A stretch of 63,996 nucleotides of DNA, the filler included, from Reclinomonas americana ATCC 50394 (Eukaryota), in the NCBI GenBank assembly GCA_048213135.1. It is 7 parts of 4 records of this genome, joined end to end, with 100 filler letters (N's around TTAATTAATTAA, not from the genome) between each part and the next. Parts side by side here need not be neighbours in the genome. Positions count along the whole stretch, not along the records: positions 25,131 to 43,048 come from PS015709.1; 6 more parts are not named here. The stretch is one strand, 5' to 3'. Of the stretch, positions 1 to 63,996 are shown piece by piece. Made by a program: the position numbers and the translations under genes. The number at the start of each line of letters is the position of its first letter. Within the stretch, counting starts at the first letter, position 1. The notes beneath the pieces were generated by a model. The model made no database searches, had not been told where the DNA came from, and saw only the letters and a program-made list of their open reading frames with translations.

Positions 1-49
1 AGTGCTACATGCAATCACCCCGAGTCCGTTTTCATCGGCGTGCTCTCAC

Positions 50-3669
<3,620 letters not shown>

Positions 3670-3989
3670 TCGTGCGGCGATTTTCGCGTGCGGAGTTGCG
3701 GGACATGGGCGATATTGGATACATTGATTGGGGGTTGTGTGAAGTGGTGTGGATGAGTGAGAGCGAAGGTGGTTGTTGTTTGGTTGGCGATGCGGGATGG
3801 CGTGGGGGCAGTTTGATGGCGCTCGATATAATGACCAATGTATCAACGTCGCCCTTGTCAGCTCCTCGTTGTATCGGATCCGGAGCAGGTTGGCAGTGAG
3901 GTTTGCTGCTGCTCCTGGACCGCGGCGTGTAGCTGCCCCTGTCATTCGATGATAGCAAGCGTCGCAATAAAGCAAGGGCGACAGTGCAG

Positions 3990-4520
3990 CGTCGGCAGTG
4001 TTGAAGTTCCCTTCGTCTCGATCCCATGCTGCAAGGCAGCTTTGTTGCTCTCTGGATGAGGTATCAGGCCGTGTTGCCGCAGTTCCCTTCGTCATAGATC
4101 TCAGTTGTGTTGCGAGGCAACACGGCGGTATAATGCGGTGGTAAGTTGCAGGTTCCATCGCCGTCGATCCCACGCTGTGTCCGAGGAAGCTGCGTCGTAC
4201 TCTGGATGAGGCGACACTACCCGTACAGCGCTGGCTGTGTCGGTGCAGTTCCCTTCGTCCTCGATCCTGCTTGCGCTATATGCGCGCCCAAGCGATGCGC
4301 AACAAGATCAGCCGAAAGACACTGGCTGCGATGCTGCAGCTCCTTCCCGGTGCAGATCCGAGGCACCTGTGCTGCTCTCTGCACGAGGCATCAGGCAGCG
4401 TTACTGCACTTGATTTCGCCGTCGATCATGCGCAGTCTCCGAGGAAGCTGCGTTGCCATTCGTCACCGTCCCGGTGCAAATCCGAGACACCTGTGTTCCA
4501 CTAAGCACGAGGCATCACGG
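3990..4520. repeat. Degenerate modular tandem repeat, intergenic
   Basis: Recurring blocks: gttcccttcgtc (~4006, 4082, 4248), ctctggatgagg (~4049, 4200), ccgaggaagctgcgt (~4181, 4439), ccggtgca.atccgag.cacctgtg (~4347, 4471), gcacgaggcatca (~4381, 4506). Confidence 0.65.
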
Positions 4521-4619
4521 GCGGCCGTGCAGCAATAGATGTGTCATCGTTTGATCGATTGACACAGCCCTTGCTCGAGAGCGCTACATCCATCACCTTC
4601 GGCTCCCCACCTCTCAGTC

Positions 4620-4982
4620 TCACATCACTGTACACTTGCACATGGGTGGATCATCGGCGGGCTTGGAGATGGTCACCGGCAAGTACACCTCCACCACGCT
4701 CTCCGCTCGTGCTCGATTCTGCCCGAGCGTCATATCCAGGAAGCCCAAGTAGCCGTCGACATGCACCGACAGCGCGTCTGCCCGACACCAACATAGAGAG
4801 ATGAGCGACTCTTTTTGGAGACTGCCAGTGCCATGTAAAACCAAAAAACCTCTTCTCTGCATGGTGGTATACAACAAATCGAGCGGCGTGCTGCTCAGCC
4901 GCGCATTGAGAAACCACGAGAGCTTGTCATTGGGAGTGCGCACAATGAAGCGCACAGTGACCACTGGGTCGGGATCGTAACC
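4620..4982 (-). CDS. Terminal exon of an unknown protein ending in a CaaX prenylation motif (CKCTVM*)
   Basis: Pyrimidine tract and CAG acceptor at 4985-4983. About 120 aa of globular-looking sequence ends ...DDPPMCKCTVM-stop. Upstream exons are not resolved. Confidence 0.6.
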   Translation of the reverse strand, partial: GYDPDPVVTVRFIVRTPNDKLSWFLNARLSSTPLDLLYTTMQRRGFLVLHGTGSLQKESLISLCWCRADALSVHVDGYLGFLDMTLGQNRARAESVVEVYLPVTISKPADDPPMCKCTVM

Positions 4983-5096
4983 CTGAAGAGGAGAAAGAGA
5001 GAGAGAGTGAGAAGGGAGGGAGGAGAAGGTGGGAGAGTTGCTGAGCAAGTGAAGAGGTGATCTGCAGCAGTCTCTACGATGCACTGATCACGTCCG

Positions 5097-5127
<31 letters not shown>

Positions 5128-5281
5128 AGTGTGCGCATGAGTGTGTGCATCTCTCGCAGGTGAAGGGGCGATCTGCAGCAGTCTATGCAATGCACGGGTC
5201 GTCACCTCCTTCCTCTCTCAGTGCATCACTCGCAGGTCAAGAAGTTGCACTGCTCGCCCTCCCGCTCTCTCTCTCTCTCTC

Positions 5282-5381
5282 NNNNNNNNNNNNNNNNNNN
5301 NNNNNNNNNNNNNNNNNNNNNNNNNTTAATTAATTAANNNNNNNNNNNNNNNNNNNNNNNNNNNNNNNNNNNNNNNNNNNN
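5282..5381. other. Artificial scaffold linker (44 N + TTAATTAATTAA + 44 N); same linker at 9165-9264, 18854-18953, 25031-25130, 43049-43148, 62806-62905
   Basis: Identical 100-nt spacer with stops in all six frames, present six times. Confidence 0.97.
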
Positions 5382-5683
5382 GTTCTCCTTTGTCATCCCC
5401 TACTTGCCTTCCCCTCGTCCTCCTGTCGTTATTCTCCTTCATCTTCTGCTTCCATCTTTCATCGCTGTTCTCCTCCTCCTCCTCCTTTTCTTCTTTTTCT
5501 CTTGTCCTCTTCCTGCCTGTTCTTGTTCTCCTTTGTTATCCCCGTACCTGCCTTCCCCCTTCTCCTCCTCCTCCTCCTCCTCCTCCTCTTCCACTTCCTC
5601 CTCCTCCTCCTCCCTCCTCGCTCTCCTCCCCCTCTCTCCCTCCCCCTCCTCACCTCCTCCTCCTCACCTCCCCATCACCGCAG

Positions 5684-6432
5684 GACGACGTCGTGTGCAG
5701 CGAGAACCGCGCTCGCAAGAACATGGAGAGCGTGGCCAACTTGGTGGAGCGTCGTGATGTTGCGTCCTTTCCTTCTCCTTCGCGCTTCCTCTCGCTCCTT
5801 TCCCTCACACGGGGAGACACAGGTTCAACTACCTATCCAATCATCGTCGCGAGCGGACTACTCTGGCGCACAGCCACTGGGCAAGACCGTGGGCAAGAAG
5901 GAGGCGCTCCGTGAGTTGCAGCTGCGACAGGAGGCTGAGTTGCGCAAAGTAGTGTCGCCTCCCGAGTATCACCGCTTGGCCTGACGCACTCCATGCGCAC
6001 AGAGAGATTGTGCGACAGCAGCAGGAGGGCATGCGGGAAAAGCCGGAGCCGCTGAGCACGACACAGAGGGAGATGCTGGCATCGGCGGCGGCATCGGTCA
6101 CTGGACCGCAAATACGTGAGTGGATCGTCGTTTTGGCGTGACACGAGATCCGACGCTGAAGGCTGACATCGTAACGCGCTGTAGATTATGATGAGCCGCT
6201 GGAGACATCAGATCCTGTGACGCTGTACTCGCACAGCGGCACGATGAAGTCGGGAATGACGGCGCCCACTGGTGAGTGTCTCCCTTTTCCCCACTGCCTT
6301 TCCAAACCCTCCCCGCCGACTCCTCTCTCTTCTTGGACAGGTCCCAACAAGCTCGGTCGCAATCACCACTTCTCGACTCCTATTGAGATCTATCGCCCCA
6401 AGTCCGGCGTTCCGATCATGAAGGATTTGTAG
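5684..6432 (+). CDS. SPAG8/FAP143-like ciliary microtubule inner protein (3' part; 5' exons missing)
   Basis: Spliced C-terminus SDPVTLYSHSGTMKSGMTAPTGPNKLGRNHHFSTPIEIYRPK resembles the P(I/V)T.(Y/W)S...RN..FSTPI..Y end motif I recall for SPAG8/FAP143. Introns are GT-AG. Confidence 0.5.
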
Positions 6433-6499
6433 AAGTAGAAGGCAAGGGCGCACAACCTGTACGAGAGAGTGTTTCGTGGTGGAGGACTGTGATACAAGT

Positions 6500-6936
6500 A
6501 TACGTGGTATATTAACAGCAACAACAAGTGGAGACTATTCAGTACTGTGGTGCGGCGGCGACGACCGCACACTAACCACTCTTTGATCAGGCAGCACGTA
6601 CGTGGTATTAACACACATGATTAGTGGAGACTATGGCGGCGGCGACGACAACGACGACCGCACACCAACTCTGATCAAGCAGACAACAACAACATGATTG
6701 GTGGAGACTATTCAGTACTATGATGGCGGTGGCGGCTGCTACCGCACACTAAACATCTTTGATCAAGCAGCACGTACGTGGTATTAACACACATGATCAG
6801 TGGAGACTATGGCGGCGGCGACGACCGCACACCAACTCTGATCATACGTGGTATATTAACAACAACAACAACAACATGATTAGTAAAGAGACTATTCAGC
6901 ACTATGCACACTAAACACTCTCTGATCAAGCAGCAC
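6500..6936. repeat. Degenerate minisatellite, about 5 units of 77-99 bp, between convergent genes
   Basis: gtggagactat at ~6528, 6624, 6701, 6800 (variant ~6887), with recurring cgtggtat(at)taac, ggcggcg..accgcacac and tgatcaagcag blocks. Confidence 0.85.
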
Positions 6937-7002
6937 ATTATTCGCTGCTGCTTGCTCCGCACTCTAACTTGGATCCCCCTCCTCAATCCACCTCTTCGAT
7001 GG

Positions 7003-8807
7003 CTACCTCGCACCCTCCACACTCGCCCCTCTCGTCCTTCTCATCTCACCCGTCTCCTCATCCTGCTCCCCGTCCTCATCCGCTCCGCCGTCAGCATCCA
7101 ATAATCTCCGCTGTGCCAGCGTCTCGTCTGCGGTTCCCGTGGTTGCAATCTCCTTCATTTCGGTGTCACGCTCGTCGTGCTCGGGATGCTCCGCCGGCAC
7201 CACCTCCTCCACCGCCGGCGACGACGAATCGTCCGCAGTCGCCGCTTGCTCCGCCTTTTTCTTGTTCTTGCGCATGTCCTCCACACGCTTCATCCACAGG
7301 AAGATGAAGACGCTGAGCATGACGACGGCCGAGCCTGTCAGCTGCAGTGGCGATCTGACATTCTCACTGCGCCGAAATGAGGTGAGGAAGGGATGGCGAT
7401 GGAGAGGCGAGAGAGAGAGCACGATTGCAGCGAAACTCGAGAATTAGCCAGCCAAACACCAGAGCGGAGACGAGGCGCACGGGAAGAACTCTGCGCGCGT
7501 GCCAGAGAGTGAGCACGGACACACAAGAGCCGAGGAAGAATGTTGGTACGTACGATCCGTGCACAGCAGCGCCGACGCGCCTGACCACCCACTGCACACA
7601 GTGTCGTGCATGTCAGCCTGTGAGGATGCGTGTGGACACGACGCACGCTACTCACCATTTGCATGATACCCGACAGCCACATGATGCCGAGCGACATGGC
7701 CAAGAGCGTGCACCACGCCGTCACAGACAGGCGGTCAAGCTGGCTCCAGTCTGCACGTCGCTATGAGATGTCTAGCACGGCAGGGCGAACATGACACACA
7801 CTACTCACCCTCGTGCAGAACAAACGCCGCGGGAGGCGAGTACAGGGACGAGACAATGCTCTGGTACGTAAACGAGGTCTCCGCCGTCAAGTGGTCCAGC
7901 TCCTTGATCAGGATCTGCGTCGGGGAGGCGTTCAGCGTCTGCGAGGAGTCACAGCGAAGGAGATGCACGCACCAAGTACGCGGCGAGGGTGACGGCATTG
8001 AGAGCGGCCACGCTGATGCCCTGCAGTCCTCAAAATGTCAGGACGAGAGCCTTGACAACATCAACAATGATGTGGAACTCACCGCCAAGTCCAGCAGCGT
8101 CAGCTCCGAGAAGCCGACCTTGAAAATGTTGGAGCTCAGCATCATCAGCGCACCGCACGTGGTGCCAATGACGGTGAACACTGAAGACGGTGAGTGAGAG
8201 GAAGGGGAGCGAGAGACGCGAAAAGAGGATGAAGGCACCTGTTATTCTTGGAATGGGTTCCTTCTTGTAACACCTCGCAAAGGCGACGACCATGAATGGC
8301 GCCGTCAAGTGCACCGCCTGCGTCGCACATGGTGAGCAGCGCGCAATGTGCGGGAGATGAGAAAGGAGGAGAGGAAGTGTCACACACCTGTACATATGCC
8401 GCCTTGGTCAATGCTGGGGCCACGACACTTGTGACTGAGCGCTGCAGATGAAGTGAGACGAGTGCGGGGGAGGAGGATGGAGAGGAGTCGCTCTGCTCTC
8501 CTGCTTGCTCTGCCATTCTTCTCTACTCGTCTCTACTCTGCTTTCCAGTATCCTCCATTACTCTACTTCGCTCGTCTCTTCTCTGCTCTCCTCTGTCCTC
8601 CTCTGCCCTTCTTTTCTCGACTCTCTGTTCTTCTCTGCTATACTCACACGAAACTGCGACCATGTTGAACATGAACAGCCATATTCGCCACTCCTTGATG
8701 GCGCCCCACTGGACCTTGCGCATGGGCGTGTACACCAGCAGCGAGATCGCCAAGCACGGTGCGTTGACGAGCAGCGGCAAGATCATAACCGGAACGCCGA
8801 GGTCGAC
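7003..8807 (-). CDS. EamA/DMT-superfamily membrane transporter, paralog A (first exon(s) missing)
   Basis: Many hydrophobic exons: VDLGVPVMILPLLVNAPCLAISLL, AVHLTAPFMVVAFARCYKKEPI, VFTVIGTTCGALMMLSSNIFKVGFSELT, LLAMSLGIMWLSGIMQ, LQLTGSAVVMLSVFIFLW, followed by a charged tail. Confidence 0.75.
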
Positions 8808-9014
8808 CTGGAGTGGGAATCGGAAAGGGTGGTGAGAGAGGGGGGAGGGAGAAGGGAAGGGAAGTGAGCTGTCAATCATAGAAGGATCGAAAGCAGGGCA
8901 GGCTGAGTGCAGGAAAGGGTCTCGGTGCTTGCATGCGCCGAAGGGGTGAGAGAGACAGTGAGAAAGGAGGATCGAAAGCAGGCAGATAGGAAGTGTGTCG
9001 CAGTTCATTGGAAA

Positions 9015-9067
<53 letters not shown>

Positions 9068-9302
9068 GTACGTAGTGTCGTGTACGGTGGTGGTCGTGTA
9101 GTAGTAGTAGTACGTACGTAGTAGGTAAGGTAAGGGAAGGAAACGGGAAACGGAAACGGTAACGNNNNNNNNNNNNNNNNNNNNNNNNNNNNNNNNNNNN
9201 NNNNNNNNTTAATTAATTAANNNNNNNNNNNNNNNNNNNNNNNNNNNNNNNNNNNNNNNNNNNNTTCTCCCTCCTCCTCCTCCTCCTCCTCCTCACCATC
9301 AG

Positions 9303-10794
9303 CTGCAAGACCACATGCCACCCATCGCCCTCACCGTGCTCATGTCGGCACCCTGCCTGGTGCTCTCCCTCGCCTTCCTGGCCTCACGCGGCCTGGTCGA
9401 CTGGCGACAACTGCGACGACCAATGTCGTGGTTCTTCTTGCTGATTGTCGTGCTGGTGCGTTGCCCGCTGTGTCTCTAGTTTCTCGCACACGCTGACATT
9501 CGGCGCAGCGATACACCACCACGGTGCTTGGACCAAAGTACACCAGAGCCGCGCTGTACCAGGCCGTGGTGATGACTTCGCCATTCGTCACGGTCGGATT
9601 GGGAAGGTGTTTCTTTGGCGAGCGTATCAGCTTGGTGGCTGGTGCGTCACATTTCCCCTGCCTCTCAACTCGCATTTCCGCTTTCTCAACCTTCTTTCCA
9701 GTGATCACTGCCATTTTCGCGGCATTCGGCGCCGTGCTCATGTTGTCGACCAACCTGTGGCAGGTGGGCTTCTCGGAGCTGACCACGAATGACTACATTG
9801 GCCTCACAAGTGCGTCGAGTTTGAGAGAAAGAGAGAGGGAAAAGATCCATGCCCTCCTCACTCACTCGCGCGATCAGTTGCCTGCGCTCACTCCTGCGTC
9901 TTGGCCGTGTACTTTTGTTACGTCCCTGACCCTCACTATCGCACGTATGAATGCTCGACTGAAGCCGTAACTGGTTCTACGCAGTGCTGCTGAAAGGCAT
10001 CAAGGGCACGGTTCGTCATCCTTGTCACTTGTTCGCTTGCTCTGCGTTTCTGATCGGTCATGACTTCTGCAGTCGTCGGAAACACTCTACACCTTCCAGG
10101 TGATTCCGCCTCTGATCTACGGACCGCCGGTATCCTGGGCCACGGGTGAAGGTTTGTCTCCCTCCTCTCTCCCCTCCCCCTTGCTCCCTCCCTTCCCGTT
10201 CTATCCTCACTCCCTTTCCCTTGCTACACAGACTGGGGCATCTTTTTGCACGTCTCCCTGCAAGGCTGGCTCATCTTCGCTGTCATCTCCGTGGGCATCC
10301 TCTTCGGCGTCAACCTCCTGCAAATGTATGTCGTCAAGAACATTGGCGCGCCGACGCACAGCAGCATGCTGGCTGTCAGCTTGGTGGCGGCCACGTTTTT
10401 CGGGTGGCTCTTTCTTGGGTACGCTACATGGCATGCATGCATGCATGTGGGTGTTTGCTAACATCGTCGGTTGCACAGCGAGGAATTCTCGTCCGTCTGG
10501 CAGCTACTCGGCGCAGCGCTGGTCATTGTCAGCGTCACTGTGCTCTTGTGGCGACAGCGTCAGGTTGCGATGCGCGCCCTGGCCGCCCAGCAGCTGGCCG
10601 CCATGAATAACGTGGAGCTGATTGAGCTGGGCGTCACCGGCACTGCCAAACAGGAAAAGAAGGAGGAGGGGGAGGAGGATGAGGATGCAGACGCCGTCGC
10701 ACACCAGTCACTGCTGTCTGATCAGGAGCCACTCAGTACCGGCGACGAGGAAGAGGAGACGACAGATGGTGGTGGCAAGAATGTCGTCGTCTGA
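9303..10794 (+). CDS. EamA/DMT-superfamily membrane transporter, paralog B (first exon(s) missing)
   Basis: LQDHMPPIALTVLMSAPCLVLSLAF, YQAVVMTSPFVTVGLGRCFFGERI, AIFAAFGAVLMLSTNLWQVGFSELT, LLQMYVVKNIGAPTHSSMLAVSLVAATFFGWLFLGEEFSSVWQLLGAALVIVSV (EamA-like C-terminal LGE..QLLGAALVI pattern). Confidence 0.8.
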
Positions 10795-10803
10795 CTGACT
10801 GTT

Positions 10804-13800
10804 TTACAACAATTTGGAGGTGAGCAACCAGCGGCGCACCAGTGCGCGGAAGCCCACAATCGAGTCCGCCGACGCCGGGTGCACCTGCAGCAGGGCGTAC
10901 GCCGGCCGTCCCATGGGCGACGGCACCTCCCCAGGTGGGTCTGTGGCGTTGCCCGGCAGCACCGTGGCATGCACGCGAATCACGGACCCCGAGCGTGGCA
11001 AGGCCGGCATGCCAGTGACAAGAATGAGGAAGCGACGCAAGTCGGCTTGCGACAGCTGCCCGATGACCTGCGCGCACCAGTATGTTGAGTGAAAGAAAAA
11101 CGAGGGGCGAGTGTGGAGTGTCCAACCTGAACAATATTCTGGGGGCCCGGCGACTGCGCCGCAAAGTCCTTGAAGCGCAGCGCATAGAGGACGTCGCGTG
11201 CATCCACGGCATTCGGCGCACACACCACGCTCTTCAGCTCGTACGAACCCAACTCGACAAATACCTCGGAGCGCAAACCGCAGCTCCAGCACTCGGTCAG
11301 GCCGTGACGCACCAGCTCAATGGCCTGTCGTCTCTCGGCGCCCAACAAGCGAGTACGCGCTCGACCACACACATACGCCAGCACAGTCGTCGAGGTGACG
11401 GGATCCGATCGCACTGAGGGACAAGGATGAGGAGCGAAAGGAAGAGAGATAGATGTTCGTCGTCCACTCACATGTGCCGGTCGGCAAGAACTCGCGCTCC
11501 ACCAACTCAAACGTAAGATTCGCCGGCAGCGGCAGGTAGCACAACACTTGAAGTGCGCGAGACAAGGTCGGATCCACCGGCTCCAGCAGCGTCTGCAACG
11601 CCATCCACACCTCCGGCGACGACATGGTCGATCGGAGGATGGTGGACAACGACGACGAACCAGTGGCAAGCACGTCCCAAAACACAGGCGCCAGCAGCGT
11701 CGGCGGCACCGGCCGACCGTCGCCCACGCACTTGGCGATGAGGTGACCGAGCTGCATCAGGTGGCGCTCGCACTCATCTCGCTGGCGCACCGGCATCGAC
11801 TGCAGCGGCACCGGGTACCACACGGCGCTGTCGGGCAGACGCTCGAACGCATCGCTTTCCACCAACAGGCGCAAAAAGAGCTGCGTGTTTCGCACAAGTG
11901 AGATACACAGTTGGAAAGAGGTGGGTGAATTGGTAAGACCTCTTCATAGAACTCGAGGACGCGGCCGCTGCGCTGCGGCACGTCGGTGAACACAACAGTG
12001 GTCGGCGCAATCCAGCTGTCCAGCGGCAGTGATTCGAGTGCATGCAGCGTAGTGCCCAGCATCGTTTCCCGTGTGACACGAAGTTGCTGCGGAACCATGG
12101 TGAACAAAATGAGGAGGAGGAGGCACAGAGACTGAACAGCGATCGCAGTACCAATCCAGGATCGTTGAGGCGGTGCAATTCGCGTGTCTGCACCACGCCG
12201 TGTGCAAATGCCGCAATCCGCGCTTCCTCGCCTGCTTCCACTGACAGCTGCTTGGTGAAGTACGGTTGCCAGGTGGTGTCGCGGGCGTAAATGCGGGAGT
12301 TGGGGATCGGGTGAAGCTGCGGGAGAGAGTGATAATAAGTACAAGAAATCAACTGTCGTGGCTCTCTCTCTCCCTGATCACCTCCACGTTGACATTCCTT
12401 CGTCCTCTCTCTACCTCGTGCTATGTTCTCTATCTCTGTCTCCCTTTCTGTCGGCTTGTTAATCTCAGCGCACATCTGCGTTGTCCTTTCCCTCGTCCTC
12501 TCTCCACTTCTGCCTCTCTTTACCTCTTCTCACGCTCTGTTATATTCTCTTTCTCTGTCTCTGTTTCTCCTTTTCTTGCTCGTCCTCTGCAACCATAACT
12601 CTGTTCACCTTGCCTTCATACTCACTCACTCGCTCACACAGTCACTTGTCCCTGTATCTCTACTTCCTTCTCTCTCTCATCCTCTCCACTTCATTCACCC
12701 TTCCGTCATTTCCTCTTTTCCCACTTAAGCACTCTCCATCTCCTTCTGTCTCTCTTTCGCACAACTCCACGTTGTTTTTTCTCATTTCTTCCTCTGTTCA
12801 CTTCTCTCACTCTCTCTTCCTTCTCTCATCGTTCTCCATCTCCGACTCGCCTCTGTTTCAATCTCCATCTCTGTCTCGCTCCTTGTTTCCATGTTGCTGT
12901 ATTCATCATGCATCTTTCTTCTTTCTCCGTACGACCCCTTCTCCATTCCGTCTGCTCACTTCTTTCCCTTTCTACTCACTCGATCACTCCCTCCCTCTTT
13001 CTCTCTCTCTCTCACTCTCACTCTCTCTCTCTTCTCCCTTCCCCACCCTCTCCCATCCCTTCTCCTTCTCGCTCCCCCGCCCTCTCCCCCTTCCCGCACC
13101 ATTGCCTGCAACAGCGGCACCGCATCCGGCACCGTGATGCTCGACAGCAACGGTCCGAGCATCACCTGCTCCGTGTTCACATCGACCACCACGGTGGCAT
13201 CGGCACCCGCAAAGGCTCGCAGCAGCAGCATGCCCGCCGCGAACACATCACTCGCCATGGTCGGCGACGCACCCTCCACATGCAGCTCCGGCGCCCAATA
13301 TTCCGGTGCGTTGCCCGGCGTGACTGCAAACGCAAAGTGGTGTTGAGCGAGAAGGGGAAAAGAGAAGAATAACTAAGTTAGGTGGCGAATACTCACCAAG
13401 TGGTTCGCCCTTCACCAGTCGTCTGGCCGTCCGCCCGATTCCCACCCCGACAATCACCGGTCGGCCGTCGGCCTGCACGAACACATGGTCGAGCGACAGC
13501 TCGCCGTGGACCAGCTCGCGAGTGTGCAATGCTTGCAGACCCTGGCAGACGAACGGCGTGAGTCACACGCAAAAGTAACGATTGGAGACTGAGGGTTCGT
13601 GACGTACGTGCAGAATACCGCGCATTACGCCGGCCAGATCGGCAGGTGAGCGCGTCTCTGCGGCCAGCCACTTGCGCAGCGTCACAGGACCGACGTACGG
13701 TTGTTGCAGGAACACGACGCCGTCCACGACTCCCGTAAAGAGGCCTTCGATGCGCATGACATTCGGGTGATGGAGGGCCGACAGATCGGTCACCAGTTGC

Positions 13801-35388: not shown

Positions 35389-38300
35389 ATGGGCACTGTT
35401 GCCTCACAAGAGCGACTCACTGATGGAGTCGTGCGCCGGTTCACCACACGCGACGATGATTGTGTGATTGAGGTTCCGTTTCTCAACACATATACACACT
35501 CTTCTTGCTCTCTCACTCACACTCTTCCTCTCTCTATCTCTCGTGCAGATCCGACGCGGCTTCATTCTCGAGTCCGGTGTCATGGGCATTGTGCACCCCA
35601 CCACACCGCTCTTTGTGTGGAGTCACAGTTGCATGACTGTCCGCCTGCCTCCCCATTTCACAGACTCTCTCTCACGCACACACAGACGCCATCTCTGACG
35701 CGATCGCCGACGCTGGTGGAGACGACCTGATCGACGCATGTGAGCTGCATGTCGACTCAGTCGGGCCTTTGCACCCGGGACAGGTGACAAGCACGAGAGG
35801 AGCAGCAGCAAACGCGACAAACAATGACACTCACTCTTCGTTGTTCGCAGGTTCTCGTCACCACTGCCGGCAATCTGCCCTTTGAGGCTGTGCTGCACAC
35901 TGGTGAGAACAGGCCTCTATCTATTCATACGCGAGCTGTGCTTCTCATTGACCAACGAACGGGCAGTGGTACCCGGGTTCGGAGAGTGTACGACCTCGGC
36001 GACGATTGGTCACGAGCTGAAGCAGTGCGTCGGTCGCGTGTTGTCGACAGCGGACGCGCATCGGCTGTCGTCGCTGGCCATGCCGCTGCTGATGATCCGC
36101 AGTGCGGCGGAGAAGGGTGCGGCGGTGGCGCCCATGGTGGCGTCGGCGTCGCCGGAGGAGTGTGCGCTGCGCATGGTGGAGGCTGTGGCGGAGTTTTTCC
36201 GATTCCGTGACGCTGCCACGGCGTGTTTGCGGCGAGTGTACTTGGTGTGCGACACGGAGCACGATTGTCGGTGTATGAGCCGTGAGGTCTGCTGCTTCTG
36301 CTTGCTCTTCTTCTGCCTCTGTTGTTGTTACTGATGGCGGCCGCACGCAGTTTGATCGCGTGGCGGCCACGCTGAGCGCTGCCGAGACCGGCGATTCCGC
36401 CTCGCCCACTCCTGCACTGCAGCGGGCGCTGCGGCGGTCTTCGTTTGTGCTTTCGCAGGTGCGTCGGATATTGTCGTGGCTTCTCACTTTTTCGCCACTC
36501 ATGCATATTGCATTGCCGTGCAGTCGGCACGAAGTGCGTGCGCCGAAATGCCGCCTGGCATAGCGCGCAGCACTGCGATGGTGCAATCGGCGACGTTGGC
36601 AGTCGCGGCGGCAGCAGCAGTGGCTGCAGCAACAACGCAGCCGACGGCAGCGGCGCCCAGTGCATCTGTCGTCATAACCGCAGCAGCACCGGCACCTGCA
36701 ACAGCACCAGCACCAGCACCAGCACCAGAGGCAGAGCGCGAACGCCCTGTGCCCGTGGTCGCCGCCGTGCCGCAGGTGCTGGTGGAGTGTTTTGGAGGCC
36801 GACAGTTGCATGCGGCTTTGCTGGGAATGTCCCTCTCCCACTCTCATACACTCACTATCGCGCGCTCAGAATCGTGAGGCCCACGGGCACCGCCAAGCGA
36901 GTGTGGCGGGTGCAGGTGCAGGCCACTGCGGTGGCGGCCGCGGGGAGACCATTGCTGGCGCTCTCCGTCGCCGATGTGGACATGATCGACTTTGGTCGCT
37001 TCCGAAGCGACTGCGCGTACTGGATCACTGCGACGCACCCAGAAGACGATGACCGACGGTTGCTGTTTTGCTGGCTCGGCGCAGCACTACCGCGGGTGAC
37101 GTTTATCTTCTCCCCCTCTCTTTCCTCAGTCTCACTCTTGTTTACTAACCTCCGATGCAATGCAGGATGCACGTGGTGCTGTCGTGTACATGGTTCCGTG
37201 GCTGGCTCGCTACCTCGAAGTACAGCACGGTCTGTTCACGGAGATGGAAGAGGAGGAGTCAGAGTTGTTCATGACATTTTTCCGGTCGTCATACTCGGTG
37301 GCGTATGCACCACCACCGCGTGCCGAGGTGGTGTTGCGCCCGCCGCCCGCGAGTGGCGTGTTTTCGTTGGACGAGCTCACCAACGGTGACATGTTCCCGC
37401 ATCGCTTGTGGCAAGTCAAGGGCAGCAACTTTGCCAGTGTGCATCACATCCCCATGATGGAGGCGCTGGTGCACTCGGGCGATGTGTTTGTGCTGGAGGT
37501 GCCGGAAGCTGTGGTGGTGCGGTTCGGCGCCACGTGCAACAGAAGAGAGCGTGCGCGCGGTATCGAGTGGGCCCTGCTGCTGCACGAACGGCGGCCACGC
37601 GTCAAGTACATGGCGTTCGGTGTGTGTACAGTGGTCGTGGTCGACGTCAATTATGTGGTTGCTCATCAGTGCGTGGTGTGTGTAGACGAGGCCAGCGACG
37701 ACTGCGAACCATTCATGAGTTTGCTGCGCAAGCACGCGCCTTCATGTCCACTGTACGCCCGCCGATCGACAGCTGCCTCTCCTGCGGGGGCTGCAGCGCG
37801 CGAACCCGATTCGTCGGCGGCGATGGAGGCACTGCACGAGTCGGCGGCTGCGGTCGTGGACGCGGTGCGGCACGACTTGGTGGTCTTGCAGTTGTACTGC
37901 GTCTCGTTTGACGACAATGGATTCCTGAGCATCGGTACACTGTGACTCGTTCTCGTGTGCGTGAGCGTCGACTGATTCCTGTTGTTGTTGTTGCTGTTGG
38001 TCACAGTCAATGTGTTTGAAGGACTGCCGTCACGCTTCATTCTCGACTCCCGCTGCTGCTACGTGTTGGACATGTGCAGTGAGCTGTGGCTGTGGGTCGG
38101 CTCGGAGGCCACCGAAGAACTGCGTCGACGATCAATGGAATCGCTACGAGTTGCGACTGAGCGGTCGAATCCCATATTCCAGTCTCGTGCATCACTAACT
38201 GTGCATCGTTGTGTGTCTGCATCTGCAGCTGTTCGGCTCGTTTTACGACTCGCATCAGTGCATGTCGACCTTTGTGGTGTTTGAGCGCGAAGAGCCGTCA

Positions 38301-40705
38301 ATGTTCAAGGCCTTCTTCTGGGACTTTCCGCTCAACTTGTTCCATCGGGGACTGGATTTTGTGATCGACGGTCGTCGGTTCTCGTCGCCATTGGTGCGTC
38401 TGTGTACGTAATGGATGTACAGTCGCCGCTATTCCTCATCTCACTCTTTCGTCTTCTGCGATGTGCAGCCGCTGGCCGCACTGGGTGAAGCGCCTCCGCC
38501 AAAGGTGAGTCGTGCAGGCAATGCAAGAGCCATGATACGCCGCTGACAGTCTGCTTTGCGTAAACGTGCAGTGGTTGCCGGCGTCCGACCTTGTCTCAGC
38601 GCAGACCGCCGCCGCTTCCGGTGTCTCGGCTGCTGCGTCGCCGGGTGTTGACGACGGAGCGCCCTCCGCCCTCCTCCTCAAGCGGCGACAGCGAGCCGCT
38701 TTTGTTCTCGTCAGTGGTTTGTGCGAATGTGTCCGGCGTATGTGCCGCGTGCTGTGTGCAAGACACCAACCGCGTCGAGTGCGCAGCGCCGGAGCCCGAC
38801 GAAGAAGACAAGCGGATGGTATTGTCGCCATTGTCGGCCATCGAGTCGGCGCTGGCCAGGAAGCGTGCCAGTGTGGTCTCGTCGCCGCACATGCAGCGCA
38901 TCGGGAGCGTGTATGTGAATCGCCGCCAGTCGGATCGTCTCCAAACCGTCAATGTCGAACAGATTCTCGACCGTGGCGACGACGCCGGTGTGGTGGAGAC
39001 GGTGGAAACGTTGGAGGTGGACGACGGTCAAGGAGCCGTGCAGGTTCTGCGTGCCACCACTCGCGTCGCTGGCGAGCGATTTAAGAAAACTCGTGCTCAT
39101 CACGTATGGCGCAGATCTGGCGATTGGACGGTGCGACACTGTGCGCGGTGCCCGAGTCCAGCTTTGGCGTATTCTATTCGGCCGAGATGTACCTCGTGCT
39201 GTACGTGTGGACCGAGGAGATGCAGATCGACACCTTCTCCACCTCGATCATGCGCGAGAACCGACAGCGTACCAAGACACACGCCTTGCTGTACATTTGG
39301 GAGGGGAAGCACTGTGGCAAGGGTGCGTGGTTGGCCTGGAAAATGGGCACCGAGACCACCGTGTCGGACCGCATTCGACAACAGACGGGCGCACTGCCGC
39401 GCATGGTTTGATTGCGCACCATTGCACCAACAGCGATGCATGCGCTCACTCGTCCCTGTGGGCCACAGAAACGCATCCACCAATTCCAGGAGCCAACACA
39501 TTTCCGACAGCTCTTCAACGGCGGCATCGTCATTCGACGGGTGCGTGTTGCATTCCGTGAAACGATGAACGGCTACTTTGCTCACTCGCGCACAGGGCAA
39601 GTTGTCCGTCCGCGAGGCCGAGTGCACGCTCGCCTCCTTGTATCACGTACGCGGAGAGACCATGGACAACACCATGGCCGTCGAGGTGGCACTGGTATGC
39701 CACCCGATGACGACCGTGCCTGCCAAGTGCCTCGTGCTGATACTCCTTGTGTGTATGCGCGCGAGCAGAGAATCGACTCGCTGAACAGCAACGACTGCTT
39801 CGTGCTGCAGACGCCAGACTGTGTGTACGCGTGGCTCGGCGTGGGCTCGAACGACACGGAGCGTGAAGTGTGCCGCGACATTCTGCCCTTCTTCATGGAC
39901 GTGAGTACCACTCGTGTGCATGGCGCGCACTGTCCTTCGTCGCTGCGCTCACCGTATTTGTGAGCAGGAGGGCGCCGATCTGCCAACAATAGAGGTGGAG
40001 GAGGGCAGGGAACCGGCCAAGTTTTGGAGCGACTTTATCGAACTCATGGGCATGGCCATGGAGCATCCTGTGAGCAGCCAGCGTCTTCTCTCTCTTTTCT
40101 GTCCACCGATGAACCTCACAATCCTCTGTGTGCGTGCGCAGAATTCCGCCGCGCTGGTGGATGAACTGCAAGCTGCCGACACTGACAAGTCGCGCTTATA
40201 CGCCTCCTCCGAGCGCTTGCGCCGCAGAGATGCACCGGAGCCGCGGCTGTACTGGTGCAGCAATGCCACCGGCAGCATGCAGGTGCATGAGGTGCTGCAC
40301 TTTTCGCAGAGCAGTCTGCGCTCGGAGGATGTGATGCTGTTGGACACGGTGTCAGAGATTTTCGTGTGGATCGGCAGCGGCGCAACACCGGAAGAGCGAC
40401 GACTCTCCATCCAGGTGGCACATGCCATGGTTCGTGCCTCTGGTCGACCTCAGCAGCTGCCCGTGCGTCTCGTGCAGGAGGGTCACGAGCCGCTGTTGTT
40501 CTCGTGCAATTTTATCGGCTGGGAGCGAAGCACCAGCGAAACGCCCGCGTGTGCGCCGGAGCCGCAGCGCAGGCGCGTGACGGGGCGAGTGGTGGAGGAG
40601 GAGGCGCCAATCATTGCCGCGTTTCCCCTGTCCCTCAAGGCGCGCGCGTGGCGGCACCTGGTGGAACAGTGTGCGCACGAGAGCGGCAAGCAGCAGCGTA
40701 CGTAA
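35389..40705 (+). CDS. Macrodomain fused to six gelsolin/villin repeats (no headpiece seen)
   Basis: Macro (~35420-36380): IEIRRGFILESGVMGIVHPT..AISDAIADAGGDDLIDACELHVDSVGPLHPGQVLVTTAGNLPFEAVLHTVVP..LKQCVGRVLSTADAHRLSSLAMPLL..LRRVYLVC. Gelsolin repeats: RLWQVKG..VHSGDVFVLE, LDSRCCYVLDMCSELWLWVG, DDGQGAVQIWRLDG..FYSAEMYLVLY, LYHVRG..SLNSNDCFVL..YAWLGVGS, PRLYWCSNATG..FSQSSLRSEDVMLLDTVSEIFVWIG..VQEGHEP..F.GW. Confidence 0.8.
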
Positions 40706-40782
40706 GTAATAAGTGAATGCATGGCGTGGGTGAGAAAACGCGCAAACTATTCATGAGACACTGATTTGGGTGTGTCTGCCGC

Positions 40783-41777
40783 TCATTCGTCTCCATCCTC
40801 GTCCTCGCCGTCATCGTCACCTCCGCCAGCGCCCTCGCCGTCGTCGTCGTCGTCGTCGTCGTCGTCTCCGAGTTCATCGTCGTCCAAGTCGAAATGCGGT
40901 CCCTCTGCGTAGTACTGGTACGCGTCCGGGTACACATCCTCCTTGATGCAGTCGGCCACCGCGTGGTGCGGGTTGTGGGTGACAAACATGCTGAAAATCG
41001 AGGCATCCTCTGCCTCATCGTCGTCGTCGTCCTGCATCAGCTCTCGTGGGCACATGCCGGGCTACGCATTGTCAGAACTGAATCCTGTCAACGGGAGGAG
41101 GTGGGAAGACACAGACAGACAANNNNNNNNNNNNNNNNNNNNNNNNNNNNNNNNNNNNNNNNNNNNNNNNNNNNNNNNNNNNNNNNNNNNNNNNNNNNNN
41201 NNNNNNNNNNNNNNNNNNNNNNNNNNNNNNNNNNNNNNNNNNNNNNNNNNNNNNNNNNNNNNNNNNNNNNNNNNNNNNNNNNNNNNNNNNNNNNNNNNNN
41301 NNNNNNNNNNNNNNNNNNNNNNNNNNNNNNNNNNNNNNNNNNNNNNNNNNNNNNNNNNNNNNNNNNNNNNNNNNNNNNNNNNNNNNNNNNNNNNNNNNNN
41401 NNNNNNNNNNNNNNNNNNNNNNNNNNNNNNNNNNNNNNNNNNNNNNNNNNNNNNNNNNNNNNNNNNTGCACACATTGCACACACGCACACACACACTTGC
41501 ACACACACACATATTCATGCAACATGCAAGACAACATGAACGCACCTTCCGTGAGTTTCTCATGCAGTTTCTCAATCTCTTGCAGATCGGCAATGAGCTT
41601 CTCCTGATCAATCTCCGCCTGTTGTGCGCGCACATAGAGAGAGAAGAGGTGAGCAACAACAACCATGGGACATGGCCATCGAAAAGACGCGCGTCACTAG
41701 TGCGTGTGAGCGATGTAGAGACAGCGGGAGGAGAAAGAGTGAGATGAGGAGGAGTGCCTCTTGTGTGTGCACACCAT
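40783..41777 (-). CDS. NAP/SET-family nucleosome assembly protein (middle exons in N-gap)
   Basis: ATG|GTGTGC intron, then AEIDQEKLIADLQEIEKLHEKL. C-terminus SIFSMF..HAVADCIKEDVYPDAYQYY plus a poly-acidic tail matches the NAP-family SFF.F / ia..Ikdd..P.Al.YY signature. Confidence 0.85.
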
Positions 41778-41913
41778 GACTCCTGCGCGGCAATCGAAAA
41801 GTGATATGGCAAGTGGGACTTCGTTCTTTATCCCTCCTTTTTCCGTCCTTTTTCCATCGCCGCAAGCAGTGTAATTCAACCTCTCTGCAAGGCGATAGAC
41901 CAACCTGCATGCA

Positions 41914-42155
41914 ATCATCGATTTTTTTTGCATGCAACGTCGCCAAGACGTCGACAATTCACTTGCAATTGGTTTTTAAACCTTCTTCACCAAAAAGCCC
42001 CACTCCCCCTTGCCGCCCGCGCTGCATGCTGTGTACGTATCATCGATTTTGCAAGCAACGTCGCCGAGACGTGACTTTGACGTCGACCAACCTTCATTCA
42101 CTTAGTTTTAACCTTCACCAGCAAAACCCCCACTCCCCCTTTTCCGCACGCTGCA
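41914..42155. repeat. Two-copy ~125 bp tandem duplication upstream of the NAP/SET gene
   Basis: atcatcgatttt..gcaacgtcgcc.agacgt..attcactt..tttt(a)aaccttc..cccactccccct..cgctgca starts at 41914 and again at 42039. Confidence 0.8.
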
Positions 42156-42166
42156 CTTATAAGCAG

Positions 42167-43869
42167 TTACGGAGCCGCTACACCCGTCGCTCGCTGCAAT
42201 TCCACCAGCGCAAGCACGGCAGCACTGGTGCGTGCCGACATGGGGTGGCTGGAGTCGCCGGATGCGGCGATCGCCTCAATGGCCAGCGACGGAACAGCTG
42301 CGTCGGCACTGGATCGGCGAACCATGGTGCCAGTGGTCGGTGGCTTGCCGGCNNNNNNNNNNNNNNNNNNNNNNNNNNNNNNNNNNNNNNNNNNNNNNNN
42401 NNNNNNNNNNNNNNNNNNNNNNNNNNNNNNNNNNNNNNNNNNNCTGCGCGTGCGGCTCATGGTGGGCCGCGGCACCGGTGCGCGCTTGGCGGCGGATGCA
42501 GCAGGCGCGGCCGAATGCCGACTGGCCACACTGGCCACCGAGCCCACGCTGGTGTTCAGTGGATTGCCGGTGGTGGCAGAACGACGGTGCGTCGTCGTTG
42601 TTGTTGTCGTCGGTCGCGGCGGCGCCGGTGAAGCGCGCGCGACGGGTTTTGCCGTGGTGGCAGTGGATGCTGCACTCACGCGACGCCCGCCACTGGCGCT
42701 TGTTGACCTGGTAGTGGTTGGAGTCGGAGTGCGCGCATTGGTGGTTGTCGGTGAGGCGGTTGAGGCGGCTGGTGTTACTCGACCTGAGGGAGTCGGAGCG
42801 CGCGCAGAGACCTTGGCAGTGGGCGTGGCGGATCGGCGAGTGGAAGTGGCCGAGGTGGGCGCAGGGGTGGGCACAGTCGGTGGGCGACTGGCCGGTGCCA
42901 TGGAGCTCACCGACAAGCGCGCAGACGACTGCCGCGAGGGGCCGGTGGTGGAGTTCATTGCCGTGGCGGATGTCGGTCGATCACCGGCTGGCAAAATGCG
43001 AGCAGTTGTGGCGTTGCCGATGGATCCACGCGGGCGACCCAGTGGTGTNNNNNNNNNNNNNNNNNNNNNNNNNNNNNNNNNNNNNNNNNNNNTTAATTAA
43101 TTAANNNNNNNNNNNNNNNNNNNNNNNNNNNNNNNNNNNNNNNNNNNNGCAGGCTGCAGCTTGTTACTGACACCACCACCAGCGCCGAGAATGCGATTCG
43201 TCTGCTGACTGGCACCGAGCACATGCGACGACAGCAGTCCGCCCATCGGTTGCGCCACGATGCGCTTGCCGACCACCGCGTTGAGTGCCATCTCGTCATC
43301 ATCATCGTCATCGTCGTCGTCGTCGTCATCGTCGACATCATCGTTGGGGGGAGCGCTGCTGGCTTGGTTCTCGGTGTTCTCCTCGTTCTGCTGCTGCTGC
43401 GTCATGCGCTCCATGAGCAGAGAGCTCAGTCGGCGACTCAAGCGCTTCTTGGTCGTCGAGCGTGAGGAGGGCGCGGCGGGAGAGCGCAGAGACTCGGCCA
43501 TGGGCACAGGCGACGAGTGCAGCGGCGGGCGAGGTGGTGTGCCCTTCGAGGCCGAGCGCACCAGCGCAGCGCGACTGAACAGAGGTTCCTCGTCGGTGAT
43601 GACATCCACCTCTGAGACGGAGAGGGTGAGACGACACTCACACACGCACAAGAGAGAGTATGTGTGAGAGGGTGGAGACCTTGCAGAATGCGGAGGTCCT
43701 GTATGGCGCCGGGTGAGTGGCACTCGCCAGGAGGACGAGTGTCTGCAAAGAGAAAACACCAACAACGATCGTTGAATGAGCTTCGGTGCAGGGAGAGCGC
43801 AAGAGGGGGGAGGGCGTGGACGCCAATAGTATGAGAAGTGCAACAGGCAATTAACGCACCCATAGACAT
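42167..43869 (-). CDS. Unknown low-complexity protein (S/T/P/A/R-rich with an acidic tract); spans a linker and an N-gap
   Basis: Phase-consistent splicing MSM|DTRPPGECHSPGAIQDLRILQ|EVDVITDEEPLF..., then long open S/T/A/R-rich frames ending ...ELQRATGVAAP*. The join across the linker is assumed. Confidence 0.5.
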
Positions 43870-44408
43870 GATTGGACAGCGACAAGCGAGAGTGACCTTC
43901 TCTCGCAAAAATGTGCAAAAGATAAAACGGTCGTCCGGTATTTCATGCAACGCCGGTTGCCGAAGTTCGATGCCTCCGAGGAGAGATAGACGTGTCTTTG
44001 TCGCCTTGTATCGCAGTGCCCATAATGTCTACGTCGCGCCTGCATTCCTCCTTCACTTCGCAATCGAATTCTTGTGATGCACGTGTCACAATATTGTTCG
44101 GTCGTATGCGTGCGTTCCCGTCCGCCACCACCCATGCCAACATGCTCCTCATCGCTGGGGGCAAGATGGCAGAGCAGAGATGAAGCCAGGCGCAGCGGAC
44201 GAATTTGAACTCGCGATATGTATCGATCGAACACGTTCGCAAGCACACAGCTACCGCAGTGCAAGCGACGCACGAAACTGCGACCGAGCGCCACGGCGGC
44301 GACCACCGGCGAGAGCGATCGCCGTGACACAAGAGCGTTGTACATGACCGAAAGTCAAAATTCCGACTCCCGCCAAAAAATCATAGGAAACCCTTGCATT
44401 TTCGCGTG

Positions 44409-47265
44409 ATGGCGCGCTCTCTTCTCCTCGCACTCCTCCTCCTCCTCCTCTTTGTGGCATGCCTCGTCACAGTCAAGGCGGCGGTCGATGAGCTGGAGGA
44501 GGCGCGTCGCCATCGTGTGTATGAAGTTGAGGTGGAGGCGACTGGGCTCTTCAGGCACAGAAACCACCGCACTCCAACGACGATCCGTGTGTCGTGGAAG
44601 GACCCAACCATCAAAACTATCGAGCAAGCAGGTGCGCGTGTGTGTGTGTTGAGTCTGCTGGTTTCGCGTGTGTATGAGGGGAGAGATAGAGAGAGAGAGA
44701 NNNNNNNNNNNNNNNNNNNNNNNNNNNNNNNNNNNNNNNNNNNNNNNNNNNNNNNNNNNNNNNNNNNNNNNNNNNNNNNNNNNNNNNNNNNNNNNNNNNN
44801 NNNNNNNNNNNNNNNNNNNNNNNNNNNNNNNNNNNNNNNNNNNNNNNNNNNNNNNNNNNNNNNNNNNNNNNNNNNNNNNNNNNNNNNNNNNNNNNNNNNN
44901 NNNNNNNNNNNNNNNNNNNNNNNNNNNNNNNNNNNNNNNNNNNNNNNNNNNNNNNNNNNNNNNNNNNNNNNNNNNNNNNNNNNNNNNNNNNNNNNNNNNN
45001 NNNNNNNNNNNNNNNNNNNNNNNNNNNNNNNNNNNNNNNNNNNNNNNNNNNNNNNNNNNNNNNNNNNNNNNNNNNNNNNNNNNNNNNNNNNNNNNNNNNN
45101 NNNNNNNNNNNNNNNNNNNNNNNNNNNNNNNNNNNNNNNNNNNNNNNNNNNNNNNNNNNNNNNNNNNNNNNNNNNNNNNNNNNNNNNNNNNNNNNNNNNN
45201 NNNNNNNNNNNNNNNNNNNNNNNNNNNNNNNNNNNNNNNNNNNNNNNNNNNNNNNNNNNNNNNNNNACAGCTTGCGCGTTCCGAGTAATTCGCCGTCTCG
45301 TTCCTTCCGCTTCTGTACCATTGCTCTGCTTGTCTGCTTTCTCTCGGTTTTCTGCTTCTTTTCTCTCTCTCTCTCTCGCCGCGCAGGGCATTGAGATCGA
45401 TGGGAGTTCGTCACAGTCCGAGAAATGCATTCTTGTTCACCGTCTCACTGCCTATCCTTTCTGCTCAGACACTGGTTTCGCCGTCTCAGCAGCGGCGCGT
45501 GGGTCTGCTCGTGCGCGGTCGTCTGCACTTGTTGTCGATCGCCGCTGACGGCTCAGATGTGGACCTTGTCGGTGAGTTTGCCCATGCACTCGTCCACTCG
45601 ATCGTTGTGCTGAAGTGTGAGTCCAGCCGAGGATTTCGCAATAACCGAACAGCTGGAGAGTGTGTTCATTCCGGCCATGGCGATGGCCATGCGTCTGCAG
45701 TTGGAGCGCAACATGCCAGAGGCGAGTATAGGTGCCTCCCCATGGCCAACCCTTTCACTGTCGCTCACTGCATTCTTTGATGCTTGCGCAGCCGACACCA
45801 GTGGAGTCTCGCTTGTCACGGCTGGAGTACCTGCGCAAGGGATTCCGCATTCCAGTGCCCGCCTTTGACACCACATTCCTCGACTTCCCTTATGCTATTC
45901 CCGGGTGGGAGTTACCAAGTATGCTCACTTTTCTCTTACATTTACCTATTCTGTATGTCGCCCTCAAACCCTCTTTCCCTCTCGCTCTCCCTTAGGTCCG
46001 ACGCTGCCAGACGAGTTCCCCTCGTTCAGCATGCGAGACAACAACAACATTACGACTTCTCATCAACCTATTATTGTCCAAGCCGCCACGGAGCGCTGCA
46101 TGGAGGAACCAGAGGTGCGTGCAGATAGTCAACTTTGGAATTCCGCAAGTTTTCTTACCTCTCCGCGTGCATCGCGAAGCTCATCGCCTGGTACTTTGTG
46201 GTGCGTCACTCACTCGCAAGAAGAGCTCGCCGTGTGTCACTGTCTCCTCACCCTTCTACGTAGCCACCCTCCACCGTGCACGAGCGCTTCTTGCCAGCAC
46301 CGTTGCCGCCACCGCGTGAATGGGCCGGCGATGTTGATGGACTCGTATCACTTCGCTTGCCTGGACCCTTCGAGCGCATGCGCTATCGCCACCCGCAGCC
46401 GGCTCCAGCACCAGTGCAGCGCGGCTTCATCATGGACTCGGGTCGCGGAGAGCCGCCGCTTGTCGAGTGCACCGTGTGCGGATCGCGATTTGTCCGCGCC
46501 CATCCACCGCCACCACTCGGTCCGCGAGTGCGCATTCTCATTGCGGCGTGGTGCGGTGATGTGGAACGCCAGGCGCGTGATAATGTGCGCCAGACGTGGA
46601 TGCGCTACAGCAACGTGTACCACGCACAGCTCAACCCGCACGGCTCACTACAAGTGATCTTTGTGATGGGCCGTCCTCGCTCTGCCGCCACACGACAGGC
46701 GCTGCACGAGGAGTACTTGCAGTACGGAGACATGGCGCTCCTGGACATCCGCGAGAACATTTACGACGGAAAGAACCTGGAGTGGTCAAGAATGGCGCAC
46801 GACACGTACGGGCGCAGCCAGACGCTGCGGTACGTTGGGCGAGTGGACGTGGACGTGTTTTTCCGTCCTCTGAAGATGGAGCGCGAGTTGCGACGGCTTC
46901 CACGGGAGCGTCTGCTGTGGGGCCATACCATCTTTGGGTATCGTGGACGACGGATGTTCGAGTATCCTCTCGGGCCGGCGTACTTTGTCAGCTGGGATCT
47001 GGTGGTGTTCCTGCGCCGCACGACTTCAATATCGGCAGTCGACCGGATGGGAAGCGAAGACTGCGGCTTCACGCACTACTTTGTCAAGTCCGACCTGCCG
47101 GTGCACTTGGCCTCCGACGTGCGATTCCACGATCTGCAGGGCCACCGCCGTGGCCTGTTTGTCGAACCAACGACCGACAAGTCCATCAACATTCATCGTG
47201 TGCGCGACCTGGCGCAGCTGCAAATGTTTATGCAGCGCTTCCCTGACGGGTTGTACGCTGTTTAG
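44409..47265 (+). CDS. GT31-like (Galactosyl_T) glycosyltransferase, tandem copy 1 (exon 2 probably in gap)
   Basis: Signal peptide MARSLLLALLLLLLFVACL. Catalytic exon: RDNVRQTW, IFVMGRP, LHEEYLQYGDMALLDIRENIYDGK, YVGRVDVDVF (DxD), YPLGPAYFVSWDLV, GSEDCG. Confidence 0.8.
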
Positions 47266-47387
47266 CCGTACGTAGTGAATTTGTTATGTGTTCGCTGAGG
47301 GCAGTGATAATCGAGAACCACCACGCAGCGGCAGCCGACTCGAACTTCGAGATATGTCCTTGCGCACTCTTTTCAGGACTTTGTCGC

Positions 47388-59522: not shown

Positions 59523-61475
59523 TCACTTGTTGGACTCTGCAGAGTCAACGTGTGAGGCTGCACGTTGACGTTTCTGGGCAGGCGCATTGGCGTCGATGGC
59601 ATTGTCTTCGCGTGGGTGCTTCTTCTTGTTCTTCTTGGATTGACGCGCAAGAAGTTTTAGCGCCTCCTGCAGCCCCACCGCCAACGTGCGAGTGGCGTTT
59701 CGCATAGCAAAGTCCCGAATCAGGCCAAATTCGCTGCCGTCAGTCGCCTGCATCATTAATACATCGTGTGCGGAAGTCAGTCGCGACCGAAACCTGAAAC
59801 GCATGCCCTATGGAACTGCACTCACCGGGATTCCATCGAGTGCAGCCTTCGTGGCACTCGCGGGATCCGATATACCGCGAATGTGAACCATTGCAACCTT
59901 GCGCTTTGGAGAAGCCACTTCGAAGGCATACTGTGCTCCGAGGGCCTCCATTTCGCACGCAAGAATATTCTTCCCGGCTCCGAATTCTGCAAGCCGGCTT
60001 GCAAAGTTGGGGCTCTTGACGATGAACGGCACACTGGCCATTTCACAGCTGCCGTGAATACGGTGGCTGTTTTGACTAGGTGAGTTCGTAGCCCATCTGC
60101 CAACCTGGCTAACAATCCCTTCCAATTCGGTCTGCAGGAAACACACGGCGAGAATCATAGTCACGAAGCAAGTGGTCAGCAACGCAAAAGGTCGTGGAGA
60201 GAACAAGGCACAGTCATGATCATGCAAACCTGTTTCGTGTGAAGCTTGTCAAGCTTCTTCTTGCTCGATCGTCTTTCGCGGGCTTGAGCGGCTGCGCTGG
60301 CTGCCTCCACAACTGCATCATCAAGAACAGCCATAACGGCCGTGTAGTGCATCCCGGCTCTGAGAATCGCACCGCGGTTCTTGGTTGCCGCGGTGAAGAG
60401 ACCGACAAAGGCACCTCCGTCAACGGGCAACCGATCAGTGTTGAACTTGTTCACAGAGAAGCCTTTCAAGGATCCAGGCGCAGCTGCGGTATCAACATCA
60501 ACGATGTCCGACCGATGCAACGGATCAACGATTGTCTCGGGAATCACCACGTCTCCCAACTGAGCAGGAAAACTTGAATGTGAGGAAGCAGGATGAATGT
60601 AGCGCACAGAAACTAAGAAGTACCATTGCATCGGGATTCAGCGACCCGGCAATTCCAACCAGGTACATCACTTGCAGCTGAGTACTCATGCGCATTGCGG
60701 AATGCACGAAGCGCAGCATCGACCGAAAGCCCTGGTGGTTAACGGTTGCGAAAGCAATCTTCTTGCACGGCGACAACGTGAAACCATAGCTGGTATCACG
60801 ATCTTGGTCAAACACCGTCCTCTGGAAGATCGACAAGTTATCGCAGTGTGCATGCAGGTACCATGGCCATCACAATCGCATCACTGAAGCGCAAACCTCT
60901 TCCATCGCGAGCAACTTCGTTCCGAACTCCGGCATTGCAGACAGCTTGCGAATCTCGTCGAGAAGCACATCGTACTCAGTCTTCATGGCAGTGACAACGA
61001 CGATCTGAACATTTGAAAGGGCCTCAATATCAAGATCTGTGATTTAATTTATCAGTCAGTGAACAGCTCTGCACGCAGCGAAGACGTGCAACTGCAAGCA
61101 CTCATCGACGAGTGCAGCCAATGCCCCCGTGCTCACACAGATCTGAGAAGGAAGCGAACAATGTGGTGTGCAAAACTGACTCTCGCTGTGGCTCATGGAT
61201 TGCCGGCGCCGGTACATGCGATACGAATGACGCCAGCGAACTGATACCAGTATACAGGTCATGCCCATTCACCGAAGTGTGCGCGTGTGTGAGTGCGGCA
61301 CGTGTGCAGTGCAGAGAGAGCCAGTAACAGTGCGAGAACATTGTGCATGTCTGATTGAAGTCTTTGCATGCACCGCTGCGGCATTTTTTGTGTGTGCATC
61401 TGCTGTCGTGAGGTGAAACAAACCGCTCTCTCCTTGAGAACCAGAGCTCGAGGCGGAGTTACTGGAAGAAGCCAT
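59523..61475 (-). CDS. Stand-alone PNP_UDP_1 / MTA-SAH-nucleosidase-fold protein (exons upstream of 61036 uncertain)
   Basis: VQIVVVTAMKTEYD, MYLVGIAGSLNPDAMLGDVVIP, ILACEMEALG and VHIRGISDPA are the four hallmark motifs of the family. Basic C-terminal tail KKNKKKHPR..KRQR. Confidence 0.8.
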
Positions 61476-61573
61476 GGCACTCTCTCACGAAGCAAACAGA
61501 AATGGCCAAGAAACTGAAATGAGCGCCAACCCAACCAACCAACCAGGCGACGGAAAATTTGACACACTCACTG

Positions 61574-62805
61574 ATGGCTGACGCTGAGATCGGCCAGCGC
61601 CTCGCCTCACGACTCGGGCACAACGGTTCGTACCACCCCGCACACCCACCCACACCAGAGCAAGCATGCATCTGCAACAGTAGACGTCCAGAAAACAGTG
61701 TGAAAGTTGTTGATGCACATTCACATCAACGACCTGCACCACGCACACTTTTTTCCTCCCCCGCCGCCTGCTCATCTCTGTGACACAACAGAGCGCGAGG
61801 AACGCGATGCAGCAGTGAAAGCGCTCTTCCAGATGTTCCAAAAGGTCGACTCGATGACCGACGCCGAGATGCTGGTGATCTGGAAGGGCCTCTTCTATGG
61901 TGAGTCCTCTCCTTCTCTCTTTCTCTCTCTCTCGCCTCTTGTCACCCTCTTTCTCTCTCTCTCTCTCTCCATCAGTTTCCTGCTCTCTCTTTTGTTTTCC
62001 TATCGCTTCACTTCTCTAAGACTTCCTCTCTTTGTCTCTCCTCCCTCACTCCCTCCCCCCCCCTCCCTCACCTGCCCTCAGCCATGTGGTTCTCCGACGG
62101 AGTCCCCGTCCAACGCGAGCTCGCCCAGCGCATGGCCCAGCTGATGCATGCATTCCCGACACTGGAGCTGACCATGCGCTTCGCGGAGACATTTATGCTG
62201 ACCATGCAACGCGAGTGGCCGCGACTGGACCACCTGCGTCTGGACAAGTACTACCACCTGGTGGAGTGTGTGGTGCGGGAGCTCTTGTCGCTAGTGTGCA
62301 CGGCCGAGGAGACCTTCCGCGAGCAGCAAGATGGTGATGATGACGAGGGAGATCGTCAGCTGAACCCGGTGGCTGTCGATGTGGCCAATCTGTTGTACGA
62401 GCACGTGTTCCGCGCCACGGCAGAGCCGCTGCGTAGTGACGTGGAGGATGCTGCGTTGGTGGTGCATGGCGACGAGGAGGCGGAGGAAGCCGTCGTCGAT
62501 GACGATGAGGATGAGGATGAGGAATACGACGATGAAGTTGAGGAGGAGGAGGAAGAAGAGCAGCCAAAGAAGAAGAATAAGAACAAGGGCAAGAAGGGCA
62601 AAAAGGGCAAGCGTGGCACCTCTGACGAAGGTTTGTTGCTGCAGCATCCACTTGCTCCTCCACCACCGCCATCTCACTGTGTGTGCTCAGAGGCCGAGCA
62701 AGGCTTGAGTCGCGCCCAGATGCGTCAGCTGACGAAGCAACGCATTGCCGCCAAGCGCAGACAACGCAAAGTGGTGAGCGACCTTCGTGATCGATACCCG
62801 CGATT
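61574..62805 (+). CDS. RRP1: Ribosomal RNA processing protein 1 (Nop52/RRP1), 3' end in linker
   Basis: RLASRLGHNE..RDAAVKAL..MLVIWKGLFYAMWFSDGVPVQRELA..FMLTMQREWPRLDHLRLDKYYHLV is the Nop52 signature. Confidence 0.92.
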
Positions 62806-63001
62806 NNNNNNNNNNNNNNNNNNNNNNNNNNNNNNNNNNNNNNNNNNNNTTAATTAATTAANNNNNNNNNNNNNNNNNNNNNNNNNNNNNNNNNNNNNNN
62901 NNNNNCGTGTGCCTTGGCAGTCTCAGGAGAGAGAGAGAGAGGGAGTGCGTGTGTTGTGATAGTGTCTGGAAACTGAGGTATGCCCTTCGCGTGTGTCTCA
63001 C

Positions 63002-63219
63002 CTGCTGGAGGCAATCACTTCCTCACGACCACCTCCCGTCGTGTGTAACCTCAGCGTGTCATCCGACACAACGAGGCGGGCCTCGGCGCCCAACAAAATC
63101 GGTCCTCCATTGCTGAACAATGCCAGTGGGCTCGAAATCATCATCATATTCACCACCACCACTCCCATCACCAACAACGCCACCAGTGCGCGTGATAATG
63201 AACGAGAAGACGCGCGCAT
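63002..63219 (-). CDS. First exon of a probable secreted or membrane protein (remainder lost at the linker)
   Basis: MRASSRSLSRALVALLVMGVVVV is a signal/anchor-like N-terminus; the exon ends at an AG|GTGAG donor. Confidence 0.5.
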
Positions 63220-63904
63220 GAGAGAAAGTACAACAAAAAGACAACAGAAAAGAAAAAGGTGTGTGTGTGTGTGTCTGCGTCACGGAGAAAGAATCAGACA
63301 AAACAGGGTTTGCGGTGCGCGCCTCTCGCGCTCTCTGTTTTCCTCTGCGGTGCTCAACACACGCAGAGAGAGTGAATTAAATAGTACAACGCCCAAAGTG
63401 CGTGTGGTGTGGCGACAGAGAGTGAGGCAAGGTGCGCACTCGGTTGCGAGAAAAAATTACGTGTTGAATTTGCAAGTGACCAATTGGCCAATTCAGATTT
63501 CGACGAAAAGCCACTTATCGGGGGCGACCTGCAGCAGCGCTGGGTGAGACCAACCAGTACGTGGCGAGTAACACGGCAGTTCATTCTACGTGAGGCGATG
63601 CCGTGCTGCGCAGTCGCAAAGAAAGGTGCGTAGCATACTACTCCGGGGGTAGCGTAGATCGCCCTGGTTGCACATCCGATTGCGATGTACAACCACGGAG
63701 GCGAGGCACCGCTACGTGAGGCCACACGTATGGCTGGCGGGTTCATGCTCTCACAATGAAGGACGCTGTGTGCTCTCAGTTGTATGACACCCGAGAGCTC
63801 CGCTACGATAATGCGAAAACCTGGGTTGAGAGAGACCGCACCGGGACGCTGGCGTTGGACCCGCCGTGAGACCTGCGGTACCCCCCGGGAGGGTGGAAGA
63901 AGCC

Positions 63905-63967
63905 GGCGGTCGTTCCCGACCTCCCCGTGGTCTCGTTGGAAACAGGTTTGCCTGGCTAACAGGGAAC
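63905..63967 (+). ncRNA. Candidate HDV-like self-cleaving ribozyme core
   Basis: P2 GUUCCC (63912-17) / GGGAAC (63962-67); P3 ACC/GGU closing L3 UCCCCGU; P1 3' strand CUCGUU; P1.1 GG; P4 CAGG-UUUG-CCUG; J4/2 GCUAA. The P1 5' strand is ambiguous. Confidence 0.5.
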
Positions 63968-63996
63968 AAATGGCGCTCAGTGGCCGGCTTCTTTTT

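Follow-up and report, generated by a model that had tools for sequence, protein, structure and literature searches.

A candidate macro-gelsolin gene

In Reclinomonas americana ATCC 50394, positions 35389-40705 of the window (the whole 63,996-nucleotide stretch of DNA that we analyzed) encode a homolog of macro domains, an Ala/Pro-rich linker, and a homolog of gelsolin, in that order and on the plus strand. The three parts and the coordinates of the initial annotation held up, as did the start (ATG at 35389) and the stop (40703-40705); the coding sequence is not in a single frame but is split over about 21 short exons.

Our 21-exon GT-AG model of 35389-40705 splices to an open frame of 1312 codons (3939 nt with no internal stops). 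The introns are 55-83 nt long. All 20 are of the form GT..AG, with 19 CAG acceptors and one TAG acceptor, and the T fraction is 0.28 in introns versus 0.21 in exons. GC3 is 0.74 across the model and exceeds GC2 in 19 of the 21 exons (all but exons 7 and 13), and the codon score of the chosen frame is the best or tied for the best in 20 of them (all but exon 13). The predicted protein has about 1312-1318 residues; the range reflects an alternative donor for intron 7, which would add six codons. Rfam had no matches in the whole window. Upstream of the start codon, a second in-frame ATG lies at 35236, and GC content is flat across the three codon positions from 35236 to 35389. A possible 62-codon open reading frame ends 225 nt upstream of the ATG at 35389.

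The N-terminal part is homologous to MacroD/YmdB-type macro domains

To describe the N-terminal part, we used a macro profile of about 177 positions that was built locally from 116 YmdB-type proteins, all of which are listed under PF01661. This profile is narrow, as identity to E. coli YmdB is about 70% or more for every member. Residues 28-208 of the spliced protein (exons within 35389-36286) align to positions 6-167 of the profile with 41.7 bits. In contrast, the best of 2000 shuffles of 250 residues from the macro region scored 7.4 bits. The N-terminal domain is thus recognized by a macro profile, albeit a locally built one, as the initial annotation expected. What that annotation called a complete macro fold stands as sequence homology over the full length of the domain. 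By homology, we conclude that the N-terminal part (about residues 20-210) is a MacroD/YmdB-type macro domain.

Five exons contribute to this domain. Exon 1 (35389-35472) holds the start codon and the first strand; its Met-Gly N-terminus fits the pattern for N-myristoylation. Exon 2 (35549-35627) contains the counterpart of the GDIT...NAAN stretch of YmdB-type macros, which is degenerate here. Exon 3 (35686-35783) is the best-conserved part and is followed by exon 4 (35851-35902), and exon 5 (35967-36286) forms the C-terminal half, colinear with profile positions 82-167. Without the other exons, exons 3 and 4 together score 28.6 bits, and exon 5 alone scores just 4.7 bits. The alignment spans the join between exons 1 and 2 and is unbroken over all four proposed junctions, which validates those introns. 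A different junction between exons 2 and 3 (35614/35664) is possible as well (40.3 versus 41.8 bits).

Pfam's Macro model had no matches at E ≤ 1 on 18 single exon pieces, which were unspliced, so that the domain was split over five exons. In the ESM Atlas, the nearest named clusters to exon 5 were ThsA_Macro and Macro (0.85-0.86), which is below the 0.9 level and serves as a lead only. A phmmer search of PDB with exon 5 gave serine acetyltransferases alone (E = 0.3-0.8), which we read as chance matches.

The macro domain has lost most of its signature residues

Among the 67 near-invariant columns of the profile (at least 97% conserved across the 116 proteins), the Reclinomonas domain has the consensus residue at 23, although such a narrow, YmdB-like profile overstates how much macro domains in general share. 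The substitutions include D11 to F, N25 to T, G30-G33 to S, H, N, and A, D35 to S, Y126 to A, and G127 to V. In YmdB naming, these sites are the Asp of GDIT, the Asn of NAAN, the Gly loop (GGGG), the Asp that follows it, and the Tyr-Gly of loop 2. Just G124 is kept from the Gly-x-Tyr-Gly of loop 2, and the profile alignment places a six-residue insertion in that loop. Some positions that line the pocket are kept: for example, an A-I pair follows the Gly loop, A-x-P precedes loop 2, and loop 2 has Gly155 and Pro160.

In YmdB-type macros, the replaced residues include the Asp that contacts adenine, the Gly-rich loop that holds the phosphate and ribose, and the catalytic Asn and Asp. Because these signature residues are replaced, catalysis by the macro domain seems unlikely, and binding of ADP-ribose seems doubtful. 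The link between ADP-ribose signalling and actin remodelling that was proposed in the initial annotation is weakened by the same replacements.

The C-terminal part is homologous to six-repeat gelsolins

Pfam's Gelsolin model (PF00626) exceeded its cut-off of 21 bits on 3 of the 18 exon pieces: exon 11 (38007-38149, 21.4 bits), exon 19 (39769-39900, 25.9 bits), and exon 21 (40142-40705, 41.8 bits). We also built a local profile of the villin core, with 822 positions, from 45 villin-type representatives. Both halves of the core align to it: G1-G3 (model residues 365-725) match profile positions 24-343 with 114.8 bits, and G4-G6 (model residues 847-1258) match positions 352-716 with 283.5 bits. 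As annotated, six gelsolin repeats follow the linker, and they are in the canonical order G1-G6; G1-G3 are far more diverged than G4-G6.

The villin-profile alignment assigns the exons as follows. G1 starts in exon 8 (36870-37095) and ends in exon 9 (37166-37619), which also holds most of G2. In exon 10 (37686-37934), G2 ends, an insert follows, and G3 begins; exon 11 lies within G3; and exon 12 (38229-38393) completes it. Next is the linker between G3 and G4 (model residues 726-846), which the profile does not match. Within this region (38469-38714), exons 13 (38469-38504) and 14 (38572-38644) and their introns are proposed, with junctions that the alignment does not cover. Exon 15 (38715-39043) contains linker and the lead-in to G4, and the second domain of the profile match begins at model residue 847. 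G4 is in exon 16 (39115-39405), which is also covered by the tblastn alignments described below. Exons 17 (39469-39540) and 18 (39596-39694) contain the end of G4 and the start of G5, exons 19 and 20 (39968-40069) contain G5, and exon 21 contains G6 and a 55-residue tail.

This tail does not appear to be a villin headpiece: the headpiece model (VHP, PF02209) had no match at E ≤ 1 on exon 21, and profile positions 717-822 were unmatched. By homology, then, the C-terminal part (about residues 340-1258) is a six-repeat gelsolin core that lacks a headpiece.

Exon 21 had 1965 phmmer matches at E ≤ 0.001 in the protein library, with a best identity of 42%, and three loci at 36-37% identity in a metagenome scan. 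With tblastn, these distant loci (L001-L003) align contiguously to model residues 890-1255 at 30% identity. They encode intronless six-repeat gelsolins to which the first 334 residues of the model do not align.

One gene or two?

We think that there is about an even chance that the locus is a single, intron-rich, protein-coding gene of about 21 exons, encoding a pseudo-macro domain, an Ala/Pro-rich linker, and a headpiece-less six-repeat gelsolin core. In such a protein, the macro domain (about residues 20-210) would be joined by a disordered linker of about 125 residues to G1-G6 (about 340-1258).

The Ala/Pro-rich linker, which was noted in the initial annotation, is present at 36351-36786. 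It consists of exon 6 (36351-36458, 36 codons) and exon 7 (36524-36786), which contains a (GCACCA)x8 repeat at 36680-36728. Exon 7 may instead end at 36804, as an alternative donor for intron 7 at 36805 is in frame, adds the six codons mentioned above, and scores higher (3.8 versus 1.7).

We scored the splice sites of the three introns that would join the two parts with a matrix that was trained on 16 other introns of the same model, and we ranked them among the 46 GTs and 38 AGs within 36200-36900. Putative intron 5 (36287-36350) is the weakest link of the fusion. Its donor scores 1.6 (rank 21 of 46), its acceptor scores 4.1 (rank 4 of 38), and its T fraction is 0.38; if it is retained, the frame reaches a stop at 36335. 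Putative intron 6 (36459-36523) has the highest-ranking donor of the region (8.3, rank 1 of 46) and an acceptor of rank 3, and the acceptor before exon 8, at 36869, has rank 1 (11.6). All three introns score within the leave-one-out range of the 16 others. The splice-site scores are compatible with a fusion.

We rejected frame continuity as evidence for the fusion, since 192 of 200 shuffles of 36287-36869 also give a stop-free GT..AG path. More informative is the frame of the G1 exon (36376-37389), which has no ATG between the upstream stop and G1; its first Met is inside G1. This exon must therefore be spliced to an upstream exon. Splice sites that resemble those of the other introns, and a G1 exon with no start codon in its frame, lead us to infer a putative single transcript.

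It is possible, if somewhat unlikely, that the locus holds two neighbouring genes in the same orientation and that the fusion is an artefact of gene modelling. The macro gene (exons 1-5) would then end at 36335, within a retained intron 5, and a headpiece-less gelsolin gene would start at either of the in-frame ATGs of exon 7 (36548 or 36578), and its 5' UTR would comprise exon 6 and intron 6. Besides those two ATGs, the weak donor of intron 5 and the ease with which shuffled sequence yields an open path across the junction fit with this explanation. So do the coding scores of exon 6, where the chosen frame is weakly the best (1.7 versus -9.8 and -3.9), and of exon 7, which are neutral in all three frames. 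The nearest gelsolin relatives lack macro domains (see below), and the possible 62-codon frame 225 nt upstream of 35389 hints that this genome may have short spacers between same-strand genes. But just about 210 nt lie between the stop and the next start, and the 3' end of one gene, the promoter of the other, and the well-formed intron 6, with the region's best donor, would all need to fit there. Also, the sequence past 36335 is GC-rich and A-poor (the A fraction of exon 6 is 0.09), the acceptors at 36350, 36523, and 36869 rank 4, 3, and 1 of 38, and the G1 exon cannot itself start translation.

Comparison to other gelsolin-like and macro proteins

With its six repeats in the canonical order and a long linker between G3 and G4, the C-terminal part resembles gelsolin, villin, and advillin, and it is 29-42% identical to its nearest representatives in the library over G6. 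N-terminal additions are common in this superfamily: flightless-I has LRRs, and protists have PH, FYVE, and CH forms. Among the 150 nearest representatives (34 + 61 + 55), a Pfam scan identified CH, PH, FYVE, LRR, RING, WW, UBR-box, DUF2252, and DUF285 additions but no Macro (0/150), in agreement with the initial annotation, which knew of other additions to gelsolins but not of macro. Most of these representatives (109/150; 26/34, 51/61, and 32/55) have a villin-type headpiece, which the Reclinomonas protein lacks.

Other searches for the combination were also negative. The local macro profile reached at most 9.3 bits on the 150 representatives, in P0080, and Pfam did not find Macro in that protein. 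A phmmer comparison of the N-terminal 334 residues to the 150 best gelsolin representatives matched P0023 only, through low-complexity sequence. Neither exon 5 nor exon 21 had a match in word-indexed searches for longer proteins, and the metagenome scan with exon 5 found no loci, so these protein and metagenome searches did not identify an ortholog with the same architecture. Nor did we find a macro-gelsolin or macro-villin fusion in the titles and opening lines of abstracts among the papers listed in our literature searches. Macro plus gelsolin is probably a new domain combination, of moderate interest.

Relative to MacroD/YmdB macros (PF01661), the N-terminal domain is colinear but has the altered signature residues and the insertion in loop 2. 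E. coli YmdB, which is an O-acetyl-ADP-ribose deacetylase, stands alone, while the Reclinomonas domain would be part of a cytoskeletal protein. Other parallels may be macroH2A1.2, macroH2A2, and GDAP2, whose macro domains are non-binding or non-catalytic and lie within larger proteins. They also have an altered pocket in a multidomain protein, presumably as a structural or interaction module, but their partner domains are histone or CRAL-TRIO, instead of actin-binding.

Potential functions

By analogy to other six-repeat members of the family, the gelsolin core would bind, sever, and cap actin filaments. The macro domain would lack the catalytic residues and most of those that hold ADP-ribose, and it most likely serves in regulation or targeting without catalysis (as a "pseudo-macro" domain) rather than as an eraser of ADP-ribose. 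The gelsolin family acquires inputs through N-terminal domains such as LRR, PH, FYVE, and CH, so a macro-type addition, if correct, would be a new class of input and a rare instance in which an actin regulator carries a macro domain. Should the domain no longer bind a ligand like ADP-ribose, it would be a clean natural example of a macro fold that was reused as a non-enzymatic module.

Less likely still than two genes is a real fusion whose macro domain continues to read a ligand of the ADP-ribose type, such as free or protein-linked ADP-ribose, O-acetyl-ADP-ribose, or ADP-ribosylated actin. Such a protein would couple NAD+-derived signalling, or damage from toxins, to severing and capping, and hence to filament turnover. 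The homology does extend over the whole domain, and some positions of the pocket are kept (the A-I pair, A-x-P, Gly155, and Pro160). Also, ADP-ribosylated actin caps barbed ends, and clostridial actin toxins use gelsolin-actin complexes as substrates. However, the positions of the adenine-contacting Asp, the Gly-rich loop, and the catalytic Asn and Asp are all replaced, loop 2 has the six-residue insertion, and we did not find a conserved partner or context. Furthermore, MacroD-type domains remove ADP-ribose from acidic residues (Asp/Glu esters) and not from the Arg and Thr of actin that the toxins modify (Arg177 or Thr148). The initial annotation's idea of a guard against actin-modifying toxins found no support in this analysis.

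A more specific version, which we consider quite improbable, is that the fusion is real and that its remodelled pocket recognizes an ADP-ribosylated protein of the cytoskeleton (actin or another one), which would make the fusion protein a sensor that brings severing and capping to modified filaments. If so, ADP-ribose signalling would be wired directly to actin turnover in a cell-autonomous way, at filaments that are modified by toxins or ADP-ribosylated endogenously.

Finally, we see very little chance that the locus is decaying into a pseudogene or was misassembled. The strong divergence of G1-G3 and of the macro domain would fit with this, as would the many runs of N in the window. But there are no Ns from 34771 to 41122, the spliced frame is open over all of its 3939 nt, and in nearly all exons GC3 exceeds GC2 and the chosen frame has the best codon score or ties for it.

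A macro-type domain precedes a six-repeat gelsolin core

The initial annotation described a macro-type domain followed by a gelsolin core on the plus strand at 35389-40705, and our analysis agrees with this overall picture. The window is eukaryotic DNA (~55-60% G+C) with numerous N runs; 34771-41122 is free of them. On the plus strand of 35389-40705, no one frame is open throughout: macro-like and gelsolin-like translations appear in alternating frames, with short T-rich GT...AG stretches between them. We built a gene model by hand and checked it with a script. In this model, 20 introns of 55-83 nt separate 21 exons, and every intron is GT..AG (19 end in CAG and one in TAG). The spliced frame of 3,939 nt encodes 1,312 residues, with zero internal stops. 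The G+C content of the exons is 0.63, and GC3 of the spliced model is 0.74. GC3 exceeds GC2 in 19 of 21 exons (exons 7 and 13 are the exceptions), and by codon usage, the chosen frame scores best or joint best in every exon but exon 13 (20/21).

Among 18 single-exon translations, Pfam's Gelsolin (PF00626) was above the gathering score in exon 11 (the third repeat; 21.4 bits), exon 19 (the fifth; 25.9 bits), and exon 21 (the sixth, plus the tail and the stop codon at 40703-40705; 41.8 bits), and there was no villin headpiece among the Pfam matches. An exhaustive phmmer comparison of exon 21 to 1.84 billion representatives gave 1,965 matches with E ≤ 0.001, and the best 150 of these are 29-42% identical. 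From 45 of the best 150, with lengths of 790-870, we made a villin-type profile of 822 positions. Profile positions 24-343 align to model residues 365-725 (repeats 1-3, 114.8 bits), and positions 352-716 align to residues 847-1258 (repeats 4-6, 283.5 bits). Together with the Pfam matches, these alignments bear out the six annotated repeats. The headpiece end of the profile has no counterpart in the model. Because the alignments are unbroken across the junctions, the introns between exons 8 and 12 and between exons 15 and 21 are validated. Residues 726-846 (the end of exon 12, exons 13-14, and the start of exon 15) do not match the profile, and the junctions there are proposed only. Three distant metagenomic loci encode intronless six-repeat gelsolins, which are ~30% identical to model residues 890-1255 and 21-24% identical across repeats 1-3 (residues ~328-726).

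For the N-terminal domain (exons 1-5, 35389-36286), Pfam gave no match to the exons one by one, and phmmer with exon 5 against the PDB gave only chance-level matches. In the ESM Atlas, the nearest clusters to exon 5 were ThsA_Macro and Macro, at only 0.85-0.86, which is a lead. We then used homologs of E. coli ymdB, of which we gathered at least 120, all with PF01661 and all at ~70% identity or higher. A profile of this YmdB type, built from 116 of the 120 listed homologs (150-200 residues long), aligned its positions 6-167 to residues 28-208 of the spliced model, with 41.7 bits. When the 250 residues tested were shuffled 2,000 times, the highest score was 7.4 bits. Exons 3 and 4 alone scored 28.6 bits, and exon 5 alone scored 4.7 bits. 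The margin over the shuffles indicates that, as judged from its sequence, the N-terminal domain is a real homolog of MacroD/YmdB-type macro domains across its whole length, so its identification as a macro domain passed the profile test. The unbroken alignment validates the first four introns.

The macro domain is degenerate

The predicted macro domain has lost many signature residues. It is identical to the YmdB-type proteins at just 23 of the 67 columns that are at least 97% conserved among the 116 sequences, but this family is narrow, so part of these "conserved" columns are specific to YmdB. D11 (the aspartate of GDIT) is replaced by Phe, N25 (the second asparagine of NAAN) by Thr, G30-G33 by Ser-His-Asn-Ala, and D35 by Ser. 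In loop 2, Y126 and G127 are replaced by Ala and Val, and there is a six-residue insertion. In MacroD-type hydrolases, the catalytic Asn/Asp are among the positions replaced here, which also hold the adenine, diphosphate, and distal ribose. Given these replacements, hydrolase activity is unlikely, and canonical ADP-ribose binding is doubtful. The initial annotation had proposed a link between ADP-ribose signaling and actin remodeling, possibly a guard against toxins of bacterial prey; the homology behind that proposal holds, but the loss of the signature residues weakens the functional prediction.

One gene or two?

Close homologs of exon 5 or exon 21 were not found in a word-indexed protein collection or in metagenomic contigs. 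The open frame that leads from exon 5 into exon 8 is no evidence of fusion: when the joining stretch was shuffled 200 times and GT..AG introns of 50-90 nt were allowed, one or more stop-free paths arose in 192 cases. The linker (exons 6-7; 36351-36458 and 36524-36786) has near-neutral codon scores, and exon 7 includes a (GCACCA)x8 repeat. Alternatively, a separate macro gene would stop at 36335 and a gelsolin gene would start within exon 7, at the ATG at 36548 or 36578. The chance paths, the linker's codon scores, and the weak donor of intron 5 (score 1.6, rank 21 among GT sites in 36200-36900) are all compatible with two genes. However, this would leave only ~210-240 nt between the stop and the second start, with a well-formed intron inside. 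To score the splice sites, we trained position matrices on the 16 other introns of the model, the majority of which are validated by the profile alignments. The six site scores of introns 5-7 (36287-36350, 36459-36523, and 36787 or 36805-36869) are all within the leave-one-out range of the training introns. Within 36200-36900, the donor of intron 6 ranks first of 46 GT, and the chosen acceptors rank 1, 3, and 4 of 38 AG. The T fractions of these introns (0.38, 0.35, and 0.28, versus 0.21 in exons) are intron-like. Furthermore, the frame of exon 8 (36870-37095), which begins the first repeat, runs back to 36376 without a stop and contains no ATG upstream of that repeat's interior, so exon 8 must be spliced to upstream sequence. 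Overall, we favor a single gene with fair confidence, and the fused macro-gelsolin architecture is probable.

If so, the domain combination is probably new to the gelsolin superfamily. The initial annotation considered macro unusual as an addition to gelsolins, and this fits the nearest gelsolin-family representatives (the best 150 of the 1,965 matches): none has Pfam's Macro at E ≤ 0.001 (0/34, 0/61, and 0/55, or 0/150), and neither the N-terminal 334 residues of the model nor the YmdB-type profile (top score 9.3 bits) matched any of them. Instead, their added domains are CH, PH, FYVE, LRR, RING, WW, UBR-box, DUF2252, or DUF285. Among the papers listed in our full-text literature searches, none had a title or opening lines of abstract that indicated a macro-gelsolin fusion.

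Start codon and neighboring features

There is another in-frame ATG at 35236, but 35389 is the likelier start codon, because GC1, GC2, and GC3 are flat between the two. The predicted N-terminus (35389-35409, plus strand) is Met-Gly with Ser at position 6, and this Met-Gly-x-x-x-Ser arrangement fits the N-myristoylation pattern. If the start codon is correct, then the predicted protein could be membrane-anchored.

Just upstream, a 25-nt tandem repeat (34648-34875; a run of 20 N with ~4 copies to either side) is probably intergenic. An acidic-tailed ORF of 62 codons (34976-35164, plus strand) ends 225 nt before the ATG at 35389; it could have arisen by chance, or it could be an upstream ORF or a small gene, and the longer frame 34772-35161 had no Pfam match. 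Downstream of the gene, an ORF on the minus strand (40783-41061) is convergent with it and ends 78 nt from the gelsolin stop codon; this ORF has a long tail rich in Asp and Glu and likewise had no Pfam match.

Elsewhere in the window, one pattern, two runs of 44 N with 12 bases between them, occurs identically six times (5282-5381, 9165-9264, 18854-18953, 25031-25130, 43049-43148, and 62806-62905) and looks like regular masking or scaffolding, not biology. Overlapping plus-strand frames at 25139-27758, with matches to PB1 (PF00564) at 32.3 bits and to protein kinase (PF00069) at up to 43.4 bits, are probably one intron-split PB1-kinase gene. Five ORFs with Galactosyl_T (PF01762, 46-54 bits each) at 46264-47262, 48961-49956, 51968-52966, 54812-55930, and 58386-59408, all on the plus strand and ~2.7-3.6 kb apart, are galactosyltransferase-like genes arrayed in tandem, and N runs separate some of the copies. 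Finally, an ORF at 61904-62803 (plus strand) matches the nucleolar protein family Nop52 (PF05997, 77.9 bits).

Follow-up and report, generated by a model that had tools for sequence, protein, structure and literature searches.

The stretch 63912-63967 of the window, a term used here for the entire DNA analysed (63,996 nt), carries a complete and ordered set of motifs of an HDV-like ribozyme core, and the balance of the evidence tilts towards a non-functional chance look-alike of such a core. Within the core, the resemblance to HDV ribozymes is real. Stem P1, on the other hand, is not beyond chance in either of its two versions, adjacent or distal, and the stem that would hold the candidate cut site is unconvincing. 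The motif itself is real, while a ribozyme is not established.

Layout and chance occurrence of the HDV-like core

In the published descriptors of HDV-like ribozymes, L3 has the consensus U-Y-C-N-C-G-N, and the cytosine of J4/2 is followed by N-R-A; the original descriptor papers are reportedly those of Webb et al. 2009 and Ruminski et al. 2011. All motifs of the candidate core were read directly on the + strand of positions 63905-63996. The 5' strand of P2, GUUCCCG, occupies 63912-63918 (UUCCCG at 63913-63918, extendable to G63912). Its GUUCCC pairs with GGGAAC at 63962-63967, G63918 can pair with C63960 if A63961 is bulged, and UUCCCG is the consensus of drz-agam-1 at model positions 16-21. 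P3, L3 and P3' follow at 63919-63931 (ACC at 63919-63921, UCCCCGU at 63922-63928, and GGU at 63929-63931); this segment aligns with ACCUCCuCGuGGU of drz-agam-1 at a posterior of ~1, and the 13-mer occurs a single time in the 64-kb window. P1' is the 6-nt CUCGUU at 63932-63937, after which GG at 63938-63939 can form P1.1 with C63923/C63924, and AAA separates this GG from P4. The P4 hairpin CAGG-UUUG-CCUG (63943-63954) was present in the MFE and centroid folds alike. J4/2, GCUAA at 63955-63959, consists of G63955 followed by C63956-U-A-A, in which C63956 is the candidate catalytic cytosine; it aligns with CuaA of drz-agam-1, and both remaining HDV models have GGCUAA at the aligned place. P2' is CAGGGAAC at 63960-63967, with A63961 bulged. 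P2, P3, P4, and a two-pair P1.1 are thus arranged in the HDV-like order P2-P3-L3-P3'-P1'-P1.1-P4-J4/2-P2', and both L3 UCCCCGU and C63956-U-A-A fit the consensus given above and align with the three Rfam HDV models.

Downstream of the core, an ATG at 63970 opens nine codons (MALSGRLLF; 63970-63996, +) in a frame that stays open to the end of the window. It stands in the context gaacaaATGg, with A at -3 and G at +4; 27 nt of window lie beyond this point, and the ribozyme-like fold stops 2-3 nt upstream of it. The sequence-only reading had claimed P2, P3, L3 UCCCCGU, P1', GG, P4, GCUAA with C63956, and P2' in this order, a 6-nt P1' and a bulge in P2 as imperfections, and the open ATG frame at 63970; each of these elements was found where it had been placed.

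No Rfam family reached its gathering score anywhere in the window. A permissive search (E <= 10) of positions 63885-63985 (101 nt) returned three matches, all of HDV type, all on the + strand, and all sub-threshold: drz-agam-1 (RF01787) at 20.7 bits (gathering score 37), HDV-F-prausnitzii at 18.0 bits (44), and HDV_ribozyme at 13.9 bits (50). The candidate therefore reached the curated score of none of these Rfam HDV-type families. The match to drz-agam-1 had an E of 0.02 on the 101-nt piece and of 0.2 on 1 kb, where it was the top match and where the value refers to a search space of ~2 kb and 4227 families; rescaled by our own arithmetic to one family over the whole window, the E becomes ~0.003. 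The alignment was local (model positions 16-79) and left the P1 5' strand and J1/2 unmatched, and identity to the drz-agam-1 consensus was 21/23 over P2-P3-L3-P3' and 10/10 over J4/2-P2'. An RNase P/MRP origin, which had been named earlier as the competing assignment, was also looked for, and the Rfam search gave no RNase P/MRP match.

A P1-less descriptor, which was written after the candidate had been seen and is biased towards it, found one site in the window when both strands were searched. This site, at 63919, has a 6-bp P2, a 3-bp P3, a 4-bp P4, and GG after a 6-nt P1'. With P2 set to at least 5 bp, at least one site occurred in 14 of 300 dinucleotide-shuffled windows; with P2 of at least 6 bp the count was 13 of 600, and with a compact P4 region 6 of 600. 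The reversed window contained no site, and a stricter descriptor that does not allow the A63961 bulge gave no match in the window. The descriptor check that the sequence-only reading had proposed was thus borne out in part: the core fits a relaxed, P1-less descriptor, whereas the canonical 6-7 bp P1 next to P2 is absent. The core is moderately beyond chance. The case shows that an HDV core alone arises in 1-5% of shuffled 64-kb windows, which is unusual for one window but not across many windows, and P1, copy number, and downstream ORFs need to be checked before any ribozyme is called. When the Rfam E-values are taken into account as well, the chance rate of such a core is put at ~1-2% per window; by our own estimate, the prior for a true HDV-like ribozyme in a random 64-kb window of a fungus/protist-like genome is of the same order as this chance rate, or lower.

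Compared with shuffled sequences, the plain MFE fold of 63895-63975 showed no extra stability (z -0.14). Together, P2, P3, and P4, the nested portion of the HDV fold, were calculated at -13.6 kcal/mol, against -21.6 kcal/mol for the competing MFE fold of 63905-63967, in which a GGUCG/CGACC hairpin uses the 5' strands of P2 and P3 while P1' and GG pair with J4/2 and P2'. As an argument against the HDV fold these predicted energies are weak, because MFE prediction also misfolds the clean HDV-like fold of a metagenomic locus (L004, described below).

Candidate stems for P1

In the available part of one source, P1 of HDV-like ribozymes is usually 6-7 bp long and its first nucleotide marks the cleavage site (PMC4908430). 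Mismatches in P1 are described as uncommon in the part of a second source at hand, where they are postulated to explain the missing in vitro cleavage of the horseshoe-crab, sunflower, and Anopheles funestus ribozymes (PMC3774820).

Directly upstream of P2, the putative 5' strand of P1 is GGCGG at 63905-63909 (+), of which G63905 would be the +1 nucleotide. Against U63933-U63937 it forms five pairs (G·U, G·U, C-G, G-C, and G·U), three of which are G·U, and no pair is possible between U63910 and C63932. The calculated energy of this adjacent P1, taken as a closed helix, was 0.0 kcal/mol. No 6-bp P1 adjoins P2, and the canonical 6-7 bp P1 is absent there. In 3000 shuffles of the upstream 912 nt, an adjacent P1 of at least 5 bp was found in 23.6%, and one of at least 6 bp in 5.8%.

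A full 6-bp P1 is available at a distance. GGCGAG at 63700-63705 (+) forms six pairs with CUCGUU, two of them G·U, and would imply a long J1/2; GGCGAG occurs also at 63563 and likewise makes six pairs. However, the region 63000-63912 contains nine six-mers that pair fully with CUCGUU (those at 63563 and 63700 and seven more), and the distal GGCGAG sites therefore carry no weight by themselves. Two nucleotides past the GGCGAG at 63700, ACCGCU (63708-63713) can pair with GGCGGU (63905-63910), which ends 1 nt before P2. This would be a candidate "P1.2" pinch helix of 6 bp enclosing ~190 nt, within a J1/2 of ~206 nt. A distal P1 combined with a 6-bp closing helix arose in 12.6% of the 3000 shuffles, and the helix was absent from the MFE fold of 63706-63912. 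The sequence-only reading had left the 5' strand of P1 uncertain between GGCGG at 63905 and GGCGAG at 63700 or 63563; these sequences are indeed present, but none of the resulting stems stands out from chance.

Two kinds of small repeat were seen in the same upstream region. The motif GUGAGRC occurs four times in 63545-63875 on the + strand (63545, 63591, 63715, and 63866), and CUACGUGAGGC occurs twice (63588 and 63712), each time 6-19 nt past a GGCGAG. An upstream tandem repeat was considered and rejected, as none was detected and a three-segment alignment had a mean identity of 50% with no real register.

Comparison with known ribozymes and metagenomic loci

The HDV-like ribozyme family drz-agam-1 (RF01787), originally reported from Anopheles gambiae, supplied the best-scoring Rfam model. 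The candidate and drz-agam-1 have in common the P2/P3/L3/P3' string UUCCCG-ACC-UCCnCGU-GGU and the J4/2-P2' string CUAACAGGGA. They differ in P1', which has 6 nt rather than 7 in the candidate, in the P1 5' strand and J1/2, which found no counterpart in the model, and in P4, which is much shorter in the candidate (an unaligned block of 20 against 31 nt).

[quoted passage not shown] Only through such an R2-like distant P1 does the candidate obtain a full 6-bp stem. R2 sits in 28S rDNA and, in the same portion, its P1 is often built from 28S sequence (PMC3774820). In contrast, the candidate is flanked by protein genes, and the window has no rRNA match and no visible R2 ORF. Large HDV-like ribozymes of the drz-Agam-2 type are described, in the accessible text of another source, as having a J1/2 helix "P1.2" that pinches P1 and P2 together and activates the ribozyme (PMC4908430). 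The pairing of 63708-63713 with 63905-63910 would join P1 (63700-63705) with P2 as P1.2 does; unlike P1.2, the candidate pinch helix is non-significant against shuffles and missing from the MFE fold.

The Pr77/L1TcRz ribozyme of the trypanosomatid L1Tc/ingi/SIDER elements, as given in the part of the source that could be consulted, shares with the candidate the P3-L3-P3' string ACCUCnnCGUGGU and a J4/2 of C-N-A-A type (PMC4035085). By-eye comparison with the same part of the source found P1 (CCCUGAU/AUCAGGG type), P4, and the P1.1 region to be different, and the candidate does not show the Pr77 signature of a CCCUG-type P1, a long P4, and a trypanosomatid genome (PMC4035085). The idea of a trypanosomatid SIDER/Pr77 element, which had been prompted by the (CT)n/(GA)n-rich composition together with ACCUCnnCGUGGU, was rejected because the window has a Nop52 gene with a GT-AG intron and a Cyc8-like gene closest to chytrid and amoebozoan proteins, and because P1 and P4 are unlike those of Pr77.

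A metagenome scan for the core with CCCG before P3 gave no matches, and neither did the viral scan for the core; a looser core pattern found four metagenomic loci (L001-L004). Two of these, L002 and L003, were rejected as relatives, since they lack P2 and are chance matches. L001 reaches the gathering cut-off of drz-agam-1 at 37.5 bits (519-577, -), with hardly any P4; its best P1 partner by reading, GGCUGGC, lies ~35 nt upstream of P2. An ATG 3 nt past the L001 ribozyme opens just 14 codons, and L001 was for that reason rejected as support for a coupling between ribozyme and ATG. The fold of L004 (1378-1457, +) was recognised by eye, with a 7-bp P1 (GGAGCUC/GAGUUCU), a 4-nt J1/2, a 7-bp P2, and a 6-bp P4, and its P2 has the same G...C/bulged-A junction as the candidate. 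It scored 24.3 bits with drz-agam-1; because a fold as clean as that of L004 scores only this much, a true ribozyme can fall below the threshold. In both L001 and L004, P1' is 7 nt long and P1 is full, whereas the candidate shows neither feature, and the Rfam consensus P1' is likewise 7 nt. As a separate observation, the ribozyme-like fold of L004 lies ~220 nt downstream of an ORF (707-1156, +) for an adenovirus-type protease (Peptidase_C5, E 5e-5), which suggests that L004 may be a Polinton/Maverick-like or virus-like element.

Genomic setting and competing readings

A Nop52 gene is located at 61713-62857 (+; Pfam E 2e-21) and is split by a 182-nt GT-AG intron (61901-62082); the intron is nearly pure CT-rich sequence. 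As a protein query, Nop52 gave two weak matches. Several exon-like pieces at 35-2493 (-) make up a Cyc8/Ssn6-type TPR corepressor gene, and its TPR fragment was 86-93% identical to chytrid fungal proteins over 38% of the query and 91% identical to a protein from an amoebozoan transcriptome. These protein matches are the sole clue to the host lineage; the host is read as an intron-bearing eukaryote of fungus/amoeba-like character, not a trypanosomatid. The protein collection searched with Nop52 and with a galactosyltransferase paralogue contained no protein of this genome. The window also contains genes for a PB1-kinase, a gelsolin-repeat protein, and a Kelch protein. In the 1.1 kb upstream of the candidate itself, none of the frames bore a coding signature. 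A gene on the minus strand across the site (ORF 63354-63995, 213 codons) was rejected, as it has no Pfam match and no coding bias; ORFs of such length are common in this G+C-rich window, in which 159 have at least 140 codons. Plus-strand coding through the site was also rejected, given that a 71-codon in-frame ORF from 63784 had no homologue among 1.84 billion representatives and no codon bias. Of the 159 ORFs of at least 140 codons, 135 were scanned and all lacked reverse transcriptase (RT) and endonuclease (EN) domains, and there was no second copy of 63400-63996 within the 64-kb window.

The reading that we prefer by a little, a non-functional chance look-alike, places the core in the non-coding sequence that separates the Nop52 gene from the start codon that follows, and holds that 63912-63967 most likely does not self-cleave. 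P2, P3, L3, the P1.1 GG, P4, and the J4/2 cytosine are present, while a credible P1, the substrate helix that positions the scissile phosphate, would be missing, and without a stable P1 the fold would have nothing to cut. The RNA is predicted to adopt the nested alternative, with P1' and GG paired to J4/2 and P2' and the 5' strands of P2 and P3 in their own hairpin, and the ATG at 63970 would be the start of an ordinary gene. A chance look-alike is favoured because no Rfam family was matched at gathering score and the alignment omits the P1 5' strand and J1/2, because the best adjacent P1 has 5 bp at ~0 kcal/mol and the P1 options are such as chance gives, and because the competing fold is the more stable by prediction. 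It is favoured further by the single copy in the window, by the lack of an RT/EN domain in the 135 ORFs, and by the fact that such a P1-less core is not rare for a scan across many windows. Several points count against it: the core is complete and ordered, the permissive Rfam matches were of HDV type throughout, a well-placed ATG follows the fold after 2-3 nt, and L004 shows that a clean fold can both score low and be misfolded by MFE. The distant P1 and pinch architecture of R2 and related ribozymes, as far as the available parts of the sources describe it, also matches GGCGAG 63700 with its 6-bp helix (PMC3774820, PMC4908430). Altogether, what is seen of P1 speaks mildly against a real ribozyme, and the position of the ATG mildly for one.

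That a transcript unit, most likely a non-LTR retroelement with its ORF from 63970, begins with an active, self-cleaving ribozyme of HDV-like type seems doubtful. The P1 of this ribozyme would use either the distal GGCGAG at 63700-63705, closed by 63708-63713/63905-63910, or the weak adjacent GGCGG at 63905-63909. The RNA would fold as a nested double pseudoknot and cut 5' of the first P1 nucleotide, releasing an RNA with a 5'-OH and with the ribozyme at its start; C63956 in J4/2 would presumably be the general acid with a bound Mg2+, by analogy with C75 of HDV. This is supported by the complete core, by the uniformly HDV-type Rfam matches, by the low chance rate of a P1-less core per window (1-5%), and by an ATG in good context 2-3 nt past P2' with no coding signal in the upstream 1 kb. 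It agrees, moreover, with what the accessible parts of the sources report: a long J1/2 and distal P1 for R2 (PMC3774820), activation of large HDV-like ribozymes by a closing pinch helix, and a natural range of P1 lengths that includes 6 bp (PMC4908430). However, P1 has no statistical support in either version, the MFE fold of the putative J1/2 lacks the closing helix, every score is sub-threshold, the window holds no second copy and no RT/EN domain, the metagenome scan found no relatives with CCCG before P3, and the nine residues MALSGRLLF are uninformative on RT or ORF1. If the ribozyme is active, the 5' end of a retroelement is more likely than a domesticated leader. Very little credence is given to a working ribozyme within the 5' leader of a normal cellular gene of an early-diverging, fungus-like or amoeba-like eukaryote, with P1 ~200 nt upstream clamped by the J1/2 pinch helix; were it true, self-cleavage would leave the mRNA uncapped, with a 5'-OH, and translation would begin immediately after the ribozyme, so that the retrotransposon trick would have been domesticated outside animals. 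If cleavage took place in either setting, the HDV-like ribozymes would gain a member from an intron-bearing, fungus/amoeba-like lineage that is poorly sampled, and its position before a start codon would bear on how HDV-like ribozymes prime the translation of uncapped RNAs. It is improbable that the sequence is what decay has left of a formerly active HDV-like ribozyme, stemming for instance from an old retroelement insertion or from a ribozyme in a 5' UTR; the core would have remained recognisable while P1 was lost by point changes or by a 1-nt deletion in P1'. Such decay would fit the 6-nt P1' set against 7 nt in L001, L004, and the Rfam consensus; GGCGGU, which falls one pairing position (U63910/C63932) short of the full 6-bp match of GGCGAG with CUCGUU; and a core score similar to that of the true but divergent L004. 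Yet decay of the core would be expected too, whereas L3, J4/2, and P2 are intact, the window has no element remnants such as RT fragments, and a relic is indistinguishable from chance without related copies. The remaining probability, beyond the look-alike, the active ribozyme, and the relic, is shared by other explanations.

Runs of (CT)n, (GA)n, and (CA)n abound in the window as a whole, which also contains 20 N gaps, and these features indicate a rough draft assembly. A query with one of its Galactosyl_T paralogues (PF01762, E 6e-12) found no homologue of similar length in a collection of 5.8 billion proteins. The five paralogous genes, each encoding ~295 aa, form a tandem array at 45500-59411 (+) with a period of 2.7-3.5 kb, in which copies 1-3 share 93-96% DNA identity, with a drop to 65-83% for copies 4 and 5.
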